Shown: positions 1-64,000 of the stretch, piece after piece
How positions within the stretch are numbered: position 1 is the first letter of the stretch
How the letters are laid out: each line of letters opens with the position of its first letter
Assembly (NCBI GenBank): GCA_000165345.1
Contig: CM000434.1
Location: 1,120,001 to 1,184,000 of the forward strand
Direction: 5' to 3'
DNA length: 64,000 nt
Program-made: the position numbers and the translations under genes
The notes under the pieces: model-generated
The model's database searches: none
What the model saw: only the letters and a program-made list of their open reading frames with translations
Told to the model about the DNA's origin: nothing

Positions 1-818
1 TCTGTAATTACTTTATAGTATTTATTAAACATAATAGACTCCAGACAATAAGATTTAACCAGTTTAATATTATTAAAAGTTTCAAATGCCAAAGCTCCAG
101 ACTTGGAATAGACTCTCTGAGTAGTGGTTCCCCAAGATCTGTGTATCTTAGTTATTAAGAATCCAGCTGCTGCTACTATTGGAAGAGAAGCAGACATTAC
201 AAGTGCCATCTTCCATCCTCTGTAGAAACCCACAATAAAGCCAAATAAAAATTGTGAGACATTTGATATAAGCTGGGAAAACTTTATTCCATATCCCTCT
301 CTAATTAAAGCACAATTTGCTATAATCTTAGAAGATACAGAACCACAGTCATTATCTCTATGCCAGTCCTCATCCATTTGTAAAATATACTGAAAGCTTT
401 CCCTTTTAATATCCTTAACAAATTTTTCAGCAAGACTCTCAAAAATGGCAATTGAAAGCCATCCTGAAAAGAATGAATTGAGAGTTACTCCGATTAAATA
501 GTATATATACCGCATAAAATCATTATATTGGTCTTCAGTATAGTTTGGGGTTAGAGGTATTTTTTGTAATGCTAACCCAAAATAAAGCAAAAATAGAGGA
601 ATAGAGATTCCACTCAATACACTCATAATAAAGCCTATTACAACTTTCCAAAAGTTATGTAAGCTAAAAAACTTAGCCTCAAACTTAATTTCGTTCTCAA
701 TATTATCATTCTCTCCTAAATCATTACTTTTCTCAAAGGTTTTATTGCCTTCAACATCTTCATTATTATCCTTAACATGAACGTGGGACTCCGCTCCTTC
801 AACTTCTAATGGCTTCAT
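1..818 (-). CDS. ABC transporter (ABCB/MDR-like), N-terminal transmembrane domain; the gene continues beyond the window start (partial)
   Basis: The minus-strand frame is open from ATG at 818..816 to the window edge, with an in-frame TGA just upstream of the ATG. The translation is MKPLEVEGAESHVHVKDNNEDV...WKVVIGFIMSVLSGISIPLF...KFSQLISNVSQFLFGFIVGFYRGWKMALVM. A hydrophilic N-terminus followed by TM helices and ABC_membrane-type motifs is typical of ABCB half-domains. Confidence 0.55.
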   Translation of the reverse strand, partial: MKPLEVEGAESHVHVKDNNEDVEGNKTFEKSNDLGENDNIENEIKFEAKFFSLHNFWKVVIGFIMSVLSGISIPLFLLYFGLALQKIPLTPNYTEDQYNDFMRYIYYLIGVTLNSFFSGWLSIAIFESLAEKFVKDIKRESFQYILQMDEDWHRDNDCGSVSSKIIANCALIREGYGIKFSQLISNVSQFLFGFIVGFYRGWKMALVMSASLPIVAAAGFLITKIHRSWGTTTQRVYSKSGALAFETFNNIKLVKSYCLESIMFNKYYKVIT

Positions 819-1056
819 ATGTGTATAAGTGGGGAGTAATGCTCACAAACTGTTCTACATGCGTAAAAATTAACTGCATGCAAACATTATCGTATTTAGG
901 CGCCAACATGCGAATGGAAAGAGCAGAAAACAATTAGAAAGTGGACAAAAGAGAAAAATGGGAAATCTTTTAACTATATTATAGAATTAAAATGAGAGGA
1001 AAACATATATAAATTTTGTCTACGTAATAGATATATACCCGAATTGTTTAATATTC

Positions 1057-3477
1057 TTAACTACTTTTTGCTTTCTTTTTTCCTGGAGAAGAATCGTCAT
1101 CATTTTCTGCTACTTCAATAATTAGATGCCTCCCGTATAAGTGAGTATGTTGGAACTGTTCCAATGCTGAAATAGCCTCTAATTTTCCAAGAAATTCGAT
1201 AAAGCAGTAGCCCTTATTAGTTCCATCTGATTTCTTTGGAATTCTAATGGAAGTTACCGTTCCGACAGAGTTGAAAAGTGACATAATGTCAGATTTAGTT
1301 GCTTGGAATGGAAGATTCTTAATAAGAAGTTTGTTAGATACATTCTTTACTCCAATATCAGTAAGTTGGCTTCCATATGGAAGTGATGTTTTCTCATCTA
1401 CTTGAGAAGTTTTAGATTTTTTTGAGATTTTAAGTTCCAGTGTGTGTCCATCTAAAGTGACTGATTGCATCCTTTTAATACATTCTTTAGCATTTTCGCT
1501 TGTTTTGAACTCAAGGAAGCCATAACCCATTGATTTTTTAATAATATTCCCATCAGAGTCTGAATGGGTTTTCATTGTTATTGTAGCCTTTCTAAACCCT
1601 TCAACTTTGCTAAATAGATTCTCAAGAGCTTTGTTTGTAGTATCAAAGCTTAAATTCTTAACAAATACATGAACGGCATTTGTATTATCTAAATCTTCAT
1701 TAATATCCAAAATTTCTTTCTTGTTAACAACTTTAGATTCTGTCTCTTTTTCTTTCTGTGTTTCTGTTTCTGAGACAAACAAATTAACTGGTGCCCATTC
1801 TATATAAAGTGGAACACTTTTGAATCTTTTGAATGCTAATCTTTTGAAGGCAGATTCTGCCGAGGATTCCTCCAAAAATTGTACAATTGCAATGGTCTTG
1901 CTTGGAGATAAGCATAATCGATTAATTCTACCAAAAGGAGAACAAATTTTCTGAAGGTCGGATAATGTTACTTGATCTGAAGGTAAATGTTTAATGATAA
2001 TGGTATCTTTGCTTCTTTCAACATTTTTGACTCCTTCAAATTTTAGTTTTGCTGTAAATATGTCGCTTCCCTCTACTTCAAAAGCCTTAACTGAAATTCC
2101 TTCCTTCTTTAACCATTCTTTAGTAGCTGAAATAACATGAGTTTCCATTAAGGATACTCTGGAGGCCAAATCTGGTGCTTGTATATCAACAATATCATGC
2201 TTTTTAACATCCTCATTATCTATGAAAGCATTAACTGCAGAATTCCCACTGATATAAAGAAGATTCCAAGTTTTTTTGTCTATTGAAGATTCTTTCCTTT
2301 TGTTTAAAGCTTTCAATTTATAATCCGAGTGTACAATTACATTGGATTCATTGAAAGAATCCGTGATAGTTTTTGTTGGTTTATTAAAAGCTGGAGATAC
2401 TCTTAGTACTCTCCCATGTAGAAGAGATAAATGAGCTTGGGATAAAGCAGAAACTGCATGCTCAACAAATTCGTATTGGACAAATCCATATCCTTTTGAA
2501 ACTCCAGATTCTGGCGAGCGAATAATATTTACTGATTTGACTTCTCCCCATTTGGAAAAAAACTTATTCAAATCCTCTTCTGTTGTGGAATATGAAATAT
2601 TTACCACCATTAACCTGGAAGTTTCCATTGGAGATGTAACAATCTGTTCTCCAATATCAACAACTTCCTCAAGTTCCTGATTATCATCTGAATCCGTATT
2701 CGATTCAGATGACAAATCAGACTCAGATACATTTGTGCTAGAATTATCATCGTTTTCATTAAATGTCTCATGTTTTAACTCTGAATCTTGATCAGAATTC
2801 TGATCAGGATCAGGATCAGAATCAGATTCAGGCTCAGATTCAGACTCTGAAAACTGTATATGTTTTCTTACATTCGAGACACCTGCTTTAGTTGGTTTTA
2901 CAATTTCACTTGAAATCTTGACAGATGAATCATTCTTAACAGAGTTAATCTCGTTATTATCTATAAGATCTGCAGAATCTAGCCAACTTTTGTTTGAATT
3001 CTTTTGGGAAATCCATTTCTTAAAGTTTTCCTTCTTTGAATCATCTTCTTTACTTAAAGTGATTGGTTCTTTTTCATCAACCTCTGTATTTTCTTTAATA
3101 TTATTTCTCCTGTTATACTGAGAACTACCAATTGAATATTTACTCCAAGGTCTAGGAAGTAAATCTGATCCAGGAGGAAAAGCATACTGAACATTAATTC
3201 TACAAGTATCTATAAATGTTCCATTAAAGTATTCCAAAACTTTTTTTGCATCTTCTTCAGAGTAAAAACCAACAAATCCAAACTTCCTACTTGATTCTAC
3301 TTCTGGGTTCTTCTCAGATCTCTTTTTAACTATTTTTACATCAGTTATGTTGCAACCAATAGAAGATATATGATCTTTTAGTCTCTTTTCTGAGAGATAA
3401 CTCGGAAGATTTTTGATAATTATTCTGGATGAAGTAGCCTCACCCTTTGTACCACCTCCAGAAACATCAGATGTCAT
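1057..3477 (-). CDS. MRD1: Multiple-RRM RNA-binding protein (MRD1/RBM19-like, five RRMs), ribosome biogenesis
   Basis: This is an 806-aa ORF. The track start at 3495 is TTG; the first ATG is at 3477. Five RRM units carry RNP1/RNP2-like motifs: RIIIKNLP...FGFVGF, RLMVVNISY...GYGFVQY, TIIIKHLP...AIVQF, VFVKNLSF...GYGFLEF, LLIKNLPF...KGYCFIEF. An acidic SD/PD-rich linker is encoded by a GAT/TCA repeat near 2690-2860. Confidence 0.8.
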   Translation of the reverse strand: MTSDVSGGGTKGEATSSRIIIKNLPSYLSEKRLKDHISSIGCNITDVKIVKKRSEKNPEVESSRKFGFVGFYSEEDAKKVLEYFNGTFIDTCRINVQYAFPPGSDLLPRPWSKYSIGSSQYNRRNNIKENTEVDEKEPITLSKEDDSKKENFKKWISQKNSNKSWLDSADLIDNNEINSVKNDSSVKISSEIVKPTKAGVSNVRKHIQFSESESEPESDSDPDPDQNSDQDSELKHETFNENDDNSSTNVSESDLSSESNTDSDDNQELEEVVDIGEQIVTSPMETSRLMVVNISYSTTEEDLNKFFSKWGEVKSVNIIRSPESGVSKGYGFVQYEFVEHAVSALSQAHLSLLHGRVLRVSPAFNKPTKTITDSFNESNVIVHSDYKLKALNKRKESSIDKKTWNLLYISGNSAVNAFIDNEDVKKHDIVDIQAPDLASRVSLMETHVISATKEWLKKEGISVKAFEVEGSDIFTAKLKFEGVKNVERSKDTIIIKHLPSDQVTLSDLQKICSPFGRINRLCLSPSKTIAIVQFLEESSAESAFKRLAFKRFKSVPLYIEWAPVNLFVSETETQKEKETESKVVNKKEILDINEDLDNTNAVHVFVKNLSFDTTNKALENLFSKVEGFRKATITMKTHSDSDGNIIKKSMGYGFLEFKTSENAKECIKRMQSVTLDGHTLELKISKKSKTSQVDEKTSLPYGSQLTDIGVKNVSNKLLIKNLPFQATKSDIMSLFNSVGTVTSIRIPKKSDGTNKGYCFIEFLGKLEAISALEQFQHTHLYGRHLIIEVAENDDDSSPGKKKAKSS

Positions 3478-3710
3478 TCTTCCAAGACAATTCAATTAAG
3501 GATTCAACCAAACTTTCCTTTTTATTTTTTCTCTATATCACTCCCATTTAAGTTCATTCCAATAGCAAAAAGCACTCCCGCCTAGTCGATTATGACATGA
3601 GCGCCAAATAATAAAAAAGCATGCCAGGAAAATTAATGGGTTGAAGGAAAAGAAGGGGATTTAAAAAAAAACAATTTAAAAAAGGAAAATATCTATAAAC
3701 AAAGAGAAAA

Positions 3711-4580
3711 CTAAGTATTAGGGGCAAATAGTTCATCAGAATTGTTAAAAATATGTGAGTTTCTTATCTTGATTCTTCTTCGTTTCAGTTCCATGTTGTT
3801 AGAGGATGAAGTTTTGTTTTGACGTCTCTTGGAAGTAGATTCGGAAGAGTTGGAAGTTTTATCAAGACCAAGAAGTTTTCTAACCGCCATTTCACCTTTT
3901 GTAGTACGAATAATATCTTCCAAATTCATTCCTTTTTTGCTTATCAAAGATTTCCACATTTCCTTAATATCATCATCCATCTTAATTTCTTCTATTCCTA
4001 CATTCTCAGTTAAGGGATAAAGAACTACTCCTTTTAAAGAAGAACAAGCTTCACAGGGTCTTTGAGATGATAACGGACAACCAGTTCCTGTTGAAGAACC
4101 TGTACTCGCAAGTCCTCCATTTTTGCATCTTATTCTACCTGCTGTTTGCTGTTGTCTTAGGCACCTAACTGCTTTTTTGCACATCAAGTTCCGAATCCAT
4201 CTCTCCATACTGGAATTTGTCTAGGAATTAAGTTAAGTTCAAACTCGATCAATATTGTTAGTTTTAATATAACTTACCTTCAATAGTTCTTCATCAATTA
4301 AAAGACCATCTTGATGTTGCCTCACGAATGCTAATAGAGAAATCTCACTATTCAGCTTATCATATGGAGATTTATAACTATATTTACCTGTCGCCTGGTC
4401 CAAAAATATTCTGTCATGTAGATGAATTTTTGTCCAAAAATCGCTTTCTAGAGATATTTGTACTCCATCCTTGCAAAGTATGTTGTGAATCTCCTTCCTT
4501 CTTAATGGAACTGTGTTTGACTGCAGAATATTCAGTACCTTATGTATTAAATATGAAAATGGTTTCTCTTCATTTGACAT
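3711..4580 (-). CDS. General transcription factor TFIIE beta subunit-like (winged helix), two exons
   Basis: Exon 1 is 4580..4278 (101 codons) and ends ...DEELLK followed by GTAAGT at 4277..4272. A 57-nt intron follows. The acceptor AG is at 4222..4221, and exon 2 is 4220..3711, in frame: TNSSMERWIRNLMCKK... The winged-helix block IFLDQATGKYSYKSPYDKLNSEISLLAFVRQHQDGLLIDEEL aligns with the TFIIE-beta WH ([42 protein letters not shown]). An E2F-like box at 4641..4650 lies 60 bp upstream. Confidence 0.55.
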
Positions 4581-4640
4581 TTAATTTCTTATTTTACTCA
4601 ACAAATCTCTTTTTCCTTTAGATAAATTGTTTTAAGTAGA

Positions 4641-4650
4641 TTTTGGCGGG
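4641..4650. promoter_or_regulatory. E2F/DP-like box TTTTGGCGGG upstream of the TFIIE-beta-like gene
   Basis: The GGCGGG core is flanked by T-runs, and similar boxes recur in most 5' intergenic regions of this window. Confidence 0.5.
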
Positions 4651-4903
4651 TTTTTTTAAATAATTTTGGCATAACCCAATATTTTTATTCGAAATAACAA
4701 TCCTGGAATAAACAATTGACAACAGAATATGCAAATATTAATGCATTTTGATCGATCTTAGTTAGCAATTGATACTATAATTAAATGTTTATTGTTTTTT
4801 CAAGTTTGTGAATAAATTCTTTAGGTTATTTTAAATCTCTAATTATTATAATGTTAACATAATCATCAACATTTTTTGGACCCAATCAAAAGTTTGCCTT
4901 TGG

Positions 4904-4924
4904 GATGCATGCATGCATGCATTT
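4904..4924. repeat. (GCAT)n microsatellite / tandem GCATGCA motif array
   Basis: The sequence gatgcatgcatgcatgcattt lies inside a 2.4-kb ORF-free region. Confidence 0.7.
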
Positions 4925-6812
4925 ATCCCATACTCTAACTAAAATACCTATAGAATTTCAGTTATCCTTTTTTTTGTTTATATTTAGCCCATTTGCCAAT
5001 GTTATTGCATAATAACAATAAACTATTTGTTATTTTCTAACCACACAGTATGAATTATCAGGGATTATATTAAAGCAAATTAAAATGTAATTAAATACCT
5101 TATTTTGTTTATTACTAGTATTTTTCAAATTACAGCATTCAAAATTTGGAAGAACTTAAGATTAATTTTTAAATTAAGTAGAATACAACATATCAATATT
5201 ATGAATTTTTTTATATTCAATTTTCATCTAATTAAGGAATTATCTTAAAAGCTTAAATATTGATCAATCCTAACCTGTCCTATAATATAAGATGAATCAA
5301 AATCAATTTTTTTTCTACTAAAGTACAAAAATCTTATAGTTTTTTCTTTTTATTATTCAATCTAATAAAATTACAAATAGTCCTTTCAAAATTCAAATTT
5401 GAACCTTCTTTCCAATTCATGAGCATTTTATCACAATTAACTTGTTTAAACAAAGTTGCCGCCATTTATATACCGGCATGTCAAATTTGTGAGTTACAAT
5501 TTATATTTTTTGCATTTAAAAAACTATATTTATGGTTTAGATGATTATTTGTTTAATCTTAGACGCTTCCAATATTTAATAAATTTTTAGTTTTAATTAT
5601 AGTATCAATGATAGAAGACAAATAATAAACTTATTGAACGTGAGAATGAGTGGAATAACTTGTAAATTTGCAGTTAATTTAAACATAGTCTTATTGTACA
5701 TAGTTATCTGATGGAAATATGGAGTTTCCTCAATGAACTTCTTATAAGAAATATTTTAGAATTTGTAATATACGTACTTTAATTTTACTCACTATTTAGC
5801 TTATACAAACTGTTTTTTATTGTAAATCTCGTATCCACTATAATTGATTATAAAGGCAACCTATAGGATATTTTGCAGATTAATTCTTCAAATTTGGTTC
5901 TTAATTCTCATACTCTTTGTTTTACATACATTTTTTATCCAAGTCAACACAATTATGACCTTTTTCATCATTTGTAAACTTATTATAACAAGTTTAAGGA
6001 AACAAAATTTTCAAAATATAGATTATTTCAAAAAATCCTTTCAATATTATTAATAATATTTTCAGAAATGTCTGATTCTACATTATCCTTACAATACTGT
6101 GTAAAAGTGGAATGTTTAATAAACTTTCCGATATTCTTCATTTTTAGTTTGATTTTGGTGATCATCATCATTTAAATATATCTTGTTACTAAATAAAATA
6201 TAAAAACTTGTTTGAGAAATGATATTAATAATCCAACATCTCGTCTGATTGATATAAATAATTATAGAAGAAGTATTCTTCTCTAAATCTATTATTCATG
6301 TATTTAATTGGATTAAGCTGATTTCAAAAGTTTAATCATTGTTAACGACTATTTGATGTCTTTTCAAAATGTTTATTTCATTATCACAACCCCATTTTCT
6401 TCAAGTTTTTTGAAATTTCCGTATTTCACTATTGTTGATAATTTTAATATAGAATATTTAATTAATTCTTTAGAGTTTAGGCGGGCTTTAAATGAATGCA
6501 TAAATGCATGTTATAGAAAGTTTTGGTTAAGAAAAGTTTTAATTGGTACATCTTTAAATAAGAATTTTGGTTTATATTAATTGTTTATTTAAATTAATTT
6601 TTTTGCAAAGTTTTACTAGAAAAGATTCTAAGTTGATTAAAATATAAATTTAACCTAAATTCATGTTATTAACAGAAAATCTGAAATAATTAATACCTAA
6701 ATTACAAATTAGTCTAATAACTAATTGTTTCTATATATCTGTTTGTTTTTTTTTTAATAAAATTCTTGGTTACTAATATTTCCAAATAATCTTTTATGAC
6801 TTTTCCCCACAT

Positions 6813-6823
6813 TTTGGGCGGGC
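6813..6823. promoter_or_regulatory. E2F-like box TTTTGGGCGGG about 170 bp upstream of the TVP38-like gene
   Basis: GGCGGG core motif. A further box lies at 6477..6486. Confidence 0.45.
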
Positions 6824-6982
6824 AAATGGCAATATTGTAAGATATTACCTGCAAATCAGGGCTTGAATTTGGAGAGTAGAAAAAAAAATTTGAAGATCTA
6901 AAATAAGAATCAAAATAGTTTGAAGGATTCATAAGATTGTAGCTGGGTATTTCTACCAGTTAAATTCCAACAATAATTCAAG

Positions 6983-7819
6983 ATGAGCAAAAATTTGGAA
7001 AGATTTTCTGCTTTAAGAAAAATAGATGTGAAAATATACTCATATATGGCATTAAAGCTAGCATTTACAACAATATTAACAGTGTCAATAGTACTTATTT
7101 TATACCATTTTCGAGATACAACTCATTGGATAGAAAAGTTTTCTGTGGAAGTTAAAGAAAATGTTATAATAACAACAACCATCTCAACAATAATTATTTC
7201 ACTATTAATGACCATTTCAGTACCTATTGAACCAATCTTAGTATCTATGGCATTTTTTACCTCAAGTATTAATGGACCCACTATTGATGTACTTTTGTGT
7301 TTATTTATATGTTTTAACGCCACACAAATCAGTACATTCTTGACGGTTATTGTTACCAGATTTTGTTTTCCAAAATATTTGGGGGAAAAGGCTCGTCAGT
7401 ACAAATTTTTTTCTGCATTCAACGAAATAGCAAAAGAAAGAGGGTTTCTACTACTTGCATTGATTAGACTCTCTCTTTTTTTACCTTTTGTTCCAAGTAA
7501 TTGTTTACTGGGTTTAACAGATATTTCATTTTTTAACTTATTTCTAGGTAACTTTGCAGTTATCCCGGCTCAAATTTCATTAATATTATTCGGAGCCTCA
7601 ATCTATGACAATAATCATCTCAAGAATGAACTTAATACCAACTATATTCATCCTAAATATGCACTATTATTTTTCTCATTTTCCATTATTTCTATGTCTT
7701 TACTTTTTTATATTATATTTCAGAAATTTCGGGAAATCAATCAGAAAACTGAATCATTGTTAGAGCATGTCAACACTCCCCTCTCTTCTGCTCCTTTCCA
7801 TCGTATTGATAATTTATAA
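6983..7819 (+). CDS. TVP38/TMEM64 (DedA/SNARE-associated) family multi-pass membrane protein
   Basis: 278-aa ORF with an ATG start and about 6 hydrophobic helices. The family-like core is LALIRLSLFLPFVPSNCLLGLTDISFFNLFLGNFAVIPAQISLILFGASI. Confidence 0.6.
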   Translation: MSKNLERFSALRKIDVKIYSYMALKLAFTTILTVSIVLILYHFRDTTHWIEKFSVEVKENVIITTTISTIIISLLMTISVPIEPILVSMAFFTSSINGPTIDVLLCLFICFNATQISTFLTVIVTRFCFPKYLGEKARQYKFFSAFNEIAKERGFLLLALIRLSLFLPFVPSNCLLGLTDISFFNLFLGNFAVIPAQISLILFGASIYDNNHLKNELNTNYIHPKYALLFFSFSIISMSLLFYIIFQKFREINQKTESLLEHVNTPLSSAPFHRIDNL

Positions 7820-8783
7820 TTCATTCCTATTATTGCTCAAGATCACATGAAATGCATATATATATTGGTGTCAGCTATACCTATCCTAATTTTGTTTATA
7901 AAAACCAATCACTATTCTGAGTTAATATTACTCTTTCGATTATTGTAATTTTCAGAAAACTAAATTTATCTCTACTTTGCTTTATAACTACAAAAAAAAT
8001 CAGTAAATAGATCCTTGTTTTACAATATTCAATTAATCTAATATATTTTTTATTTAATTTCTAAAAATCAATTTTTTAATAAAATTACTTCTCCCGCCTA
8101 AACATGTAAAAAAGCCTAATAGTAGAGAAATAAGATTTTTTTTTAGAGAATTTCATAAATATTCGTTGTATCTGAAATAGCTGTATAATTTGTCTAAATA
8201 TGTGGGAAACAAATGTTTTCTTGCAAAAATATTAAATTTTCTAGAGAAGTGTCATTTTCCCTTGTAATATTTTACTTAAGATCATCACTAACCATTTTCT
8301 TGTATAAAATATTCTTTAAAGAACTTATCATTTCTTCAAGAACATTCTTATATTTTGTTTTTATTATAATCTATATATATATTTGCTCAACTACCAGACG
8401 AAGAGCTAACCCTAAATCCAAAATACTTTATAATATCTAAACCCTAATTTATTCAAAAGCTCGAGGGAACAACATGTTCCCGCCAAAAATAAAAATATTT
8501 GTTTTGAAAACTAACAAAGTTAAATAATTAAAAAAACTATTTTAACTACTTAGTTATGGAGTTTTAATTCATTTACTCTCTCTTAAATTTGTTCAAAACT
8601 TCAACCCCGATTTATAATTTTTATTATTTATTAAATTTCTCTCCGGCGTCCGCCTAATTTTTTGGTTGGAAATATATAAAGGATATAATTTGCCGCCAAA
8701 TATTTTCTAAGTAATTCTGTCACCCCTTGTACTCTAAAAAATATTATTACGATTCTTTTCTTTTTAATTTAATAAAAGATCAA

Positions 8784-9617
8784 ATGACTACTCAAACTGA
8801 TTCAAGATCAAGTTCTTCCAAAATATTGAGGAATGCAACAATAGCATTCTTTCTCATTCTGGCAATAGTTTTATTTGTCGTTATTTCCAGGACTACTATT
8901 TATTTGATAGACAATTTATACTTCTTTAAAAAAATTGAACAAATTTCAGGTGGAAATCTTTTTATTTTATACAGTTTAATACTTTTAAATTCTATTTTCT
9001 ATGCTTTACTTCCATTCAGCTTTGAACCATTAATCTTTTTGTCCGCAGTTTACTATTACAAGAATTTCCCATTCTATCAAGGATTAGCTTTATCCATGCT
9101 CTCTATAATTATTGCAGTTAATGTTGGCTCAATTATAATTATGTTAATATCTCGTAAAATAATTTATCCATATATTAAGAGAAAACAAGAAAACTGGGAT
9201 TACTTAAATGCTTTAAATGATGCTTCAGATAATCTTGGACTTGTGTTCGTAATATTGGCGAGACTCATTATTACTCCTCATTTCTTCTATGACATCATCT
9301 TTGGTCTTACTAACATCTCAATTCCACAACTAATCATTGGTAACTTTACCTTTTTCCCTCGATACCTTTCCATTTCAATCTTTTCCGTAGTTATTAATAA
9401 TATCGATATTTTCAAGGATAGATTAATTAACTTAAACTCAGATCCATCTAGTGCAATGTTCTTCGCATCCATTTCTTGGATATCGTTCTTAATCCTAGTT
9501 GGTCTACTCCACAGAAGCTATCTAAAAGTCAAGGGAAGAATTCCTCTCCCTACTGAAGAGAATCATTCAAGTCTTAAAAATTCCACTAATGCGTTAAATG
9601 TTGAAGCCCGTGTATAG
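8784..9617 (+). CDS. Second TVP38/TMEM64 (DedA) family membrane protein, tandem paralog of 6983..7819
   Basis: The track start at 8727 is TTG; the first ATG is at 8784 (MTTQTDS...). The core LVFVILARLIITPHFFYDIIFGLTNISIPQLIIGNFTFFPRYLSISIFS is co-linear with the upstream paralog motif (L.RL...P....N...GLT.IS...L..GNF...P). E2F-like boxes lie at 8477..8490 and 8689..8701. Confidence 0.55.
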   Translation: MTTQTDSRSSSSKILRNATIAFFLILAIVLFVVISRTTIYLIDNLYFFKKIEQISGGNLFILYSLILLNSIFYALLPFSFEPLIFLSAVYYYKNFPFYQGLALSMLSIIIAVNVGSIIIMLISRKIIYPYIKRKQENWDYLNALNDASDNLGLVFVILARLIITPHFFYDIIFGLTNISIPQLIIGNFTFFPRYLSISIFSVVINNIDIFKDRLINLNSDPSSAMFFASISWISFLILVGLLHRSYLKVKGRIPLPTEENHSSLKNSTNALNVEARV

Positions 9618-9836
9618 TTTGGTTAAATGTTTTACATGCGCGCCTAAAATGCATACAATCTACATGTACTTGTGTCCGAAAAATTGTTGAAATACGAAGG
9701 AGACTATTTTTAGGGATAATTTAATTTAGTTTGATGTTAATGTTCTTAAAAAAGTTATTGGGGTGATTTTTATTAGTTATGTAGTACTAATTGATAATTA
9801 CTTATTTGTTACTTTTTTTCTAGTTTTAATAAAATG

Positions 9837-12800
9837 TTAAATAAAGTAATAAAATTCATTGATATCAAAATTCCTATTTCCAATTTGTGGAATTGGTGGA
9901 AAGAATGGAACCAAAGAGTCTTGGCTTCCAATATATAAGTTATTATAAATTCTCCAATAGACACTTCTAACTTTCTTTGCTGGGTGGAAGAGCCCCTGCA
10001 AAAGGTAGTTTAAGATAACTCCAGGACCTAGGGCGACTCTAAATGCATCTAGGGCTTCGTATACAGCTTGAACTAAATGAGGAGAGTTCTCAAAGACGTT
10101 TGGCCAAAGAAAGTTAAGTAGATGGATTAGAGCATCATTGCATCCTGTCCCTGCTACTCCTAAAGCCAAATGCTTACAAGCCCATGCTGCTGTTTGCCTA
10201 TGAACCTGATCTCTATCTGTAAGAGCTACCTCCAATAAAGGAGTTAAAGCATAAATATAATCCTTTGACATTGTTCCAATGTATTCAAACATAAATGAAA
10301 GAGTCTTTAAAACTCCATTTTGGACATTAAGGTCTGGAATCCTATATTCATTCATTATAGCTGGAAGTACTGTGTAAGGCATACAAATTTCTGAAATTAT
10401 AGCAATAGCAATAGTAGTACAAACTCTAAGTTGTCTCTCTTGTACTCTTAAGTTGTTTAACAAAGTTACTAATACATCTTGTGGTCCTATAGTCTTTGCA
10501 ATATGACCAAAAGTTTTGACTGATGCTCTCCTAATAGACTTCTTATTAGCTTTAAGACTATCTAAAAGATCAAAACAAATTCTGTCCCATTCTTTAGGAG
10601 ATACAAAATCACCTCCTTTCTTTGCACAGCATCCTAAAAGCTGTATGATATTTTCTTGTACTTTTTCATGTCTATTTTTCAGAATTGGGGTTAATCTTGG
10701 AACTAATTCTTTGATTGGAGGGCTTAATTTCTCTACTCTTACTTGAGTTACTATTGCATGTAATGCTCCAATAATACTCCCAAGAACTTCTGGATATTCT
10801 TCGCCTAAATATTCGTATAGAAATAATCCAATATGAGCAATCATTTGTTCTTCTTCACATTGTTTCATAACTCCAATAATACCAGCTACTAAATCTGCAG
10901 CTGTTTGTCTTGCTCTTGGAGAAGGAGTATTAAGACGCCATCTAATAATTGAGGATATTTGGGGTAAGTATTGTTTAGATCTTGTTCCAAGTAAAGTTAA
11001 TATTCTACCTACATTTTCAACAACAGACGAATCCTCGTCAGTAGAACTTTCCTGAAAGATGTATAATATTCCATCAACTAAGAGTTTTTCCAGTCTCTGT
11101 TCCAAATGAATTACTGGAACAATCTCCATTACATTTCTGACAGTTTCTAAGGCTTGAATTCTAAATGTCTCACTACCATCTCTGAGAAATATTAGTAATC
11201 CATCCAAAATAGGCTCCAATCCAACTTGTTTAGAAAGTGAAACTGTTGTATTTATGACCAATTTTGAGGTTCTTTTATCCAAAGAATTACGACTAGTCCA
11301 AAATTGTCCAAAGAAAGGTCCAAGAAGCTTTTGCTTAACAAACTCTGACCCAATTTCTTCAACAGAAACACATTGTTCCAGAACTCTCAGGACGATTCTT
11401 TTCATTTCATCATCCTGTGAACCAAATTCCCTTACTAGTACAGGAGAGATTTCCTTAATATAATAACAAGCTTGATTTGTTTCCATAAGAGAAATCATTT
11501 GTCCCATGGCTTTAAGGTAACTTGCCAAATTTCGACTTCTATATTCAGAAATCCCTTTCCAAATTTGTCCCAGAATTGGTTCAAAAGCCTCAATGCCATA
11601 AGGTGACGAAGCTTCAGCTAATGATGCAAGTGAGAGAGCTGTAATTACTCTAACTTTTTGATTTTCATCACTTAAACCATGAGAAATAATTTGGACTAAA
11701 CTCTTCAAGTGAGGGAGAACTGAGCTCCCATGCAAAATAGCTATTTGTTGGACAATCCTAATTCCAGTATGCCTTGCTTGCCAACTCTTCTTACTCTGAC
11801 AAACCGCTTGTAGAAAGATAACCAATGAGGGAATTCCCATAGCTGAGGCCAGAATAGCAAAAGCCTTAGCAGTAGTATTCCTCACATACTCATCAGGATG
11901 ATCTATATCTGGTCTCATAGTTGCAATCATAGTAGCCAGTCCAACAGCCTTTGCAAGATTTGAAATGATTTCTCTTCCTTCTTGGCGAGCATAATAATCT
12001 TGATCTATCAACATTGGTTCTATTACAACCAAAATCTTATGAACATATGGTTTAACTTTCTCTCCTAGACGTTGGAGGATTCTGTCTAAAGCTTTAACAA
12101 GCATATGCCTTTCCTGCTCTTCCAAAGTAGATTGCATTAGCAATGGAAGAAGATGATTTAGAATAATTCCAGGTCCATGATCACGAGCAGTTTCTACAAT
12201 CTGTTTCATTGCCTTTCTTCTAAGTATTGGAGCTCCATTTTTTATTTTCAATAAAAGTGTTAATACAAGTCGCTCGTTAACTTCCTCAGGAGAAAGGTCA
12301 TCATCAGAAATATTAGAAAAGAGTTTCCCAAAGAAATGGAAGTCTTCTATTCTTAGAGATAACTCTCCAAGTTCAGAATGAAATACCTGTCTCATAAAAC
12401 CTTGCTGGGGAACATCCTTACTTTCTCCCAATTCTTCTTGAAAAGATTTGGTTGGTTCAGGAATATCATATAAAGTAATTTTAGGTTCTAAAAGCTTTCT
12501 TTTGTTCTCCAAATTAGCTCTTCTAAGCTTCTCATATCCTTCAGGAGGTTTCACAATCTCGTACCCTTCTGAAGGGAGGATCTTGTCCAATTCCTCGTCA
12601 GTAAACTCTTTTTGAAAAGGTGGATGAAACCTTCCTTCTTCAGAAGTAGTTCTCTGGGCAGAACAAACCTCTGATGATTGTTCTGAACTATTAGTTTCAA
12701 CCGTTTCCTTAGCCTCTCTAAGGGTTTCCACTTCCCCATTGTCCCATCTTGACTTCTTTTGGTCCAGCTTCCCGCAACTACTAACTTCCTGATCCTCATC

Positions 12801-12932
12801 AGGTACAATATCCCATCTTTTCTTACGTCTTTGAGGTCTTGTTGGAGCCTTTTCCTGTTCTAAAATGACGAGCCCCTCTCCTCGTCCATCCTCCATTGCT
12901 GTCCAATCCAATTTACCTACCTCATCTGACAT
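9837..12932 (-). CDS. SF3B1: Splicing factor 3B subunit 1 (SF3B1/SAP155), HEAT-repeat protein
   Basis: The ORF is 1040 aa in the track, but the track start at 12959 is TTG; the first ATG is at 12932. HEAT repeats run throughout. The C-terminal signature ...KKVRSVYWRIYNNLYIGSQDSLVPFFPPI matches the SF3B1 C-terminus ([22 protein letters not shown]). E2F-like boxes lie at 13089..13100 and 13293..13307 upstream. Confidence 0.9.
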   Translation of the reverse strand: MSDEVGKLDWTAMEDGRGEGLVILEQEKAPTRPQRRKKRWDIVPDEDQEVSSCGKLDQKKSRWDNGEVETLREAKETVETNSSEQSSEVCSAQRTTSEEGRFHPPFQKEFTDEELDKILPSEGYEIVKPPEGYEKLRRANLENKRKLLEPKITLYDIPEPTKSFQEELGESKDVPQQGFMRQVFHSELGELSLRIEDFHFFGKLFSNISDDDLSPEEVNERLVLTLLLKIKNGAPILRRKAMKQIVETARDHGPGIILNHLLPLLMQSTLEEQERHMLVKALDRILQRLGEKVKPYVHKILVVIEPMLIDQDYYARQEGREIISNLAKAVGLATMIATMRPDIDHPDEYVRNTTAKAFAILASAMGIPSLVIFLQAVCQSKKSWQARHTGIRIVQQIAILHGSSVLPHLKSLVQIISHGLSDENQKVRVITALSLASLAEASSPYGIEAFEPILGQIWKGISEYRSRNLASYLKAMGQMISLMETNQACYYIKEISPVLVREFGSQDDEMKRIVLRVLEQCVSVEEIGSEFVKQKLLGPFFGQFWTSRNSLDKRTSKLVINTTVSLSKQVGLEPILDGLLIFLRDGSETFRIQALETVRNVMEIVPVIHLEQRLEKLLVDGILYIFQESSTDEDSSVVENVGRILTLLGTRSKQYLPQISSIIRWRLNTPSPRARQTAADLVAGIIGVMKQCEEEQMIAHIGLFLYEYLGEEYPEVLGSIIGALHAIVTQVRVEKLSPPIKELVPRLTPILKNRHEKVQENIIQLLGCCAKKGGDFVSPKEWDRICFDLLDSLKANKKSIRRASVKTFGHIAKTIGPQDVLVTLLNNLRVQERQLRVCTTIAIAIISEICMPYTVLPAIMNEYRIPDLNVQNGVLKTLSFMFEYIGTMSKDYIYALTPLLEVALTDRDQVHRQTAAWACKHLALGVAGTGCNDALIHLLNFLWPNVFENSPHLVQAVYEALDAFRVALGPGVILNYLLQGLFHPAKKVRSVYWRIYNNLYIGSQDSLVPFFPPIPQIGNRNFDINEFYYFI

Positions 12933-13845
12933 TCTCAAAAATCCTAATAACCCCACCAAAAAAGCTCAACAAGAGCAAAAAATAAGTGTGTTAAGAACTT
13001 TCTTATTTCTTAATCCACTTCTCTTTAATTTTGGGAAAATAACCTACAGGGATTTTCTTACTATATTAATATTAATCAATTCTGTTTGTTTTTGGCGGGC
13101 TATACTCCAAGTCAAAGAGCCTGAATTAATAAGGGCAAAGGTTGAGGGGAGAGAAAGAGTTAAAGAAAGTCCAAAGAGAGAAGTTATGACTTCATTTCTC
13201 ATTACCAGTTAGAATTTTTCAGTGTAATCCAAACTAATTTCATGCAATATGATAGTTCTATACTTAAAGAAGTAAGGAAGGAAGAGAAAACTTTTGGCGG
13301 GAAAAGTATAAAGGACAGAATTTATGAATTCAAGTATATATAGTTTTATTTAGCTTTCATCAAATTCGCACTAGTAACATAATAAATTGAGGAAAAACTG
13401 TTAGTTTAGAATATGAACATGAATAAGTTTGTTTTAGCTTAGAATTAGTATGAATACCCAATCTTGTGACTTTGTTAGAGAAGTCTGATAATAGACCGAT
13501 TTCAATGAGCAAGAACCAGAATTCAAGTTGGTCTCAAAGTAGTGATATTCCACAAGGAATACAAGTGAAAATAAATTTTTCCCTTCAAATATAAGGAGTT
13601 TGGTTACTAATATGCCCAATAATTCAGCAGAACCATTGCAGAGGAAGTATCCATCCAAGATGGAAAAATTGTTTGACTAAACGATTTAGAAATGCGAATG
13701 ACTAGCTTATAAATATATTAGTAATTAGGAAAGGTCACAAAAAAGAAAATTAGTTAAATTTTGTAACAAAAAAATGTTCATTTTTTTCAGAAGTTAATAA
13801 TTTAAACTTAAACACCTACATGCTATTTTAACAAATTCCCCACAC

Positions 13846-13870
13846 GGCGCCACCCCTCCGGCGCCACCCC
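13846..13870. promoter_or_regulatory. GC-rich island with two tandem GGCGCCACCCC boxes (E2F-like double site)
   Basis: The sequence ggcgccacccctccggcgccacccc sits in otherwise about 80% AT intergenic DNA, roughly 735 bp upstream of the beta-tubulin ATG. Confidence 0.45.
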
Positions 13871-14598
13871 ACGCATATTCAAGTAACTTCGGGAAGCACC
13901 TCAAGAAATGAAACGGTGGGAGAAACGAATGTAGGAAAACAAGAGGGAGATCTATGAGTTGATAAGTAAATGCTTCAAAAGAATGTACGTGAAGTAGTAA
14001 TATTCATATTTGAACATTTATGCTTTTTTTTTTTTTAGATGAACTAGTAATTTAGGAGTTTAGCGCGAATAAATAGGAACATCATATATTGAGAATAGTA
14101 GAATCCAGGTAGAATGGGAGAAAAAAGAGAAAGAAGTGCAAAGAAAATGTATTTTAATAGCTGTTTTAGTTTAGAGGAAAAAAAAAAAGAAAATTAATGG
14201 AAAAAACATTAATAATAAGCTTGGATAAAATCTACATAGTCCCAATCCCCCCTGACCCGCTTCTATAGTAATCCATATGGAAGCCTGATTTCTGCTTGAT
14301 TTCATACGTAATTTTTACTTAAAAAGTGGGGTCCGTCATTGAATAGTATAATTTCAAGTGTTTTTCTTTGTGTGGAATAATTGGAGGTATAATTCTATTA
14401 ATTATAAGGAATATCTCAAAATAGAATTCGTTAAGATCTCGCAACTTGTGGTAAGTAAATGATCAAAATCCCCAAGAAAAGGTTGGGTAATCTTCTGGCT
14501 ATTGGGGAACTTGAATTATAGATTATAATAAGTTGTTGATTACTATAATTTGTAGGATATTCATATTAATTGATTCCTAATTACCATTAATAAGATAA

Positions 14599-16024
<1,426 letters not shown>

Positions 16025-16324
16025 ACTTCTTGGACATAAATCAAACCATTGGGAAGCTATCCTCATGGGGTGGCTATAGTCGATTTCATCATTTTTCCCA
16101 TAGATCTGCTATCGGGAGAATATTTCAGATTCTGCTACCCTATTATAATACGCGTTTAGCTTGCAGGGCATCATAATTTAGAACTTTTGTAGAATTCCGG
16201 AATTTCTCACAATCCAGGCATCATTTAGCACAAACATTTCAAACCTTCCAACAATAAGCTCATTCTTTAATTTATTTTTTCCCCCTAAACAATTCTTTAA
16301 TCATTTTACACGTATGTGCGCTAT

Positions 16325-16428
16325 CCACATTATGCATGCAATTCTGCAATACTGCCAGCATACCGGTATTCATGCAGTACTTGCGTGTGTGTGGGGAGGT
16401 TTTATCAAGAAATTTCTTGTGGACAAAT
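16325..16428. promoter_or_regulatory. Composite intergenic module (ATCCACAT, ATGCATGCA, ACCGGTAT, GTGGACAAAT) between the convergent beta-tubulin and CWC2 3' ends
   Basis: The sequence ctatccacattatgcatgcaattctgcaatactgccagcataccggtattcatgcag...cttgtggacaaatt shows the same motif set and order as at least 10 other intergenic sites in the window. Confidence 0.4.
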
Positions 16429-16512
16429 TATGATAAGTGAAAAGGAGATTAAAAGTTAATAATTAATAAAAGTTCAATTAAATAAAACAAAAACTAGTTG
16501 ATTAATGTTAAG

Positions 16513-17541
16513 CTATAGAATAACATCGTAGATAGAGTTTTCTTGTTTTTCTGATTCATCATCCTCGGAATTGCCTTTTTCAATGTTTGTAGATTTGCAC
16601 AAATTTTTTGTTTGGCAGCTTTTAATTGACTCTAGAATTTTCTCAACTCTATAATAATCTTTTTGAATCTTCAATACTTCTTCTGATGGAACATTGTGAC
16701 TTGTGCTATCAATATGGCTAAAAAAACCTTCAGTTTCATTATTTACCTGTAAATCTGATCTGGATTTCTTTTCTATGTCCAAGTTCGACACGAATTCCTC
16801 CACTTCCTCTGCATTTCTCTTCTTACTATTCTCCATACTTGTTGGATTTGGGTCATCATATGCCCATCTCACGGTAATTGGATCTGTCTGCCCTTTGAAA
16901 ATTATCTGATTTTCCATGGCTGCTTTGGCAAACTCCGCTGATGATCTTAAGAAGTATCGAACAAATGCAATATTCTTACTTGGAATCACTCTTATGTAGT
17001 CCACTGGGCCCCAAACTGAAAACTCCTTTTTAATGACCTTGTTTACTCCCTCCAAGTAATTACTTTTTGACCTATTAATATAAAGGTCTCCAACAAATAT
17101 TGTTCTACATTCCTTGTTAAAAGAACCTGTCCCAGTCATATCATCTTTGTGTTGAGCATGCCTTTCTCTCCCAAATACATCATACATTGGAGAAACTAAT
17201 CTATCATCCTCCTCTGTTGGAATTCTATGAAAGTATTTGCATTTTGAACCATTCACACAAGCTCCTTTTGCGAAATAAAGACAAAAATAACTCTTAGTGT
17301 TTGGATCCTGGTCTGCTTTTGTCCATCCAGAGTCTTTATCAGGGATACATTTTGTCTTTGAAGCCACTTTCCCCCTCTTATCATAGTCAAATTGGTACTT
17401 TCCATACCATATATTATATAGTTCTCCTCCTTCCTTATATGCCAAGTTGCTCTGGAGAGAACCATCACTCTGAGCTCTAGCTGGCCTCTTCAGTTCTTCA
17501 ACTGTTGGCTTCCTTTTAAATTCGACTGGAACTTTGTCCAT
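16513..17541 (-). CDS. CWC2: Pre-mRNA splicing factor CWC2 (RBM22 family): CCCH zinc finger plus RRM
   Basis: 342 aa. [28 protein letters not shown] matches yeast Cwc2 [61 protein letters not shown] matches [33 protein letters not shown]. The RRM contains [11 protein letters not shown]. An E2F-like box at 17613..17624 lies 72 bp upstream. Confidence 0.85.
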   Translation of the reverse strand: [342 protein letters not shown]

Positions 17542-17736
17542 TCTCTCAGAACCTCATATTTATGTGACTTTCTCTATTTCTTTCTTCTTAATTATTAATA
17601 TTATCATCCTTATTTTGGCGCCATATTCTAAATAATTATTAATATAAAGTTAAGCACAAATAAGAAAGAAAAAAAAGTTGAAAAAATTTTCCTGAAATTG
17701 AATATTCAGGAAATTCAAGATCACTTGGTTAATAAC

Positions 17737-18957
17737 ATGGAAATGGATATTTCGTCTTCCAACTTTGAGAATGATAATCAAACAAATACTGAGCTTTTTG
17801 AAAGTAAAGGCTTAATGCCTTCACAATATTATGTGGATTTATTCTATAGTCAGTTAGCTTATTCATATTATGGATCTCTTCACTTTCATTGGAGGGAAAA
17901 CTTTTGTAGAATTATAAAAGAGAAAGGTCTTTCAGGTTTGGGTGAAAAATCACTCAATATAGATTTTATTGATCCACTTTCTCACTTGGCAGATAAGGGA
18001 ATTACTAATTTGTTGAATAATCACTCAGATTTTAGTCAGGATTTAGGTCCTCAGATGCAATTGACTGGCTCTGTATACTACAGAGGTGATTCAGATCAGG
18101 TTCTATTGGCTCAGGCTTATGATAGTTCCATCAGGAATCCTAATGAGTGCGAAGTAACTACAGAGTTTGCCCTAATTGCTGAATATGAAAGCCAAAATAA
18201 GGCATTCTCTTATCCAGGAGAGAAGAAATACTCTATTAATCCTTGGGAAAGGTATCATATTTCAATTTTGATGAAAGCAATATTTGTATTCATGTTCTTT
18301 GATGTTTCTAGGGAATTCTACATTGTTTTGATTTCTCTCTACTTCTTGTACATAAGAGGTTTATTTGATGGACTTCAAGATCTATTTGAAAGGATTTCTT
18401 CCAGTCAACCAATGGATACTACTCTTGCTGAACTAAGAAGGAGAAGGGCTGAGATTGAACTTGAAGCTCAGTTAATTCAAGAAAGAGAACAAGAGTTACT
18501 TATCAATTCTGAACTTGAACAAGTTAAGGAACAAACAGAGGACAGAGCTGTGGATCAAGAAAACTCAGATTTGCCCAAGTCTCAAATAAATTCTTCAAAT
18601 GGGGTATCTGAGGACGAGCCCTCACAAGAGGTTCCACAAAATGAAGATTTTGATGATGGTTCTTCCGTGATATCTACCCATGAAGAAGCTCACTTTTTGG
18701 ACCCATTGGGCGTATTAGGGCCTAATGAAATTCTTGGTGCTTCACAGACTGAAGAACTACAACATTCTAGTGATAATTTGAGGAGAGAGAATACCACAGC
18801 AGCCCAAGAAAACACTCAAGAACATTCAGAAGATTCACAAAGTAACAACCGAGCTAAGACCGTTAACTACTTGACATGCGCCATTTACCAAACAATAGGA
18901 ATGTACATTTTCACACTCATGCCCTGGTGGAATCCAGATCCCACATATCTAGTCTAA
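17737..18957 (+). CDS. Hypothetical protein with one predicted TM segment and an acidic, low-complexity C-terminal half
   Basis: The track start at 17698 is TTG; the first ATG is at 17737. A hydrophobic stretch reads IFVFMFFDVSREFYIVLISLYFLYI, followed by an E/Q/S-rich tail. No recognisable domain. Confidence 0.4.
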   Translation: MEMDISSSNFENDNQTNTELFESKGLMPSQYYVDLFYSQLAYSYYGSLHFHWRENFCRIIKEKGLSGLGEKSLNIDFIDPLSHLADKGITNLLNNHSDFSQDLGPQMQLTGSVYYRGDSDQVLLAQAYDSSIRNPNECEVTTEFALIAEYESQNKAFSYPGEKKYSINPWERYHISILMKAIFVFMFFDVSREFYIVLISLYFLYIRGLFDGLQDLFERISSSQPMDTTLAELRRRRAEIELEAQLIQEREQELLINSELEQVKEQTEDRAVDQENSDLPKSQINSSNGVSEDEPSQEVPQNEDFDDGSSVISTHEEAHFLDPLGVLGPNEILGASQTEELQHSSDNLRRENTTAAQENTQEHSEDSQSNNRAKTVNYLTCAIYQTIGMYIFTLMPWWNPDPTYLV

Positions 18958-19110
18958 GGGACACCTCTTAATATTGCTACACTATTAGATATGAATAAAG
19001 TTATACTAATTGTTTTCTATGAATATATGCATATATGCAATTGTTAGACTAAGTAAAATGACTACTTTTTATTATTTCCTACTTTGCAGTTACCACCTTT
19101 TCAGTAATTT

Positions 19111-19311
19111 CTAATTTGTATTCATTTCCTCTTTTGGCCTTTCTGCATTTCTTATCCTCTTAAAGAACTCAGTCTAAATGAGTTGGTTAAAATTTCAATT
19201 TTGGCGCCATATGGGAGTATCAAAAAAGCTTACCTCTAGTTCCTTGCTTGTAATACCTGAACAGACCACAGTTCCTTCATCAATCTGGTACTGTATGAAT
19301 GGCTTTGACAT
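19111..19311 (-). CDS. Candidate unannotated two-exon small ORF (46 aa), hypothetical
   Basis: ATG at 19311..19309. Exon 1, 19311..19234, reads MSKPFIQYQIDEGTVVCSGITSKELE and ends phase 0 at GTAAGC (19233..19228). The acceptor is TCATTTAG with its AG at 19175..19174. Exon 2, 19173..19111, reads TEFFKRIRNAERPKEEMNTN then stop. The region lies between two convergent 3' ends yet carries three E2F-like boxes (19199..19210, 19441..19450, 19644..19655). Confidence 0.25.
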
Positions 19312-19745
19312 ATTCATCTGTTTTATAACTTCAAGAGATACTGGGTCACTTTGAAAGTTAGATTAGAAATCAAAAAGTTGAGTAAGTTCTCGGATCCTGT
19401 GGCTTGCAACGAAGAGGCTTTCCTAGAAGTTACACTAAATCCCCCCGCCATATTTTAGCCACTAAATCCATCCCCTTAGAAACTCTTTTTTACTCAATAT
19501 GAAAACATACCTCTGAACAAATAATCCTCTTTGACAATTTACCATTAAATCAAACAAAAATTCAAAACTAATATTATTATCTTTGAAGAAACGAAAAAAA
19601 AAAGTTAGACTTAATATATTATTAATATGAAAATAATTACGGGTTTGGCGCCAATATAACCTGAAAATACATGCATTAAATGACGTGGCAATGGAAGAAT
19701 AAAATTCAAACTTGCGTATATTAGCAGGCTATTGACAAGGACATT

Positions 19746-22700
19746 TCAAGAGAATGAGCCCTCTTTAAAAATATGTTGAAAATCATTAGAAGCATGGGAA
19801 CTTTTGGTAGAAGGAATGCGATGGCTTTTTTCAACATTATGATGATTATCCAAGTTGAATCTAACCAGACTTTGGTTATTTTTGAGATGATTTGAGCTTT
19901 CAGAATTGTGTTTAGAGAGATTAACTTCACGAGTGGATTTTTTTTCTTGATCAGACATGCTAGTATGTTCTTGAATATCAGAATGGGTTGCATGTGTACC
20001 ATTCGTTTTTTTTACTTTAGAATTTTCAAGATGGCTATCTTTGTAATTATGATTTTTAGTTTCAGATTCTAGTTTTTGGTTTTGAATAGATGTATCAGTG
20101 AACCTATCACTATCTTCAAATTTTATTGAGGATCTATGTCTGGATCCAGGGAGAATACTCGAAGGTTTTGATGATCTGGAACCTTTCGAGGATTTTGGAG
20201 AACGTGTTATCCTTCTATGCCTAACAATGATACCATCTAGGATTTGCCTCCAATACTTGAGTGGTTTCTTTTTTGTATGGTTATGAATAGAGTCCAGCCA
20301 AATGAGTTCACTATCTTTTGTTGGACAAATAAATGTAATTGTAGCTGCATTAGAATAACTTGAATTGTTATTTTTGTCATTAGTGGCGGTGTTAGAGGGA
20401 AGAGAACGACCGTGATCCCTGTATTCAAAACCAAAGTTGTTTGAATTTGATGAGTTATCGTTACTTGTTGGGGATTCTTTTAAGTTGGATGAAATAATGG
20501 AGAATCTAGAGGATACATCGTTAGGATGAGTAGAATCACTCAATTGAATATTATCTGTAAAGCATTTTTCATGTATAGAATATTCATCCAAAAGTAAATC
20601 ATGTGAAAGGTTTTTTTCAAAGATTTCAGCAGAAGTGATATATAGATTGCTCTTGGTTAAAACAACGACTTGTAAGGGATTTGCATTTAATGATGATCCA
20701 ATAACATATAATTTTTCAATTTGAATAACTGGTTCCTTTCCTACTTTAAGGATTGATGGTATCATAAGCTTTTCGAGAGATTTAGTTTTCTTTGCAGAGA
20801 GTTTTCTATCCAGCCTGATTGACATAACATCTGGTAAATCAATTTCTTGTTCTTCATAATACTCTCCTTCATCATCCTCATAAACAATTGTTTGAGTGAG
20901 TTCATGATGATCAGGTTGAGTAGAAATAAGGAGTTTCTCTCTAGTATTATTTGGTACATTTGGCACAACATCAATAAATGCTCGTTCATCATTACTTCCT
21001 GTTGGATTCTTGGTCAATTTAGAGTTGGACATTTTAAAACTATTTCTCTTATTAAGTGATTTGACGCATAATCTAGCGGTTCCAATCTTTTGTATGCAAG
21101 ATTTGACATCTGAATCCTCACCTTTAAGCATTGAAATCCATTTTTCAGCATTGTTAAAATCTATACATGAAAATACCCAAGAATCAATAGTATTTCCTTT
21201 AATTACATTACTAATTTCAAATCCATCTTCAATAGGTTTCCAAGAGTTAGCTGCTGCACCCAGGAATTTGGAAGTCTCAGGTGTAATAGAATTGGAGTGT
21301 ATTGATTGGATTCTGATATTTGATTGACGTATATCTGCAACAAATAACGAATTCCTGGGTTTTTCTATTTTCCCAAGGATAATTGGGATATCAATTCTCT
21401 CTAATCCTGGGGATATAGTAGGTAATGTATATCCAATTTCTCCTTTAACAGAATGAGCTTTATCAATAATATTAGAATTTTCTCTTATAGAAGAATCTTT
21501 GGAATTTTGATCTCCAGTATTACTTGCATCATAAATTACAATAAATGGAAAGCAGTACTTGATGTTAATTTGAGTTAGTTCATAGTCCATCTTAAACACT
21601 TCACTTCCATCCTCTTTTTTAGTATATATACATGCACCCATAAGTGTACCAGTAAAATGTACTTGAGATTCATAGAATTCTTCTGTCTTTAACTTTTCTT
21701 CTTTTGTTCTTCCTATAGCTTCAAGTTTCTTATCTCTACCAATTGTCATAATTTCGATATCTTTTTCAACAATTTCATCAACTTTGATATCTCCATCAGA
21801 AAGTGCTCTCATCAAACCAAAATCATCAAAAATGGACTTTTTGGCTTTATTGGCAGAATTATTAATTTCATTCATCATTTTAAAAGCTGGTAGATTTTTA
21901 TTTATTGTAACATTTTGTTTCTTTGATTGATTATTCTTCCAATCACGTAGTCCCAGCCATTCTTGCAATTTGGGGCCAGTTTGAGCTGCTTTTGATTTTG
22001 CCTTGCTTTTTGTTGGATCAAGCTTGAGTGAACTTTTTGGAGCAATTAAAGGATTTTGAATATTCTTCAGCTTCTCATGCTGAATCATTTTTAGTTTGCT
22101 TGTAAATATTTTATGAACTTTGGCTCTAGCAGCTCGATCACCTTGTTTGCCTTGTGAATAAACTTGAACATTAATTGGTCCAATGTCCTCAACAACAGAA
22201 ATATCTCCTGAGGCAATTTTTGTAATTGCATCAGATAATTTCATTGCATGATCTATATGCTCCTGAGTATATTTATTTGTATCATTTAACACATCATCAA
22301 TGACATCCGGAAATAAATTCCAATATGGAACACTCAAATGTTGAAGTTCCGGAACCAATACTCTATATGAAGAATCTAAAGTTCCCTTAACAACATTACT
22401 AATCTTTACATATCTATTAAGGGAATGGCTTGGAGAGTCTTTGGCTAGCTGAAGTATAATACTAACCTCACCACAAACACTTACGAGTAATTCTTTAAGA
22501 TCAACACAACTATTGCATATATCTTTCCCTCCACGATCAAGTTTGCTCGCTAATAGGTTAAGTTCTGTGAATAGAAGCTGTTCTTCTGATGTTATTGCCC
22601 TTGTTAAGGATTTTTGGGTATCTTCAACATTTAATAGGTTATTTTCAAAGATAGTTTTGCGCTGCTCTGCTAAGGCCGAAATCTCCGAAATCTTTTGCGA

Positions 22701-23222
22701 CATATAAAACGAAGCTGCATTAAGAGATGAGAGAGATTGCAGAAGAATTTGTCTTCCCCTTGGAATAGCTTCAGCCAATGTTAATAACAGATGAGACCCA
22801 TGCCCGTCTATAATTATACATGTTTCACAAATTAACATATAATTACAGCTTGTACAGCAATAAGTCAATTCTTTATTTTTATGTCTTTTACATTGATTCT
22901 TTTGCTTTTCCTGAAGGCTCTTTGCTGTATCTGTTCTAGATATTGACAAATGTTGTACTGATATAATGTCATGGTAACTACCCGCAGAAACATGATTCAT
23001 ATGAGCACATGATGCACAGTAGAAGCACATACATGTGCTACAGTAGAGAGTGCTTTTAGAAATCCAACAGTGCATACATATTCTATCATCCATATTGATC
23101 TTGGATTCTTCACTAGAACTGAACTGTTCAAATAGCTTCCCTATGCTATTATTTATATTCATTGCTCTCGGATCCCGCGTGCTTGCGTTATCCTTATTTG
23201 CTGAATTTTTGTTTTCGAGCAT
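19746..23222 (-). CDS. Large hypothetical protein with tandem B-box-type zinc fingers and a coiled coil (TRIM-like without RING), and a possible PH-like region
   Basis: 1158 aa. The Cys/His-rich N-terminus contains CMHCWISKSTLYCSTCMCFYCASCAHMNHVSAGSYHDI and CKRHKNKELTYCCTSCNYMLICETCIIIDGHGSHLL, followed by a heptad-rich segment. Serine-rich, low-complexity C-terminus. Confidence 0.5.
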   Translation of the reverse strand: MLENKNSANKDNASTRDPRAMNINNSIGKLFEQFSSSEESKINMDDRICMHCWISKSTLYCSTCMCFYCASCAHMNHVSAGSYHDIISVQHLSISRTDTAKSLQEKQKNQCKRHKNKELTYCCTSCNYMLICETCIIIDGHGSHLLLTLAEAIPRGRQILLQSLSSLNAASFYMSQKISEISALAEQRKTIFENNLLNVEDTQKSLTRAITSEEQLLFTELNLLASKLDRGGKDICNSCVDLKELLVSVCGEVSIILQLAKDSPSHSLNRYVKISNVVKGTLDSSYRVLVPELQHLSVPYWNLFPDVIDDVLNDTNKYTQEHIDHAMKLSDAITKIASGDISVVEDIGPINVQVYSQGKQGDRAARAKVHKIFTSKLKMIQHEKLKNIQNPLIAPKSSLKLDPTKSKAKSKAAQTGPKLQEWLGLRDWKNNQSKKQNVTINKNLPAFKMMNEINNSANKAKKSIFDDFGLMRALSDGDIKVDEIVEKDIEIMTIGRDKKLEAIGRTKEEKLKTEEFYESQVHFTGTLMGACIYTKKEDGSEVFKMDYELTQINIKYCFPFIVIYDASNTGDQNSKDSSIRENSNIIDKAHSVKGEIGYTLPTISPGLERIDIPIILGKIEKPRNSLFVADIRQSNIRIQSIHSNSITPETSKFLGAAANSWKPIEDGFEISNVIKGNTIDSWVFSCIDFNNAEKWISMLKGEDSDVKSCIQKIGTARLCVKSLNKRNSFKMSNSKLTKNPTGSNDERAFIDVVPNVPNNTREKLLISTQPDHHELTQTIVYEDDEGEYYEEQEIDLPDVMSIRLDRKLSAKKTKSLEKLMIPSILKVGKEPVIQIEKLYVIGSSLNANPLQVVVLTKSNLYITSAEIFEKNLSHDLLLDEYSIHEKCFTDNIQLSDSTHPNDVSSRFSIISSNLKESPTSNDNSSNSNNFGFEYRDHGRSLPSNTATNDKNNNSSYSNAATITFICPTKDSELIWLDSIHNHTKKKPLKYWRQILDGIIVRHRRITRSPKSSKGSRSSKPSSILPGSRHRSSIKFEDSDRFTDTSIQNQKLESETKNHNYKDSHLENSKVKKTNGTHATHSDIQEHTSMSDQEKKSTREVNLSKHNSESSNHLKNNQSLVRFNLDNHHNVEKSHRIPSTKSSHASNDFQHIFKEGSFS

Positions 23223-23593
23223 TTTTACTCCCTTCTTGACTTTTCTAGTTGAATTTATTACCTGATTACCGTGGGATTAAGCTTGATCTTTACTTTTAAT
23301 ATTTAAAAGTTGTTTTTTTCTCGTTTCAAACTTATTAATTGTTAATCACCAACTGAGTTTCTGGTAAATTAGTATTTAAGTCAAATTGTAGTTTTTTAAA
23401 AAAATTCTCATCCAACTTTTAATTCACAAGTTTATTACCTTTTATGTATGACTATTAACATTTAAAATTCTTTCGTCCCAGTTTCTTTGACTAGTTATTA
23501 CTTGGCTCTTACATTACATGCGTTATGTCTACCAAGACTTGACATTTAGTCTTTTGACCAGAAATGTTATGAAAATATAAATAGTAAAAATGT

Positions 23594-24913
23594 TCAGAAA
23601 AATTGGCATTCTGACTCAACCAAACCAATTTTATCAAAAATTGCACATACATATTTTCCTATTGGAAGTCTATTGGATTTGAAAATTGTCCATCTCAAAA
23701 TTCTCAAATTGTGGGGAGCTAGATTATTACATGCATTCGGGTTTCCCGCGTATTCTTCGTGCACTTTTCCAATATTTTCAATAAGTATTCGATTATGAGG
23801 TGAGAGAAACCAATTATAGTCAATTTCTGTTGAAAATGCTCTTGTTGGTGGAGGCATGTAGAATGTTCCAAATCCTTCACAATGAACGCTTTTTGGGTAA
23901 TTGACATCGCATAAAAGCTGATTTGAGCAGTAGCCAAGGACGGTGTTAGTTTGTTTAATAGATTGTTTAGCGAGTGAAGTTACAACTGAAGATATATTTA
24001 GAGCCTTAGATACATACCTAATTAATCTCCCAACTATAAAGACCTTTTCTTTGACTTCTTTATAGTAATTATTAGAAAGTTCTTGAGCTTCAATAAAGTT
24101 ATGGGATCCCAGCAATGATGTAATTGGGTCAATAACAACTAGTTTGAGTCTTTTTAGTTCTTTTTGTTTGATTCTTGGTAGGTCATATAGTAGTTTTTGT
24201 AGTTGAGCACAATCATCTACAGTCACTACACAAATGTTCGAGAGGAGGAGTTCCAAATTATGACTAATTTCTGTTGAATATTGTGAGTTTTGAGTCATTT
24301 CAAGTTCTCCACACAATCTTTGAAAACATTTCTTCATGAAAATTGGATCAAAACTATTGTCGGTTGTTTGAATGTAAATAACTTGATATGGAGAAATTCC
24401 TTCTAACTCTGTTTCAACATTTAAGCTTTCTAATGTTGAGTTAAACATAGTATTTGATATAATCCAGTGAACAACCCTTCTGATAACTGGTAGATCATGC
24501 CCAAAAAGTTCAGTGGTTTCACCTGCAAGAAATCCTCCATCAAAAAAATCCATTAGTATATCGGATCCTAGGTTTATATGCGATCTTAAGTCTCCATTCT
24601 GGGACCAGTTTTCTCTAGCTTCCTCTAATAATTTTTTACCTGTTACAAATCCAGTTTCAATACCAATACCACAAAGGTTAATTTTTTGGTCTTCTGTGAC
24701 GTTATTAGGGAAGCATGTAATTTTTTCTCTACATTTTGAGTAAATCCTTGCTTCTTGAAAGCTTTTTAGCCCTTTTTTTCTTAGGTTATCTAATAAAAGC
24801 TGTGGAATTGTTTTTATATCATTTTTAACGAGCTCATTTTTTGTTTCCTCATCAAGTTCAAGAATGTCAAAGAGATCGTTGTTCTCTTTACTTTTACTGA
24901 AATCGTCAGGCAT
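23594..24913 (-). CDS. RAD51/RecA-family paralog with a degenerate Walker A (probably ATPase-inactive)
   Basis: 439 aa. It has an N-terminal HhH-like segment (IKTIPQLLLDNLRKKGLKSFQEA). LGSDILMDFFDGGFLAGETTELFGHDLP aligns to RAD51 [32 protein letters not shown] with the GKT replaced. The Walker B-like stretch LKLVVIDPITSLL matches ALLIVDSATALY. FIVGRLIRYVSKALNISSVVTSLAKQ matches [27 protein letters not shown]. Confidence 0.55.
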   Translation of the reverse strand: MPDDFSKSKENNDLFDILELDEETKNELVKNDIKTIPQLLLDNLRKKGLKSFQEARIYSKCREKITCFPNNVTEDQKINLCGIGIETGFVTGKKLLEEARENWSQNGDLRSHINLGSDILMDFFDGGFLAGETTELFGHDLPVIRRVVHWIISNTMFNSTLESLNVETELEGISPYQVIYIQTTDNSFDPIFMKKCFQRLCGELEMTQNSQYSTEISHNLELLLSNICVVTVDDCAQLQKLLYDLPRIKQKELKRLKLVVIDPITSLLGSHNFIEAQELSNNYYKEVKEKVFIVGRLIRYVSKALNISSVVTSLAKQSIKQTNTVLGYCSNQLLCDVNYPKSVHCEGFGTFYMPPPTRAFSTEIDYNWFLSPHNRILIENIGKVHEEYAGNPNACNNLAPHNLRILRWTIFKSNRLPIGKYVCAIFDKIGLVESECQFF

Positions 24914-25195
24914 TGTAAAAATATCAAGTAATTATTTTGACCAGTTTTAGATACTTTTAATCTACTAGATAAGTCCATACATATATATACATATACATAA
25001 GTTTATTTATTATTTTGATTATTCCAACTTAACTCCTACTTATCCATTAAGTATAGTGGGGGAACGGTATAATTAACCAAAAGTTTATGAAAAAATTACC
25101 CATAAAAAAAAAAAATCAACAATTAACTGGAAGACTCAATTATAGTTTATTTTGATCTTAGAAAGATGCCACCAGATTCATTAATAAATATTTTC

Positions 25196-25281
25196 TATCC
25201 ACATGAAGTGTCAAATTTGCATGGTATATTTTATGCATGCAAACACCGGTATAGGAATGTGTGCAATAATGTGGACAAATA
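25196..25281. promoter_or_regulatory. Composite module (ATCCACATG, GTCAAATTTGCATGG, ATGCATGCA, ACCGGTAT, GTGGACAAAT) in the divergent promoter between the RAD51-paralog and the COWP-like gene
   Basis: The sequence is atccacatgaagtgtcaaatttgcatgg...tatgcatgcaaacaccggtatagg...atgtggacaaat. Confidence 0.45.
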
Positions 25282-25518
25282 AATAATAATAGATTAAAGA
25301 ATATAATTAAATATTTAAAGAAAATTTTTCGTTAATAATGACTAATCATGAAAGTTATAATATGAATCTTTAATTGATTTTAAAAAATGCATATTTTCAC
25401 ATAAATTAAAAAGAGGTAATTATTTTTCAATTAGAAAATTCAATAAGCAAGCTCGCAAAAATGTTTAAATAAATCAGTCAAATTTAGCAATTAGTATGAA
25501 AAGTTGGAATTACTAGTA

Positions 25519-27096
25519 ATGATGAGCAAAAAGGAGTTTGAGCGTTTACAAGCAGTTATTTTAGTATGTTTATTATATTTATGTATCCATGTTGAAGGAA
25601 ATGGCAGAAATGTAACAGGATTTGTACCAGAATTTAGGAATTCAAGAAGAGAGCCAATTCTTACAAGAGCACCTCCGGTTACAATACTTGGAGATCCAAG
25701 CATATCACTAACTATTCCAGCAAGAAAAGTTTGTTATAAGGGCTCATTTGATTCGAAGTATAATTCGTGTACTTATATAGATAAGAATGATGAGGCAGTT
25801 CCAATTTATAAGGTAAGTAATATGAAGGATTTCCAACTAATATAAATTTAATAACAAAATGGAAATTAATATTTCTTTGTAAAGCCTTGTATAGGTAATT
25901 CAACATTGGTAGATGGATATTGCATTGGAACAATGATTTCAGATTACGAAAAGTATTGTCATGGATAGTAAGTGCAATTGAAATGAATTATGAGATTTGG
26001 TTAATTCAGGTAAATTAAAGCTTTAGATTGAATAATGAGGATTTATGCATAAATTACTCAACCTATACTCCGCCTAGAAGGATTTGCCCTGAAGGATTTG
26101 AGTTGAAATCGGTAGGTCAACAACAATTGCAAGTTAAAAGGTGTGTGAGGAAATTGTATTCGAGACCAATAAAAATTCCTGTAACGGATTCTTTGGGAAG
26201 AGAAAAGTATAAAACAGAATGTAGTCACAAAGATAATAAGTATTGCCCAATAGTTAGGGCACCACAACCTGCTAAATATGTAATGCAATGCCCTAAAGGC
26301 GCAAAGTTAGTTAGTTCTTTTGATAACTCAAAAGCAACATGCGAAACCAAAGTAACAGTTGTTCCAGACTTTGATAGAAGATGTGGGGGAGAGCAGTCTG
26401 GGTGGTTTTGGGATGGGGAATTAAATGTATGTTTAAAACTAAGAACACATGAGCCAAAGTTACGCTGCCCACATCCAAGACCAAAATTAGGGATGGAAAT
26501 AGGAAATTGGGATACACCAGAATATGAACCTCATCCAATATATACATGTTTGGCAAATAGAGCTAGAGCAATAGTAAAGGGTAAGTGTGTAAATATATTC
26601 AGTTAATTAATTTATACAAATATTTCAAAAAACAAATTTCAGGTTGCCCACCTGGTTACACGTTAAAAAAAAGAAAGTGTTTCAGACTTATTAGGCTTCC
26701 TTATGAATTGGATTGTGAGCATGCTGAAGGGTAAGTTTTAATTAATATGTTCTTAAACAATAGTTAAAATCACATCAAACTATTTACTCTTCTTATTTCT
26801 TCCCCACTATTTATATTTCTAGGTTCAAGTTTGAATATGACGCCTCTACAAAAAAAGCAGTTTGTAGATTCAAATTTAATCAGCAGGACTACATTGGTCT
26901 TCCAAGTTATCCTTCTTCAAGAGAAGCATTGACTTCCCATAAAATATTTAAGCATGCTAATATTGAGGATATAATTCGGGCATATCAGCAAGGTACTTTA
27001 AATATCAGGACAATAGAGGAGGAACTAGTAAAAGAATACGACCTATTGGCAAAAATGGAACAAGGAAAGGAGCAAGTTGAACGCCCAGAAGAGTAA
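25519..27096 (+). CDS. Secreted cysteine-rich COWP-like protein (oocyst-wall-protein type I CPxG[FY]xL repeats), five exons
   Basis: The exons are 25519..25812, 25885..25967, 26021..26580, 26643..26730 and 26823..27096. All four donors are GTAAGT (25813, 25968, 26581, 26731). The acceptors are AAAG, AAAG, TTTCAG and TTCTAG, and the phases are consistent (0, 2, 1, 2), giving about 432 aa. The signal peptide reads MMSKKEFERLQAVILVCLLYLCIHVEG. Repeats include RICPEGFELKS...C, QCPKGAKLVS...C and GCPPGYTLKKRKC. The track showed only fragments, with TTG called as M at 25504 and 26028. Confidence 0.55.
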
Positions 27097-27172
27097 TACT
27101 CATATTAATCGTTATTTAAATAATTCATTATACTAGTATTTATACATTTAGAATAATATAAAGATAAACTGT

Positions 27173-27187
27173 CTGGCGCCGGCGGGA
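27173..27187. promoter_or_regulatory. E2F-like composite box TGGCGCCGGCGGGAA, 85 bp upstream of the DEAD-box helicase ATG
   Basis: Overlapping GGCGCC and GGCGGGAA cores. Confidence 0.5.
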
Positions 27188-27257
27188 ATGCATAACTGTA
27201 AAAGCTGACATTAATTATTTATTCGAAGGCGAAATAAAGAGGAGAGAGAAAATAAAG

Positions 27258-28889
27258 ATGTGGAGTTCTTTAGAGTTAAGTAGGCCTTTATTAAAGGCAT
27301 TAAGCGATTTGAACTTTGTAGAAGCAACGTTAATTCAGAAGGAGGTAATTCCATTGGCATTATCGGGAAGAGATATTATGGCTGAGGCAGAAACAGGAAG
27401 CGGAAAGACAGCAGCATTTTTATTACCTGCATTGGAAAGATTATTGAGGTCACCATATGTTCGAAATTCCAGGGTATCATCATTGGGAAGAGTTGGTGGA
27501 GCAGTTGGTACAAAGGTGTTGGTATTATTGCCAAGTCGTGAACTAGCAATGCAATGCTTTGGAGTATTAGAATCTTTGACAAAATATTGCCCAGTGATAA
27601 CCAGGGCAGTAGTAACAGGTGGGATGAATATTCAACAGCAAGAAAGAATACTTAAATGCCAACCACATATTGTTATAGCAACACCAGGAAGAATTTTGGA
27701 TATGCTATTAAATACATTAAGCATACAGTTAGAATTATTGGAAATAATTATATTGGATGAAGCTGACAGATTATTGGATATGGGGTTTCGTCAAGAATGT
27801 TTGGAAATTCTTAAATATTCATCTAGAACTCGCCAGACAATGTTATTTTCAGCAACATTAAGTAGAAGTGTAACAGATTTAGCTTTATTGGCTCTAAATA
27901 ATCCATGCAAAGTATCTACAGTTGGTCTCAAATCAGGGATCAAATCTGTAGGAAGTTCAGGAGAATCAGAATTATTATCTATTACAGGTTTATCATCAAC
28001 ATTAGAACAAGAATTTCTTGAGATTACTAAAGAAGAAGAAAGAGAAGGCGCTTTGTTTTATATTTTAAATAAGATATTTACAAAAAGGGTTATAGTCTTT
28101 TTCCAAACTAAAAAAGAAGCTCATAGATGTGCAATTTTAGGAAATATTTTTGGATTATCATCAACAGAGTTACATGGATTCTTACCACAAGAAAAACGTT
28201 TAGAAAATTTTTCAAAGTTTAAATCTGGACAAGTTGATATTTTATTTGCTAGCGAACTAGCAGCAAGAGGATTGGATGTACAAGATGTTTCTGCAGTTAT
28301 CAATTTCACTATTCCATTAGAAGCTTCTAGATATATTCATAGAGTTGGAAGAACTGCAAGAATTGGATCTAAAGGCAATTGCATTACAATTTACACTCGA
28401 AGCGAAAGAAGCCAGTTAAAAGCTTTAATGAAACAGGTACTAAGAGCAGGTAATAAGTCTTCTGTTGCAGGAAGAGACACAAAAGAAAATGTATCTTCAA
28501 TTATGAAGAAGAGAACTCTTGCTACTAATAACATTAATCAATGGGTTGAGAAAATATCTAATTCTGAAAAACAAGTCAAAGATGCAATAAAAGCAGATAT
28601 TACAGAAAAAGAACTTAGAATTGCTGAGATGCAAGTAAATAAAGCGCAAAATATTCTTTTACACAAAAAAGATATTGAATCCAGGCCAAGAAAAAAGTGG
28701 ATAAAAAGCAAAAAAGAAAAGGATTTAACTAGAGAATCTGCAAAAAAGGATTTATTAAAATCTTGTTCTTCACTAATTGGCCAACATTCGGCATTTAATC
28801 AAGTTAAGAATACTCTTCAAAATGATTTAAAATCCAGTAACAAAACGGTTACTAATAAAAACAAAAAAAGAAAATTATCACAAAAATGA
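27258..28889 (+). CDS. DEAD-box ATP-dependent RNA helicase (DDX27/Drs1-like) with a basic C-terminal tail
   Basis: 543 aa. The Q-motif region is followed by motif I AETGSGKTAAFLLP, Ia PSRELA, II DEADRLLDMGF, III SAT and VI HRVGRTAR. The C-terminus is K/R-rich. Confidence 0.85.
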   Translation: MWSSLELSRPLLKALSDLNFVEATLIQKEVIPLALSGRDIMAEAETGSGKTAAFLLPALERLLRSPYVRNSRVSSLGRVGGAVGTKVLVLLPSRELAMQCFGVLESLTKYCPVITRAVVTGGMNIQQQERILKCQPHIVIATPGRILDMLLNTLSIQLELLEIIILDEADRLLDMGFRQECLEILKYSSRTRQTMLFSATLSRSVTDLALLALNNPCKVSTVGLKSGIKSVGSSGESELLSITGLSSTLEQEFLEITKEEEREGALFYILNKIFTKRVIVFFQTKKEAHRCAILGNIFGLSSTELHGFLPQEKRLENFSKFKSGQVDILFASELAARGLDVQDVSAVINFTIPLEASRYIHRVGRTARIGSKGNCITIYTRSERSQLKALMKQVLRAGNKSSVAGRDTKENVSSIMKKRTLATNNINQWVEKISNSEKQVKDAIKADITEKELRIAEMQVNKAQNILLHKKDIESRPRKKWIKSKKEKDLTRESAKKDLLKSCSSLIGQHSAFNQVKNTLQNDLKSSNKTVTNKNKKRKLSQK

Positions 28890-29031
28890 ATATAATTTTA
28901 TCATTCTAGTTTTAATTAATTTATATTAATTCTTAAAGTTTATTTTTTCTTCTCATTATTATGATTATTCTTTAAACCCTGATTTGTCACTTTTACCGTT
29001 TTATTACGTGGCATTTTTTCTGATATATTAT

Positions 29032-29080
29032 TATCCACATTAATTCCAAATGCATGCATGCATGCAAAAAACACGTAATT
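29032..29080. promoter_or_regulatory. Composite module (TATCCACAT, TGCATGCATGCATGCA, ACACGTAATT) in the tail-to-tail region between the DEAD-box and roadblock genes
   Basis: The sequence is tatccacattaattccaaatgcatgcatgcatgcaaaaaacacgtaatt. Confidence 0.4.
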
Positions 29081-29151
29081 ATAGGTTAACAATTATTCAG
29101 TTTCTTTATTATTATATTTTGAAAAATTTTTAGATAACTTAATTAATTTCA

Positions 29152-29876
29152 TTATCCAGATAAAGCGTTATTAATGTTGTTAAACTTAATATGTACTTTT
29201 CCAATAGAAGCATTATATTCAAACCATACAATTAAGAATAGATTTTTAAAGTGCGTGTGACCAATGATAAATTTCCCATTAGAACTTTCTAAATAAAAGT
29301 CTTTAATAGTGTGATTATTAGAATTATATTCGTTAAAAGAGCTAACTAATACTGAAGAAATATGTTTAATTTGTGAATTTGTTTCTGAATTTTCTTTTTT
29401 CATTCCCAAAGAAAAAATACCTCCTTCTTTATTTACTAAGCTAAAGTAAAACAATTTAGTTATTTGCTTGTTTCCTTAAAGAAATATGATTAGCCTCCTT
29501 GAATATATTTTAAATATGTCAAATAATAGTGTTGAAGTCCTGTGAAATATAACTAAAAATAATCCCAAAATTTCATTTGGAATTTTGTTATTTTTAACTG
29601 AAATATATCCCACCCAAAAAAATTATTTATTGTAAGGATAATATTTCCAACACATACACACACAACCTCTCAAAGCTTTTGATTTGTAGGATTCAAAGAA
29701 TTATTGAAATAAATATTTATATTTATTTAATATTTATAAATACTTATACAATATATATTATTCTGTTGATAGAGAAATGGAGACAACCTAGCTCAAACTT
29801 ACATTATTGCTTTTATTTCATCACTTTCACAAATTTCTCGATTTAAAAGTTCATTCAAGTTTTTTGAATTGATCAT
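29152..29876 (-). CDS. Roadblock/LC7 (MglB) family dynein light chain-like protein, two exons; absent from the ORF track as a complete gene
   Basis: Exon 1, 29876..29803, has ATG at 29876 and reads MINSKNLNELLNREICESDEIKAI plus AT. The donor GTAAGT is at 29802..29797 and the intron is 362 nt. The acceptor TTTTACTTTAG has its AG at 29442..29441. Exon 2, 29440..29152, reads (I)LVNKEGGIFSLG...FKNLFLIVWFE... The 120-aa product aligns to roadblock ([35 protein letters not shown]). The track ORF 29152..29454 starts at a TTG. E2F-like boxes lie at 29930..29942 (54 bp upstream) and 30186..30198. Confidence 0.5.
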
Positions 29877-30603
29877 TTTTTATTTATTATATTACCATTT
29901 TTTCTTCAATATTGAAAAATGGCCCAAAATTCCCGCCAAAATTTTTATATTTTCAAGTTAAATCAAATATGCATGCATACATGCATATTACATGTATATT
30001 AACAAAAAATTAATTTTTCAAAATAAAAAGAAAACAATAATAAACAATAATAACTAAACAATTGATTATATTTATTCCAATACAAATGTTTATATTGAAT
30101 TTGTTCTTCTTCTATTACAATAATAAATTTCTTTTATTATTGTAGATTCAACAAATTATTTTAATATTAAATTTCATCATGAATCTTTTGGCGGGAACGT
30201 CCAACATAGAAATCAGAATAACAGAAAAAATAAATTTAAAACTTTACAGAATATTAAATCAAATGGTATCGAGACGAGACGAGACAAATAACAATACAAG
30301 ATTTTTCTTCTTCATATTGGCAGAATTAATTTTTTTTACTTGATAGTGATTTTTTTAAATTATAACTAACGAATCTAATATATAGGTATAAATTTTGAGC
30401 ATATTTTTGGTGGATTTACTATAGGAAATTTGACTTCATAAAAATCTCTTTGAGACTGCGATAAGCTTGATAAATGACTTCCTCAGCTAAATAAGTATTT
30501 CAAATATGTTTTTTCTTTCCTTTCTTACTTTTCTCCTCTTTCTCTCACTTTCCTTCTTCCCTTCTTTCTCTCCCCATTCTATTTAGCTAATCCTTCCAAT
30601 CAT

Positions 30604-33600
30604 TCATGAATCTAACCTACCAAATTCATTTTCTTCAACATCTCTTGCTTCTCTTGAAACCCCAATTTCCTTTTCTTCATCATCATCCTTTTCTTCCTCT
30701 AAATCTTTAGAAGATGATTGAGCCTGGTTTACCTTTTCTTTAATTGCAGTGATAGAAACTGGGATTATTGAGGCTGCTCCATCTGATGAAGATACTTGAA
30801 TCTGGCCTTTGAAGGTTTGATCTTCAAAAGTTGAGGGAATTACAGCTTTCCAACCAACTTTGTAAATCATTTGAGCTCTTTGTAAAGGAGGAACAATTGT
30901 CTCACTAAGTTGAAACCAAGGAACCTTTGGATTCTCTGGATACAATTCTATTGAAAATTCTGATGTAGGAAACTTTTCAGTACATGGTATTCCAACTCCT
31001 AAAGATATTAATATAGAAATTAGTTAGTTAATTCTGTTTCTCTATTATTTAAAAAAAAACTTAATATAACTTACCTCTTATCCCATCAATACTTTCCCAT
31101 CCAAGCATTGTTGAAGATGAAATTCTACTAATTGCCAAACTTCCTTTCTCTGAGGATGAAATTCCTCTAGAATCTTCTAAATCCTCCCAGGGAATACTCA
31201 AATAATTGAATTTCACTGATCCATTACTGTTCAACACACATTGAAATGTTGCTGATTTTGAATTGTATTGTTCAGATTTTAGAAATACATTTCTCCATTC
31301 TATTACAAACTCCCACCTCCTTTTCTTCCCCTCTTCCTTTTCTTCTCCATCATCCTCTTCTTCATACTCTAGTCTTTCCTCTCTTCTATATCTACTACCA
31401 ACTCCACTACCAAATCCTCCTCCAAAATCTTCCTCATCTTCTTCAGTCTTTAAGAATGTCACAATTTTCGTATTCTCTCTTCTTCCTCTTGTTGTGAAAT
31501 CTGTCCATAAAGGGGCTAAAATACCATGAGGAGGAGCATATGAGGGTAATGCTGGTACAAATGCTTCACTATATATTGGACTGAAAGAAATAAATCCATT
31601 TACTGAGACATAAATCTCGTCAATCTTCTCCCCAAGAAAGTACCAACTTCTTGGAAGATTTACTTTTTGCACTCCATCATCTGAGTTAGATAAGTCTGTG
31701 AGAATTGTTTCTTGATTAATTCCAATATTTACCCAATCAAACTTTACATTAGCCTTGGGTAAAATCACATCATCTAAAGATACATATAACTTATTTTTAC
31801 CTTCTTCAGAATCCATTCCTTCTAATCTATGAATAATCCTCTTCTTAGAAGGAAGATTCTCTCCAGAAAGAACCATCTTAAAGTAAGATTTTGATGGAGA
31901 TAGATCTTTAATAGAAGTATTACTTCTTGAATAGTCTTTTCTTTTACTTTCTCTTTCAAATCCTGTTGAACTTGGATCTCTTAAAGACTTAAATCTTAAG
32001 TAAATTCTAGGCTTAAATGAATTCTCTAATCCTTTAAATAATATAAAACCAGAAATTGTTGTTTCTGGAATTCTGATTACTCTATTAATTGAAGGAGGAC
32101 GAATTTCTATTCCATATCCTTTACAATAAAGTTTGATTGCAAGTCTTTCAGTTCCAACTGGGAATGAACTTGATGAAGATGATGACAAGATATAGTTACT
32201 GTTTGGGGATATAATATTATTTGATAGAGTATTTATTATTGATGATGTCTCTGTAAATAAGTTACTTCTTACATATGGTATCTTTGTAGACTTGGCTGAT
32301 ATCTTATTTGATGAAAATGAAGAAGATGAAGATGACATTCCTCCTTTGTTATATCTCAACATTAAATGACCACTTATAAATCCTTCTAAAGAGTGTGGAA
32401 TACAACTCACTTGAAGATCCTTGTTTGTCTGATCCTCACCTACTGTTAAAATGGTACCCAATGGTGGATATACTTTAAACTTTCCTTTTCTTTTAGATCC
32501 TAATTCTCCTTCCATATTGACAAATTCAACCATATATTCTAAGGTACCAATACCTGAATTAGAAATTGGAATCAATGTTTTTGTTCCTTCTAATCCCATA
32601 AAAGATAATCCAAGATTTGTACTATTTCCATTTGGTAAAATCGCTTTTGGTTTTGGAATACTAACAACATTAATTATTGTTTTAAGCCTACCTTGAGCCA
32701 AAGTAACTTCACGATCATTAGAATCCACTAGCTTGACAACCAAAGTGGATGTAAAAGATCCAGGCTTCTCCCCAAAAGCTTTAAGTTTAAGTATTGAACT
32801 TGATTGAGGTCCTATAGTATCAGGAGCTTTAAAAGTGATCCAAGAGGTACCAATTCTAGGAAATTCTTTACCATTTTCTTGGTTATAAGCTTCCTGACTC
32901 ATCATTTGAACAGCTCTATGAATATTTAATGTCCCAGAGGTACGAACAGAATTTCTTAATGTTGTAAGTACTGTTACTGATCTTAATATAAGCGTTTTTG
33001 CTTGATCAAAAGTCATACTTGGATCAAAAGCATATAATAAAGCTGCAGCTCCTGAAACAAATGGACATGCCATAGAAGTCCCTGATAACCTCTTATAACC
33101 TTTATTGGCACTAGTAGATAATATATCTACTCCTGGAGCTGCCATATCTACACTTCTATGACCATAATTTGAAAAGACACCAAGTCTTCCATGTATATCA
33201 ATTGCAGCTACAGATAATACATTTGGAAGCTGGTAAGCTGATGGATAAGTTGGTCTAATATCATTATTATTTCTATCATTACCTGCTGCAACAACAAAGA
33301 GCATGTTCTTATCAATACTCCTCTTAATAGCATCATATGTAGCCTGGGAAAATGATCCTCCTCCCCAACTGTTAGATAAAATATTAGCTCCCATCTTAAT
33401 AGCATAGTTAATAGCTTTAACACTATCACTTAGAAAACCAACTCCATTTCCTCTTAGAAACTTAAGAGCCATAATTTTAACTCCCTTCCAGTTAATCCCA
33501 GAAATACCTTCATGATTATTCCCTTTTGCTGCAATAGTACCTGCACAATGTGTACCATGTCCTTCATCATCAACTGGTGCTCCTCTATTATTTGCAAAAT

Positions 33601-34654
33601 CATAGCCATATATATCATCAACATAACCATTCATATCATCATCAACTCCTGGTCTTCCATATAACTCTTTTTCATTAACCCACATATTCTCAACCAAATC
33701 TGGATGAGTATAATCTACACCAGTATCTATAACAGCAACAATTACTTCCCTTTTTGGATGGTTTTCAGGAGTATAATATACTCCAGATCCTTTAGATACG
33801 GATGTATTAATACCTAAATGTTTCCATGCCATCAAAACTTTTGAGTCAGTGTTTGCAACTCTATTATACATTCCCCATTGTTCAGAGAATTTGGGATCAT
33901 TTGGATATATTGCTCCAGAATCTGAACTAATTCCAAAATCTGCAAGCCTAACTTCCTGATCTGGTTCAACATATTCAACTTCATCACTATGTAAAAAACT
34001 TGCAGAAAGTTTTGAAATATATTCAGATGCTTTAGAATTGTTAAATACTTCAACAATCATCATATCTAATGCTTCGAGAACTGTAGCAGATTTGATTCCA
34101 ACAAGCTCATCAGCAGATTCTGATAAAGCTGAAACAACTCTTGTTAAGAATGCTACACCATCTAATTTAGGATATTGACCATTTTTTGACATAATTCCTG
34201 CAACTTTCAACTCTTTGACAGCTTTACTTAAGACTTTTTCCTTATACTTAATAATAAGCCTTCCTGGAATAACTTTAGATCTCCTTCCTTGACCTCTAGA
34301 GACTTTTTCTGAATTAAATTCTTGATTTGAATCCTTTTCTTGGTAATAATAATCATCTTCATCATCCATATTACCCATTTCTGAGAATTCTCCAAGGATA
34401 TGTTCTTGTTCATAATCTTCTTCTGGAGGTTTTTGTTGTTTCATAATATATGGACTAAATACTTTCTCAACAACTTGTACTTCAGGAGTTGCTGATTGGT
34501 CTGCAGGGTTTTTTATAACTAACTCTAAATCAGAGCTCCGACCTTCAACTACATTAATTGAAATTGAGCTGGTATTGAATATATTACAAATAACCCTTTT
34601 TTGAAAAAATACCAATAAATATGGCAACAACTTGAAAATATTTACCTTTTTCAT
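30604..34654 (-). CDS. SUB1: Subtilisin-like serine protease (SUB1-like subtilase), two exons (34654..31075 and 30998..30604)
   Basis: The catalytic triad motifs are VAVIDTGVDYTHPDL (Asp), HGTHCAGTIAA (His) and GTSMACPFVSGAAALL (Ser), with a signal-anchor-like N-terminus. The track ORF 31061..34654 runs into a GTAAGT donor (31074..31069) after ...SIDGIR, phase 1. A 76-nt intron follows. The acceptor CTTTAG has its AG at 31000..30999. Exon 2 is G-VGIPCTEKFPTSEFSIELYPENPKVPWFQLSETIV... and contains the track ORF 30604..30945, whose M is a TTG. The spliced product is about 1324 aa. Confidence 0.8.
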
Positions 34655-35003
34655 TTTGTTAGGCTGAATTGAATCCTCTTTCTTTTGATGTTATTTGAGA
34701 TAAATGTATTTGACTTTTCTCCTCCTTTACTATTTTTCTTTAGATTTCAATTCACTTTCCTTTAGAACTTTAGCTTATCATTATTCAATTTCTGACTTAT
34801 TTCTACTTATTTTTGTAGAATTTTCAATTTAAAAATTCTACAACTGATCGTACTATTTCTCTACTAACTTTTTCTACTGAAATTCTAAACTTATTTTCAA
34901 TTCTTCCTTTTAATTCCTGGAAAAAATTTTCCCTTTGACTATTTTTGTCAAAATTCTACATTTTTTACGCACCTGTGTCTTTTTGCATGTTTACCATTTT
35001 TTT

Positions 35004-35120
35004 CATCCACATGCTCGAATACGATTTTGCATGTATACCGGTATGCAAATTTTTTTTAAGAATTAAAATAATTTTTTGTAATACCGGTACCGCCCCACAT
35101 TTGGGCGGGAATTTCCCGAG
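35004..35120. promoter_or_regulatory. Divergent promoter block between SUB1 and PRP19: composite module (CATCCACATG, TTTTGCATGTATACCGGTATGCAAAT, ATACCGGTACC) plus the near-palindromic E2F-like box TTTGGGCGGGAATTTCCCGAG
   Basis: The motifs lie at 35004..35014, 35025..35050, 35081..35096 and 35100..35120. Confidence 0.45.
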
Positions 35121-35472
35121 TCAAAAATAATATAGAAAAGATTGGAGATCAAAAAGTGGAACAAAAGGAAAATTTTGAAAAAAAACAAAACGTTGAATAG
35201 CAAGTATAAAGATTTGGGAAGGAAAAGAAAGGTTGATTAAAAGGAAAGGGAGAAAAGTTTAGAGAATTTGAGCAGGAGTTTTTTTTGTTGTTATTGGGAA
35301 AACAGTTTGTTTTAGCAGAAGTTAAGATTTTGTTACCATAAAGTACTATTTTAAGGATTTAAGAACTTAACAAATATTGCGTTTATTATTGAAAGCTTGA
35401 AATCTTAGCCAAGCTATACAAAATAAGTTGCTTTTTTTTCTTTTTTTCCAGGTTTCTATAAACTTGATAATT

Positions 35473-37131
35473 ATGTCATTAATTTGCTCAATTTCAGGAA
35501 CTACTCCTGAAGATCCTGTGATCTCAAAGACAGGATATATCTTTGAAAAAAGACTCATAGAGGAGTACATAAGATGCAATAATAGCTGTCCAATCACAAA
35601 GAGTGAGCTTTCTTTGGATGATTTGATTCAAGTTAAGTCCAAAAGTAATTTAAAGCCAAGATTGATTAAAAATACAAGTATTCCAGGTATTCTTGACTCC
35701 CTTAGAACAGAATGGGATGCAATGGCAATGGAGATGTTCCAGCTTAGATCTGAGCTTGAACAGACCAAATCACAACTGACTCATAGTCTTTATCAACATG
35801 ATGCTGCTTGTAGAGTGATTGCCAGAATTACTAGAGAAAAAGACCAAGCCATTAGTAGGTTAGCTGAAATCCAGAATAGTATTCTTGAGAAGGATGAAGA
35901 TAATATTACTAGTCTTCAAAGTGTAGGAGGTAAAAGGATTAGAGCAGAAGATAATTTCGTTAATATCCCAGAAGACGTTATAGACCTTTTTACTGAATAT
36001 TCGGATAAAATGCGACCAATTCGAAAAAAACAGTCATTCCCAGACCTTATACCTGCTGAACAAGTCAAAGAATTTTCATTAAAGAGTGAAATAAAACTCA
36101 AAGAGAACTGTAACATAGAGGTTGGAGTAGCTTTCAATGACGAAATTTACGTCTCTGGAATGGAAAATGGCGAGATTCTTGTATCAAGCATAGAATTTGA
36201 TAGAAATGAGATATCTTCTATCCCTATAAGTTATCCACAAAATTGTGAACAAGCCGTTTCTATTTTCGCCATCGAAAAATATTCAGGAAGTCAATACTCA
36301 TCTAAAAATACTAGCCAGCTCCTCTCCTCCTTAAATGTTCTTGCTTGCTTTCAAAACTCAAATAAGATTCATATATTCTCTAGAAACCAAGAAGATGATG
36401 AATCTTTTAACTTATCGCTCATGGATTTTAACTCTTCTTTTGAATCAAACATCATTATCAACTCACTCGAAAAACACCCTTTAGGAATGCATATAATTGC
36501 AAATTCTTCAAATAAAGGCCTATTTTCCATGTTTGATCTGGAATCCAGAAAACAACTTTTCCTACATCAACTTGAACAAAATAATTCATATTCACAACTC
36601 AAACCACATCCTGATGGCCTTATTCTTGGAGGAATTGTACCCAATGGGAATATTGTTGATATATGGGATATTAGAAATCTAGAGAAAATTTCATCCCTTG
36701 AACACCCCACGAAAAATAATAATATTGACCATAACGACCCAAATATTAGCAGAAACTCCAGCCTTTGCTTCTCAAATAATGGATACTATTTGCTTTCTAC
36801 CTCCCTTGACAATAAAATCCACCTTTGGGATCTTAGAAAATCTGCTATTCTTGATTCTCTTGAACTATCCACACTCCCTAACAATTCTAACCTGATTTTA
36901 CAAATTGATGAAAGTGGAAAATATGCCTCCTGCTTTAGCAAAAACCATTTCTCCATTTTCTCACTCTTCAATAAACACAAACTACAACTTATCTCATCCT
37001 TGTCCAATTTCTCTAATAGAAATAATAATAATAATCTCCCAGACAATATCCACCATATTCACTTCAACCAAAATCTTAATTCATTCTCCTCATTATGCCA
37101 CAGTGGAATTATTCGTATGTGGACAAATTAA
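35473..37131 (+). CDS. PRP19: Pre-mRNA-processing factor 19 (PRP19/PSO4): U-box E3 ligase plus coiled coil plus WD40
   Basis: The track start at 35428 is TTG; the first ATG is at 35473. The N-terminus MSLICSISGTTPEDPVISKTGYIFEKRLIEEYIRCNNSCPITKSELSLDDLIQVK matches the PRP19 U-box ([32 protein letters not shown]...). The C-terminal half has WD-like repeats (IWDIRN, HLWDLRK). Confidence 0.85.
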   Translation: MSLICSISGTTPEDPVISKTGYIFEKRLIEEYIRCNNSCPITKSELSLDDLIQVKSKSNLKPRLIKNTSIPGILDSLRTEWDAMAMEMFQLRSELEQTKSQLTHSLYQHDAACRVIARITREKDQAISRLAEIQNSILEKDEDNITSLQSVGGKRIRAEDNFVNIPEDVIDLFTEYSDKMRPIRKKQSFPDLIPAEQVKEFSLKSEIKLKENCNIEVGVAFNDEIYVSGMENGEILVSSIEFDRNEISSIPISYPQNCEQAVSIFAIEKYSGSQYSSKNTSQLLSSLNVLACFQNSNKIHIFSRNQEDDESFNLSLMDFNSSFESNIIINSLEKHPLGMHIIANSSNKGLFSMFDLESRKQLFLHQLEQNNSYSQLKPHPDGLILGGIVPNGNIVDIWDIRNLEKISSLEHPTKNNNIDHNDPNISRNSSLCFSNNGYYLLSTSLDNKIHLWDLRKSAILDSLELSTLPNNSNLILQIDESGKYASCFSKNHFSIFSLFNKHKLQLISSLSNFSNRNNNNNLPDNIHHIHFNQNLNSFSSLCHSGIIRMWTN

Positions 37132-37144
37132 TCACACGTAATGA

Positions 37145-37203
37145 AACACCGGTATATGCTTGCATGCAGAAAAATTTGCAATGCATGCATTTTATAATAT
37201 ATA
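37145..37203. promoter_or_regulatory. Composite module (CACACGTAAT, CACCGGTAT, GCTTGCATGCAG, CAATGCATGCA) in the tail-to-tail gap between PRP19 and the DDX21-like helicase; the GTGGACAAAT element overlaps the PRP19 stop codon (37127..37139)
   Basis: The sequence is atcacacgtaatgaaacaccggtatatgcttgcatgcagaaaaatttgcaatgcatgcattt. Confidence 0.4.
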
Positions 37204-37329
37204 AAGAAACAAAATTAACAAATCAAATAAGCAAGAAAAGTAAGAAAAAAAAATTACCAAAGAAAAAACTAGATAGAAACTCTAAATATCTTTTTTTGTA
37301 ATTATTAATTTCTAAAATACTTCATTCAT

Positions 37330-39477
37330 TTAAAAACGCCTTCCTCCCCTTGAGAACCCACCTCTGGAACCCATTGAGCCAGAGCCTCCTCCTCTGGAAC
37401 CCATTGAGCCAGAACCTCCGCCTCTCGAACCTCCTGATTGTCTATATCCAACCTTGTTTGAAATATGTTGGCTGTTCATTCTGCCATTATGGCCAAAATC
37501 AGCATTATTATCAGTAACTGGTATTGATAACTCTGGTAAATTACTTGTAGCTGGAATAATCTGGAAGAAGCCTGAACCGTTATTATTCTTTGGAGTAAAG
37601 TTAGAAATTGCACTCTCCCACTGCCTAATTGAGCCCAGTGGAACATCAAAAACTGCACCATCTCCTTTCTTTAACAACGTCATACATTGTATTCTTTCTA
37701 TTAAACCCTCACAACCTCTTAAATTGCTCTTAAGACATCTCCATACGTAACTATTACTTGCAATTGGCTCTTTAAGCCTATTAAAAGTAATCATATAGCT
37801 CTTAAAATCTTCTCTACCATTCAATACTGAGCGATGAGGAATCTTCTTTAGATCATTATTTATACCTGTTAACTCTAATAAACAATGACTTAAAGCTCTT
37901 ACAGCACAATCCGGAATCTCTGGCATATCATCATCCATATCATTATCATTGATATTTGACTCAGCTTCAGTCTCCTCATCATCAGAATTACCTAATCTAT
38001 TCCTTTTTCTAGATGCCTTACCTGTTAGCTTTCTCCATAAACCTTGAATGATATGCTTAGCAGGATCTCTAACGCAATCCAACATTGCTGAGGGTATATC
38101 TTTTTCTAATAGATCCTTACCTATAGAATCAGCAGTCTTTTGTAAAATCTCTTCATATTGAGGTACACCAATTCTTTGAAAACTTATCTTACTTGCCTTC
38201 TCAATGCTTGATAAGAATGGATAATCTGACATATTACAAAACATTATAGCAGTTCCGAACTTTCCTGCTCTTCCTGTTCTTCCTGATCTATGTATATAAG
38301 TATCAATATCACGTGGAGGAGCTAATTGTATTACTACTGCAACATCATCAATATGTAATCCTCTTGCTGCAACATCTGTTGCTACTAAACAACGATACCT
38401 TCCTTCTTTAAAAGCTTGTAAAGCTATTTCTCTTTGATTTTGTTGTATATCACCATGTAATACCTGACACATCTTACTAATCTCACTTCTCATAGCTATT
38501 TCATTAGCTGTTTGCTTTGTTTCTGTAAATATAATACATTTTCCATTAATTCCCGCATACATTGTTATAATATCTCCTAATAAACCAGTTCTTTGAGGAT
38601 ATGCACACTGTATTGCCAAATGCCTAATCCTACTTCTGGCTGCTGCCTCATCCTCCTCCTCTCCATGAATTGAAATATGAGTCACGTCTACTGTAACAGT
38701 ATCACTTGACATAATCTCAGTTAAAATATTCTTTACCCATGGAGGCACAGTAGCACTGAATAGTAATACTTGAAATTTATTTTGTCTACTATGTGTTTCT
38801 CCATCTCCCGTTTCTTTTCTGACGCAGTCAATAATCTTATCAACAGTCTCTTTAAATCCCATCTCCAACATCTTATCAGCCTCATCCAATGTTAGCACTG
38901 ATATTTTACTAACATTTAAAATACCACGCTCAATAAAATCTAAAACTCTTCCTGGACATCCTACAACAATATCAACTCCCTTCTTTATTTCCTGAATTTG
39001 AGGATATTCAGGAGAACCACCATATACGCTACAAACTTTATACCTATCCTTTCCCTTCATTAACTCAAATTCATTTGATACCTGTTGTGCTAATTCTCTT
39101 GTTGGAAGTAAAACTAAAACTAACGGACGCCTACCATGCTTATTTGGATCAAATTTACCCTTCTTTAACAGTCTCTCAATGACTGGAAGAACAAATGCCA
39201 ATGTCTTACCTGTCCCAGTTTTCGCTTTCCCTAATACATCCTTCTTACCATATATAGACTCGAATGACTGAGCCTGAATAGGAAATAATCTCTCAATACC
39301 TCTACTCCTCAAAATCTCCCTACTCTCATCGCTTAATGGGAACCTATCTATTGAGCCATCTACCTCACTCTCCAACTTTCTTTTCTTATGATCCATATTG
39401 CTTTCCTTTTTCTTTGTTCTTCCTGTCAATAATGACATAACCACTACTATCCCGTCCTTAAGAGTCATAAGCGCCAC
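37330..39477 (-). CDS. DEAD-box RNA helicase, DDX21/DDX50 (Gu)-like, with a GUCT-type C-terminal domain and an RGG/GS-repeat tail
   Basis: 715 aa. Motif I is AKTGTGKTLAFVLP, II DEADKMLEMGF, III SAT and VI HRSGRTGRAG. The C-terminus reads GGSRGGGSGSMGSRGGGSGSMGSRGGFSRGGRRF. The ATG at 39477 directly abuts an E2F-like box (39479..39491), so the true start may be a downstream in-frame ATG (M4, M14 or M27). Confidence 0.8.
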   Translation of the reverse strand: MALMTLKDGIVVVMSLLTGRTKKKESNMDHKKRKLESEVDGSIDRFPLSDESREILRSRGIERLFPIQAQSFESIYGKKDVLGKAKTGTGKTLAFVLPVIERLLKKGKFDPNKHGRRPLVLVLLPTRELAQQVSNEFELMKGKDRYKVCSVYGGSPEYPQIQEIKKGVDIVVGCPGRVLDFIERGILNVSKISVLTLDEADKMLEMGFKETVDKIIDCVRKETGDGETHSRQNKFQVLLFSATVPPWVKNILTEIMSSDTVTVDVTHISIHGEEEDEAAARSRIRHLAIQCAYPQRTGLLGDIITMYAGINGKCIIFTETKQTANEIAMRSEISKMCQVLHGDIQQNQREIALQAFKEGRYRCLVATDVAARGLHIDDVAVVIQLAPPRDIDTYIHRSGRTGRAGKFGTAIMFCNMSDYPFLSSIEKASKISFQRIGVPQYEEILQKTADSIGKDLLEKDIPSAMLDCVRDPAKHIIQGLWRKLTGKASRKRNRLGNSDDEETEAESNINDNDMDDDMPEIPDCAVRALSHCLLELTGINNDLKKIPHRSVLNGREDFKSYMITFNRLKEPIASNSYVWRCLKSNLRGCEGLIERIQCMTLLKKGDGAVFDVPLGSIRQWESAISNFTPKNNNGSGFFQIIPATSNLPELSIPVTDNNADFGHNGRMNSQHISNKVGYRQSGGSRGGGSGSMGSRGGGSGSMGSRGGFSRGGRRF
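37361..37435. repeat. 30-nt tandem coding repeat (2.5 copies) encoding the RGGGSGSMGS units of the helicase C-terminus
   Basis: The repeat cctctggaacccattgagccagagcctcct occurs in two copies plus a partial third on the + strand. Confidence 0.7.
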
Positions 39478-39696
39478 ATTTTCCCGCCCAATTTTCTGAT
39501 GTGCCGGCTTATGGCCACCGGCACTAATTTTTAAGGATGAAAATTTTCAAAATAATAAATATATAGTAAAATTATGTATTATCTAGTAAAATAGAGGTAT
39601 ATATTATATTGACTCACTAAATGTATGTGTATATATATATACATATGTATATATACATTTATTTCTAATCCTCAATGAGTTTCTTGACATTGTTCA

Positions 39697-41391
39697 TTAA
39701 AGCTCACTTAGAAATGAAATGATACTTGATTCTGAACAATTATCATCCTCAATTGGCTGCTTTCTATTAATGTAGATCTCCTCCTTCCCAATTGAATAGT
39801 AAGCGCCATTTTCAAAAGTATTTTCATTCTGTAGGACTTTACTGTTATTTTGGTAATATTGAGCTTGATTGATTACCTGGTCGTCATCAATATTATCTGA
39901 GAGGTACTGAATCTTCTCTAGAATAGATTGGTGATCTTTGGAAGCTTGAGTTAAAACTTTCATAGTTTCTTTTACTAATTCTGAATAATTTGGGGGAATA
40001 TTTTCGGCCAATTCTTGATAGGAAATATTTTCATTGTTAGTAAAATCATTCTGGACTGTATTTGAACCTTGTAAAGAATTTAAATCCACAGATTTTGAAT
40101 GTGATTGTGATTGTGACAAGATGAAAGGAGAATTTGAATTGTTGTTGCTTACACATTGACTGTTATTAGCCGTAATAATTCCAGAAGATGCTGTTGTTGC
40201 TATTGTTAATGGATTATTATTTATCAAAGAATCATTATTCTCAAATAATCTTAAATTAGATGAATGATTTTCTTGATTCCTTCTTCCTGGATTAATTTCT
40301 TCCATTTCAGAAGTATCCAATTTTTGGTTTTCGCCTAAAATTACTGGAACAAATGATTGAATTTCCGTTGTAATTCTTCCAGTATGAACAGGATGGTTTT
40401 GTTGTCCCTTGATTGAATGATGATTTTTCTTTATCATCTTGTTCTTCTCAAATTTATTCACCAAGTTTGTTAATGCCGTTAACTGTATTCTCACAGAAGA
40501 TTCAAAATCTGAAATCTTACTAGTAATAAAATCTTCCACTTTTTTACCTGCAATATAGTATTCATAATACTTCTTATTATTTGAATTTTGATCCTGTAAT
40601 TCCTTAATGCTATTATTATTACTCTTAATAATGCGATTTAATTCCCATATCTCATCATTTAATAAGATATTCTTTTTTTGTAACTCATCAATTTCTGCAT
40701 TATATTTCTTACATAAACTATCAATTTCGTGAGATAACTTTTCTTCACGCATACTGAAACGTTTTCTCTCATTTTCTTCTTTTCTTTGTTTTTCTCTCAA
40801 TTCACGTAATTCATATTCGTTTGCCTTATTCTTGGCTTTCAAACTAGCAACTTCACCAGAAAGTTCGTCTCTTTCCAAATTAACATTTTGATAATTCATT
40901 TCCAACTGTTCAATTCTTAATAATCGTTCATCCAACTGATTCTTTAAATTCATTATTGTACTTTCATAACTTTCTATGTATGTTCCATTATTGATCGAAT
41001 CTTCACCTGAATCCATGATTGTTGACTCTAAGAACTTCCTTAAGGAAGCTTTTGATTCACTTGTTCGGCCTTTCCAAACCTCTACCTGCTTTTGTGTATG
41101 TTGTAATTCCATTTTAAGTGTTTCAATTTCATTACTTAGAGCACTTGAAATTTTCTGACTATCCATCGCTAATTTCTTTTTCTCTTTTTTTAAAGCCCTA
41201 TCACTTTCCTGTAAAAGCTCAATCTCATCTCTGGATGCACTTAATGCCATTTCTAAAGATTCAATCTCACTTTTTTGGTTTGTAATGATATGAGCTGCAT
41301 TCTCCAACTCTGAAACTATCTCTTTGAAGTGGCTTTCTGTCAAGTTTATGCATTTTTGACCTGTTTTAGTTACTTTACATGAATTTTTCAT
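39697..41391 (-). CDS. Hypothetical coiled-coil protein
   Basis: 564 aa. The N-terminal 300 aa are heptad-rich (LEMALSASRDEIELLQESDRALKKEKKKL...), and the C-terminus is N/S-rich and low-complexity. Confidence 0.45.
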   Translation of the reverse strand: MKNSCKVTKTGQKCINLTESHFKEIVSELENAAHIITNQKSEIESLEMALSASRDEIELLQESDRALKKEKKKLAMDSQKISSALSNEIETLKMELQHTQKQVEVWKGRTSESKASLRKFLESTIMDSGEDSINNGTYIESYESTIMNLKNQLDERLLRIEQLEMNYQNVNLERDELSGEVASLKAKNKANEYELRELREKQRKEENERKRFSMREEKLSHEIDSLCKKYNAEIDELQKKNILLNDEIWELNRIIKSNNNSIKELQDQNSNNKKYYEYYIAGKKVEDFITSKISDFESSVRIQLTALTNLVNKFEKNKMIKKNHHSIKGQQNHPVHTGRITTEIQSFVPVILGENQKLDTSEMEEINPGRRNQENHSSNLRLFENNDSLINNNPLTIATTASSGIITANNSQCVSNNNSNSPFILSQSQSHSKSVDLNSLQGSNTVQNDFTNNENISYQELAENIPPNYSELVKETMKVLTQASKDHQSILEKIQYLSDNIDDDQVINQAQYYQNNSKVLQNENTFENGAYYSIGKEEIYINRKQPIEDDNCSESSIISFLSEL

Positions 41392-41968
41392 GGTTTCTCA
41401 CTTTATTTCATACAATTCTTCACTTTCAATTTAAAGCCTTAGTTTGAGCATTTCGTTCCTTTCCTAACTTAATCACTCAATGATTTTAATTGTCCATTCT
41501 ACATATATTTTTTTATACCTGATTGTTACCTTTTTAATTCTTAATAATTATTTTTTCCCTTTTTTATATTTTTTATTCCAATTTATTTTCATGTGGTCAA
41601 TAAAAACCTACACGTATAATATACTTTACGTACTCGCTTACATGCAGCAGGCTTATGCAGAGGGGCAAAATTGAATTTTTGAATATTCAATAATTGAAAT
41701 TAATAAGAATTTGCCAATTATTTAGGGATTTAAAGTTTAATTAGTCGGTTTTGTTGGCTTTTTTAATTTAAAGGATTATTATTGAAGTAAGAACAATAGA
41801 ACGTCCATAAATTATCTTGATTGCTTTCTTTAGCCAAACATTTTATTAAAATCAATAAATAATTAAGTATGGAATGCTTATATATATGAATAGATTGTTC
41901 ATTTGAACTAAAATTATCTCTGAGAATGCTGAAATATATTAGAATTACTTAGTCAAACACTGAAATGC

Positions 41969-43174
41969 TTATATTGATTGATTAATCACTGGATACACTG
42001 GCTCAACCAATATACCACATGTTCCCTTCTTTCCAGAATGAAGAGCTAGTTTGATGTATCCTTTCTCTCCCCACGCTTCACCCCAGCTATTTCTTACTAG
42101 CCAATATTCTTTATTAGTATCTTCATCCATATCATATCCAACTAGAACAACTCCATGATTAACCTTGGTTCCACAAGGAGCATCGAATACTCCACTTTTA
42201 TAAAACTGGAAAGGGGTTTGATCGGCCTGAATTGCAACTGAAATTGGTCCATACTTAGCCAAAGCAGTCTTTAATGCATTAATATTTCTCGGAAATACAT
42301 ATTTGTAGGCTTTTACAGGAATCTCTATATAATTCTCGCAAAATGAATCCATACATGTTTTTTCCTCAGCAAAGTAAGGGTAATCATCATTAGTACATAA
42401 ATATTTGTTCTTAATTGCATACTGAAAAGCCAATCCCATTGTTCCTCCATCACATCCAAAGTTGCCATTTTGTTTACTGCAATCAACAAATTGCTGTTCA
42501 CTCAAGCTTGGTAATCCTCGGTTTGTTTGAGCACACGTTGCTCCCTCCAAAGCTGCAACAGCAGAGAAAGCCCAACATGACCCACAATTCTTTTGATTTC
42601 TTATTGGGTTCACGCATCCAGCTTCCACCCAATTAATAGAATTTGGGGGAACAAATTCCTCTTCTGATTCGCTTGCTGAGACTCTACTTGACTTAAATAC
42701 CCTTTCATCATCTTTGGAATCTTTTATATATCCTGTGAATCTTGCCATAAACTCTTCTTTCGACAAATCACCAAATTCATTCATTTCTAACACATAACTG
42801 AATCCTTGGCTATTTGTTGTTTTAATAAAGTTCATATTTTGCTTATAAATTTCAAATCTTTGATTTTCCTCCTCCATAGAGCTATATACTTTGTGGTATT
42901 TCTTTTTGAACTCCTCAAAACTCTTTCTATACTCCCTAGTTGCTGGATCAACATAATCACCAGGTACGAAATCGTCAATTTTGTCACTGGTGTTATTAGT
43001 AATATACAAAGATACAGTAACAACCAAAACTATAAAGATTGCAATCAACGTTGCAATTATTATGTTTTTCAACTTTTTATTCGGTTCCCTTTGTTGATTA
43101 GTGCCATTAATTAATGCAATGTATGGTCCAGAAATATATTCCTGATGTTCTTCCACGTTGTTTCCTATGTCCAT
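41969..43174 (-). CDS. Cathepsin L-like papain-family (C1A) cysteine protease with an N-terminal signal-anchor (cryptopain-1-like)
   Basis: 401 aa. The TM anchor reads IIIATLIAIFIVLVVTVSLYI. The pro-region has an ERFNIN-like EENQRFEIYKQN. The catalytic Cys is in QKNCGSCWAFSAVAALEG, the His in VNHGVVLVGYD, and the Asn/Trp in WLVRNSWGEAWGEKGYIKL. Confidence 0.9.
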   Translation of the reverse strand: MDIGNNVEEHQEYISGPYIALINGTNQQREPNKKLKNIIIATLIAIFIVLVVTVSLYITNNTSDKIDDFVPGDYVDPATREYRKSFEEFKKKYHKVYSSMEEENQRFEIYKQNMNFIKTTNSQGFSYVLEMNEFGDLSKEEFMARFTGYIKDSKDDERVFKSSRVSASESEEEFVPPNSINWVEAGCVNPIRNQKNCGSCWAFSAVAALEGATCAQTNRGLPSLSEQQFVDCSKQNGNFGCDGGTMGLAFQYAIKNKYLCTNDDYPYFAEEKTCMDSFCENYIEIPVKAYKYVFPRNINALKTALAKYGPISVAIQADQTPFQFYKSGVFDAPCGTKVNHGVVLVGYDMDEDTNKEYWLVRNSWGEAWGEKGYIKLALHSGKKGTCGILVEPVYPVINQSI

Positions 43175-43287
43175 TTTACTTAATTACTTTTTAGTTCAAT
43201 TAACTTCAACATATAATCATCAAATTTTTTTGAATATCTTGTCATGTCATCTTATTATTATTCTTGAAAAACTATGACATGCCCACA

Positions 43288-43380
43288 TAATTGCATGCAA
43301 ATAATTATTTACATTTTAGTCATACAAAATTGCATGCAAATGCCGGTATAGAGAAAATAATTCATTTATCCACATGAAAA
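43288..43380. promoter_or_regulatory. Composite module upstream of the cryptopain gene (ATTGCATGCAAAT x2, GCCGGTATAG, TTATCCACATGAAAAT)
   Basis: The sequence is attgcatgcaaat...attgcatgcaaatgccggtatagag...ttatccacatgaaaat, 115-205 bp upstream of ATG 43174. Confidence 0.45.
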
Positions 43381-43507
43381 TAAAACAAACTTTCTATTAA
43401 TTAGTAATACATTGAGAAATTAGGAAGTTTTAAAAGTCATTAAAAAAAATAAAAAAATTTTCATCTTTTTTAAAATGAATTAAATTCTGAAAATAATTGC
43501 TAATTAG

Positions 43508-44848
43508 TTATGAACTATGGAAATGAGATGAATCATATTCTATATTAAAGGAACAAGTAGTTGACGAAGTATTACTTTTAATTTTATCAATTGTTTCTTT
43601 GGAATATGTCATTGAACTTAATTCGTAGTAATCTCTTTCTGGTTCCTCTTCCGTCTGTATTTCCTCTTCCTCCTGATTAATCTTCACTGATCCAAGTCTA
43701 TAGAGAATTAATCCTAGAATTAAAATAAGTATTCCAATTAAGTCTTCCACTTTCGGCTCAGTTGCTTCTTTCCCTACTAATCTTGGAGAAAAAAATACCA
43801 AAGTAGTAACTGGTAATCTTAGAGTTGAGACAATAAATCCTGTTGAAGCAGTCCCATGCTTCAATACTAATACACTGAAAACATTGCAAATTACATTTGC
43901 AATAAAATATATTAAGACAGGAAATTGTGCTGAATTACAGTTATCACATGGTCTTTGTAATTCTCCTCCACAGCTTTCAGTGATTGAGTTTCTCTTCAAA
44001 AAAAGGCAATTTGCTCCATCAAATAATAAAGAAGGAATTTGATTCATCTCTATTTTCTGAGGACCAAGAATAGACAAACTATTGATTGGTACCAATATAA
44101 ATCCTATGATCACTTGAGTGGCTGCAACGCAAAATTGTAGATAATTCTCATTTAATGACGAGTATTCTCTAAATGAGAGGTCTTTGTAAACTGAACTGGC
44201 TGAAGCTGGAATACATGCAATTACAAATAGAATATTGAATATCAACTGATTTGAATTTTCTGCTCCGCTACTTTTTCTTATCCCTAATATTAATGTCGAC
44301 TTTACTATAAATATGCCCATCACCATAACCGTTGCTCCAATATATTGTAACTTATGAAATCGATCCTTACATATCGATGAAAGCATAACCAGAGTTATTG
44401 GAGTGCACATTTGTCCAAGAACTACTTGCATCACTCCTGATGTGTGAGTGCTTGCAAGTAGAGTTAAGATACTGCTAAATGCGTCAAAAAATCCCATCAT
44501 CCAAAATTTTGACATTGGAAACTCTAAATTATCTCTTGAAAGCTCACCTCTAAAGTATGAAATCAGTAATACCAATCCAAATAATGGGATATATAAAGCA
44601 GAAGTTAATTGTGTTAAAAACCAAACATGGTTTGGCATTGCTGAAGTCATTTTCTTGAAAAATACTGAGTTAAATACAGAAGAAATTAAGAGGCTCATCA
44701 TGCAAACTATCAGAAAAAAGTTCTCTTTGCATGGTTTAATAACTCCTTCGTTAAGTGCACTCATTCCATTTTTTATTAATGTTATTATTTGAATTTGCTC
44801 ATTTTCGCTTTCACTCCCTAACAATAACTCTCTTCCTGAGCCATTCAT
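43508..44848 (-). CDS. CRT: Chloroquine-resistance-transporter (CRT)-like drug/metabolite transporter family membrane protein
   Basis: 446 aa with about 10 TM helices. [43 protein letters not shown] aligns to PfCRT [83 protein letters not shown] aligns to [42 protein letters not shown]. The PfCRT alignment is from memory. Confidence 0.75.
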   Translation of the reverse strand: [446 protein letters not shown]

Positions 44849-45601
44849 ATTAGTATGAACTGATTAACCTTCCAACAAAAGTAATCTCTTTAATTTTCTG
44901 AATATATCTCAACTTATTAAAACCAGTAATCTATACATGAAAAAAAGAAATGTATTGACAAAAGTTATTTAGCTTTTAATTTATATGTTTCTAGGCATCC
45001 CAACTAAAAATTCTAATTTGAATTCCTGCATGCAACGGTGATTAGGTTTGCATGCAGGAATTATATTTTTTATCTTTTTGAAAGCAAATTCTAAAAAAAA
45101 ATATACTAAGTTCTGATTTCCTTATCAAATCCTAAATTTCCATTATTTCCGCTTTTCTTAATTTTTCCTCCAATCAAATACACACTGAATACTATCTTTT
45201 ATTAATTGTATGTATACCAAATCCAATAAACATCCATTCTAATTCCCAACTTCCCCACCTTTAGTAGTTCTGTCTTTATTATTACGAAATACATTGCATG
45301 CAATTTATAAATAATTAGGCGGGAAATTTGAGCCATATTCATCAGTTACGAATATTGAAAATAAAAACTCAAAAATTAAAGGTATATAATCTCATAGAAG
45401 CTTCTACTTTAAATATGTATAGTTTGTGAAATTGGCTAAGAAAAAGTATCTGTCTAAAGCCATTTGTATCAAGCCAAATTGTCTAGTTCAGAACAATAAG
45501 GAGCTCAATATTTATATTATTTGAGCCAACAAAGGACAATCAATAGCCGTCTTTTCCCATAAACCCAATGGTGGAAGCGAATTAAAAGACATGCTCAAAA
45601 T

Positions 45602-45973
45602 TTAAGCATCACATCTTATTCTAAATGAGTTAAATGCGTGTTCTTCCACAGTACGACGATTGGAGACTACGCACTTTTCAATTGTGGAACCGGGACTACC
45701 TTCCCTTTCCAAAAAATCAATCCTAAAGACAAGCATTAAATAATACTAGTGTTTGTGTAATTAAACATACATTTTGATAACAGAATCTTCGTCTCCCTCC
45801 AACTCGCCAATAACCGTACCAGAAGGGGTATTTTTGCACCATCCAAAGACGTTAAGTTCATTAGCCTTAAGAAAAGTGTATTTCCTAAAAGAAACACCCT
45901 GGACTTTACCAAAGACTTCGAACTCACACTTTAACATTCTTAAAACGTCTAAGCTATGTACAATTGAACACAA
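45602..45973 (-). CDS. Acylphosphatase, two exons (45973..45771 and 45722..45602)
   Basis: Exon 1 carries signature 1 FEVFGKVQGVSFRKYT and ...GWCKNTPSGTVIGELEGDEDSVIK. The donor GTATGT is at 45770..45765 and the intron is 48 nt. The acceptor TCTTTAG has its AG at 45724..45723. Exon 2 completes (M)IDFLEREGSPGSTIEKCVVSNRRTVEEHAFNSFRIRCDA, which matches human ACYP MQEWLETRGSPKSHIDKANFNNEKVILKLDYSDFQIVK. About 107 aa in total. Confidence 0.7.
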
Positions 45974-45989
45974 TCTATTCTTATTATTA

Positions 45990-46009
45990 TTTTTTTTTTT
46001 TTTTTTTTT
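45990..46009. repeat. Homopolymeric T20 tract (A20 on the gene strand) 17-36 bp upstream of the acylphosphatase ATG
   Basis: A run of 20 T following ttattattat. Confidence 0.8.
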
Positions 46010-46053
46010 ACTATTAAAGATTATTTATTCACATTGTGCCTTTAATAAATCTG

Positions 46054-46065
46054 TTTGGCGCCAAC
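46054..46065. promoter_or_regulatory. E2F-like box TTTGGCGCCAAC, 81 bp upstream of the acylphosphatase start
   Basis: Palindromic GGCGCC core. Confidence 0.45.
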
Positions 46066-46659
46066 AGCCAGCATATTTTCGAATAATCAAAGAGCGATAT
46101 CTTTTGAAAAAAAATTTATTTTCACACCAAAATGGTAAATTGCCTCGTTTAAAAATATACACAAATTAATACGTATTATTCGATATCCAACAATAGACAA
46201 ACACTGATATGTTCCTCAAAATCACAAGAAATAATACGTCATATAAGTTTCCCGCGTCTCTCCAATCTTGGATATGTATAATTAGACTATAATGGACGAT
46301 ACAGGATAACTATGGACCCAGTATAACTGCCTAGGTCGCACTATACGTGTTATTATCTGACATTTTAATGAGACATAACATTAAATCGTCGGTCGAAAAA
46401 TAATCCTGTTGGGTAACCATCAGGTTACAAAAGGTCGATTTAAATTTTTCCGAGGAATTTGAGACGAGGAGTAAGAGTTCACTACTTAACGCTTAAATAT
46501 AACAGCTACAAGTGTAATATTATGTTCTTTGACCAAAGACTTTCTTCAGAGAAACGGAATATATATATTTTCAACAATTGAGCTTCAACAACTGAATATC
46601 TAAGTTTATTGTTTTAATATATTAAATAGTATTGTTAATATTTATAAAGAGTTGAAAAA

Positions 46660-48423
46660 ATGCCTTTGAGCCAGAATATGAGTATGACTGAACTTTCACG
46701 TTTCAGGACAAGAATATGTGAGAGAAAGGCTTTACATGGAGTATGCGAGCTTGACGAGAGGTGTCCTTTTTCACATTGTCTTTCCTGGCATCGTAGAAAT
46801 CCTTACGAATATGCGTATAGACCGAACTTATGTCCTAATGTAGTTTTCCAGAATGAGAATAAGAAGATGCGTGTTAAGAACTATTGCCAAAGAGGCAGAA
46901 TGTGTATGTTTTCTCATACAAAAGAGGAGCAAATGTATCATGTTTTAGTATATAAGACTCAATTATGTCGCGAATATCCGTTATGTACAAAACATTATTG
47001 TCCATTTGCTCATGGCTTAGATGAATTAAGAAATCCAGAAACTATAGAATTTGACCCAGTACAAGGACCAGAAGTAATTGAACGTCAAAGACTTGTTCAT
47101 GATTGTAATAAATTCAATGAAATTGATTTATCCGAAGATTTGAATGACTCCATAATTATAAGGAATAAGGAGGCTATAATAAGTAACGTTACAACTTCCC
47201 CAATATCTCCATCAAATTCTCCTTTACATTCAAATATGACCGCTTCAAGCCTAGCACCTGTAATGGATCAAACAAAGAGTCAAAATAGTAAATATTCTTT
47301 AAGGAATAAATCTCAAACATCTGCATCAAGTACAAATAACTCACCTAAAAAGGGTGGTAGGGGAAGTAGTTTTAATCACAATAAGGCAAATTCTAATAAT
47401 CAAAATAGACAATTTACAAATCATGAATTATTAAAGGGAGAGTTAACTCCTATAAACAATACAAATGAGTCTCCTGTTACACCATCAACAGGGTGTGAGA
47501 CCCCTCTACATTCTCAAAATCACATTGCTTCAACAGGATTTAAGAATGATGCTCGTAAAACTGTAAATAGAGATTTTCAGAGAAAGGAAGTCGATAGAGC
47601 TAGAGGTGCTTCTCCGAATACAAGAAGTGCGTTTCCTAAAGTTATAGATGGAGACGAAGTTGCTCATGCTAGAGATAATGTGAATATTCCTCCACCTCCT
47701 TATAATGCAATAGGCTTAAATTTTCCATGTAATGAAGGATTAAATGACAATACAGATCCTTCGTCACTATTACCAAACTATGATTTTGGAAGATTTGCAT
47801 GGAATGGCTACTTTGATAGAAATAAGAATTTATTAAATAATAGACTAATCGACTATGAAAAGAATAAAATGGTTCAAGAGCCATTATGTAGTATTGATGA
47901 TTATGGAAATGGGGCAAGTGTCGAACAAATGTCTTATTTAATGCACTTACAATTGCTTTCATTATCAGACTCTCCAGAAAAGTTATTAGAGACAATGAAT
48001 AACAATGATTCAGATTGGAGTTTATCGAATCCTGCTTTTGGAATTACAGGGATTTACAATACTCAACAAAATAGAGATTCAAGTGCATGCAATAGTCCAT
48101 GTAACTTTTCTACAGAATTAAATTCAAATCCTATTCCTTCTACATCTCACCAAGATGCAATAAGATGTCAGAATGAAGTCAAAGTTACTCCTAATTCTCA
48201 ACTTTTCTTATCAAACAACTATTTTGATGATTATAGGTTTGATTTTATTAATGACAATGTTCCTAATCATGACAAGATGGGACTAAGGGACATTAATAAT
48301 TTGTACAATAGATCAGATATTAACTTAAAGATCGATTGTACAGATAATTCATGGAATCTGTTTCATCCAAGCTTACTTGGTTCAAGTACCAGAGATGGAG
48401 ATTTTTGGACGGAAGGGAAATGA
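46660..48423 (+). CDS. CCCH-type zinc finger protein (tandem C-x-C-x-C-x-H fingers), hypothetical RNA-binding
   Basis: 587 aa. The N-terminal 130 aa contain several CCCH fingers (RICERKALHGVCELDERCPFSH; YCQRGRMCMFSH; LCREYPLCTKHYCPFAH). The rest is S/N-rich low complexity. Confidence 0.6.
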   Translation: MPLSQNMSMTELSRFRTRICERKALHGVCELDERCPFSHCLSWHRRNPYEYAYRPNLCPNVVFQNENKKMRVKNYCQRGRMCMFSHTKEEQMYHVLVYKTQLCREYPLCTKHYCPFAHGLDELRNPETIEFDPVQGPEVIERQRLVHDCNKFNEIDLSEDLNDSIIIRNKEAIISNVTTSPISPSNSPLHSNMTASSLAPVMDQTKSQNSKYSLRNKSQTSASSTNNSPKKGGRGSSFNHNKANSNNQNRQFTNHELLKGELTPINNTNESPVTPSTGCETPLHSQNHIASTGFKNDARKTVNRDFQRKEVDRARGASPNTRSAFPKVIDGDEVAHARDNVNIPPPPYNAIGLNFPCNEGLNDNTDPSSLLPNYDFGRFAWNGYFDRNKNLLNNRLIDYEKNKMVQEPLCSIDDYGNGASVEQMSYLMHLQLLSLSDSPEKLLETMNNNDSDWSLSNPAFGITGIYNTQQNRDSSACNSPCNFSTELNSNPIPSTSHQDAIRCQNEVKVTPNSQLFLSNNYFDDYRFDFINDNVPNHDKMGLRDINNLYNRSDINLKIDCTDNSWNLFHPSLLGSSTRDGDFWTEGK

Positions 48424-48684
48424 AAGGATATTACAGCTAATTATTAATTTATTAAAAATTTAAATTTCATGCTTACAGCTTTATTCTTATTGGTTTTCTC
48501 CTTAGTACTTTCTCGGCTAATTAATCAATTATGGTCGAGATAATTCATGCTTAACGTTCTTTTGTTTGTGATTTTTAAATAAAGGAATCAGCTAAACAAT
48601 TTTATTCTTTAATTGGGCCTAGATTACTTATTGTTTTTTTTCTTAGTGATGAAGTTTTGTATTAATTAATTTTTATCTTTACGA

Positions 48685-48786
48685 TTTGCATGCATTTCTT
48701 TTTTTATTATTGACTACATGCGCAATACTCACATGCAAATTTAGTACCGGTGTTTTGATTACGTGTAATAATTTTATGTGGACAAC
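48685..48786. promoter_or_regulatory. Composite module (TTTGCATGCATTT, ACATGCAAATTT, TACCGGTG, ATTACGTGTAAT, ATGTGGACAAC) upstream of the gene at 49246
   Basis: The sequence is tttgcatgcattt...acatgcaaatttagtaccggtgttttgattacgtgtaataattttatgtggacaac. Confidence 0.45.
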
Positions 48787-49245
48787 ATTTTATTCTGTAT
48801 GTTTGTATTTTTAATTCTTGTGTCTGTAGTTTGATTAAAATTAATCTCGGAAATGTAAGAAAGAAGAAGAGATTATGGCAATTTAAAAGTTATTTTTGCG
48901 ATAGATGTGGAAACTAAGACGATGTTAGTTTTTGAGAAGTAGGAGAGTCAGTTTTTATTTCATTTATTGATTTTATTTCAAGGTTTACAAGTCAAAGAGG
49001 TTAAGGTAAAATTCAAATGACGGGATTACAGCAAAATATTGCAAAGTAGCAATATTAGACCTAAATGTTTTTTGTATTGTAAATCAACCAGAATTTTTAG
49101 CATAAATAATACAAAGGTCAATTTATTAAACACCCAAAATTGGTGTTTTGTTAAGTGTGCAAAGGGTGACCGCAAAATGTCAAAAAATCAAAAATATTGC
49201 AACTAAAGGAAAAATCACTAAATACAACATAAATGTTGAGATAAT

Positions 49246-50967
49246 ATGAAAAGTAATGAAATTTTTGAAAGAATCAAAAAGAGCTTTAAGACAAGGGTGG
49301 AGGACTTTAAGCAAGGCAGACAGAGTTGGAGATTGAAGGAATGGCATCATCTACAATCAATACTGTATTTAATCTATGGAGCAGGAGCGCTCGTTTTTGT
49401 GAGATTGATAGCTAATTCAAACCCAGATAACAACAACTATGATCATTTTGTGAATGATCCAAATGATCCAGGGAGTTCATTCACCCATTGTGGGATTACT
49501 CCAATGTTTAATATGATACCAATTCCGGGATCTTACATATTATTAATATACTCAGTTTATTCTTTATCAATAATAAGCTTGACAATTTCATTCTTATCAT
49601 TTATATTGGGATTCAGTTTCAAATTTTTCAGCAGAATTCCTAGAAGCTACTTTTTCTCTCCATCAAAAAGAACAAGAGTATTGGGTTTTTGCTGCAAGAT
49701 ATTACCAATAATTATCAGAATTTTGAATTTGTTTTTTATTCTACTTTTGGTCATCCCATTTATATATATCACAACCAGTGGAGCTTGTTACAGGAGATTA
49801 GTTAGATTTGAAAGAAATAAAGTACAAAATTGCAGGATATGGGTTAATAAATGTGCAAAAGACCACCGAATTTTTGGAAGGCATTTAGAATGCAGTTTAA
49901 GAAAAAACTTTAAACACTTTCCAACGGAAATTGTTGAAGATCCCACAATTGGCGAAAATCTCGACATTATTATTGGAGGTCCAATGCCTCTGTTATGTCC
50001 TATGTGCAATGAAGTGAGAATGGACCCAAAATCACCTTTATATAAAGGAGAAGCTTATGTTGAGCAACTTAAGTCATCTATCTCTAAAATGGAAGCAATT
50101 AATATTAAAGACAGGTCATTATATCAGGTAGAAGCATTATCGCTTATTCAATTAAGTAATCATATTTCCACAAGATCCGAGAATATTCCTAATATTTATA
50201 CAATCCAAGATTACGAAGAGATGATAAAGCCTATTATGTTTAATAATATTTCACCATTAATGCAAAAGATCATTAGTAATCGCCAGAATTTATATGGCTA
50301 TTTTAAACTTTTGCCATTTTCACTTATCCAACTCGAATCTAATGTGAAAGGCAAGACCAATGAAAAAGAAAAAAATGATGATTTGGTTTCTCTAGAAGAG
50401 CCTATTAGTATTGATTTTAATTCTGAATATATTAAAAATTATGATAATTATAGACCCTCCATACAACTACCTTCAAAAGTTAGTATTCCATCCAAATTTA
50501 AGTCAATTGTTGAAAAATATGCTGCAGCTCTTTCATCACAGGTAAATGGTGATACTTTATTTAGTGAAGAAGTTACTCAAAAAAAAGATACTTTTCCAAA
50601 CAAAAATCCTAAAAAGAATCAACATAAAGAGGTTGACAAAGCAACTCTAAATAATTCATATAAAAGCACATTTTATTTTAGTGGCGACTCTAACCCCACT
50701 CCACTAACTATAGATCAAAGTATCGATTTAAACAGAGAATTTGAAGCTGCAAGATATCAAATACAAGTTTCCATGCACGAAGGAAGCAACTTTTCAAGAT
50801 CAATCTTTGTATTTATGCTCATCTCTCTCATTTTTTGGGCATTGACACGCTTCTTTTCTTTTGCTATCTTTGATACTACCAGAAATGAGGCCTGCTTTTA
50901 TGTTCCTAATTCAAAAAGAACGCTCATTTGGTCCAAGCTAAGAACTTTCTTGGACATACTAAGCTAA
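49246..50967 (+). CDS. Hypothetical polytopic membrane protein
   Basis: 573 aa. Hydrophobic helices are at about residues 35-55, 95-120 and 150-175, with a C-terminal TM (IFVFMLISLIFWALTRFF). It has a CPMCNEV motif and no recognisable domain. Confidence 0.45.
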   Translation: MKSNEIFERIKKSFKTRVEDFKQGRQSWRLKEWHHLQSILYLIYGAGALVFVRLIANSNPDNNNYDHFVNDPNDPGSSFTHCGITPMFNMIPIPGSYILLIYSVYSLSIISLTISFLSFILGFSFKFFSRIPRSYFFSPSKRTRVLGFCCKILPIIIRILNLFFILLLVIPFIYITTSGACYRRLVRFERNKVQNCRIWVNKCAKDHRIFGRHLECSLRKNFKHFPTEIVEDPTIGENLDIIIGGPMPLLCPMCNEVRMDPKSPLYKGEAYVEQLKSSISKMEAINIKDRSLYQVEALSLIQLSNHISTRSENIPNIYTIQDYEEMIKPIMFNNISPLMQKIISNRQNLYGYFKLLPFSLIQLESNVKGKTNEKEKNDDLVSLEEPISIDFNSEYIKNYDNYRPSIQLPSKVSIPSKFKSIVEKYAAALSSQVNGDTLFSEEVTQKKDTFPNKNPKKNQHKEVDKATLNNSYKSTFYFSGDSNPTPLTIDQSIDLNREFEAARYQIQVSMHEGSNFSRSIFVFMLISLIFWALTRFFSFAIFDTTRNEACFYVPNSKRTLIWSKLRTFLDILS

Positions 50968-51010
50968 ACTATTAAATTATAATCTTCTTTGTCCCGGGTT
51001 CCTGTGACGA

Positions 51011-51092
51011 GTCGATCTGCCCGAGTGGTTAAGGGGCTTGACTAGAAATCAAGTGCGGTCTCCGCGCACAGGTTCGAATCCTGTGGTCGACG
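51011..51092 (+). tRNA. tRNA-Ser (anticodon AGA), class II with a long variable arm
   Basis: The sequence is GTCGATC-TG-CCCGAGTGGTTAAGGGG-C-TTGAC-TAGAAAT-CAAG...long variable arm GTGCGGTCTCCGCGCAC...AGGTTCGAATCCTGT-GGTCGAC-G. The 7-bp acceptor stem pairs, including one G-U. U33 precedes AGA. The T-loop is GGTTCGAATCC. 82 nt. Confidence 0.85.
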
Positions 51093-51099
51093 GTTTTTT
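51093..51099 (+). terminator. Pol III oligo-T terminator (GTTTTTT) immediately 3' of tRNA-Ser
   Basis: A T6 run follows directly after the discriminator base. Confidence 0.5.
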
Positions 51100-51992
51100 A
51101 GGTTTTTAAAGTAATATATTTTAATTAACAATCTCATTTTTTACCATTATATTTGGTCCATCCTTTTAAAAAAAGAATGGAAAGAAGTAGCTAACTAATT
51201 AATCAAATTTTATTTTTATATTTTATCTCTTTCATAGTTACCTAAGTCTAACCCTGAAAAATAACTATCATGTAATATTTTATTTTTTAGAAAATAAAAA
51301 ATCGGCGCCAACTAGTTTTTTTTTTACACACAAATTGTAATAAATACCTATTGATACCTTTAGAGTTTAAATAAAACTTGTGAATTGACTAAAGTGATTG
51401 CTTAAAGAATAAAAGAAATATGAAGACAAATTTGAGTTATAGATATTATTTAAGGAATAATATCTCCCGAATTTACTACTTTTACATACTATTATCAATG
51501 TTACACAAAGTAATGGCTCAGAGTGAAAAAAGAAAGTTGGCATTAGATCCTGATACATATACATCAAAAACTGTGTCTGAATATTTTTTGTCAAATCCTG
51601 TTACATTCTTTATAATGATTTGGATGTGTGTTCACGTTTTCCTGGGGATTCTATTCTTTTGCTTCCTATCTAGTGAACGATCTCTAATGAAGCCTACTTC
51701 CGTAACTTTATAAAAATTTACCAGATAATTTACTAGATATTATGTAAATTAATTATTTGAGTCTAAAAGATAAATAAAGAATTCATATTATCTATTTCTG
51801 AGGGGTTTCCTCATTAAAGTCAACTAAATAAAAATCTAAAAGCTAATATCTTGCAAAATGCATCTCCAATCATTCTCGTTTGGTCATTAAATTTTAAAAA
51901 TCGAAAAATTTACATCAATTTAAGCTTTTTAATATATCACTTAGAATTTAATATAATTTTATTATTATTTTATTACCCTTTTTTTCAACTAT

Positions 51993-52067
51993 ATACCGGC
52001 GCAGTACACGTAATTTTTTTTGAATTTCTTAAAATCCTATACCGGCATTTTTAAGTACCGGTATGCG
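51993..52067. promoter_or_regulatory. Composite module (ATACCGGCGCAGTACACGTAATTTT, ATACCGGCATTT, TACCGGTATGCG), 83-157 bp upstream of the beta-adaptin ATG
   Basis: Three ACCGG(C/T)A elements and one ACACGTAAT. Confidence 0.4.
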
Positions 52068-52149
52068 AAAGCAAAAGTTTTAAAAAAAAAAAAATTTGTG
52101 TAAATTTGTGGGAACTCAAAAAATACCCAAATTATTTCACAACGAATAG

Positions 52150-54804
52150 ATGCGAAAGGGAGTTGTTTCTATTAATTATGGAGATACAGCAGTTGCAGCT
52201 GAGGAAAATATTGAAAACCAAAATGGGAACGAATTATTTGTGGACCATAGAAGAGGAGAAGTTAATGATTTATATGAGAAACTTCAAGATATTACTCTGA
52301 TTAAGGATAGAGAAAAGAGGATTGAGCTTTTCCAAAAAGCTATTGCATTAATGACTCTAGGTGTAGATGTCTCTTCTCTTTATAGTCTAATGATTCTTGC
52401 TAGTGCTACACATGACCAAGTTGAGAAGAAAATCATATATCTATATCTTACTCATTATGCTGAGAGAAATTCAGAACTTGCTCTTTTGATGGTAAATACT
52501 TTAAGAAAAGATAGTGAAGATGAAGATCCTGTTATTAGGAGTCTTGCATTAAGAAGCTTCTCATCGCTTAAGATTCCTATTGCTATTGAATATATTGAGC
52601 CTATTCTGAAGAATGGATTGAGTGATTCTGTTGGATATGTCAGAAAAACTGCTGTAATGGGATGTCTCAAGTTTTTTCAATATTCTAAAGAAGATTTCTT
52701 CAATACTAATATATTGGACATTTTAATTTGTATGTTAAATACCGAATTAGATCCAAATACAATTACTAACTTAATTTATGTATTAAATGAAATTAATCAA
52801 GAAATAGGAGGAGCAACTTTTACGAAGCAATTTATTATCAAAATTCTTAACAATATTAAATCTTTTAATGAATGGAGTCAATATCATATCTTACAACTCA
52901 TCTTTCAAAATCTTTCAAATATTCTTCAACAAGATCAATCATATTCTTCAGAAACCAATTTTAAGGAACAGGTACCCTCTTCTGATGTTTTTCATATATT
53001 AAATGCTTTAGAAGAAGTAATTCGGCATTCAAGTGTTAATGTATTATTAATAAGTATTCAAATATTCATCTCTTTGACGAAACCTTATCCAAAGTTATTT
53101 TCTCAAGTAATACAGAGAATTAAGGGTCCACTTTTTACTCATGCATCCACTTCTATACCGGAGATCTCAGTAATAGTTTACTCACATATGCGACTTTTGT
53201 TTTCATATTTTTCAAATTATTCCAAAGATGGAGTATTTGTAAAAGAAGAAAACAAATGCTTTTATTCTTCATCTTCAATATTATCCTTTTATTATGATGA
53301 ATATAAATTACTTATGTTAAGAAATGGAGATCCTTTTTATATTCAAGATATTAAACTGGACCTAATTCCTTTTTTAACTTCTGAAGATAATATTGAACAT
53401 ATATTAGAAGAACTTTACCATTATTCCTATGAACTTGGGAATTCTTGTTTAATACATAAATCTGCCTATTTAATGTCGATCTTAATAATAAAATATATTC
53501 AGATCAAAGTTGATAATGATTCAGATAACTTTAATCCCCATGAGACACTTGAAAATGATCATATAATTAAATCCTATATAAATTTTTCAAAGGATTTAAT
53601 GGAATCAGAAAAAGAACAAGTTCTTAGCCCTGTTTTAATGGGGCTTGAATTAGTTTCAGAGTCTTTTCCTTGGGTAATAGAAGAAGTTGTTGGAAGATAT
53701 TTCTATATGATACTTGTGGAGAAGCTTAGCTTTAACACTGGTGGTATTTGTTCATTTTTGTGGATTATGGCAAAATTCCCAGATTATGTATATTGTGACA
53801 AAGGAGAAGTTTTAGATTATGTTGTAACAAATTTACTTGATATTTTTGAGAAGGATTCAAGTAATATAGAAAACTTGGTAAATAGACCATCAAATATATT
53901 TAGTATTCTTATTACAAGTTGTTGTAGGCTTTTGTTTGACTCTCCTGAAGATGTGAGACCAGTATTAGGAAGACTTTTAGCCTTTTCAATAGAAAGAATG
54001 GACTATCCAGATGTTAAGGATTTGGCTTTATTTTACTATAGATTATTACAGTTTGACTACAAGATTGCAAGAAACATAATTTTGAATGATTCAATATATT
54101 ATGAAACTAATGAAAACTTTCCACCTTCAGTTTCTATTCTCAAAGATTACTTTTATAGATGGAAGAATGAGAATCTATTTCAAAAGTTTAATACATGTTC
54201 TATAATATCTGAAGAATATAAAGAAATGGGAATAAAATTTGATTTTTTTGGATATTGCCAGAATGATGAGACAGAAACAGAATTAGAAGATTCTAACAAT
54301 ATTGAAAATAGGAAAGTAATAATAAGTGATAATATTTTAAAAGCATCACAAAATTCAACAGATTTGAAGCTAAAAGAATCAGTTTTTGTAGAGCCTGACG
54401 AATTTGAGAGACTTTGGAACAAAATTAATGATAGTTTAGAGATTCAAGAAGAAATTGAACATTTTAATTTTGAAGACTTTGAATTTATGGCTCTCTTTGA
54501 GGACAACTTAGCTACAGAAGGAATAATTTGTATTGCTTCAGGAGAAGTAGACGAGAGATCCTTTGAACTTTTTACATTTTGTATAGTAGAGGACTCTCAG
54601 AATTCGATAGATCTTCCTCTTTTGTGTAAAATTATCATAAATTACTCAAACTCAGAAAAAGTACATTACATATTAACTCAAATGAAGGTAGATACTCAAG
54701 ATACAGAAGACTTAAATATCTCACTGCACTGTAACTTTACTTGGTCTTGTATTAGAAACATTTTTGAGTCAAATATAAGACGACTACAAACCCCTGATTA
54801 CTAG
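52150..54804 (+). CDS. Adaptor-protein complex beta subunit (beta-adaptin-like large chain)
   Basis: 884 aa. The N-terminal adaptin region LYEKLQDITLIKDREKRIELFQKAIALMTLGVDVSSLYSLMILASATHDQVEKKIIYLYLTHYAERNSELALLMVNTLRKDSEDEDPVIRSLALRSFSS...VGYVRKTAVMGCLKFF aligns to beta-adaptin ([81 protein letters not shown]...PYVRKTAAVCVAKL). The class (AP-1/2/3/4) is not resolved. Confidence 0.75.
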   Translation: MRKGVVSINYGDTAVAAEENIENQNGNELFVDHRRGEVNDLYEKLQDITLIKDREKRIELFQKAIALMTLGVDVSSLYSLMILASATHDQVEKKIIYLYLTHYAERNSELALLMVNTLRKDSEDEDPVIRSLALRSFSSLKIPIAIEYIEPILKNGLSDSVGYVRKTAVMGCLKFFQYSKEDFFNTNILDILICMLNTELDPNTITNLIYVLNEINQEIGGATFTKQFIIKILNNIKSFNEWSQYHILQLIFQNLSNILQQDQSYSSETNFKEQVPSSDVFHILNALEEVIRHSSVNVLLISIQIFISLTKPYPKLFSQVIQRIKGPLFTHASTSIPEISVIVYSHMRLLFSYFSNYSKDGVFVKEENKCFYSSSSILSFYYDEYKLLMLRNGDPFYIQDIKLDLIPFLTSEDNIEHILEELYHYSYELGNSCLIHKSAYLMSILIIKYIQIKVDNDSDNFNPHETLENDHIIKSYINFSKDLMESEKEQVLSPVLMGLELVSESFPWVIEEVVGRYFYMILVEKLSFNTGGICSFLWIMAKFPDYVYCDKGEVLDYVVTNLLDIFEKDSSNIENLVNRPSNIFSILITSCCRLLFDSPEDVRPVLGRLLAFSIERMDYPDVKDLALFYYRLLQFDYKIARNIILNDSIYYETNENFPPSVSILKDYFYRWKNENLFQKFNTCSIISEEYKEMGIKFDFFGYCQNDETETELEDSNNIENRKVIISDNILKASQNSTDLKLKESVFVEPDEFERLWNKINDSLEIQEEIEHFNFEDFEFMALFEDNLATEGIICIASGEVDERSFELFTFCIVEDSQNSIDLPLLCKIIINYSNSEKVHYILTQMKVDTQDTEDLNISLHCNFTWSCIRNIFESNIRRLQTPDY

Positions 54805-54865
54805 TATAATCCTTTATTATTTTATTCAATTTTAATATTTCTTTACTTTCCTAAATAGTAATTTC

Positions 54866-54937
54866 ACACGTAATTTGTGCATGCATGCAAAAAAGTTTAC
54901 AAGAAAATAGATGACGTGTTTGCATGTGGACAATACG
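54866..54937. promoter_or_regulatory. Composite module (CACACGTAATT, TGTGCATGCATGCAAAA, GACGTG, TTTGCATGTGGACAATACG) between the beta-adaptin gene and the next gene
   Basis: The sequence is cacacgtaatttgtgcatgcatgcaaaaaag...gacgtgtttgcatgtggacaatacg. Confidence 0.4.
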
Positions 54938-55210
54938 ATTTTGCGAGGATAAGAAATTTCTGTAGTAGTGGCAGACGGTTTATAATGTGTGTGCATTAGA
55001 GGAAAAGAGATAAATAAAAAATTAGAATAATTAACTCGCTCGAAAAGAAGGGGTTTATTGAAGAATACAAATAGAAATTCTACATAGTTAAGCTCTAATT
55101 TGCAGACTTTGATGGTTAGAATGAGTTTATCTAAGTCAAAATTATGATGAATAAGATTTGTTAATATAACTGGATAATAGGTTGAAATAATACTGGCAAT
55201 GTGTTGGGTA

Positions 55211-55224
55211 TTTCCCGCCAAAAC
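55211..55224. promoter_or_regulatory. E2F-like box TTTCCCGCCAAAAC, 79 bp upstream of the candidate first-exon ATG (55290)
   Basis: GGCGGGAA core in the reverse orientation. Confidence 0.45.
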
Positions 55225-55289
55225 CTATAAATAGATAACACAAGGAGAAGAAGGAACAATAGCGGAAATTGATAGAAAAATATTGAAAA

Positions 55290-56794
55290 ATGGAAGTTCC
55301 AATATTTTCAGAAACACCTCTTTCAATGCAGAGGAATAGAGAGGCCTTTGTTCAACAGATTAAGAGGTAAGTGTGTGTGGGGGTCTAAAGAGATCAAAAA
55401 GGCTCTGGATAAGGTTTTAACTAAAGTAATAATAAATGAATAGGGATTTAGGGGAATATTTTGCTATAATGGGTATAAAAGATTGCGAGTATTATAGTTT
55501 AGAAGAAGTTTTGGAGAGAGTAAAGACTTCAAATATAAGATTTAATAGAGATGTGATGAGAAACGTATTTTTATCAATAAAGCCAACACATATAGATAAA
55601 TGTAGTGGAAAGCAAATTAAGGATAACTATTTGAAAAGAAGATGGGAACTTCAGACAATGTTAGACACTTGTTTTAGGGAGTTTGAAGCTTTGGAACAAC
55701 TTAGACAGCAAGCTGAGAATAATTTGAGGAGGTATGAGAATGTTGCAAGTAAATACGACCAAGAGGAAAGCAAGTTAATGATTCAAGTGGTCAGTTTAGA
55801 TTTACAAAAAGAGATGAATTTGGAGGTAGGATATAAGGTTCACTTGGAATGTCAGGATCAAGTAATTGAGACTCAATGGAAAAGGTATCAACATGATAAG
55901 AAGTGCGTATTTTGGAATGAGTTGTTCAGTTTTGAGATTGAGAGAAAATTTGCAACTGAGGCAAATATTTTAGATATAATATTATTGGATAGTAGAAGTA
56001 ATTTGCAGCTAGGAGGATGCAATGTAATCTTAGATGAGCTTGCAGACCAAAGAAAACATGAATTGAGAAAGGAGATTTACAGTAATACTGATGAAGTTGT
56101 AATAGGATCTTTATTGATTTCTTGTCAATGGTTATATTCGAGACATATTTTATATAAAAGTTATGTAAGAGAATTTAAGCAAAAAAGAGATCAGAAAATG
56201 GAGGATTTGAATACTTATCAAAATGAACTGGCTTGTTTAGATGAACCTTTCTTACCAAAATCAAACAATCTTTCTTTATATTCTTATTTATCATCAGTTC
56301 CAGATTATTTAGCAAATAAACTGGATAACTCACTAACTCAATTTAAAATAAATGGCCCAGAAGTACTTTACAAATATGTAATCTTTATTTCATTTCTTCT
56401 TCAATGGATTGCTAGTGCTACAAGATCATGCTACTTGGATTCTTTGACAACTTGTTATATATTTTGGTGTAATCTTGGTAATGAGGGATTTGCTTCTTCT
56501 AGATGGACTAATAATGGATTCAAGTTTATCCTTTATTCCATATTTATTTCACTTATTATTGATATATTCTGGATGAACATATTCTTTCCAGCATGGAGTG
56601 TTAGCTCTGAAGAAGGTGACCTTCGCAATTTCTCTAAAGTCTTTACATTCTTTAACTTTGTTTGGAAGATCATACTTTTTTTTATAATCTGGAAATCTAG
56701 AAATGATTTTATTAAATTCCAGCAATACGATGAAGCCCTATTGAGAAAAAACAAACATGGAAATCTAAGTCTACAAAATCATCTCAATTATTAA
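55290..56794 (+). CDS. Hypothetical protein with a C-terminal multi-TM region; candidate upstream mini-exon (55290..55366) spliced to 55444..56794
   Basis: The unspliced ORF 55436..56794 (452 aa) is certain as an ORF. Upstream, ATG 55290 opens MEVPIFSETPLSMQRNREAFVQQIK plus AG, ending at GTAAGT (55367). The acceptor AAATGAATAG has its AG at 55442..55443 and joins in frame (AG+G=R) to DLGEYFAIMGIK..., the same frame as the long ORF. C-terminal hydrophobic helices include VIFISFLLQWIASA and FILYSIFISLIIDIFWMNIFF. Confidence 0.45.
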
Positions 56795-56955
56795 ACATTT
56801 CCCGCCTATTCAATTCATGCACCATTCTCATAGTCTAGTTTGACAACAGATTTCAAATTTAGAAATTAATCAATTAATTACCCTAAATAATTGTCTAATT
56901 AATTTACAACTAATAACTATTCTATCCTATTTCTTTTTTTTTTATAAATATATTT

Positions 56956-57027
56956 GGTACCGGTACCTATCATAAATTTTTATATTGTCTCGAGATCCAA
57001 TTTTTAGATATGCATGCATGCAAAAGT
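56956..57027. promoter_or_regulatory. Composite module (12-bp palindrome GGTACCGGTACC and ATATGCATGCATGCAAAAG) in a tail-to-tail intergenic region
   Basis: The sequence is ggtaccggtacctatcataaatttttatattgtctcgagatccaatttttagatatgcatgcatgcaaaag. Confidence 0.35.
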
Positions 57028-57489
57028 AAAATAAAGAAAATCAATAGAAATAGAAATAAAATATAAGGTAAGGAAATGAAAGAGTTCCAATGTATAAATA
57101 TAATAAGTTTTCTCTTTTGATTTCCATCTTTCTTTAATTAACTTCTAATGTATAGACTTGTAATAGCAGTAAATGTACAAATAAAACTTATAAGAAGGAC
57201 TAGAAATTTACTCCTCTCTTTTTTTCTCCATTTTATCCCTTTCTTTCTCTTTGTTTCTCTCTATAATAAATAAGAATGAGTTCCCCCAAGCTCTTCTTGT
57301 TCATAAATATAGAGAAACATTTAATATATAGTTTATAGTAATTTGAGAAATTGGATTCAACCAAGTAAAACTAGACTTTTAAATTTTGTCCTTCTTATAT
57401 TATTTCTTCTTATTCTCTTTCTCTGTTATTCCTTTCCTCTCTTCATTCCTCATAATAAACTATTTCCTAAGTAATTTATTATTACCAAA

Positions 57490-58278
57490 TCACTTCCTCC
57501 AAGACCAACCAATATTCTTAATAGAGCTTCCCAAAGCTGCAATCTTTGACTTATGAACTTCTGGATGTCTGTAATGATAAATTTTCTCATAAATTCTATG
57601 GAAGAATCCATAAATGAAATAATAGACTTTCTTTGGATATCCCAAAGGATTATTCTTGATATTTAGTATTATCTTATTCACTTTTTTGTAGAAGATTCCC
57701 CAGTTCTTCTTTAAAAAGAAAATAATTTGATCACAAAATCTTATAGAATTCCTTAAAAAGCTAAATGCTTTACATATTAATTCTTTAATATTAACAAACA
57801 CTTTTATTGATCCTGATTTTAGAAAATGATATATGTTATATCCACAGGATCCAATCTTTGAAATGAACTCACTCTTCTGAATCTTTTCCTTTGAATCTGT
57901 TATAGCTTGAGATAATGATTCCAAACGAGGAGTTGGATAAGAAAATACTTGACTCTTACTCTTAATCTTCTCCTCATATCTAATCTTAAACTCCTCTGGT
58001 TCAGAACTCTCCACTTCCCTTGCTGTTGTTGAAGCTAAATCTATTGCTTCTTCTGTTGATATATAACCTCTATGGTAATCTTTCCATACAAATGAATCTG
58101 AAAGTGAATTCTTTCCAGATTCAACAAATTCCGAAACTTGACCAATTATTGGCTTTGCAAATGTTGCTGATGCTCTTGCTACATTTACCAAGTTATATTC
58201 CTTTTCATCTGATCCCATTATAAAGTTACCAATTCCATTTGCTATGTTTCCTAAAAATGATCTTCTTGTTTCTGACAT
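57490..58278 (-). CDS. Hypothetical protein
   Basis: 262 aa with an ATG start. It has no recognisable domain and a Y/K/I-rich C-terminus. Confidence 0.4.
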   Translation of the reverse strand: MSETRRSFLGNIANGIGNFIMGSDEKEYNLVNVARASATFAKPIIGQVSEFVESGKNSLSDSFVWKDYHRGYISTEEAIDLASTTAREVESSEPEEFKIRYEEKIKSKSQVFSYPTPRLESLSQAITDSKEKIQKSEFISKIGSCGYNIYHFLKSGSIKVFVNIKELICKAFSFLRNSIRFCDQIIFFLKKNWGIFYKKVNKIILNIKNNPLGYPKKVYYFIYGFFHRIYEKIYHYRHPEVHKSKIAALGSSIKNIGWSWRK

Positions 58279-58602
58279 TTTGAAAAAATATTATAGAATT
58301 TACTCCTATTTATTTCTTTCAGATTCTATTTAACAATACTCACTCTTTTTACAACTCTGTAAAAAATGAATCTATCTTATATTATTTAGGTACCTTATTG
58401 GTACCCAGATAATCTAGACATCACGTATTATTATGATCTTTTTCTCATATCTACATGAAATACTTTGGATTCATTCTCTTTACACTTTCTTTACACTTTC
58501 TTTTTCCAACATAGACCGGACATTCCGTCTTTTGGTAGTATTTTCATGTGCTTTTCTTTTGTTATTTGCCTATTTATTAATTTTTATAATTATGTGCATC
58601 AT

Positions 58603-58616
58603 TTAGGCGGGAAAAC
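58603..58616. promoter_or_regulatory. E2F-like box TTAGGCGGGAAAAC plus adjacent ATGCATGCA in the divergent promoter between 57490..58278 and the kinase gene
   Basis: The sequence is ttaggcgggaaaacatgcacaaattatgcatgcacaat. Confidence 0.45.
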
Positions 58617-58767
58617 ATGCACAAATTATGCATGCACAATTTTTAGATAATATTAAATATTTATTAAAGTATAATAAAATTATTGAAAGAAAAGATGAAG
58701 ATTGAAAATTGAAGGGATATAAAAGAAAACAACTAGATATAGAGAGACAAGGCGAGTGAGTAAAAAT

Positions 58768-60224
58768 ATGATTTTTAAGATTAAAAGTTTATTAAATTTA
58801 GATAGAAATGGTTTTCTTTGGGTATTAGTTAAGACAAATATAGAAAATGACGATTTGAGTGTTAACTACTGCTTAAATAATTATGCCTACAATTCATCAA
58901 AGGAAGGATTCTTAGGTGAAGGTAGTTACTTTAGGGCATATAGGGGTAGGAAACTTTTTTCTTTTAATAAGGATAGTGTTGGAAGTATCTTAACCACACT
59001 TAAAATAGGGTTATTATCATGTCTTAAATCTCATAAAGTTGCTTTGGTTATGGAAAATAACCAAAAGATAATTTTATCTGTGTATGAGAGGGTGATTTTG
59101 GAATATTTAATAATGAGAAAATTGAATCATTCCAGTATACCAAGAGTTCTTGACTTGATTGAGGTACCAGAATCGAATCAAATAGTGCTAGTTCATGAGT
59201 ATCTACCTTTTCAGTTGATGTATTGGAATAGGTATGGTAAATTTTATAGTGTAATTAATAATTCTAGAAGGATTATGGTTTATAGTGAGAAGATTTCAAT
59301 AATAATATTGTACCAATTACTTGTTTGTGTTGATTATTTACATGAACATAGAATTGTACATAGGGATATTAAGCCAGAAAATATCTTTTTAACAGAAAAA
59401 GTTGATGAATCAGATTTGATTTGCACTTTTGAAGATCTGAATAGTTTGGATGAGGATGAGGAAGATGAGGATGAATTGTTTGAGGAAAAGTGTCTTTGGG
59501 AGGATGCTCCCATATTTGAGTCAACTTCAGGAGCAAAAGCTGAACAAATAAGATTATTAAGAGAAAGAGATGTGGAAGAAGAAGAAGAAAAAACGGATTT
59601 CTTGGGGAGGAGCTCCTTAATGCAGTTATTGGTGCTCAAAGAATATATGGAATACTTCAAAAAAGACTTTCCTTCAACAAATAAGGAGTCTGATACCGCA
59701 CTTAAGTTTATTTCCAAGTTCCAAGTAAAACTTTCCGATTTCAACTCATCTATTATAGTTAATGACTCTGGGTTGATATATGATTCTGGTAAGTTTAATT
59801 ATATTTTAAGGTGATTTATAGGAGGGAGAGGGAGTAAACTTCTAGGAAATATCATCATCATCATAATTACCATTAATTAATTAACTCTTGATTACCATTT
59901 ATAATAGAAGGATCTATGTTATTTACTCCTCCAGAGTGTTTTAAGTTGGAATGTACCAAAGATGGAATAGATGGATTTAAAAGAGATATTTGGTCAATAG
60001 GATGCGTTATGTATTGTATCTTGAATGGAAGCCCTCCATTTTTTGGACAAGATACAAGAGAACTTTTAAGATCCATAAAAGAGAACTCTGAAAACTTAGT
60101 TTTCAACCGAGAAGGAATATCATTGGAAACAAGAATGCTGATTCAAGATATGTTGTGTATAGATCCAATTAATAGAATTTCTGTCAAGAATGCGATTGAA
60201 AGAGTAAGAAAAATGTTGAATTAA
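58768..60224 (+). CDS. Serine/threonine protein kinase with a DFN variant of DFG and a long acidic insert, two exons (58768..59788, 59908..60224)
   Basis: The track start at 58756 is GTG; the first ATG is at 58768. The kinase motifs are LGEGSYFRAY (G-loop-like), HRDIKPENIFL (VIb) and SDFNSS (VII). The donor GTAAGT is at 59789, phase 1. The acceptor ATAATAG has its AG at 59906..59907. Exon 2 opens with subdomain VIII GSMLFTPPE, then DIWSIGCVMYCILNGSPPFFG. A D/E-rich insert (DEDEEDEDELFEE...EEEEEK) lies between VIb and VII. Confidence 0.7.
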
Positions 60225-60367
60225 ATATTAATTTAGAGGTTATTGTATTTTCTTGGTTGGTTTAACTTTAACTTGATTTATTTGAAATGAATGAAAATAT
60301 ATAAAATTTTGTCTTCTATTGCTTTGATTGCTTTCTTAGTTAATTTGTATGAGAGTATATACAAACT

Positions 60368-62233
<1,866 letters not shown>

Positions 62234-62349
62234 CTATTTCTCTATGATATCTCAATTCCTTCTAATAATCAGAAAAAAACACCAAAGTTCCTCCTTTTCT
62301 TTAATTACAGGCTTCGTGATGAAAAAAAAATGTTTTTTCTGTCAAGAAC

Positions 62350-62364
62350 TTTTCCCGCCAAAAT
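62350..62364. promoter_or_regulatory. E2F-like box TTTTCCCGCCAAAAT, 126 bp upstream of the Cpn60 ATG
   Basis: GGCGGGAA core in the reverse orientation. Confidence 0.5.
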
Positions 62365-62393
62365 AAATGTCATTTTACCAAAATTCGAGCATC

Positions 62394-62470
62394 ATGCAAA
62401 CATTTGTAACATTGCCAGTAAAAATGACTGCATGTGGAAATATGTCATTGCATGCAGACACGTGTAAATA
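62394..62470. promoter_or_regulatory. Composite module (CATGCAAAC, TGCCAG, CTGCATGTGGAAAT, CATTGCATGCAGACACGTGTAAAT) upstream of Cpn60
   Basis: The sequence is catgcaaacatttgtaacattgccagtaaaaatgactgcatgtggaaatatgtcattgcatgcagacacgtgtaaat. Confidence 0.4.
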
Positions 62471-62791
62471 ATATGCAATTTCTGCTGCAATACAATAATT
62501 GTGCGAATATTTAGTGGAGCTAAGAGAAAGAGAATAGTACTTAAGATTTGAAGAATTCATATAAGAGTTTTCTAAGTAGCACACATCAAATTTAAAAATA
62601 AATAAAAGAGTAAATACATCCATATTTACAACAATTGGCTGTATAGATAAGAATAAGAGCATATTTTTGAAGATTTGAAAATAAACTAGGGGTACAAACA
62701 AATTATATATAATAAAATGAGATAGAATTAAATGATTAATTAATATAAAATTGGTCATAAAGTCAAAAATGATAATAATTGTCTCTAAATA

Positions 62792-63943
62792 TTAAATTAC
62801 AGAGTTAATAAAAGCACCAATTTTTTGGTAGTACTCTTTCTTGGGGTTTGGTCCTGGAAGATTATGGTTAGCTCCCTCAATCCACCAAGTAGTTACTGGA
62901 GGATGGAATTTATTTTCTTTCGCATTCTCAAACAACTTCTTAGAGTTTGAAATATGAATAACTTGGTCATTAGTTCCATGCAAAATAAGAATTGGAAATG
63001 GCACTTTTCGAATATTCCTATAGTTTGGAAATACATCACATGGTATATCTTTCTTATAATCTGGAGCTAAAAGAGCATTTAAACCCGAAGCTATTCCAGA
63101 TTGAATAATAATTCCTCCTAAAGGGAGCCCAGACCTATTACAATCAATATTGGATTTATCAGAAGTTGTTCCTGCACCTGTATTCTTTTTCAACTTCTTC
63201 CTAAGTTTTCTAGCAAGGTGTACTGTTGGAGCTGAACCTATACTTTGTCCTAACAGAAAAATTCGATCAGTTGGAAAATTTAATTCATCTCTTGCATATT
63301 CATAAACTGCTTTGATATCTGCATAAATCCCTCTCTCTGTCGGTTTTCCTTTGGAAAGTCCATATGATCTATAATCATAAGCTAAAACATGCGCATTTAA
63401 CTTTAAGCTCAAATTTACAAACCAAGGTAGCATGCTTCCAATATCTGTCGCATTTCCATGACTAAATATGAATACTGGAATCTTTTCTCTAGTACCATCT
63501 CCATTATGAACTGGGGATATACTAATACAAGAAATAGGTATCTTTGATCTGCCACTTTCCAACCAAGTACAAAAAATATCAGCCTTTCTCTCTCCAACTA
63601 ACAAATCTTCCAATCTCTTTTCTATATTAGTCACAGATCTTAAGGTAATCTTTTCTAACCCAAATCTCATGCGTATATACTCCTTCTTAAACTCTATTTC
63701 GCTTCCATCTCGATCTCTCAATACTAGACCGCTCAATTTCGGAGGAAAGAATGAGAATGATGATACCACTTTTCCTCTCAAACCCAAAGCTGACAAGCAA
63801 CATAATGTTGCTATTATGGGACCACTTGGAATCTTATTTTCGTTCTGAGTTTGTCCTTGCCCTTGTCCTTGTCCCTGACCTTGTGCTTGCTGTTCTGAAC
63901 TGTCCAACCTATACTCCAAATTCTTTTCACTAAAATCTGTCAT
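62792..63943 (-). CDS. Alpha/beta-hydrolase, ABHD17/ABHD13 (BEM46)-like serine hydrolase with an N-terminal Cys cluster and a (GQ)n repeat
   Basis: 383 aa. The nucleophile elbow is GQSIG, within FIFSHGNATDIGSMLPWF...LLGQSIGSAPTVHLA. Asp/His-region motifs are ILILHGTNDQVIHI and GANHNLPG. The N-terminus reads QAQGQGQGQGQGQTQ then TLCCLSALGL, resembling a palmitoylation-site cluster. Confidence 0.7.
   Translation of the reverse strand: MTDFSEKNLEYRLDSSEQQAQGQGQGQGQGQTQNENKIPSGPIIATLCCLSALGLRGKVVSSFSFFPPKLSGLVLRDRDGSEIEFKKEYIRMRFGLEKITLRSVTNIEKRLEDLLVGERKADIFCTWLESGRSKIPISCISISPVHNGDGTREKIPVFIFSHGNATDIGSMLPWFVNLSLKLNAHVLAYDYRSYGLSKGKPTERGIYADIKAVYEYARDELNFPTDRIFLLGQSIGSAPTVHLARKLRKKLKKNTGAGTTSDKSNIDCNRSGLPLGGIIIQSGIASGLNALLAPDYKKDIPCDVFPNYRNIRKVPFPILILHGTNDQVIHISNSKKLFENAKENKFHPPVTTWWIEGANHNLPGPNPKKEYYQKIGAFINSVI
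63850..63891. repeat. Coding (GGN CAA)n microsatellite giving a (GQ)6 run in the hydrolase N-terminus
   Basis: The + strand reads ttgtccttgcccttgtccttgtccctgaccttgtgcttgctg, the reverse complement of caa ggt cag ggacaaggacaagggcaaggacaa. Confidence 0.7.
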
Positions 63944-64000
63944 TTTCCTCCCTTATTCTCTCCACAAAAAAAGCTCCAAAGCAAACCAATATTGCTTTAT

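What the first reader, a model, noticed from the sequence alone, without database searches (positions are those of the whole stretch)
23594..24913. RAD51 paralog with an intact fold but the Walker A lysine-threonine box destroyed
The 439-aa protein keeps the RAD51 N-terminal HhH region, the GG..G..TE.FG lead-in and a Walker B-like hydrophobic strand plus the downstream VV.TNQV-like strand. However, GEFRTGKTQ is replaced by GHDLPVIRR, so it almost certainly cannot bind or hydrolyse ATP. Such pseudo-ATPase RAD51 paralogs (Shu-complex, XRCC2 or SWSAP1-like) act as regulators of RAD51 filaments, and I am not aware of one being characterised in Cryptosporidium. It is divergently paired with the COWP-like gene, sharing a 590-bp promoter region that carries the composite module.
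Basis: partly seen in the sequence, partly recalled or inferred. Interest (0 to 1): 0.55.

Follow-up and report, generated by a model that had tools for sequence, protein, structure and literature searches.

The report
Cryptosporidium RAD51D-like protein lacking an ATP-binding loop
This Cryptosporidium parvum gene (cgd6_4800) encodes a conserved relative of the DNA-repair helper protein RAD51D whose ATP-binding loop has been replaced across the whole genus, so it probably works as an ATP-free structural subunit that helps RAD51/DMC1 recombinases; a 2011 survey already listed it as a RAD51 paralogue.

Summary
Window 23594..24913 (-) is one intact 439-aa ORF, identical to C. parvum XP_627807.1 / cgd6_4800. 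GHDLPVIRR sits exactly where RAD51-family proteins carry GxxxxGKT/Q.

Single-sequence Pfam, NCBIfam and PDB searches miss the family. A Cryptosporidium-only profile finds it:
- hhalign P=8.6e-11 against non-canonical RAD51 paralogs and 1.2e-5 against RAD51. Reversed and shuffled controls score 11-25 against 84.7.
- Among the five human paralogs only RAD51D matches strongly (96%, P=3e-9, near full length). It is best in the N-terminal domain, core and C-terminus separately.

So the protein is RAD51D-like and has an N-terminal domain. It is not XRCC2-, SWSAP1- or Shu-like.

Walker A K/T are I144/R145 in all 11 orthologs, including syntenic C. muris. The Walker B Asp (D262) and the trans "lysine finger" (K412) are invariant. 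The remodelled pocket is among the most conserved segments, and dN/dS is about 0.14.

Dobson et al. 2011 already listed cgd6_4800 as a RAD51 paralogue ("RAD51-4") in a supplement. The RAD51D affinity and the conserved P-loop loss appear undescribed. Function is inferred; I found no expression or partner data.

The parts
23594..24913 (-). Complete single-exon CDS of cgd6_4800, 439 aa: RAD51D-like RAD51 paralog
24710..24880 (-). N-terminal helical domain (res 12-68), equivalent to the RAD51/RAD51D NTD
   Evidence: hhalign aligns res 19-74 to RAD51D 11-70 (score 29.8, best of the five human paralogs) and to the RAD51 NTD. AF2 predicts helices 14-17, 22-30, 36-41 and 51-66 with pLDDT 72-89. Res 33-44 is the 4th most conserved 12-mer
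24503..24568 (-). Lead-in 'GSDILMDFFDGGFLAGETTELF' (res 116-137): the conserved RAD51-family G-S..LD..L.GG...G..TE..G element and beta1
   Evidence: G127 invariant and G116, L120, G126, G131, T134, E135 >=90% conserved across 50 RAD51-family sequences
24476..24502 (-). Degenerate Walker A / ex-P-loop 'GHDLPVIRR' (res 138-146): RAD51D G107=G138, K113->I144, T114->R145, Q115->R146
   Evidence: Column alignment; residue map; I144, R145 and R146 invariant in 11 orthologs, and 144-155 is the 2nd most conserved 12-mer; model pLDDT 92-95 here
24341..24376 (-). beta2 strand 'YIQTTDNSFDPI' (res 180-191), equivalent to RAD51 'YIDTEGTFRP'; the catalytic-Glu position is not an acid (T184 or a variable D/N/S185), as in RAD51D (N138)
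   Evidence: Alignments; most conserved 12-mer in the family; absence of the catalytic Glu in human RAD51D/XRCC2
24128..24148 (-). Walker B 'LKLVVID' (res 256-262); D262 = RAD51D D206
   Evidence: D262 invariant in all 50 aligned RAD51-family sequences; map; AF2 strand 258-262
23963..23992 (-). Post-Walker B strand 'SSVVTSLAKQ' (res 308-317), equivalent to 'AVVxTNQV'
   Evidence: Alignment; AF2 strand 308-317
23828..23962 (-). Lineage-specific insertion (res 318-362) at the L2-loop position, with an invariant PPP (354-356); longer in the C. bovis clade
   Evidence: Unaligned to RAD51D in hhalign; alignment; low pLDDT at 319-332
23777..23821 (-). 'DYNWFLSPHNRILIE' (res 365-379): the paralog-type 'LGxSW...TR(I/L)' element; W368=RAD51D W268, R375=R275, and RAD51D G265 (ssDNA-binding motif) -> invariant D365
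   Evidence: G265 as an ssDNA-motif residue
23663..23698 (-). 'LRWTIFKSNRLP' (res 406-417): lysine-finger motif; K412=RAD51D K297, S413=S298, R415=R300, P417=P302
   Evidence: Map; K in paralogs against D in RAD51 at this column; 3rd most conserved 12-mer; role of K297 in trans ATP coordination
24914..25518 (.). 605-bp divergent intergenic region shared with a spliced, signal-peptide-bearing Cys-rich gene (25519..26606, +); one TGCATGCA palindrome at 25234..25241 and no E2F-like TTYGGCGS site
   Evidence: Sequence; motif scans; the same gene order in C. meleagridis, C. ubiquitum and C. muris

Best explanation
cgd6_4800 encodes the Cryptosporidium counterpart of RAD51D, a non-catalytic RAD51 paralog. 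It has the full RAD51D architecture: an N-terminal helical domain, a linker and a RecA-type core. Its own nucleotide site has been converted from a permanently ATP-occupied pocket, as in human RAD51D, into an ATP-free pocket that is nevertheless strongly conserved (GKT -> V-I-R, followed by a second invariant Arg). Shown: family membership, RAD51D as the closest relative, genus-wide loss of Walker A Lys/Thr, retention of the Walker B Asp and of the trans-acting lysine finger, purifying selection and conserved synteny. Inferred: the protein acts as a structural subunit of a small RAD51-paralog complex. The likeliest partner is the only other reported C. parvum paralog, cgd2_4070, giving a heterodimer like C. 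elegans RFS-1/RIP-1 in which one subunit keeps the Walker boxes and the other keeps only Walker B. In that model the Walker B strand and the remodelled pocket form the subunit interface. K412 reaches in trans into the ATP site of the neighbouring protomer, either the partner paralog or the terminal RAD51/DMC1. The complex would bind or cap the ends of RAD51/DMC1-ssDNA filaments and stabilise them during replication-associated repair and the obligatory meiosis of the parasite.
For: Pseudo-ATPase state: K113->I144 and T114->R145, invariant in 11 orthologs including syntenic C. muris.
Retained elements: D262 and K412-S-x-R-x-P.
Constraint: dN/dS 0.14. The ex-P-loop, beta2 and lysine-finger windows are the three most conserved 12-mers.
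Biology of the template: human RAD51D binds non-exchangeable ATP, does not hydrolyse it, and uses K297 in trans. RFS-1/RIP-1 is a precedent for a Walker-B-only partner. C. parvum has only two reported paralogs.
Against: No single-sequence search detects the family, and identity to human RAD51D is only 23%. Orthology rests on one RAD51D representative, and long-branch effects are possible. The best core-only match is a metagenomic protein (P0021) that is itself nearest to RAD51B. The usable AF2 model depended on an MSA seeded with RAD51-family sequences, so the fold result is not independent of the sequence result. Human RAD51D needs its Walker A and normally sits between RAD51C and XRCC2; no XRCC2-like protein has been reported in C. 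parvum. The partner cgd2_4070 could not be retrieved or analysed. No expression, localisation or interaction data were found: the gene is absent from the sexual-stage differential-expression supplements I searched. Residual nucleotide or phosphate binding through R145/R146 cannot be excluded by sequence analysis.
Confidence: 0.7

Rival explanations
1. It is a RAD51-family pseudo-ATPase but not a RAD51D ortholog. It would be a fast-evolving, Cryptosporidium-specific derivative of another paralog lineage (RAD51B/RAD51C/XRCC3-like, or a duplicate of cgd2_4070), and its resemblance to RAD51D would be convergent or a long-branch artefact. Its function would still be as an accessory subunit for RAD51/DMC1.
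For: The only significant database-wide outgroup hit, P0021, is nearest to RAD51B and beats RAD51D on the core segment (63 vs 46). HMM scores against PDB are close for RAD51D, RAD51C and RAD51 (13.5, 11.9 and 10.2 bits). Foldseek E-values across paralogs differ by less than 10-fold. Other apicomplexans are reported to have a single paralog, and no apicomplexan ortholog outside the genus was detected.
Confidence: 0.2
2. The protein still binds a nucleotide or another phosphate ligand non-canonically. The invariant R145/R146 and H149 would substitute for the Walker A Lys, so it would be an atypical NTP-binding subunit and not an empty-pocket one.
For: The ex-P-loop and the following helix are among the most conserved segments. 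The loop length is unchanged. The Walker B Asp is retained. Two invariant arginines sit where T114/Q115 lie in RAD51D. There is a precedent for overlooked Walker A-like motifs in divergent paralogs: Psy3.
Against: All three glycines after G138 and the Lys-Thr pair are replaced (G-H-D-L-P-V-I-R-R), and a Pro and an Asp sit in the loop that must wrap the phosphates. In human RAD51D this motif is intolerant to missense changes. No known P-loop variant matches this sequence, which is my own knowledge and not a test.
Confidence: 0.07
3. It is an unrelated P-loop/RecA-superfamily protein (DnaB/KaiC/Elp4-like) or a decaying pseudogene, with no role in recombination.
For: Public annotation says only 'P-loop containing NTP hydrolase' or 'hypothetical'. 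Pfam and NCBIfam give no hits. DnaB and KaiC also appear among the structural matches.
Confidence: 0.03

Closest known systems
Human RAD51D (RAD51 homolog 4), subunit of the RAD51B-RAD51C-RAD51D-XRCC2 and XRCC3-RAD51C-RAD51D-XRCC2 complexes
   Different: Human RAD51D keeps a canonical GxxxxGKT that holds a non-exchangeable ATP and is mutation-intolerant. The Cryptosporidium protein has G-H-D-L-P-V-I-R-R. It is also about 110 aa longer, with a 45-aa insertion at the L2 position and a roughly 20-aa insertion before the last strands, and RAD51D G265 in the ssDNA motif is an invariant Asp. The XRCC2 and RAD51B/XRCC3 partners are not reported in C. parvum.
C. elegans RFS-1/RIP-1 heterodimer (RIP-1 as the Walker-B-only subunit)
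   Same: A minimal two-paralog system in which one subunit lacks Walker A but keeps a Walker B-like strand that mediates dimerisation. The complex binds filament ends and stabilises or remodels RAD-51 filaments. C. parvum likewise has just two reported paralogs.
   Different: RIP-1 has no detectable sequence homology to RAD51 and no N-terminal domain. The Cryptosporidium protein retains clear full-length RAD51D-type homology. The analogy is functional and was not tested here.
Shu-complex RAD51 paralogs (yeast Csm2/Psy3/Shu1; human SWSAP1) and XRCC2
'RAD51-4' entry for C. parvum in Dobson et al. 2011 (Mol Microbiol 81:434)
   Same: It is the same gene, cgd6_4800, already catalogued as one of two C. 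parvum RAD51 paralogues alongside cgd2_4070.
   Different: It appears only as an identifier in a supplementary list. The names are explicitly not meant to infer orthology, and neither the missing Walker A nor the RAD51D affinity is mentioned.

Membership tests
RAD51/RecA-fold recombinase family (Pfam Rad51 PF08423 clan) | Statistically significant sequence or profile similarity to the family across the ATPase core | tested here: met
   Single-sequence Pfam fails, but profile-profile hhalign gives P=8.6e-11 and 1.2e-5 with clean reversed and shuffled controls. The only outgroup hit in 1.84e9 proteins is a Pfam-Rad51 protein.
RAD51/RecA-fold recombinase family (Pfam Rad51 PF08423 clan) | RecA-type alpha/beta core fold | tested here: met
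RAD51/RecA-fold recombinase family (Pfam Rad51 PF08423 clan) | Walker A GxxxxGK(T/S) | tested here: not met
   G138-H-D-L-P-V-I-R-R, with Lys->Ile144 and Thr->Arg145, invariant in 11 orthologs. It is therefore a family member by descent and fold, but not a canonical ATPase.
RAD51/RecA-fold recombinase family (Pfam Rad51 PF08423 clan) | Walker B hhhhD | tested here: met
   L-K-L-V-V-I-D262; the Asp is invariant across all 50 aligned sequences.
Non-canonical (RADbeta-type) RAD51 paralogs, as opposed to RAD51/DMC1 recombinases | Paralog-type C-terminal motifs: 'LGxxW' in place of 'GGxxxAH', and Lys (lysine finger) in place of Asp in 'xDSP' | tested here: met
   W368 aligns with the paralog Trp, and K412 with the paralog Lys where RAD51 has Asp. 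The hhalign score to the paralog profile (84.7) exceeds that to the RAD51 profile (47.8). The lysine finger is described as paralog-specific.
RAD51D orthologous group | Closest relationship to RAD51D rather than to RAD51B/C or XRCC2/3 | tested here: met
RAD51D orthologous group | N-terminal helical domain present (absent in XRCC2) | tested here: met
   Res 19-74 align to RAD51D 11-70, and AF2 predicts helices with pLDDT 72-89.
RAD51D orthologous group | No catalytic Glu after beta2 (non-hydrolysing subunit) | tested here: met
   RAD51D N138 aligns to T184, and the neighbouring D185 is variable (D/N/S). The feature is described.
RAD51D orthologous group | Structural, non-exchangeable ATP bound through Walker A K113/T114 | tested here: not met
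   K113->I144 and T114->R145. Actual nucleotide binding cannot be tested in silico.
RAD51D orthologous group | Assembly between RAD51C and XRCC2 in a paralog complex | not testable with these tools
   The partner sequences (cgd2_4070 and any XRCC2-like protein) could not be retrieved, and no multimer prediction was available.

The most novel reading that the evidence does not exclude
Cryptosporidium has reduced the four-subunit RAD51-paralog machinery to a two-subunit one. In it, a RAD51D ortholog has replaced the 'structural ATP' that human RAD51D cannot do without by its own side chains (invariant I144-R145-R146, D140, H149), while still using its lysine finger in trans. It would be a natural ATP-mimic design showing how a RAD51-paralog interface can be held in a permanently 'ATP-like' state, and a parasite-specific, meiosis-relevant target.
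Probability: 0.3. Interest if true: 0.6.

Novelty: new member of a known kind. Interest (0 to 1): 0.35.

Why it matters
Cryptosporidium must go through sex and meiosis in every host, and it shows high recombination, yet its recombination mediators have not been studied. Assigning cgd6_4800 as a RAD51D-type subunit improves an uninformative annotation ('P-loop NTPase' or 'hypothetical') and names a concrete candidate for RAD51/DMC1 filament control, together with cgd2_4070. For the homologous-recombination field it is a natural experiment. Human RAD51D holds a non-exchangeable ATP, and its Walker A is intolerant to mutation. Here a whole genus has dispensed with that motif while conserving the surrounding pocket, the Walker B Asp and the trans lysine finger. 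That can show what the structural ATP actually contributes to paralog-complex assembly. The significance is moderate: degenerate-Walker RAD51 paralogs are a known theme, and the gene was already catalogued as a paralogue.

Tried and rejected
- Single-sequence Pfam, NCBIfam and PDB phmmer searches gave no RAD51 hit, only noise (Exportin-5 E 0.012; Tse5 E 0.31).
- The first AF2 run on the 10-sequence Cryptosporidium-only MSA gave pLDDT 42 and was not used for fold search.
- A word-indexed homolog search with the mixed alignment A2 did not widen the family.
- The afdb50 fold library was unavailable.
- DNA for the P0021 contig was unavailable because the file was too large.
- Expression: cgd6_4800 is absent from the supplements held for Tandel 2019 and from the AP2-F paper's differential-expression tables, where DMC1 cgd7_1690 is present. 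The meiosis/recombination paper PMC11213348 does not mention RAD51 or DMC1. Neither sexual-stage nor constitutive expression could therefore be established.
- Literature searches for cgd2_4070 and for cgd6_4810/4820 returned nothing.
- Sequencing error or pseudogene was considered and rejected.
- Shu/XRCC2-type identity was considered and rejected.
- An unrelated P-loop family was considered and rejected.
- I looked for an E2F-like site in the promoter as a hint of S-phase regulation and found none in 24914..25518. I draw no conclusion from that.

Full report
OBSERVATION. Window 23594..24913 (minus strand) is one uninterrupted ATG-to-stop ORF of 439 aa. Its product is identical to C. parvum Iowa II XP_627807.1/EAK90063.1. 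[quoted passage not shown] The window is therefore C. parvum chromosome 6. The flanking genes fit: the B-box protein cgd6_4790 at 19746..23222 (-) and the DEAD-box helicase cgd6_4830 at 27258..28889 (+).

IS IT A RAD51 RELATIVE? Single-sequence searches say nothing. Pfam, NCBIfam and PDB phmmer return only noise. Homologs detectable by sequence are confined to Cryptosporidium, at 36-98% identity. A profile of these sequences gives sub-threshold but collinear hits to RAD51D, RAD51C and RAD51 in the PDB. Across 1.84 billion representative proteins it gives exactly one non-Cryptosporidium hit (P0021, E=5.4e-4). That protein matches Pfam Rad51 at 3.9e-14 and has an intact GKT.

Profile-profile comparison settles the question. 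The Cryptosporidium-only alignment A3, compared with an independent alignment of canonical RAD51s, gives 81% probability and P=1.2e-5 over 225 columns, running from the N-terminal domain to the strand after Walker B. Compared with an alignment of non-canonical paralogs it gives 97% and P=8.6e-11. Reversing A3 or shuffling its columns drops the score from 84.7 to 11-25. With a relaxed alignment threshold the match runs collinearly to the C-terminus. In a 50-sequence MAFFT alignment, G127, G138 and D262 are invariant across all RAD51-family members, and R375, S413 and G430 are nearly invariant.

WHICH PARALOG? I recalled the five human classical paralog sequences and verified them as full-length, essentially identical matches to PDB chains (625-838 bits). 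The residue numbers quoted in the structural literature (K113, T114, D206 and K297 of RAD51D, and others) fall on the expected residues. The evidence then points one way:
- hhalign of A3 against each human sequence gives RAD51D 96.1% (P=3e-9, 293 columns, query 19-427 to target 11-311), RAD51C 30%, RAD51B 3.3%, XRCC3 1.0% and XRCC2 0.2%.
- After splitting the profile, RAD51D is the best human paralog in the N-terminal domain (29.8 against at most 20.5), the core (45.7 against 35.4) and the C-terminal segment (23.3 against at most 18.0).
- An AF2 model built on the 50-sequence MSA (pLDDT 74.8, pTM 0.71) has human RAD51D as top Foldseek hit (8faz_D, E=1.5e-15).
- A crude NJ tree recovers the split {Cryptosporidium clade + human RAD51D} in 193 of 200 bootstraps.

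There are caveats. Only one RAD51D representative was used and the tree method is simple. The AF2 MSA was seeded with RAD51-family rows, and the shallow-MSA model failed at pLDDT 42. The best core-only match is P0021, which is itself closest to RAD51B. I put RAD51-paralog identity at above 0.95 and RAD51D orthology at about 0.7-0.75.

ANATOMY OF THE NUCLEOTIDE SITE. Mapping onto human RAD51D gives 308 aligned residues at 23.4% identity:
- G107 = G138
- K113 -> I144, T114 -> R145, Q115 -> R146
- D206 = D262
- W268 = W368
- R275 = R375
- K297 = K412, S298 = S413, R300 = R415, P302 = P417

The loop length is unchanged. The three glycines after G138 and the Lys-Thr pair are all replaced (G-H-D-L-P-V-I-R-R). 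The catalytic-Glu position is not an acid, just as in RAD51D. I144-R145-R146, H149 and W150 are invariant in 11 orthologs. These include C. muris (GCA_000006515.1), whose gene sits in the same neighbourhood: subtilase, DEAD helicase, a roughly 405-aa gene, this gene, then the B-box gene. The loss therefore predates the radiation of the genus.

The gene is under purifying selection. dN/dS is 0.14 for parvum/meleagridis/ubiquitum comparisons and 0.31 against the saturated C. muris. The three most conserved 12-residue windows of the family are the beta2 strand (180-191), the ex-Walker-A segment with its helix (144-155) and the lysine-finger motif (406-417). Walker B (256-267) ranks sixth. The old nucleotide pocket has been repurposed under constraint; it has not decayed.

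MECHANISM (INFERRED). In human BCDX2 and X3CDX2, RAD51D and XRCC2 hold non-exchangeable ATP and cannot hydrolyse it because they lack the catalytic Glu. RAD51C K328 reaches into the RAD51D site, and RAD51D K297 reaches into the XRCC2 site. The complexes nucleate, extend or cap RAD51 filaments. Saturation genome editing shows that the human RAD51D Walker A and B motifs are intolerant to missense changes.

The Cryptosporidium protein keeps the Walker B Asp and the trans lysine finger but lacks any means of canonical cis ATP binding. Its most likely role is as a nucleotide-free structural subunit of a reduced paralog complex. C. parvum is reported to have only two RAD51 paralogues, cgd2_4070 and cgd6_4800. 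The closest functional precedent is C. elegans RFS-1/RIP-1, where a Walker-competent subunit pairs through Walker B strands with a subunit that has only a Walker B-like motif, and the dimer stabilises or remodels RAD-51 filament ends.

Three points remain untested: whether R145/R146 mimic the missing phosphates, what K412 contacts, and whether the invariant D365 (in place of the RAD51D ssDNA-motif G265) reduces DNA contact.

PRIOR KNOWLEDGE AND NOVELTY. Dobson et al. 2011 (PMC3170485) list C. parvum RAD51 = cgd5_410, DMC1 = cgd7_1690, 'RAD51-3' = cgd2_4070 and 'RAD51-4' = cgd6_4800 in their supplementary file. They state that the names do not imply orthology. UniRef labels the C. canis ortholog 'Rad51-like C-terminal domain-containing'. 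The 'RAD51 paralog' identity is therefore already on record, although genome annotations still say 'hypothetical' or 'P-loop NTPase'. I found no description of the missing Walker A, the RAD51D affinity or any functional work. Only one paper mentions the gene ID in its main text, as an SNV-bearing gene.

Degenerate-Walker RAD51 paralogs are a known class; RIP-1 and the Shu proteins are examples. I classify this as a new member of a known kind, with the twist that it is a RAD51D-type protein without the structural ATP site.

The core claim is right: a RAD51 paralog with an intact fold and a destroyed Lys-Thr box. The proposed analogues (Shu, XRCC2, SWSAP1) are wrong, because this protein has the N-terminal domain and matches RAD51D.

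The divergent neighbour is real and syntenic. It is a spliced, signal-peptide-bearing, Cys-rich gene with no Pfam match, so 'COWP-like' is unverified. The intergenic spacer is 605 bp and carries one TGCATGCA palindrome.

GAPS. No expression or stage data were found. The partner sequence could not be retrieved, and multimer modelling was not available.

Noticed in passing
window-wide; e.g. 4906-4921, 25234-25241, 29051-29066, 54878-54889, 57011-57022: The palindrome TGCATGCA occurs 26 times against 0.72 expected from shuffles. The copies I placed against genes lie between ORFs, and several form overlapping tandem copies (TGCATGCATGCATGCA). From my own knowledge this matches the AP2-type cis-element reported upstream of many Cryptosporidium genes. 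One copy lies in the cgd6_4800 divergent promoter.
   Followed up: partly
window-wide; e.g. 13091-13098, 13293-13300, 17614-17621, 19200-19207, 19644-19651: The E2F-like motif TTYGGCGS occurs 14 times against 0.89 expected. None lies in the 24914-25518 spacer upstream of the RAD51D-like gene, whereas two lie just downstream of the B-box gene's stop (19200, 19644).
   Followed up: no
window 25519-26606 (+): The divergent neighbour appears to be a spliced gene. An ATG-initiated signal-peptide ORF (25519-25845) and a Cys-rich ORF in another frame (26028-26606) correspond to single 405-409-aa gene calls in C. muris (L001 3912-5426) and C. meleagridis (L002 856-2412). It has no Pfam hit, so 'COWP-like' is unverified. 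Introns are uncommon in Cryptosporidium (my own knowledge).
   Followed up: partly
window 23828-23962 (-), res 318-362 of the protein: A 45-aa insertion at the position of the RAD51 L2 DNA-binding loop carries an invariant Pro-Pro-Pro (354-356) and conserved Cys/Tyr residues. The C. bovis/ryanae clade has a further 16-aa Asn/Ser-rich insertion here. Its function is unknown.
   Followed up: no
window 19746-23222 (-): The downstream neighbour cgd6_4790 is a 1158-aa protein whose only recognisable domain is one B-box zinc finger (res 107-146, E 1.7e-5). The rest is low-complexity and Ser/Asn-rich. It is syntenic with the RAD51D-like gene in all four species examined.
   Followed up: no
P0021 (JGI metagenome 3300072015, 4.6-kb contig): The only non-Cryptosporidium protein found by the family profile is a 417-aa RAD51B-like paralog with long Asn/Ser/Gly/Asp low-complexity inserts, from an unidentified AT-rich eukaryote. 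Its contig DNA could not be fetched.
   Followed up: partly
window 14819-16024 (+) and 31061-34654 (-): There is a tubulin-family ORF whose N-terminus seems truncated in the simple ORF call (the match starts at profile position 30, so probably an upstream exon), and a subtilase with a C-terminal NIDO domain (probably cgd6_4840).
   Followed up: no

What the first reader, a model, noticed from the sequence alone, without database searches (positions are those of the whole stretch)
25519..27096. Five-exon COWP-like cysteine-rich secreted protein gene in a genome where nearly all genes are intronless
Between the RAD51-paralog and DEAD-box genes the ORF track shows only fragments: 25504..25845 and 26028..26606 (both with TTG counted as M), and nothing for the last two exons. 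Four perfect GTAAGT donors at 25813, 25968, 26581 and 26731 pair with AG acceptors to give a phase-consistent five-exon CDS of about 432 aa. It has a signal peptide and repeated C...CPxG[FY]xL...C units (RICPEGFELK, QCPKGAKLVS, GCPPGYTLKK), the hallmark I associate with the type-I repeat of Cryptosporidium oocyst wall proteins. Four introns in one small gene is unusual for this genus and suggests regulated or stage-specific expression of a wall or secreted adhesive protein.
Basis: partly seen in the sequence, partly recalled or inferred. Interest (0 to 1): 0.75.

Follow-up and report, generated by a model that had tools for sequence, protein, structure and literature searches.

The report
Five-exon oocyst-wall-family gene, already annotated
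The flagged stretch of Cryptosporidium parvum chromosome 6 is a real five-exon gene for a secreted cysteine-rich protein of the oocyst-wall-protein family; older annotations split it in two, the newest one already carries it, so the reading is correct but mostly not new.

Summary
Exons 25519-25812, 25885-25967, 26021-26580, 26643-26730 and 26823-27096 join in frame through four GTAAGT...AG introns. The product is a 432-aa protein with 22 Cys and an N-terminal hydrophobic signal-like segment.

Orthologues from C. muris, C. andersoni and C. serpentis align without indels across all four junctions. The four intron positions are shared with C. serpentis. Exons are far better conserved than introns. 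C. parvum versus C. hominis gives dN = 0.

The window is C. parvum chromosome 6. The gene equals the old fragment models cgd6_4810 plus cgd6_4820. GenBank record CP141123.1 already calls one 432-aa gene over exactly this span.

The protein is a clear orthologue (33% identity, E 2e-58) of a Toxoplasma "putative oocyst wall protein" of 489 aa, most likely TgOWP4. It is distantly but significantly related to canonical TgOWP3. Its type I repeats are degenerate.

Published RT-PCR shows late (36-72 h) expression, timed like COWP1 and COWP8 but about 100-1000 times weaker. It is missing from one oocyst proteome, so wall localisation remains an inference.

It is not one of the named COWP1-9. I could not compare it with COWP1-9 sequences directly.

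The parts
25519..25812 (+). Exon 1 (294 nt, phase 0 end): first in-frame ATG, signal-like hydrophobic segment (aa 12-23) and the first 2-Cys module. Equals the old model cgd6_4810.
   Evidence: cgd6_4810 RT-PCR primers map to 25592-25693
25813..25884 (+). Intron 1 (72 bp, GTAAGT...AG, 19% GC)
   Evidence: position shared with C. serpentis; 53% identity with indels versus C. canis
25885..25967 (+). Exon 2 (83 nt), the same length as the corresponding C. serpentis exon
   Evidence: 89% identity to C. canis, no indels
25968..26020 (+). Intron 2 (53 bp, GTAAGT...AG). The nearer acceptor at 26008-26009 would create a TAG stop codon.
26021..26580 (+). Exon 3 (560 nt): the main Cys-rich block, including CPEGFELK and CPKGAKL. 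Equals the core of the old model cgd6_4820.
   Evidence: cgd6_4820 RT-PCR primers map to 26340-26426
26581..26642 (+). Intron 3 (62 bp, GTAAGT...AG)
26643..26730 (+). Exon 4 (88 nt): the one fully canonical OWP module, CPPGYTLKKRKC. Same length as the corresponding C. serpentis exon.
26731..26822 (+). Intron 4 (92 bp, GTAAGT...AG)
26823..27096 (+). Exon 5 (274 nt including the TAA stop): last Cys (C356) and a conserved Cys-free C-terminal region predicted to be helical
24914..25518 (.). 605-bp intergenic region shared with the divergently oriented cgd6_4800, presumed to hold the promoter. It contains one TGCATGCA palindrome at 25234-25241.
   Evidence: promoter role is an inference

Best explanation
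This is one five-exon protein-coding gene of Cryptosporidium parvum chromosome 6, formerly split into cgd6_4810 and cgd6_4820. It encodes a 432-aa secreted protein with no transmembrane segment. The mature protein is about ten two-cysteine 'C(P)xG[FY]xL...C' beta-hairpin modules, that is, degenerate type I repeats of the oocyst-wall-protein (COWP/TgOWP) family. These are followed by a conserved Cys-free helical tail.

Shown here: the gene structure, its conservation, its homology and its late expression.

It is the Cryptosporidium orthologue of a Toxoplasma protein that is most likely TgOWP4 (TGME49_222940). That identification is an inference from matching length and repeat type.

The proposed mechanism is inferred by analogy with COWP1-9 and is not shown. 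The signal peptide takes the protein into the secretory pathway of late (sexual-stage) parasites. It is stored in wall-forming bodies and released after fertilisation. Disulfide bonding then builds it into the oocyst wall as a low-abundance component.
For: Gene model:
- In-frame splicing through four GTAAGT...AG introns.
- Colinear orthologues in C. muris, C. andersoni and C. serpentis across all junctions.
- All four intron positions are shared with C. serpentis, with flanking exon lengths of 83 and 88 nt identical.
- Exons are 71-89% identical to C. canis without indels; introns are 44-53% identical with indels.
- Synteny of the P-loop gene (-), this gene (+) and the DEAD-box gene (+) is kept in two other species.
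- CP141123.1 calls a 432-aa gene over identical DNA and coordinates.
- Both old fragments have dN = 0 and dS about 0.106 against C. hominis (PMC4637869 supplement).

Family:
- BLASTP to T. gondii P0049, 'putative oocyst wall protein', 489 aa: 33% identity over 341 aa, E 2e-58.
- The spacing of all 20 mature cysteines is conserved between Cryptosporidium and Toxoplasma.
- TGME49_222940 is 489 aa (PMC11731929) and is TgOWP4 (PMC3278417). TgOWP4 is described as having degenerated type I repeats (PMC4514997).
- A profile search of 1.84 billion proteins finds coccidian and gregarine orthologues and, weakly, TgOWP3 at E 5e-4.
- A module HMM built from canonical OWPs scores 31.8 bits, reached by 0 of 2000 shuffles.
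- hhalign against TgOWP3 orthologues gives 97.5% probability, E 8e-12.
- UniRef names the orthologues 'Oocyst wall protein'.

Secretion: the only strongly hydrophobic segment is aa 12-23, preceded by a charged stretch.

Timing: both fragments are near zero at 2-6 h and rise at 36-72 h, like COWP1 and COWP8 (PMC3305300 supplement; COWPs peak at 48-72 h per PMC1779779).

Fold: the AlphaFold2 model of the C. muris orthologue (pLDDT 74) is all beta-hairpins plus C-terminal helices.
Against: - No localisation data exist for this protein or, as far as I found, for any member of its orthologous group.
- It is absent from the oocyst TMT proteome list of PMC12548878, where the rows run from cgd6_4790 straight to cgd6_4830.
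- TgOWP4 was not detected in the Toxoplasma oocyst proteome (PMC3278417).
- Transcript levels are about 100-1000 times below COWP1 and COWP8.
- Neither old gene ID appears in the held parts of the female-enriched gene lists of Tandel 2019 (those files are truncated, so this is inconclusive).
- Cys spacing is only partly canonical.
- Pfam has no matching model.
- I could not obtain COWP1-9 sequences for a direct comparison.
- SignalP was not available.
Confidence: 0.6

Rival explanations
1. The gene model and the family are as above, but the protein is not a structural oocyst-wall component. It would instead be a secreted cysteine-rich protein with another role in late development, such as sporogony, an inner or vestigial sporocyst-like layer, the suture, gamete or zygote surface interactions, or sporozoite tethering.
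For: - Not in the oocyst proteome list.
- Low transcript level.
- TgOWP4 transcripts rise from day 0 to day 4, during sporulation rather than in the unsporulated oocyst, and the protein was not seen in the oocyst proteome (PMC3278417).
- The Eimeria relatives EnOWP2 and EnOWP6 go to the sporocyst wall rather than the oocyst wall (PMC4514997).
- The orthologous group has a conserved Cys-free helical C-terminal region that canonical OWPs such as TgOWP3 lack.
Against: [quoted passage not shown]
- Homology to that family is significant.
- Expression timing matches the COWPs.
- Cross-linked, low-abundance wall proteins can be missed by mass spectrometry.
Confidence: 0.3
2. The fragments are two separate small genes (cgd6_4810 and cgd6_4820), as in the original annotations, and the splice sites are fortuitous.
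For: Older records-108-aa and 107-212-aa products here (CP029785.1, BX526834.1, CM109966.1). The 2015 re-annotation kept two IDs.
Against: - Single colinear orthologues exist in five Cryptosporidium species, Toxoplasma, Besnoitia and gregarines.
- Intron positions are conserved.
- The exon/intron conservation contrast is clear.
- The two fragments show parallel expression profiles.
- A single 432-aa call exists in CP141123.1.
- Exons 2, 4 and 5 would otherwise be conserved coding sequence with no start codon.
Confidence: 0.03
3. The resemblance to COWPs is convergent: a generic cysteine-rich beta-hairpin or growth-factor-receptor-like repeat, with no common ancestry with oocyst wall proteins.
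For: - Short Cys/Pro/Gly motifs are low in information.
- Pfam finds nothing.
- The whole-library E-value to TgOWP3 is only 5e-4.
- Profile-profile scores for Cys-rich repeats can be inflated.
- There are no structural matches in the PDB.
Against: - hhalign aligns 238 columns at 97.5% probability.
- 0 of 2000 composition-matched shuffles reach the module score.
- The weak hits in the 1.84-billion-protein search that I could name are OWP-type proteins of apicomplexans (TgOWP3, Piridium, Selenidium, Lankesteria), not unrelated Cys-rich families.
- The Toxoplasma orthologue was classified in the TgOWP1-7 family by others.
Confidence: 0.07

Closest known systems
TgOWP4 (TGME49_222940), Toxoplasma gondii oocyst wall protein family member with 'degenerated type I repeats'
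   Same: - 33% identity over 341 aa, E 2e-58.
- The same 20-Cys spacing pattern.
- The same Cys-free C-terminal region.
- A signal peptide.

   Different: - The Toxoplasma gene has one 127-bp intron, at a position not shared with C. parvum, whereas C. parvum has four.
- The Toxoplasma protein has a longer N-terminal extension.
- Several modules keep CPxG in Toxoplasma where C. parvum has lost the Pro.
- Identifying P0049 as TgOWP4 rests on the matching 489-aa length and repeat type, not on an accession match.
COWP1-9, the named Cryptosporidium oocyst wall proteins (cgd6_2090, cgd7_1800, cgd4_670, cgd8_3350, cgd7_5150, cgd4_3090, cgd4_500, cgd6_200, cgd6_210)
   Same: - Signal peptide and no transmembrane segment.
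- Cys-rich C(P)xG modules.
- Transcripts peak at 48-72 h.
- COWP7 is also multi-intronic, with 8 predicted introns.

   Different: - A different locus, not included in the nine.
- Cys content is 5% with irregular spacing, against a Cys every 10-12 residues.
- Transcript level is about 100-1000 times lower than COWP1 and COWP8.
- Not seen in the oocyst proteome.
- It has an extra helical C-terminal region.
- I could not make a direct sequence comparison.
TgOWP3 and other canonical type I repeat OWPs (Besnoitia, Cystoisospora, Piridium)
   Same: They share the 23-residue two-Cys module. hhalign gives 97.5% probability, E 8e-12 over 238 columns.
   Different: Canonical OWPs have about 40 Cys at a strict 11-13-residue spacing. 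Here only 9 of 19 intervals fall in that range, and loops reach 26 residues.

Membership tests
COWP/TgOWP cysteine-rich oocyst wall protein family | N-terminal signal peptide and no transmembrane domain | tested here: met
   Hydropathy only: the strongest 12-mer in the whole protein is aa 12-23 (mean Kyte-Doolittle 3.18), after a charged KKEFER stretch, and there is no other hydrophobic segment. SignalP was not available, so a signal anchor is not formally excluded.
COWP/TgOWP cysteine-rich oocyst wall protein family | Cysteines at regular intervals, about every 10th-12th residue (PMC12548878) | tested here: inconclusive
   22 Cys in 432 aa (5.1%). The mature-protein intervals are 12, 16, 11, 12, 12, 13, 19, 26, 8, 15, 17, 14, 16, 12, 27, 12, 11, 12, 19, so 9 of 19 are in the 11-13 range. 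TgOWP3 is almost entirely 10-13. This fits the published 'degenerated type I repeat' subclass.
COWP/TgOWP cysteine-rich oocyst wall protein family | Sequence similarity to type I repeat modules of accepted family members | tested here: met
   An HMM of 67 modules from TgOWP3-type proteins scores 31.8 bits in total, with one full module at aa 314-334 (15.8 bits). 0 of 2000 shuffles reach either value. hhalign of the orthologous group against TgOWP3 orthologues gives 97.5%, E 8e-12. TgOWP3 is hit at E 5e-4 in the 1.84-billion-protein search.
COWP/TgOWP cysteine-rich oocyst wall protein family | Direct similarity to C. parvum COWP1-9, or to COWP type I/II domain models | not tested
   None of the three capped homology searches returned COWP1-9 sequences. 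Pfam holds no model that matches.
COWP/TgOWP cysteine-rich oocyst wall protein family | Type II (His-rich spaced) repeats | tested here: not met
   The sequence has no His-rich spacers. This feature is not required: the TgOWPs lack type II repeats altogether (PMC4514997).
COWP/TgOWP cysteine-rich oocyst wall protein family | Expression in macrogamonts (wall-forming bodies) and localisation to the oocyst wall | not testable with these tools
   Only indirect data are available. RT-PCR shows a rise at 36-72 h, as for COWP1 and COWP8. The protein is absent from one oocyst proteome list and from the held parts of the female gene lists.
TgOWP4 orthologous group | Full-length colinear similarity with conserved Cys framework and C-terminal region | tested here: met
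   E 2e-58 with 33% identity over aa 66-400. The order of Cys intervals is identical. The coccidian cluster represented by Besnoitia P0017 is the best coccidian hit (E 4.7e-53), far ahead of the next one, TgOWP3 at E 5e-4. I did not run a reverse best-hit search from Toxoplasma into Cryptosporidium.

The most novel reading that the evidence does not exclude
C. parvum has a tenth oocyst-wall-family gene that the COWP1-9 nomenclature missed, probably because four introns broke it into small ORFs. On my data it has a clear one-to-one relative in Toxoplasma-group coccidia and in gregarines, and it shows dN = 0 between C. parvum and C. hominis. It could therefore be an ancient, low-abundance core component of oocyst or spore wall assembly, for example a nucleating, suture or inner-layer factor. 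Its helical C-terminal region might mediate oligomerisation.
Probability: 0.35. Interest if true: 0.45.

Novelty: already known. Interest (0 to 1): 0.25.

Why it matters
Practically, anyone using the older C. parvum gene sets (cgd6_4810 and cgd6_4820 as two small 'uncharacterized' genes) will miss or mis-quantify this protein in proteomic and transcriptomic work. That may explain part of its absence from oocyst-wall lists.

Biologically, recent literature still describes the Cryptosporidium wall family as 'nine COWPs' (PMC12548878). A tenth, deeply conserved relative is an obvious candidate for the same tagging and knockout approach. Beyond that the finding is ordinary: a correctly predicted member of a known family, already present in a current annotation.

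Tried and rejected
- Pfam scan of the 432-aa protein: no hit even at E <= 1.
- The first AlphaFold2 run with 5 sequences was unusable, pLDDT 36. A 25-sequence alignment gave pLDDT 74.
- A PDB sequence-profile search found nothing meaningful.
- Homology searches from Besnoitia P0017 and TgOWP3 did not retrieve any Cryptosporidium COWP.
- Templeton 2004 and Walzer 2024 are not held.
- The COWP upstream 12-bp motif of PMC1779779 is given only as a figure, so I could not test it.
- The supplements of Tandel 2019 and the AP2-F paper do not list the old gene IDs in the held text. This is inconclusive because the files are truncated or contain only selected genes.
- The bacterial promoter and terminator scan is irrelevant for a eukaryote and showed no enrichment.
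- The alternative acceptor for intron 2 at 26008-26009 is rejected because it would create an in-frame TAG.
- I chased weak Logan hits P0040 and P0041 hoping they were COWPs. They come from an unidentified compact genome (SRR11177099) and did not help.

Full report
**Where the window comes from**

The DEAD-box protein at 27258..28889 is encoded identically on BX526834.1, CP141123.1, CP029785.1 and CM109966.1, which are chromosome-scale records of about 1.16-1.31 Mb. From my own knowledge, BX526834.1 is Cryptosporidium parvum chromosome 6.

Gene lengths published for C. parvum match the window ORFs exactly:
- cgd6_4790, 3477 nt, matches 19746..23222.
- cgd6_4800, 1320 nt, matches 23594..24913.
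- cgd6_4830, 1632 nt, matches 27258..28889.

The RT-PCR primers that Mauzy et al. 2012 list for cgd6_4810 map to 25592-25693, in exon 1. Those for cgd6_4820 map to 26340-26426, in exon 3. The finding therefore concerns the interval that older annotations split into cgd6_4810 and cgd6_4820.

**Checking the observation**

The two large ORF fragments are at 25504..25845 and 26028..26606.

Joining 25519-25812, 25885-25967, 26021-26580, 26643-26730 and 26823-27096 gives a 1299-nt open frame, 432 aa plus a stop. All four donors are GTAAGT and all four acceptors are AG. Introns are 72, 53, 62 and 92 bp with 18-26% GC, against 33-40% GC in the exons. An exhaustive GT..AG search constrained by the protein recovers the same four introns.

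GTAAGT occurs only 18 times on both strands of the 64-kb window. Four of these fall on the coding strand within 920 bp here, where about 0.3 would be expected for a gene of this size.

**Independent support for the gene model**

- The 405-aa proteins of C. muris, C. andersoni and C. serpentis are 58-60% identical and align without any indel across all four junctions: IYK|PCIG, CHGY|FRLN, IVKG|CPPGY and HAEG|FKFEY.
- In the C. serpentis locus the gene has five introns. Four sit at the C. parvum positions, with the flanking exons of 83 and 88 nt identical in length. The fifth splits the equivalent of exon 3.
- Against C. canis, exons are 71-89% identical with no indels. Introns and flanks are 30-53% identical with indels.
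- The gene order is kept in C. serpentis and C. canis: P-loop gene on the minus strand, then this gene, then the DEAD-box gene.
- Isaza et al. 2015 report both fragments as 100% identical in protein between C. parvum and C. hominis, with dS about 0.106 and dN = 0.
- The window DNA is identical to CP141123.1 positions corresponding to locus L004 2262-3839. The deposited annotation there calls a single gene with a 432-aa product. Start, stop and total intron length (279 bp) are the same.

The model is therefore correct and already public. Other deposited annotations still fragment it into 107-108-aa and 107-212-aa products.

**What the protein is**

Pfam has nothing. The word-indexed homology search finds only Cryptosporidium orthologues, which UniRef names 'Oocyst wall protein'.

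A profile search of 1.84 billion representatives gives 31 hits. The strong ones that I could name are:
- Besnoitia BESB_062680, which UniRef also calls 'Oocyst wall protein';
- eukprot transcriptome proteins with GHV-series identifiers, one of them labelled Ancora sagittata (a gregarine);
- a protein annotated in a bee genome.

The weak tail that I could name contains TgOWP3 (E 5e-4) and regular-repeat proteins from Piridium, Selenidium and Lankesteria. None of the 20 hits I could look up came from Plasmodium or piroplasms. The remaining hits were unnamed or not looked up.

The Toxoplasma member of the Besnoitia cluster, P0049, is a 489-aa 'putative oocyst wall protein'. It aligns with the window protein at 33% identity over 341 residues, E 2e-58. 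The order of intervals between the 20 mature cysteines is the same in the two proteins.

TGME49_222940 is 489 aa. It is the gene called TgOWP4, and TgOWP4 is one of the two TgOWPs described as having 'degenerated type I repeats'. I therefore identify the window gene as the Cryptosporidium orthologue of TgOWP4. The orthology to P0049 is shown. Equating P0049 with TgOWP4 rests on the length match and the repeat type.

**Testing the COWP-type claim**

Canonical OWPs such as TgOWP3 have about 40 cysteines at intervals of 10-13 residues. The window protein has 20 mature cysteines, and 9 of its 19 intervals fall in the 11-13 range. The other intervals range from 8 to 27.

I built an HMM from 67 two-Cys modules of canonical OWPs. 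It recognises one complete module, CPPGYTLKKRKC... at aa 314-334, and several partial ones. The total is 31.8 bits, and none of 2000 shuffles reached it; the best shuffle scored 15.4.

A profile-profile comparison of the orthologous group with TgOWP3 orthologues gives 97.5% probability, E 8e-12 over 238 columns.

**Architecture**

The only strongly hydrophobic stretch is aa 12-23, after a charged stretch. This is consistent with a cleaved signal peptide, although SignalP was not available.

An AlphaFold2 model of the C. muris orthologue, built with a 25-sequence alignment, reaches pLDDT 74. It shows a chain of beta-hairpins followed by two C-terminal helices in the conserved Cys-free tail. Nothing in the PDB resembles it.

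**Expression and localisation evidence from the literature**

In the 72-h HCT-8 time course, both fragments are essentially silent at 2-6 h and rise at 36-72 h, to about 1e-6 to 7e-5 relative units. COWP1 and COWP8 show the same timing but reach 1e-3 to 2e-2. COWPs are reported to peak at 48-72 h. The parallel profiles of the two fragments also fit a single transcript.

Against a major structural role, neither old ID appears in the oocyst TMT proteome table of Bacchetti et al. 2025, where cgd6_4790 is followed directly by cgd6_4830. TgOWP4 was likewise not detected in Toxoplasma oocyst proteomes, and its transcript rises during sporulation. Wall localisation is therefore an inference from family membership and timing, not a demonstrated fact.

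**How unusual the intron count is**

In the 2015 re-annotation, 10.8% of C. parvum genes have introns. Intron-containing genes have 2-10 exons with a mean of 2.6. Mean intron length is 99 bp at 22% GC. COWP7 is predicted to have eight introns.

Five exons is thus in the upper tail but has precedent, including within this family, and the introns here look typical. They are old within the genus, being shared with the gastric Cryptosporidium species. The Toxoplasma orthologue has a single intron elsewhere. Intron number alone says nothing about regulation.

**Verdict**

However, the gene model is already in a public annotation, and the protein belongs to a known family with a described Toxoplasma orthologue.

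The only mildly new point is that this gene is not counted among the 'nine COWPs' of the literature. It would be a reasonable tenth candidate for tagging. Interest is low to moderate.

Noticed in passing
window, 26 sites, e.g. 4906-4921, 25234-25241, 29051-29066, 54878-54889, 57011-57022: The palindrome TGCATGCA occurs 26 times in the window against 0.72 expected from shuffles, often as overlapping tandem copies. Where I compared positions with the ORF list, the sites lie between ORFs. From my own knowledge this resembles a known apicomplexan AP2-type binding motif. One copy lies 278 bp upstream of this gene's ATG.
   Followed up: partly
L009 2501-3989 (C. canis JAPCXC010000087.1) and proteins P0001, P0004, P0005: The deposited C. 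canis models carry a 22-residue insertion (VRMNK[VG]PLIAETSLFNGCTSAS) exactly where intron 1 lies in the other species. This suggests a mis-spliced or read-through intron 1 in that annotation. The C. felis entry KAF7456857.1 is a 147-aa fragment covering only the equivalent of exon 3.
   Followed up: partly
L008 3335-3405 (C. serpentis JBHPOL010000033.1): The C. serpentis gene has a fifth intron (71 bp, GTTAGT...AG) that splits the equivalent of C. parvum exon 3. This means an intron was lost in the intestinal lineage or gained in the gastric one. The single Toxoplasma intron lies a few residues away in the alignment but not at the same position or phase.
   Followed up: partly
protein P0029/P0044 (XP_053992957.1 and XP_053992956.1, Hylaeus volcanicus): A RefSeq protein annotated in a bee genome, on a 2.76-Mb contig, matches this apicomplexan oocyst-wall-family profile at E 1.6e-15. 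The likely cause is sequence from an apicomplexan (gregarine?) parasite assembled with the host genome. The contig could not be retrieved.
   Followed up: partly
window about 30600 onward, minus strand (cgd6_4840): The next gene but one downstream is a large subtilisin-like protease with Pfam Peptidase_S8 and NIDO hits (1323-1324 aa). The published gene length of 4051 nt implies about 79 bp of intron. It is abundant in the oocyst proteome table. Subtilisins are discussed as processors of oocyst wall proteins in Eimeria. Its proximity to this gene is probably coincidental.
   Followed up: no
window 25541: Three other records that encode the identical DEAD-box protein (Logan runs DRR729224 and DRR729253, and CM109966.1) differ from the window in this gene by a single substitution. 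It is A to G, changing Glu8 to Gly in the charged stretch just before the signal-like hydrophobic segment. They also carry a 4-bp insertion in the 3' flank at 27145.
   Followed up: no
L010 and L011 (Logan SRR11177099 contigs): An unidentified organism with a compact, gene-dense genome carries several OWP-like genes. Two 544-aa genes sit about 1.6 kb apart on one 22.5-kb contig, and a 774-aa gene sits on another contig. These genes are weak hits to the profile.
   Followed up: no

Follow-up and report, generated by a model that had tools for sequence, protein, structure and literature searches.

Over 5,252 nt, Cryptosporidium parvum chromosome 6 (BX526834.1) is 100% identical to the window (i.e., the whole stretch of 64,000 nucleotides that was analysed, positions 1,120,001 to 1,184,000 of contig CM000434.1). 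The locus of interest lies on the minus strand of the window, where its neighbours are the convergent DEAD-box helicase gene cgd6_4830 (27258..28889, plus strand) and, upstream and on the same strand, the subtilase gene cgd6_4840. At this locus the BX526834 annotation holds an 83-aa fragment only, and neither the cgd numbering nor the 2015 re-annotation ortholog table has an entry between cgd6_4830 and cgd6_4840. The following features were delineated:

29803..29876, minus strand: exon 1, 74 nt (ATG start, 24 codons, and 2 nt; phase 2), encoding the predicted α1 and β1 of a Roadblock domain (MINSKNLNELLNREICESDEIKAI-)
29441..29802, minus strand: intron, 362 nt, 23% G+C, with donor GTAAGT at 29802..29797 and acceptor TTTAG (AG at 29442..29441)
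29152..29440, minus strand: exon 2, 289 nt, 95 codons plus the TAA stop (29154..29152), encoding the predicted β2, α2, β3–β5, and C-terminal α3
29152..29454, minus strand: the 100-aa "TTG" open reading frame (ORF) of the ORF track, the first 14 nt of which are intron sequence

The start ATG (29876..29874, minus strand) sits in an A-rich context with in-frame stop codons just 5′ of it. Exon 1 reads ATGATCAATTCA…GCAATAAT and is followed by GTAAGT, and unspliced reading into the intron meets stop codons at once. The 3′ part of the intron displays a branch-point-like TAACTAA (29462..29456), then a pyrimidine-rich tract, and then the acceptor, with the 3′ end …AATAACTAAATTGTTTTACTTTAG finishing at 29441. 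Splicing 29803 onto 29440 brings the long ORF back into frame and results in a spliced coding sequence (CDS) of 363 nt, with a product of 120 aa: MINSKNLNELLNREICESDEIKAIILVNKEGGIFSLGMKKENSETNSQIKHISSVLVSSFNEYNSNNHTIKDFYLESSNGKFIIGHTHFKNLFLIVWFEYNASIGKVHIKFNNINNALSG. A preliminary description of this DNA had proposed a 74-nt first exon with its ATG at 29876, a phase-2 end, a GTAAGT donor, and a 362-nt intron, and all of these coordinates were verified; the 120-aa product that it expected from splicing was also recovered, as the computed CDS encodes exactly the peptide segments that it quoted. In addition, the presumed 5′ UTR holds a three-codon uORF (ATG GTA ATA TAA; 29887..29898, minus strand, out of frame), situated 22 nt 5′ of the main ATG.

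At this locus the mechanical ORF list indeed contains, as had been described, the 100-aa TTG ORF (29152..29454) alone. Since the first 14 nt of this ORF are intronic, bacterial-style ORF calling has produced an artefact here. Its TTG had also been described as directly preceded by a splice acceptor, and this part did not hold: while the TTG ORF exists, the TTG itself (29454..29452) lies inside the 3′ end of the intron, just 3′ of the TAACTAA sequence and 10 nt upstream of the acceptor AG (29442..29441).

To place this gene model in a comparative framework, the window was aligned with the syntenic loci of C. ubiquitum (L001), Cryptosporidium sp. chipmunk genotype I (L002), two unannotated Logan assemblies (L003 and L004), and C. 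muris (L014). All six Cryptosporidium genomes, the distant C. muris among them, carry a 74-nt first exon with an ATG start, a phase-2 end, and a GTAAGT donor, and each of them allows a single GT..AG solution, yielding a protein of 119–122 aa. Relative to the window, exon 1 aligned gap-free at 80–89% identity and exon 2 at 72–86% identity; the intron aligned at 47–68% identity with 26–94 gap columns, thereby resembling the flanking intergenic DNA. In a five-species conservation profile, invariant columns amounted to 50–80% over both exons and to 0–30% over the intron, within which small bumps marked the donor and the branch/acceptor region. Of the variable sites, 14 of 21 in exon 1 (p = 0.0018) and 76 of 106 in exon 2 (p = 8e-16) were third codon positions. 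Within C. parvum, comparison of the window with six Logan assemblies (L005 and L008–L012) revealed three SNP sites in the 725-nt gene (29794, 29531, and 29525), all of them intronic, with both exons being invariant. Since six genomes keep the same exon length, phase, and donor, the gene model stands far above chance, and these alignments make it very probable that a genuine two-exon protein-coding gene is located at 29876..29152 (minus strand).

The region upstream of exon 1 was found to contain the following elements:

29930..29940, minus strand: proximal E2F-like box TTTGGCGGGAA, ending 54 nt 5′ of the ATG, with its core GGCGGGAA at 29930..29937
29970..29977, no strand assigned: palindromic TGCATGCA box, about 100 nt 5′ of the ATG, at a local conservation peak (29989..29970)
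30187..30197, plus strand: distal inverted copy of the 11-mer TTTGGCGGGAA, about 311 nt 5′ of the ATG, with the 8-mer part at 30190..30197

Both E2F-like boxes announced at 54 and 310 bp upstream of the ATG were thus found at those distances. In each of the five intestinal-clade species, the proximal box (TTGGCGGGAA) is located at –53 to –63 and the GCATGC box at –86 to –100 relative to the ATG of exon 1; in C. muris, the E2F-like box was not found within 400 nt 5′ of the ATG. The distal inverted box is common to the window and L003 (at –299) only, i.e., two of the five species, and was therefore rejected as part of the conserved promoter. The conserved distances of the boxes support a transcription start 5′ of exon 1. 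Across the window, GGCGGGAA occurs 12 times (vs. 0.2 expected) and TGCATGCA 26 times (vs. 0.7 expected), with several copies just 5′ of gene starts, such as that at 27181..27188, which precedes the ATG of the helicase gene (27258) by 70 nt; another copy (35104..35111) is situated about 450 nt 5′ of the subtilase ATG at 34654. Because of its 12 copies against 0.2 expected, the E2F-like motif appears to be a general rather than a gene-specific promoter element, and the distribution of both motifs is consistent with their being general Cryptosporidium promoter elements. A (TGCA)4 run (TGCATGCATGCATGCA, 29051..29066) was furthermore observed in the 3′ intergenic region, where 262 bp separate the stop of this gene (29152) from the convergent helicase stop (28889), which is an odd place for a motif that otherwise occurs upstream of genes; this run is not conserved in the five-species alignment.

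The conservation of exon 1 and the position of the promoter motifs also bear on the reading in which exon 1 is unused and in which a transcript starting inside the presumed intron yields either the 83-aa product from M38 (CAD98300.1) or the 100-aa ORF. The 83-aa product is the deposited C. parvum annotation, CAD98300.1 being identical to the 120-aa product from M38 onward, and the spliced junction was absent from all nine public contigs checked (L005–L013), which are all genomic and have the intron present. However, M38, i.e., M18 of the 100-aa ORF and the alternative start by which the preliminary description proposed its model could be refuted, turned out to be an ATG in C. parvum only and is thus not conserved. 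In four other species this codon is GTA, GTT, GTC, or TTT, and there exon 1 supplies the sole in-frame ATG within the first 60 codons. Moreover, the TTG of the 100-aa ORF sits in the polypyrimidine tract of the intron, the conservation of exon 1 across six genomes is of the coding type, the 83-aa product would be devoid of α1, β1, and β2 of the domain, and the conserved promoter motifs stand 5′ of exon 1, with none within the intron. Translation from M38 or from the TTG is consequently very improbable, and the two-exon model is kept below.

The orthologous introns measure 362 (window), 350, 325, 303, 282, and 58 nt, without a multiple-of-3 constraint, and their position and phase are common to the genus. 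Since C. muris has the intron too, its position is, on the loci compared, ancient; and since it measures 58 nt in C. muris (L014, 2575..2632) vs. 282–362 nt in the five intestinal-clade genomes, it is seen as having expanded five- to sixfold in the intestinal clade. Its description as long for this genome is justified, since 362 nt corresponds to about 3.7 times the mean of 99 bp published for C. parvum introns (PMC4637869). The G+C content of 22–23% is a typical value. An RNA gene hidden in the intron was considered and rejected, as an Rfam scan of the locus including the intron gave no match and conservation inside the intron is confined to the donor and branch/acceptor regions, with no other internal block. 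As a control within the window, the subtilase gene cgd6_4840 (30604..34654) has a 76-nt intron (30999..31074, minus strand; GTAAGT…TTAACTAACTAA…TCTTTAG) that joins a 1197-aa ORF (31061..34654) to a 113-aa ORF (30604..30945) into the deposited 1,324 aa, and its splice signals match those of the Roadblock gene intron.

Full-length orthologs of 119–124 aa are annotated in C. meleagridis, C. ubiquitum, C. sp. chipmunk genotype I, C. muris, C. andersoni, and C. serpentis, under the UniRef names "Roadblock/LC7 domain protein" or "Roadblock/LAMTOR2 domain-containing protein". In C. parvum, the exact 120-aa sequence had no match in a 15-billion-protein collection, and the gene is truly hidden in the annotation of this species because there is only the 83-aa fragment, no cgd identifier, and no exact 120-aa entry. 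The present result is an annotation correction and a subfamily refinement; in sister species, the gene has already been annotated with its domain label. Surveys built on the classic cgd or 2015 protein sets miss this Roadblock gene, and a literature search combining Cryptosporidium with LAMTOR2, Ragulator, GATOR1, or the gene identifiers retrieved nothing specific to it. As a small synteny difference, the C. muris locus carries a HIT-family gene (L014, 3022..3453; DcpS_C/HIT Pfam matches) between the Roadblock gene and the DEAD-box helicase gene, and this gene is not at that position in C. parvum or at the other intestinal-clade loci.

At the protein level, neither the 120-aa nor the 100-aa product had a Roadblock match in a Pfam hmmscan, with none for Robl_LC7 (PF03259) at E ≤ 10; a DUF3116 match (E of about 0.1) was judged spurious. 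Across seven family members all Pfam matches were sub-threshold, with MAPKK1_Int in three of seven (best E = 0.008) and Robl_LC7 in two of seven (best E = 0.15). A phmmer search against PDB sequences gave no match, and an exhaustive profile search of 1.84 billion representatives retrieved Cryptosporidium orthologs only and no remote homologs. Three long repetitive proteins in the latter search were judged spurious, and the one that was read (P0011) has kinesin-motor-like repeats. When a seven-sequence profile was searched against PDB sequences, matches were obtained with a Thorarchaeota Roadblock protein (E = 0.004), MglB (0.06–0.1), and yeast Slm4/Ego3 (0.16), with alignments that reach the C-terminus through α3, and with no DYNLRB among them. 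Since the Pfam Robl_LC7 gathering score was not reached, membership of the Roadblock (RB) fold rests on structure together with weak profile matches.

Structures were modelled (AF2) on two orthologs, i.e., that of the chipmunk genotype (P0001, 93% identical to the window protein; pLDDT 77, pTM 0.72) and that of C. muris (P0010; pLDDT 86.7, pTM 0.83). Both models display the topology α1-β1-β2-α2-β3-β4-β5-α3, with a five-stranded antiparallel sheet between helices. The α3 helix is predicted at residues 108–119 in the chipmunk-genotype ortholog and at 103–120 in C. muris (pLDDT about 83–93), and the 20–25 residues past β5 are nearly invariant in the intestinal-clade orthologs, with conserved positions kept in C. 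muris. This predicted α3 superposes on α3 of LAMTOR2 (118 of 120 residues aligned), and the segment also aligns at the sequence level with α3 of MglB and of the Thorarchaeota RB protein. For the chipmunk-genotype model, the best seven Foldseek matches were all LAMTOR2 chains, with no dynein LC7 among the best 50, and in both fold searches LAMTOR2 came first and dynein LC7 far below LAMTOR2, MglB, and Asgard RB. The Roadblock (MglB) fold put forward in the preliminary description is therefore upheld by the α-ββ-α-βββ-α topology of both models and by the fold searches, and the modelling confirms the 120-aa protein as a predicted complete, single-domain Roadblock fold.

Full Roadblock domains (αββαβββα; MglB, LAMTOR2/3) are distinguished from the LC7 type without α3 (dynein light chain, LAMTOR4/5) (Levine et al. 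2013, PMC3747258; Tran et al. 2024, PMC10933270), and the helix that the dynein light chain lacks comes in trans from the dynein intermediate chain (PMC3747258; PMC10933270). Verified LAMTOR2 and DYNLRB1 families were retrieved and compared locally with the Cryptosporidium family, with HMMER run with filters off. The Cryptosporidium HMM scored up to 20.4 bits (median 12.0) against LAMTOR2 sequences and up to 7.7 bits (median 6.2) against DYNLRB sequences. Conversely, the LAMTOR2 HMM aligned end-to-end (positions 1–115 to residues 1–118) at 12–17 bits (E of 5e-6 to 1e-4 in a search space of 14), and the DYNLRB HMM covered the N-terminal half only, at 5–10 bits. Comparison by hhalign with narrow metazoan profiles did not separate the two families: the probability was low for both (2% for LAMTOR2), and DYNLRB reached E = 0.0035 over 74 columns, i.e., a slightly better E over fewer columns. 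The LAMTOR2 relationship was invisible in the database-wide searches (phmmer vs. PDB, the 1.84-billion profile search, and profile vs. PDB), and LAMTOR2 orthology of the Cryptosporidium protein is not established.

The α3 helix that the LC7 type lacks is predicted to be present here, and clear sequence orthology to DYNLRB was not seen, either in the DYNLRB HMM comparison or in the PDB profile search. The features of the LAMTOR2 type, i.e., a full RB domain with α3 and a length of about 125 aa, are found in the models, with LAMTOR2 as the nearest structural neighbour. Because α3 is kept, the protein is assigned to the LAMTOR2/LAMTOR3/MglB type and not to the dynein LC7 type, and the earlier label of a dynein light chain did not stand up to the conserved predicted α3 and to the half-length DYNLRB vs. 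end-to-end LAMTOR2 alignments. We thus consider it likely, on the predicted structures, that this two-exon gene encodes a full Roadblock protein of the LAMTOR2/LAMTOR3/MglB type, the closest solved relative of which by structure is LAMTOR2 (p14/Lam2).

An ortholog of DYNLRB (Roadblock/LC7) that is highly diverged and acts as a homodimer on the dynein intermediate chain must nevertheless be weighed against this assignment. Reciprocal-best-BLAST has identified the C. parvum dynein subunits DHC (cgd1_750), DIC (cgd1_1540), LC8 (cgd2_740), and Tctex1 (cgd4_1830), with the Roadblock/LC7 cell being empty for C. parvum and filled for Plasmodium and Toxoplasma (Wickstead & Gull 2007, PMC2239267 supplement). 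C. parvum hence possesses the remainder of cytoplasmic dynein-1 but no recognised LC7, and the truncated 83-aa annotation would have concealed the gene from such surveys. The LC7 "absence" in this 2007 survey, which is older than the correct models of the gene, may hence need re-examination. Furthermore, the β1 (IILVNKEG) and β5 (FLIV) motifs resemble those of DYNLRB (YFLIV for the latter), and the hhalign value given above also speaks for this relationship. However, budding and fission yeast also have dynein and a blank LC7 cell (PMC2239267 supplement). The conserved predicted α3 would moreover take the site where the intermediate-chain helix binds LC7 (PMC3747258; PMC10933270), and the protein counts 120 aa vs. 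about 96 aa for DYNLRB. Dynein LC7 structures also rank far below LAMTOR2, MglB, and Asgard RB in the fold searches, the DYNLRB HMM stays at 5–10 bits over the N-terminal half, and, although DYNLRB is normally highly conserved across eukaryotes, no database-wide search ties the Cryptosporidium family to it. A diverged DYNLRB is thus unlikely, though clearly less so than translation from M38.

Within the full Roadblock assignment, the protein could also be lineage-specific and of non-LAMTOR2 descent, serving either as an MglB-like homodimeric GAP/GEF platform for another small GTPase or as a scaffold unique to Cryptosporidium. Database-wide, the family indeed matches RB proteins of prokaryotes or archaea best (Thorarchaeota, E = 0.004; MglB, 0.06–0.1) and not LAMTOR2, the β5-α3 segment FEYNASIGKVHIKFNNINNAL aligns with MglB FDNRTSLGLVRLRIKKASDEL, the family is genus-restricted at the detectable sequence level (among the 1.84 billion representatives), and TOR is reported absent from C. 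parvum (PMC3236823). Against this, both fold searches rank LAMTOR2 first, the targeted LAMTOR2 HMM matches end-to-end, and the neighbouring subtilase and helicase genes give no functional link. We regard such a separate descent as a serious alternative, though less likely than not; it rivals LAMTOR2 orthology and not the assignment to the full Roadblock proteins, and the two estimates are not additive.

As a full Roadblock protein of the LAMTOR2/LAMTOR3/MglB type, the product would fit the following scheme. Transcription would start 5′ of the ATG at 29876 and downstream of the conserved GCATGC and E2F-like boxes, and removal of the 362-nt GT-AG intron would provide the mRNA for a 120-aa single-domain full RB protein. 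Like other full RB proteins, this protein probably forms a dimer via α2/β3 and thereby a ten-stranded platform, which might serve as a docking site for, or a regulator of, a small GTPase, or as the scaffold of a complex on endomembranes. No TOR complex subunit was detected in C. parvum (van Dam et al., PMC3236823), and, according to a Toxoplasma preprint, neither Ragulator nor Rags nor Raptor had been identified in Toxoplasma or Plasmodium. Given the reported absence of TOR complexes from C. parvum, a platform role of this kind would be TOR-independent, and by analogy the protein is probably a dimeric, TOR-independent Roadblock platform working with a small GTPase or as an endomembrane scaffold. 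The canonical LAMTOR2 pathway and the canonical dynein LC7 both appear to be absent in C. parvum. More tentatively, and with some doubt, a LAMTOR2-type protein under purifying selection across the genus could mark a TOR-independent function, as either a remnant Ragulator-/MglB-like GTPase platform or an α3-bearing Roadblock subunit that fills the empty dynein LC7 position.

Cryptosporidium thus likely keeps a complete Roadblock protein of the GTPase-platform type, reportedly without TOR and with no canonical dynein LC7 reported. The identity of its partner would reveal the job of a LAMTOR2-like module outside the TOR pathway in a minimal parasite, as well as the make-up of its dynein.

Compared with known systems, the nearest structural relative is the Ragulator subunit LAMTOR2 (p14/ROBLD3; Lam2 in S. 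pombe), although sequence similarity of the Cryptosporidium protein to it is below database-wide detection. Moreover, LAMTOR2 has the context of LAMTOR3, LAMTOR1, Rag, and TORC1, whereas C. parvum reportedly has no TOR complexes (PMC3236823). LAMTOR3 (MP1) and yeast Ego3 (Slm4) always rank below LAMTOR2 in the fold searches, with Pfam matches far under the gathering threshold. The MglB and Asgard/bacterial RB homodimers are prokaryotic and act on MglA-type GTPases, and their identity to the Cryptosporidium protein amounts to 10–18%. Finally, DYNLRB1/2 have the superfamily and the core αββαβββ fold in common with the Cryptosporidium protein, next to the similar β1 and β5 motifs.

What the first reader, a model, noticed from the sequence alone, without database searches (positions are those of the whole stretch)
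30604..31075. Subtilase (SUB1-like) gene has a missed 3' exon: the long ORF runs into a GTAAGT donor three codons before its apparent stop
The 1197-aa ORF ends ...DGIR-GKLY-stop, but GKLY-stop is actually the GTAAGT donor read through. Splicing from 31075 to 30998 over a 76-nt intron with a CTTTAG acceptor continues in frame into the track ORF 30604..30945, whose M is a TTG. This adds 131 residues with an acidic, Ser-rich tail, for about 1324 aa in total. The C-terminal extension would be absent from any model built on the unspliced ORF.
Basis: seen in the sequence. Interest (0 to 1): 0.5.

Follow-up and report, generated by a model that had tools for sequence, protein, structure and literature searches.

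The report
Known intron in Cryptosporidium subtilase gene

Summary
The window is Cryptosporidium parvum chromosome 6, and the gene is cgd6_4840 (CpSUB1) on the minus strand. The 1197-aa ORF (34654..31061) runs into a GTAAGT donor at 31074. A 76-nt intron (31074..30999; 16% GC; stops in all frames; CTAAC 25 nt upstream of a CTTTAG acceptor) joins it in frame to 30998..30604, giving a 3975-nt CDS of 1324 aa.

- Ten Cryptosporidium species carry a phase-1 GTAAGT...AG intron at the same codon. Its length is 62-149 nt, in all three classes modulo 3.
- Read-through hits a stop within 4-21 codons in the nine species tested.
- Exon 2 stays open in the spliced frame, and its substitutions are biased to third codon positions.
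- Intronless bacterial S8+NIDO proteins align without a break across the junction, so the NIDO-like domain finishes in exon 2.

It is not new. The exact 1324-aa protein is already deposited (CAD98301.1, QOY41372.1, WRK33092.1), and a 2022 paper lists cgd6_4840 as 4051 nt, which equals exon 1 + intron + exon 2. The truncated model persists in RefSeq XP_627811.1 and in several sister-species annotations.

One point remains open. The acceptor is a TAG|GAG tandem, and three deposits use the distal AG, which drops Gly1194. No transcript data could be examined here.

The parts
31075..34654 (-). Exon 1 of cgd6_4840/CpSUB1: start ATG at 34654..34652, residues 1-1193, plus the first base of the Gly1194 codon.
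   Evidence: ORF list and translation. Exact identity with the deposited proteins.
32972..33751 (-). Peptidase_S8 catalytic domain (residues 302-561).
   Evidence: Pfam PF00082, E 2.6e-57, 194.8 bits. Best solved-structure matches are deseasin MCP-01 (E 1.1e-72) and P. falciparum SUB1 4lvn (E 2.9e-52).
31069..31074 (-). 5' splice donor GTAAGT. Read through, it gives the spurious codons G-K-L-Y-stop.
   Evidence: Sequence. GTAAGT is present at the same codon in all 10 Cryptosporidium species examined.
30999..31074 (-). Phase-1 spliceosomal intron: 76 nt, 15.8% GC, stops in all three frames.
   Evidence: The orthologous introns are 62-149 nt, with lengths falling in all three classes modulo 3. 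They are only 46-67% identical to C. parvum, with gaps, whereas the flanking exons align without gaps.
31019..31031 (-). Branch-point-like TTAACTAACTAAT. The CTAAC branch A lies 25 nt upstream of the acceptor.
   Evidence: Pattern scan. A YTRAY motif lies 21-29 nt from the acceptor in six of the nine loci scanned. No biochemical evidence.
30999..31004 (-). 3' splice acceptor CTTTAG (proximal AG). The next three exon bases are GAG, so the site forms a TAG|GAG tandem acceptor (distal AG at 30997..30996).
   Evidence: Eleven deposited proteins keep Gly1194 (proximal AG) and three lack it (distal AG).
30604..30998 (-). Exon 2: the last two bases of the Gly1194 codon, residues 1195-1324, and the TGA stop at 30606..30604.
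   Evidence: Exon 2 is open for 120-140 codons in the spliced frame in the nine loci analysed in full, with third-position-biased substitutions, for example 27/17/68 against C. canis.
30937..31708 (-). NIDO-like domain (residues about 983-1214). It is interrupted by the intron, and its last ~20 residues (VGIPCTEKFPTSEFSIELYP) are encoded in exon 2.
   Evidence: Pfam NIDO PF06119, E 1.2e-09, covers residues 1012-1156 and only profile positions 1-122 of 186. BLASTP to the intronless bacterial protein P0047 runs across the junction. hhalign against bacterial NIDO-like segments gives probability 99.1%, E 1.6e-18, extending to residue 1214.
30742..30936 (-). Conserved strand-rich module (residues about 1215-1279, ENPKVPWF...DGAASIIPVSITAI). 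Family unknown; possibly Ig-like.
   Evidence: Many invariant columns across six species. No Pfam hit. The AlphaFold model predicts strands here but at low confidence.
30607..30741 (-). Poorly conserved acidic tail (residues 1280-1324, 38% D/E).
   Evidence: Composition. The alignment shows indels and little conservation apart from a terminal GRLDS in the C. parvum clade and C. ubiquitum.

Best explanation
This is the two-exon subtilase gene cgd6_4840 (CpSUB1) of Cryptosporidium parvum. A conventional 76-nt GT-AG intron (31074..30999, minus strand) is removed from the pre-mRNA. Splicing joins base 31075 to base 30998 and yields a 1324-aa secreted S8 protease.

Shown here:
- The splice signals, and an open reading frame that splicing restores.
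- Conservation of the intron position across the genus.
- Coding-type evolution of exon 2.
- Continuity of a protein domain across the junction.
- Identity of the predicted product with deposited proteins.

Inferred, not shown here:
- That the spliced mRNA is the main transcript.
- That the proximal AG of the TAG|GAG acceptor is the one used.

The 1197-aa 'ORF' comes from reading through the donor. It would cut off the last ~20 residues of the NIDO-like domain, a conserved ~65-residue strand-rich module and an acidic tail.
For: - Signals and frame.
- The exact 1324-aa product is deposited as CAD98301.1, QOY41372.1 (CPATCC_003069) and WRK33092.1. Orthologues of 1291-1437 aa in C. tyzzeri, C. 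hominis, C. meleagridis, C. ubiquitum, C. canis and C. ryanae, and of 1228 aa in C. muris, carry the same extension.
- All 10 species have a phase-1 GTAAGT...AG intron at the same codon. Lengths are 62, 63, 65, 68, 76, 76, 77, 80, 82 and 149 nt. Read-through stops after 4-21 codons in the nine species tested.
- Substitutions in exon 2 at codon positions 1/2/3 are 20/10/45 against C. ubiquitum and 27/17/68 against C. canis.
- Flanking exons align without gaps at 70-92% identity in six of the seven non-identical comparisons (50-60% against C. muris). The intron aligns at 46-67% with 4-14 gap columns.
- Intronless bacterial homologues align across the junction (hhalign probability 99.1%).
- PMC9436107 lists cgd6_4840 as 4051 nt, which equals 34654-30604+1.
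- PMC8744675 states that the introns of the C. parvum IOWA-ATCC annotation, the source of QOY41372.1, are 100% supported by RNA-seq.
- Intron size and GC content are typical for this genome, where the means are 84-99 nt and 22% GC (PMC4637869).
Against: - No transcript or peptide evidence for this particular junction could be examined with these tools. The RNA-seq support is a blanket statement in a paper, not a locus-level check.
- Several public annotations still use the unspliced model: XP_627811.1, CUV06911.1, and the chipmunk genotype I and C. xiaoi models.
- Three deposits place the acceptor 3 nt downstream.
- Partial intron retention cannot be excluded.
Confidence: 0.93

Rival explanations
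1. The same intron is spliced at the distal AG of the tandem TAG|GAG acceptor (exon 2 starting at 30995). The main product would then be a 1323-aa protein lacking Gly1194 (...DGIR-VGIPCT...).
For: The GAG immediately after the acceptor gives a second in-frame AG, leaving 130 codons open. Three deposited models use it: KAL3127839.1 (C. hominis), KAL5368365.1 (C. parvum) and WKS78601.1.
Against: - Eleven other deposited models keep the Gly.
- C. muris (TTTTAG|GTG) and C. felis (TATAG|GAA) have no second AG, yet they encode R-G-[VI]-G-I-P. The Gly is therefore ancestral and the proximal AG is the one used there.
- From general knowledge of NAGNAG acceptors (recalled, not tested here), GAG is the least-used acceptor, and the first AG after the branch point is normally chosen.
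Confidence: 0.05
2. The intron is not removed, or is mostly retained. The real product would be the 1197-aa protein ending in GKLY, and the downstream 113-aa ORF would be untranslated or a separate gene.
For: This is the RefSeq/Iowa II model XP_627811.1 and the C. hominis UdeA01 model CUV06911.1. Most C. parvum genes lack introns: about 89% in PMC4637869.
Against: - A downstream ORF in a frame that only splicing connects is conserved in all nine fully analysed loci, although intron length varies modulo 3. C. felis also carries the intron, and its deposited model splices it to an exon-2 ORF.
- Exon 2 shows coding-type substitution.
- It has no conserved ATG of its own; the mechanical ORF starts at a TTG.
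- The NIDO-like domain would be truncated compared with bacterial homologues.
Confidence: 0.02

Closest known systems
cgd6_4840 / CpSUB1 two-exon gene model (GenBank CAD98301.1, QOY41372.1 = CPATCC_003069, WRK33092.1)
   Same: The gene length of 4051 nt quoted in PMC9436107 equals exon 1 + intron + exon 2.
   Different: Nothing; this is the same object.
Single-exon model XP_627811.1 / EAK90066.1 (C. parvum Iowa II), with the same error in C. hominis CUV06911.1, the chipmunk genotype I model (P0017) and the C. xiaoi model (P0021)
   Same: Identical through residue 1194.
   Different: These models read through the donor and end in GKLY, GKLH... or GKF.... They lack the 130 residues after Gly1194.
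Plasmodium SUB1 (PDB 4lvn, 8pol, 4tr2)
   Same: Subtilisin-type S8 catalytic domain, E 2.9e-52 to 2.5e-47 over residues ~299-586. The literature assigns both a role in egress or protein processing.
   Different: The full-length SUB1 chains in the PDB are 663-688 residues, about half the length of this protein. From memory, SUB1 has no NIDO-like domain, but its domain content was not scanned here. Orthology was not tested by phylogeny. The best solved match is in fact a bacterial enzyme, deseasin MCP-01 (E 1.1e-72).
Bacterial multidomain S8 peptidases with NIDO and Ig-like domains (for example P0047, P0045, P0050, P0024)
   Same: An S8 catalytic domain (42-49% identity) followed downstream by a NIDO-like domain that aligns across the Cryptosporidium splice junction.
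   Different: The bacterial proteins have no intron and lack the acidic insertion inside the NIDO-like domain. They carry other accessory domains (SdrD_B, RTX, PKD, HYDIN-like). The module in residues 1215-1279 has no clear counterpart.

Membership tests
Spliceosomal GT-AG (U2-type) intron | GT at the 5' end, ideally the GTAAGT consensus | tested here: met
   GTAAGT at 31074..31069. It is conserved in 10 of 10 species.
Spliceosomal GT-AG (U2-type) intron | AG at the 3' end, preceded by a pyrimidine-rich stretch and a branch-point motif | tested here: met
   CTTTAG acceptor, with CTAAC 25 nt upstream. This is a pattern match only; branch-point use was not shown.
Spliceosomal GT-AG (U2-type) intron | Removal restores a long open reading frame, while read-through does not | tested here: met
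   131 codons open after splicing, against a stop after 4 codons unspliced. The same holds in all nine loci analysed in full.
Spliceosomal GT-AG (U2-type) intron | Position and phase conserved in orthologues while the intron sequence and length drift | tested here: met
   Phase 1 at the same Gly codon in 10 species. Lengths are 62-149 nt, and intron identity is 46-67% with gaps.
Spliceosomal GT-AG (U2-type) intron | The spliced junction is observed in RNA | not testable with these tools
   The only evidence is indirect. PMC8744675 says all introns of the IOWA-ATCC annotation are supported by RNA-seq. A 32-mer spanning the junction was absent from JGI metagenome contigs, which says nothing either way.
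Subtilase family S8 (Pfam PF00082) | Profile match above the curated cut-off | tested here: met
   194.8 bits against a cut-off of 21.8, residues 302-561.
Subtilase family S8 (Pfam PF00082) | Asp-His-Ser catalytic triad motifs | tested here: met
   VAVIDTGVD, HGTHCAG and GTSMACP are visible in the translation. These were read directly from the sequence; activity was not tested.
Apicomplexan SUB1 | Catalytic domain more similar to SUB1 than to generic subtilisins | tested here: met
   PfSUB1 and PvSUB1 score 164-180 bits. The next non-SUB1 entries score 125 bits or less, but bacterial deseasin MCP-01 scores higher at 248 bits.
Apicomplexan SUB1 | Orthology by phylogeny and a shared domain architecture | not tested
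   No tree was built. Full-length Plasmodium SUB1 chains in the PDB are 663-688 residues, against 1324 aa here. Their domain content was not scanned. The name CpSUB1 comes from the literature.
NIDO domain (Pfam PF06119) | Profile match above the curated cut-off | tested here: met
   38.9 bits against a cut-off of 25, residues 1012-1156, profile positions 1-122 of 186. hhalign against bacterial NIDO-like segments extends the domain to residue 1214, across the junction.

The most novel reading that the evidence does not exclude
The intron could be a regulated switch. Stage-specific retention would give a 1197-aa protease with a truncated NIDO-like domain and no C-terminal module. Alternatively, use of both AGs of the TAG|GAG acceptor would give isoforms with and without Gly1194. 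Either could change how CpSUB1 is trafficked or processed. The evidence here neither shows nor excludes this.
Probability: 0.06. Interest if true: 0.3.

Novelty: already known. Interest (0 to 1): 0.1.

Why it matters
The value is practical. CpSUB1 is studied as a processing and egress protease and as a possible drug target. Anyone who designs constructs, tags, antibodies or knock-downs from RefSeq XP_627811.1 or a sister-species single-exon model would lose the true C-terminus: the end of the NIDO-like domain, a conserved ~65-residue module and the acidic tail. The finding also shows that the donor read-through signature (GTAAGT a few codons before a stop) is a reliable way to flag outdated models in this compact, intron-poor genome. 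It adds no new biology.

Tried and rejected
- A homologue search with the 350-aa spliced C-terminus returned nothing. A second search with a 176-aa junction-spanning query returned only a C. felis fragment. Near-identical proteins demonstrably exist, so I attribute this to the word index and not to real absence. I had hoped to find RNA-derived Logan contigs spanning the junction, and none surfaced.
- An exact 32-mer of the spliced junction was absent from JGI metagenome contigs. This is uninformative.
- AlphaFold on the C-terminal 350 aa with a 6-sequence alignment gave a mean pLDDT of 42.9. That is too poor to use, so no fold search was run.
- Pfam found nothing in exon 2 on its own.
- A profile of exon 2 searched against 1.84 billion representatives found Cryptosporidium fragments and then bacterial Rib-repeat surface proteins. 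Those E-values come from summing up to 22 weak repeat matches to a short 'DG..S..V.V.V' hairpin motif, so I do not accept them as homology.
- The primary CpSUB1 papers (Wanyiri 2009, PMC2669210; Nava 2019, PMC6479043) and the chromosome 6 sequencing paper are not held. I recall, but could not verify, that CAD98301.1 dates from 2003 and that the CpSUB1 paper describes a 1324-aa protein.
- Upstream non-consensus GT donors (31197, 31140, 31128, 31092) also keep the frame. I rejected them because they would delete residues that are conserved across the genus and that align with bacterial NIDO domains.

Full report
**What is in the sequence.**
The window has 31.6% G+C. The region holds a 1197-aa minus-strand ORF (34654..31061) and, just downstream, a 113-aa ORF with a TTG start (30604..30945). 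On the minus strand the long ORF ends ...GAT GGG ATA AGA G|GTAAGTTATATTAA. Its last codons, G-K-L-Y-stop, are therefore a consensus GTAAGT donor read as protein.

- The intron from 31074 to 30999 is 76 nt and 15.8% G+C. It has stops in all three frames and ends in CTTTAG.
- Joining 31075 to 30998 completes a Gly codon (G|GA). The frame continues VGIPCTEKFPTSEFSIELYPENPK... to a TGA at 30606..30604.
- The spliced CDS is 3975 nt, or 1324 aa.
- The tail is acidic: 17 D/E in the last 45 residues. It is only mildly Ser-rich, with 5 Ser.

**Is it more than chance?**
GTAAGT occurs 18 times on both strands of the window, against about 44 expected from base composition. Several of these sites sit at obvious ORF junctions. 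With about 7.7% stop codons expected per codon at this composition, 131 open codons behind a random acceptor has probability about 3e-5. I enumerated all 197 GT..AG pairs around the stop. GTAAGT at 31074 is the only consensus donor that opens the long frame. The few non-consensus alternatives would delete conserved residues.

**Identity of the gene, and whether this is known.**
An exact-sequence look-up found both versions in public databases.

- The spliced 1324-aa protein is CAD98301.1, QOY41372.1 (CPATCC_003069) and WRK33092.1, all from Cryptosporidium parvum.
- The unspliced 1197-aa protein is EAK90066.1/XP_627811.1, the C. parvum Iowa II model.

The gene is therefore cgd6_4840, which the literature calls CpSUB1. 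CpSUB1 is implicated in cleaving GP60 (gp40/15) and in egress. A 2022 paper tabulates cgd6_4840 as 4051 nt, which is exactly 34654-30604+1, or exon 1 + intron + exon 2. The paper behind the IOWA-ATCC annotation, the source of QOY41372.1, states that its introns are 100% supported by RNA-seq. That statement is general; I could not check it for this locus. The intron's size and G+C are typical for the genome, where the means are 84-99 nt and 22%.

**Comparative evidence.**
I fetched the orthologous loci of C. muris, C. ryanae, C. ubiquitum, C. canis, chipmunk genotype I, C. xiaoi, C. tyzzeri, an unnamed Cryptosporidium from a Logan assembly, and C. felis.

- In all ten genomes, counting the window, a phase-1 intron interrupts the same Gly codon after WESIDG[IV]R (GPVDAR in C. 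muris). It begins with GTAAGT and ends in AG.
- Intron lengths are 62, 63, 65, 68, 76, 76, 77, 80, 82 and 149 nt, covering all three classes modulo 3.
- Read-through hits a stop after 4-21 codons in each of the nine loci tested.
- The spliced frame stays open for 120-140 codons in those nine loci.
- Because intron length varies modulo 3, only splicing keeps exon 2 in frame everywhere.
- Against C. parvum, substitutions in exon 2 fall mainly on third codon positions: 20/10/45 for C. ubiquitum, 27/17/68 for C. canis and 23/18/66 for the Logan species.
- The 60 nt of exon on each side align without gaps at 70-92% identity, except against C. muris (50-60%) and the identical C. tyzzeri. The introns align at only 46-67% identity and need 4-14 gap columns.
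- A YTRAY branch-like motif lies 21-29 nt upstream of the acceptor in six of the nine loci. In C. parvum it is CTAAC, 25 nt upstream.

**What the extra exon encodes.**
Pfam finds Peptidase_S8 (residues 302-561) and a NIDO domain (residues 1012-1156). The NIDO match covers only profile positions 1-122 of 186, so the domain should run on.

A cyanobacterial, and therefore intronless, S8+NIDO protein (P0047) aligns by BLASTP straight through the junction. MLGWESIDGIRG|VGIPCTEKFPTSEFSIELYP aligns with TIGLENANGLDGVQVAYNQNYASNGLAVRFAP. A profile-profile comparison of the Cryptosporidium C-termini with 20 bacterial NIDO-like segments gives probability 99.1% and E 1.6e-18. It extends to residue 1214, which is 20 residues into exon 2. 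The unspliced model therefore truncates a folded domain.

Two further regions follow:
- Residues ~1215-1279 are strongly conserved across the genus, with invariant P-W-F, P-P-L-Q and S-D-G-A..S.I-P.
- The acidic tail that follows is poorly conserved.

I could not assign a family to residues 1215-1279:
- Pfam found nothing.
- The structure model was too poor to use, with pLDDT 42.9.
- The library-wide profile search produced only repeat-inflated matches to Rib domains, which I do not accept as homology.

**Remaining ambiguity.**
The acceptor is a tandem TAG|GAG. Using the distal AG (exon 2 starting at 30995) also keeps the frame and removes only Gly1194. Three deposits do this: KAL3127839.1, KAL5368365.1 and WKS78601.1. 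Eleven others keep the Gly. C. muris (TAG|GTG) and C. felis (TAG|GAA) have no second AG and still encode the Gly. The proximal AG is therefore ancestral, and I judge it the main site in C. parvum as well. From general knowledge of NAGNAG acceptors (recalled, not tested here), GAG is rarely used. Only junction reads or the peptides GVGIPCTEK and VGIPCTEK can settle this.

**Comparison with known families.**
The catalytic domain is an S8 subtilase with visible Asp/His/Ser motifs. Among solved structures, its best match is bacterial deseasin MCP-01 (E 1.1e-72), followed by Plasmodium SUB1 (E 2.9e-52 to 2.5e-47), well ahead of the classical subtilisins. 'SUB1-like' is thus reasonable for the catalytic domain.

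Orthology was not tested. At 1324 aa the protein is about twice the length of the full-length SUB1 chains in the PDB (663-688 residues). Its S8 + NIDO-like + C-terminal module layout resembles bacterial multidomain S8 peptidases. I did not scan Plasmodium SUB1 for NIDO.

**Verdict.**
However, the two-exon model is already public, so the finding is an annotation-quality point and not a discovery. The truncated model persists in RefSeq and in several sister-species annotations. In C. felis the gene is split into two models.

Noticed in passing
window 30995..31004 (minus strand): The acceptor is a tandem TAG|GAG (NAGNAG). Three deposited proteins (KAL3127839.1, KAL5368365.1, WKS78601.1) use the distal AG and lack Gly1194, while eleven keep it. 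C. muris and C. felis have no second AG.
   Followed up: partly
window 59789..59907 (+): A second GTAAGT read-through case: a 119-nt intron in a Ser/Thr kinase gene (ORF starting near 58768). The spliced 445-aa product is already deposited (EAZ51549.1, QOY41385.1). The C. hominis TU502 model XP_667724.1 (350 aa) and prokaryote-style Logan calls appear to stop at the donor.
   Followed up: yes
window +14701..14785, +55367..55451, -4277..4221, and +25813..26822 (several): Further GTAAGT sites sit between open frames and look like introns: 85 nt with 412 codons downstream, 85 nt with 447 codons downstream, and 57 nt. There is also a probable multi-exon Cys-rich secreted-protein gene at about 25.5-27 kb.
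   Followed up: no
whole window: GTAAGT is depleted: 18 occurrences on both strands against about 44 expected from base composition. A large share of them lie at ORF junctions, so the hexamer is a useful intron flag in this genome.
   Followed up: partly
L009:1803..5725 (C. felis): The C. felis annotation splits the orthologue into two genes. One is an 828-aa model whose C-terminal part looks frameshifted. The other is a 191-aa model that does contain the conserved intron, which here is 149 nt (L009:5035..5183) and, unusually, G+C-rich.
   Followed up: partly
window 31075..34654 (protein level): The closest relatives outside Cryptosporidium in the large protein search are bacterial multidomain S8 peptidases, several with NIDO and HYDIN-like Ig domains. 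Some dinoflagellate-associated proteins also appear, but no Plasmodium or Toxoplasma SUB1 is in the top 120. The best solved structure is bacterial deseasin MCP-01. The S8+NIDO layout may be ancestral or acquired; no phylogeny was made.
   Followed up: partly
window 31230..31440 (residues ~1072-1140): A ~60-residue acidic, Gly-rich insertion interrupts the NIDO-like domain. Bacterial homologues lack it, and its length varies widely among Cryptosporidium species: much longer in C. ryanae and C. xiaoi, nearly absent in C. muris.
   Followed up: no
window 29152..29802 (minus strand): There is a small downstream gene with a GTAAGT at 29802. In the sister species its product is 119-126 aa and has no Pfam hit. 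The order PRP19 (35428..37131 +), subtilase, small gene, DEAD-box helicase (27258..28889 +) is conserved across the genus.
   Followed up: no
method note: The word-indexed protein search failed to return near-identical Cryptosporidium proteins for C-terminal fragment queries, although the full-length query found them. Empty results from fragment queries with acidic low-complexity stretches should not be read as absence.
   Followed up: no

What the first reader, a model, noticed from the sequence alone, without database searches (positions are those of the whole stretch)
37127..37203. Promoter-like composite modules sit in convergent (tail-to-tail) gaps, suggesting antisense or lncRNA promoters or 3'-end elements
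Four copies of the module lie where two genes end facing each other and no promoter is expected. They are at 16325-16428 (beta-tubulin vs CWC2), 29032-29080 (DEAD-box vs roadblock), 37127-37203 (PRP19 vs DDX21-like, where GTGGACAAAT overlaps the PRP19 stop codon) and 56956-57027. Either the module drives antisense or intergenic non-coding transcripts back into the flanking genes, or it is a 3'-end, terminator or insulator element rather than a promoter. Abundant antisense lncRNAs have been described in Cryptosporidium.
Basis: inference. Interest (0 to 1): 0.6.

Follow-up and report, generated by a model that had tools for sequence, protein, structure and literature searches.

The report
Conserved promoter-type motif clusters between convergent genes
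In this Cryptosporidium parvum stretch, conserved clusters of promoter-type DNA motifs sit between genes that end facing each other; one marks the published start of an antisense RNA over beta-tubulin, so they are most likely known-type antisense/bidirectional promoters.

Summary
All four places hold clusters built on TGCATGCA (26 copies in 64 kb against 0.7 expected). Its partner motifs are TGTGGACAA, ACACGTAAT and TACCGGTA, and they co-localise with it (11 of 15 exact copies within 100 bp, P about 5e-5). Gene orientation is convergent at all four places.

The clusters persist in C. ubiquitum, the chipmunk genotype, C. canis and partly C. felis, while the surrounding spacer diverges.

The window is C. 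parvum chromosome 6. Li et al. 2021 (PMC7840661) already list an antisense lncRNA, Cp_lnc_291. It starts at window 16328, 5 nt from the TGCATGCA of the beta-tubulin/CWC2 cluster, and runs 2.1 kb across beta-tubulin.

That cluster has the same motif order and orientation as a conserved cluster in a true head-to-head gap (25196-25278).

No catalogued RNA starts at the focal PRP19/DDX21-like cluster or at the other two. TGCATGCA is equally frequent in convergent, divergent and tandem gaps. A boundary or terminator role therefore remains open.

Verdict: a real, conserved feature and a further example of a published kind. Interest is modest.

The parts
16322..16330 (-). Gap 1: TATCCACAT, a variant of TTGTCCACAT (reverse complement ATGTGGATA). 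The published 5' end of Cp_lnc_291 (16328, minus strand) lies inside it.
16333..16340 (.). Gap 1: TGCATGCA (ApiAP2_1 palindrome). Listed at -14 upstream of Cp_lnc_291 in Li 2021 table S3.
   Evidence: invariant in C. parvum, C. ubiquitum and C. canis
16361..16368 (.). Gap 1: TACCGGTA palindrome.
16418..16426 (+). Gap 1: TGTGGACAA, pointing towards CWC2. Its reverse complement TTGTCCACAAG is listed at -97 of Cp_lnc_291.
14220..16328 (-). Published antisense lncRNA Cp_lnc_291: 2,109 nt, unspliced across the beta-tubulin intron. It covers the whole beta-tubulin transcription unit.
29003..29011 (-). Gap 2: ATTACGTGG, the reverse complement of CCACGTAAT. It is the left arm of an inverted ACGTAAT pair.
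29031..29039 (-). Gap 2: TTATCCACA. The chipmunk genotype has TTGTCCACA here. C. ubiquitum has the inverted copy on the other side of TGCATGCA, and C. canis has both.
29051..29066 (.). Gap 2: TGCATGCATGCATGCA, three overlapping TGCATGCA copies.
29071..29079 (+). Gap 2: ACACGTAAT, the right arm of the inverted pair.
37118..37126 (+). Gap 3: TGTGGACAA, inside the last PRP19 codons (M-W-T). It is partly under protein constraint.
37134..37142 (+). Gap 3: ACACGTAAT. In C. ubiquitum, the chipmunk genotype and C. canis its TAA is the PRP19 stop codon. In C. parvum it is non-coding.
37147..37154 (.). Gap 3: CACCGGTA.
37161..37189 (.). Gap 3: two TGCATGCA copies (37161-68 and 37182-89).
56956..56967 (.). 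Gap 4: GGTACCGGTACC palindrome. Retained in an unidentified Cryptosporidium contig (L009) and in degenerate form in C. felis.
57011..57022 (.). Gap 4: TGCATGCATGCA. C. canis has (TGCA)n at the same place and C. felis has GCATGC.
25196..25278 (.). Reference cluster in a true head-to-head gap (g10 minus / g11 plus): TATCCACAT, TGCATGCA, CACCGGTA, TGTGGACAA. Order and orientation are the same as in gap 1. Conserved in C. ubiquitum and C. canis.

Best explanation
The four clusters are DNA-level transcription-factor binding modules of the Cryptosporidium 'ApiAP2_1' class. Each has a TGCATGCA core, which AP2 domains such as cgd2_3490 bind in vitro according to the literature. Three partner elements accompany it: TGTGGACAA, ACACGTAAT and (A)TACCGGTA(T).

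The same modules occur in head-to-head and head-to-tail gaps, where they are presumably mRNA promoters. In tail-to-tail gaps they most likely act as stage-specific, often bidirectional, promoters. These would launch non-coding transcripts back over the flanking genes, or over unannotated intergenic RNAs.

Shown: the motifs, their clustering, their conservation, the shared architecture with a divergent-gap module, and one published antisense RNA that begins at a module.

Inferred: that the module drives that RNA, and that the other three modules also initiate transcripts.
For: (1) The motifs are enriched and clustered.

(2) Phylogenetic footprinting. In gap 1, motif columns are invariant at 25/28 positions against 200/460 for other columns. 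In gap 3 the figures are 24/36 against 60/177. In gap 2 the motifs are present in all four species but rearranged, which looks like binding-site turnover. The gap 3 motif order is kept, in degenerate form, even in C. felis. The gap 4 motifs are kept in C. canis and C. felis.

(3) In gap 3 the ACACGTAAT motif is kept whether it is coding (C. ubiquitum, chipmunk genotype, C. canis) or non-coding (C. parvum), so the constraint is not on the protein.

(4) Cp_lnc_291 begins at 16328, 5 nt from TGCATGCA. It is 2.1 kb long and antisense to beta-tubulin. It retains the tubulin intron, which argues against a mis-stranded mRNA artefact.

(5) Li 2021 table S3 lists ANTTGCATGYA and TTGTCCACATK among the motifs upstream of lncRNAs. 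The two co-occur upstream of at least 8 lncRNAs.

(6) Gap 1 has the same order and orientation of elements as the conserved module in the divergent gap at 25196-25278.

(7) Three other catalogued lncRNAs in this window (Cp_lnc_6, Cp_lnc_8, Cp_lnc_292) also start just 3' of their sense gene. Cp_lnc_6 and Cp_lnc_8 start within 100 nt of E2F sites. Cp_lnc_292 starts about 190 nt from a TGCATGCA module.
Against: No catalogued lncRNA 5' end lies at gaps 2, 3 or 4. Only one of the eight possible outward directions from the four modules has a published transcript.

Cp_lnc_257, antisense to the DDX21-like gene, is modelled as starting 1.7 kb from the gap 3 module.

Short-read 5' ends are imprecise. 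Li 2021 report no fixed spacing between motif and start site.

TGCATGCA lies within 100 bp of about 16% of intergenic positions here. Some association with lncRNA starts is therefore expected simply because both are intergenic.

Sporozoite ATAC-seq peaks were enriched for E2F motifs but not AP2 motifs (PMC11761812).

The orientation rule for TGTGGACAA is only a tendency. In the published table, 6 proximal copies are co-directional with the lncRNA and 2 are opposite.
Confidence: 0.5

Rival explanations
1. The modules are boundary, roadblock or terminator elements. A protein bound to TGCATGCA and its partner sites sits between transcription units. It stops or insulates polymerases arriving from both sides, as the general regulatory factors Reb1, Rap1 and Abf1 do in yeast (my own background knowledge). 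Any antisense initiation would be a by-product of the nucleosome-free region it creates.
For: TGCATGCA is no rarer in tail-to-tail gaps than in promoter-containing gaps. In the window it occurs in 4/7 convergent, 3/7 divergent and 6/13 tandem gaps. Across five other species the GCATGC core occurs in 16/25 convergent, 11/29 divergent and 17/49 tandem gaps (these counts are not independent).

The modules lie centrally, beyond short conserved post-stop elements of both flanking genes.

Three of the four modules have no catalogued transcript.
Against: No direct evidence exists for termination or insulation. The same architecture sits in a head-to-head gap where nothing needs terminating. One module coincides with an RNA 5' end. 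AP2 motifs were not enriched in sporozoite open chromatin.
Confidence: 0.2
2. The modules are position-independent regulatory sites for nearby protein-coding genes. On this reading they sit in whatever short spacer is available in a very compact genome, act on promoters 1-2 kb away, and initiate no RNA themselves.
For: Intergenic space is scarce: 17.5 kb of the 64 kb window. The modules are conserved. Gaps tend to carry either the E2F type or the AP2_1 type of motif, which suggests regulatory classes of neighbourhoods.
Against: No evidence for distal or downstream-acting elements in Cryptosporidium turned up in the papers read. The Cp_lnc_291 start lies at the module.
Confidence: 0.15
3. The motifs work at the RNA level inside overlapping 3' UTRs. 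Examples would be a protein-binding UGCAUG element, or a GGACA m6A-type site upstream of the poly(A) signal.
For: The gap 3 module starts at the PRP19 stop codon, so it must be transcribed as 3' UTR. In gap 1 the only canonical A(A/G)TAAA hexamers lie beyond the module on each side. In gap 4 AGTAAA/AATAAA follow TGCATGCATGCA directly. GTGGACA contains GGACA.
Against: The directional motifs are antisense to the adjacent mRNA in gaps 1 and 2 and sense in gap 3, so orientation is inconsistent. Identical modules occur in a 5'-5' gap with no 3' UTR. RNA folding of the modules is only marginal, with z about -2 or weaker. The hexamer scan is uninformative in AT-rich DNA.
Confidence: 0.08
4. The clusters are chance or compositional clustering of short GC-containing words in AT-rich spacers.
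For: None beyond the short length of the words.
Against: TGCATGCA is enriched 36-fold, and no shuffle came near. The clustering has P about 5e-5. The motifs are conserved across species while the flanks diverge.
Confidence: 0.01

Closest known systems
Upstream motif set of C. parvum lncRNAs (Li, Baptista, Sateriale, Striepen, Kissinger 2021, PMC7840661): E2F/DP1, ApiAP2_1 ANTTGCATGYA, Motif 5 TTGTCCACATK, Motif 4 with ATACCGG
   Same: The organism and the motifs are the same. One of the four sites (beta-tubulin/CWC2) is the upstream region of their Cp_lnc_291. Their lncRNAs are mostly antisense and biased to the 3' end of the sense gene. They also propose bidirectional promoters.
   Different: They did not sort motifs by the orientation of flanking genes, describe the composite order of elements, or show cross-species conservation. 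The PRP19/DDX21-like, DEAD-box/119-aa and g25/g26 gaps have no lncRNA in their catalogue. ACACGTAAT is not among their five motifs.
ApiAP2_1 / TGCATGCA promoter motif of Apicomplexa (Bankier 2003; Oberstaller 2013, PMC3734150; Oberstaller 2014, PMC4117751; bound in vitro by cgd2_3490 and PF14_0633)
   Same: The palindromic octamer is the same and is over-represented in non-coding DNA of chromosome 6. It is linked to stage-specific gene clusters.
   Different: It was described as an element upstream of genes. Here it is equally frequent where no gene start exists, and it comes with three partner motifs absent from the 25-motif list of Oberstaller 2013.
Antisense promoters in 3' nucleosome-free regions and bidirectional promoters of compact genomes (budding yeast: my own background knowledge; Giardia lamblia: Teodorovic 2007, as cited in PMC7840661)
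   Same: Promoter-type factor sites lie downstream of genes and give rise to antisense non-coding RNAs. Initiation is inherently two-directional.
   Different: The factors (AP2, E2F) and motifs differ. No chromatin or nascent-RNA data exist for these Cryptosporidium sites.
Roadblock termination by DNA-bound general regulatory factors (Reb1/Rap1/Abf1) in yeast (my own background knowledge)
   Same: Sequence-specific factor sites sit between closely packed transcription units, including convergent pairs.
   Different: Nothing here shows termination. This is a functional analogy only.

Membership tests
ApiAP2_1 (TGCATGCA) cis-regulatory motif | Palindromic TGCATGCA, strongly over-represented and confined to non-coding DNA | tested here: met
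   26 copies against 0.72 expected; 23 of the 26 are intergenic.
ApiAP2_1 (TGCATGCA) cis-regulatory motif | Bound by an AP2-domain protein (cgd2_3490 and relatives) | not testable with these tools
   Known only from published protein-binding microarrays. No in vivo binding data were found for these sites.
ApiAP2_1 (TGCATGCA) cis-regulatory motif | Lies upstream of the gene it regulates | tested here: not met
   In the four convergent gaps there is no annotated gene start on either side.
Promoter of an antisense lncRNA (class of Li et al. 2021) | A stranded-RNA-seq transcript antisense to a coding gene starts within 100 nt downstream of the motifs | tested here: inconclusive
   Met at gap 1: Cp_lnc_291 has its 5' end at 16328, with motifs at -14 and -97. 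Not met in that catalogue at gaps 2, 3 and 4. The newer CpBGF annotation with 766 lncRNAs could not be consulted.
Bidirectional promoter | Same element order and orientation as a module serving two divergent genes | tested here: met
   Gap 1 and the module at 25196-25278 both read TATCCACAT, TGCATGCA, ACCGGTA, TGTGGACAA. Gap 2 and its orthologues also have outward-pointing arms. Gap 3 is one-sided.
Bidirectional promoter | Transcripts initiate in both directions | not testable with these tools
   Only the leftward RNA of gap 1 is catalogued.
3'-end / poly(A) signal element | Fixed sense orientation and a fixed position relative to the stop codon or the A(A/G)TAAA hexamer | tested here: not met
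   The orientation of the directional motifs differs between gaps. The distance from the stop codon ranges from 0 to about 300 nt. The hexamer scan shows no consistent relation. The same module occurs in a 5'-5' gap.
Roadblock / insulator element | Transcription from both sides ends at the bound site | not testable with these tools
   Needs nascent-RNA or poly(A)-site maps.
Known structured ncRNA gene in the gap | Match to an Rfam family or a tRNA | tested here: not met
   The only hit in the window is tRNA-Ser at 51011-51092. Nothing was found in the four gaps.

The most novel reading that the evidence does not exclude
The TGCATGCA composite modules are not promoters in the usual sense but orientation-independent boundary elements. 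On this reading a general-regulatory-factor-like AP2 complex occupies about half of all intergenic spacers whatever the gene orientation. It separates tightly packed transcription units by terminating convergent polymerases, and antisense RNAs arise only as a side effect. It would be an apicomplexan counterpart of yeast Reb1/Rap1/Abf1 sites, with TGTGGACAA, ACACGTAAT and TACCGGTA as co-factor sites.
Probability: 0.15. Interest if true: 0.6.

Novelty: new member of a known kind. Interest (0 to 1): 0.3.

Why it matters
Cryptosporidium packs about 3,900 genes into 9 Mb, and roughly one gene in ten has an antisense RNA of unknown function. Knowing which DNA elements launch those RNAs is the first step towards testing their function without touching the coding strand.

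This analysis adds three things. The TGCATGCA class of elements is as common between gene tails as between gene heads. It has a recurrent composite grammar with three partner motifs. And that grammar is conserved across intestinal Cryptosporidium species.

It also points to four small, well-defined, mutable targets. The principle, however, is already published.

Tried and rejected
1. Cp_lnc_352 carries TTGTCCACATA at -58 and looked like a match to the gap 3 site. It belongs to CPATCC_0001450 elsewhere in the genome and was rejected.

2. I searched the published lncRNA FASTA for 16-mers from the PRP19 and DDX21-like 3' ends and from gap 3. Nothing was found.

3. Cp_lnc_257 is antisense to the DDX21-like gene, but it maps to 38880-39457, 1.7 kb from the module, with no motif upstream. 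It is not usable as support.

4. RNA folding of the gap 1 and gap 3 modules gave z about -2 on the plus strand and -0.4 to -1.0 on the minus strand. That is what palindromic words would give, so a hairpin-terminator reading was dropped.

5. A scan for the A(A/G)TAAA poly(A) hexamer showed no consistent relation to the modules.

6. Rfam and tRNA scans of the gaps found nothing.

7. Pfam and PDB searches for the supposed 'roadblock' protein gave no hit. A three-frame attempt failed on stop codons.

8. I tested a directional rule for TGTGGACAA. In the window's tandem and divergent gaps, 5 of 5 nearby copies point at a gene. In the published lncRNA table the split for proximal copies is only 6 to 2, so this is a tendency and not a rule.

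9. CTAGTTT looked like a post-stop 3' element: all 8 intergenic copies are in sense orientation after a stop codon. Its total count is not above expectation, so it is kept only as a side note.

10. Literature searches for GTCCAC in Cryptosporidium, and for TGCATGCA together with convergent gaps, found nothing specific.

11. The supplementary tables of the small-RNA paper PMC9465071 are not held.
Full report
**What the window is.** Three lncRNA sequences published for Cryptosporidium parvum IOWA-ATCC match it exactly. It is therefore C. parvum chromosome 6 around CPATCC_0016340-0016620.

**Checking the observation.** TGCATGCA occurs 26 times against 0.72 expected from dinucleotide shuffles, and 23 of the 26 are intergenic. 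Exact TGTGGACAA, ACACGTAAT and TACCGGTA each occur five times. By simple composition I estimate about 0.4-0.8 expected for each.
- Eleven of these 15 copies lie within 100 bp of a TGCATGCA. The expectation is 2.4 if they were placed at random in intergenic DNA (P about 5e-5). The 'composite module' is therefore a real association.
- I built a gene map from ORFs and from gene calls in syntenic loci of C. ubiquitum, the chipmunk genotype, C. canis, C. felis and C. bovis. All four gaps are truly tail-to-tail on this map.
- Minor corrections apply. GTGGACAAAT abuts the PRP19 stop codon and does not overlap it. The 'roadblock' identity of the 119-aa gene is unconfirmed. The fourth cluster has only GGTACCGGTACC and TGCATGCATGCA.

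**Conservation.**
- Gap 3, the focal site: ATGTGGACA, CACACGTAAT, CACCGGTAT and TGCATGCA are retained in the same order in C. ubiquitum, the chipmunk genotype and C. canis, while the rest of the spacer diverges. A degenerate copy with the same order survives in C. felis, and none survives in C. bovis.
- In three species the PRP19 reading frame runs on and stops at the TAA inside CACGTAA. In C. parvum it stops 8 nt earlier. The motif is therefore kept whether or not it is coding.
- A caveat: the TGTGGACAA copy encodes the terminal M-W-T of the last WD repeat, so part of its conservation may be protein-level.
- Gap 1: motif columns are invariant at 25/28 positions against 200/460 for the other columns.
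- Gap 2: every species has the motifs, but their order and orientation shift. C. canis shows a full dyad: TTACGTGT, TTGTCCACAT, ATGCATG, ATGTGGACAA, ACACGTAA.
- Gap 4: ACCGGT and the (TGCA)n run are retained.

**What is already published.** Li et al. 2021 (PMC7840661) catalogued 396 lncRNAs, 92% of them antisense and biased to the 3' end of the sense gene. They searched the 100 nt upstream of each and suggested bidirectional promoters.
- Their table S3 motifs are E2F/DP1, ApiAP2 ANTTGCATGYA, poly-T, a Motif 4 that contains ATACCGG, and Motif 5 TTGTCCACATK.
- The table lists Cp_lnc_291, antisense to 'Tubulin beta chain' CPATCC_0016390, with AATTGCATGCA at -14 and TTGTCCACAAG at -97. Both strings are the reverse complement of window 16333-43 and 16416-26.
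- The deposited sequence maps to 16328 down to 14220 on the minus strand. It is 2,109 nt long and retains the tubulin intron. It rises in the last of the five condition columns of their expression table, which I take to be the 48 h samples.
- Motif 5 co-occurs with the TGCATGCA motif upstream of at least eight lncRNAs genome-wide.

**Comparison with real promoters in the window.** The head-to-head gap between g10 (minus) and g11 (plus) holds TATCCACAT, TGCATGCA, CACCGGTA and TGTGGACAA at 25196-25278. The two GTGGA elements point outward. This module is conserved in C. ubiquitum and C. canis. Gap 1 has the same elements in the same order and orientation. Gap 2 and its orthologues also have outward-pointing arms. 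This shared grammar is the main sequence-level argument that the tail-to-tail clusters are the same kind of object as a bidirectional promoter.

**Distribution by gap type.** TGCATGCA is present in 4/7 convergent, 3/7 divergent and 6/13 tandem gaps.
- In the other species the GCATGC core is present in 16/25 convergent, 11/29 divergent and 17/49 tandem gaps. These loci overlap and are orthologous, so this is not an independent sample.
- E2F-type cores (SSCGCC) number 31, and all are intergenic. They too occur in 3/7 convergent gaps. Six of the 7 convergent gaps therefore carry some promoter-type motif.
- Promoter-type motifs in tail-to-tail spacers are thus the rule here and not an oddity of this module.
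- Two other catalogued lncRNAs in the window, Cp_lnc_6 and Cp_lnc_8, start just beyond the stop codon of their sense gene, 49-72 nt from E2F sites. Cp_lnc_292 starts 77 nt beyond a stop codon and about 190 nt from a full TGCATGCA module.

**Weighing the explanations.** The promoter reading explains four things: the shared grammar with the divergent gap, the Cp_lnc_291 start, the published motif association, and conservation at the DNA level. Its weaknesses are several.
- Three of the four modules, including the focal one, have no catalogued RNA start.
- The only antisense RNA over the DDX21-like gene, Cp_lnc_257, is modelled 1.7 kb away.
- Short-read 5' ends are imprecise.
- The motif is so common in spacers that some coincidence with lncRNA starts is expected. 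It lies within 100 bp of about 16% of intergenic positions.
- Sporozoite ATAC-seq peaks showed E2F but not AP2 motifs (PMC11761812).

A boundary/roadblock role fits the orientation-independent distribution and the central placement. It has no direct support, and it cannot explain why the same module sits in a head-to-head gap unless it is a general spacer element.

An RNA-level 3' UTR role is unlikely. The directional motifs are antisense to the neighbouring mRNA in gaps 1 and 2 but sense in gap 3. The modules also fold only marginally.

One caution on Cp_lnc_291: if it were a strand-assignment artefact of the abundant tubulin mRNA, its 5' end would instead mark the tubulin poly(A) site. The retained intron argues against that.

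**Novelty.** The phenomenon, the two main motifs and one of the four sites are published. Several details appear to be new. TGCATGCA is not depleted in tail-to-tail gaps. The modules have a composite order, and ACACGTAAT and TACCGGTA act as partners; both are absent from the 25-motif list of Oberstaller 2013. The modules are conserved across species. The focal PRP19/DDX21-like module is best described as a further, not yet transcript-linked, member of a known kind.

**Side observation in gap 4.** A 26-28-nt block, AAGAATGAGTTCCCCCAAGCTCTTCTTG (57272-57299), is identical in C. parvum, C. canis and C. felis. It forms the tip of a hairpin whose outer stem differs in each species but stays paired: 9 of 25 pairs show compensatory changes. 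Folding gives z = -6.4 on the plus strand. It has no Rfam match. It lies 51-250 nt downstream, on the plus strand, of the (TGCA)n motif. It could be part of an unannotated plus-strand RNA driven by that module, or a UTR element of a flanking gene. This is unresolved.

Noticed in passing
window 57272-57299 (L008 12090-12115; L010 11702-11727): A 26-28-nt block, AAGAATGAGTTCCCCCAAGCTCTTCTTG, is identical in C. parvum, C. canis and C. felis inside a convergent gap. It is the tip of a hairpin whose outer stem differs between species but stays paired (9 of 25 pairs compensatory; z = -6.4 on the plus strand). U-G pairs favour the plus strand. There is no Rfam match. It may be an unannotated structured RNA or a UTR element.
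   Followed up: partly
window, all SSCGCC sites (e.g. 9639, 19203, 19444, 19647, 56801): All 31 E2F-core sites (GGCGCC/GGCGGG type) are intergenic and none is in a gene. They also occur in 3 of the 7 convergent gaps. One (TTTCCCGCC, 56798-56806) starts 4 nt after a stop codon. Gaps tend to be either E2F-type or TGCATGCA-type.
   Followed up: partly
window 9820, 16491, 28906, 37266, 51312, 56835, 57368, 62683: All eight intergenic copies of CTAGTTT lie in mRNA-sense orientation, 17-345 nt after a stop codon. Those in gaps 2 and 3 are conserved across species. The total count is not above the composition expectation, so this may be a weak 3'-end element or chance. It overlaps the published 'MAACTA' upstream motif.
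   Followed up: partly
window 16130-16260: The 3' flank of beta-tubulin is unusually conserved, as far as C. felis. An example is TTGTAGAATTCCGGAA at 16187-16202, identical in C. ubiquitum and C. canis. It is either a constrained tubulin 3' UTR or a constrained part of the antisense Cp_lnc_291.
   Followed up: no
window 37118-37142; L001 11626-11650; L011 about 11595-11615: The PRP19 reading frame ends inside the ACACGTAA motif in C. ubiquitum, the chipmunk genotype and C. canis, and at the TAG of ACACGTAG in C. felis. In C. parvum it ends 8 nt earlier. The DNA motif is kept across this change of frame.
   Followed up: yes
window 38880-39457 (+), 48279-48500 (-), about 3647 (+), about 8029 (-): Four further published lncRNAs map in the window: Cp_lnc_257, Cp_lnc_292, Cp_lnc_6 and Cp_lnc_8. 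Three start just 3' of their sense gene, next to E2F or TGCATGCA sites. Cp_lnc_257 lies inside the DDX21-like coding region and correlates with its sense mRNA (r = 0.83).
   Followed up: partly
In other species it is called as an intron-containing 119-120 aa protein without domains.
   Followed up: partly
window 48084, 60700 and 875: Three TGCATGCA copies lie outside the mapped intergenic gaps. Two are inside coding regions (genes 46660-48423 and 60368-62224). One is downstream of the first gene, near the window edge.
   Followed up: no
window 35036-35089 and 52006-52063: TACCGGTA and ACACGTAAT also occur without a full TGCATGCA. There are two TACCGGTA copies next to an E2F site upstream of PRP19, and ACACGTAAT plus TACCGGTA upstream of the adaptin gene. 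The partner motifs can therefore be used independently.
   Followed up: no
window 51011-51092 (+): A tRNA-Ser (AGA) gene lies 44 nt after the stop codon of the gene at 49246-50967.
   Followed up: no
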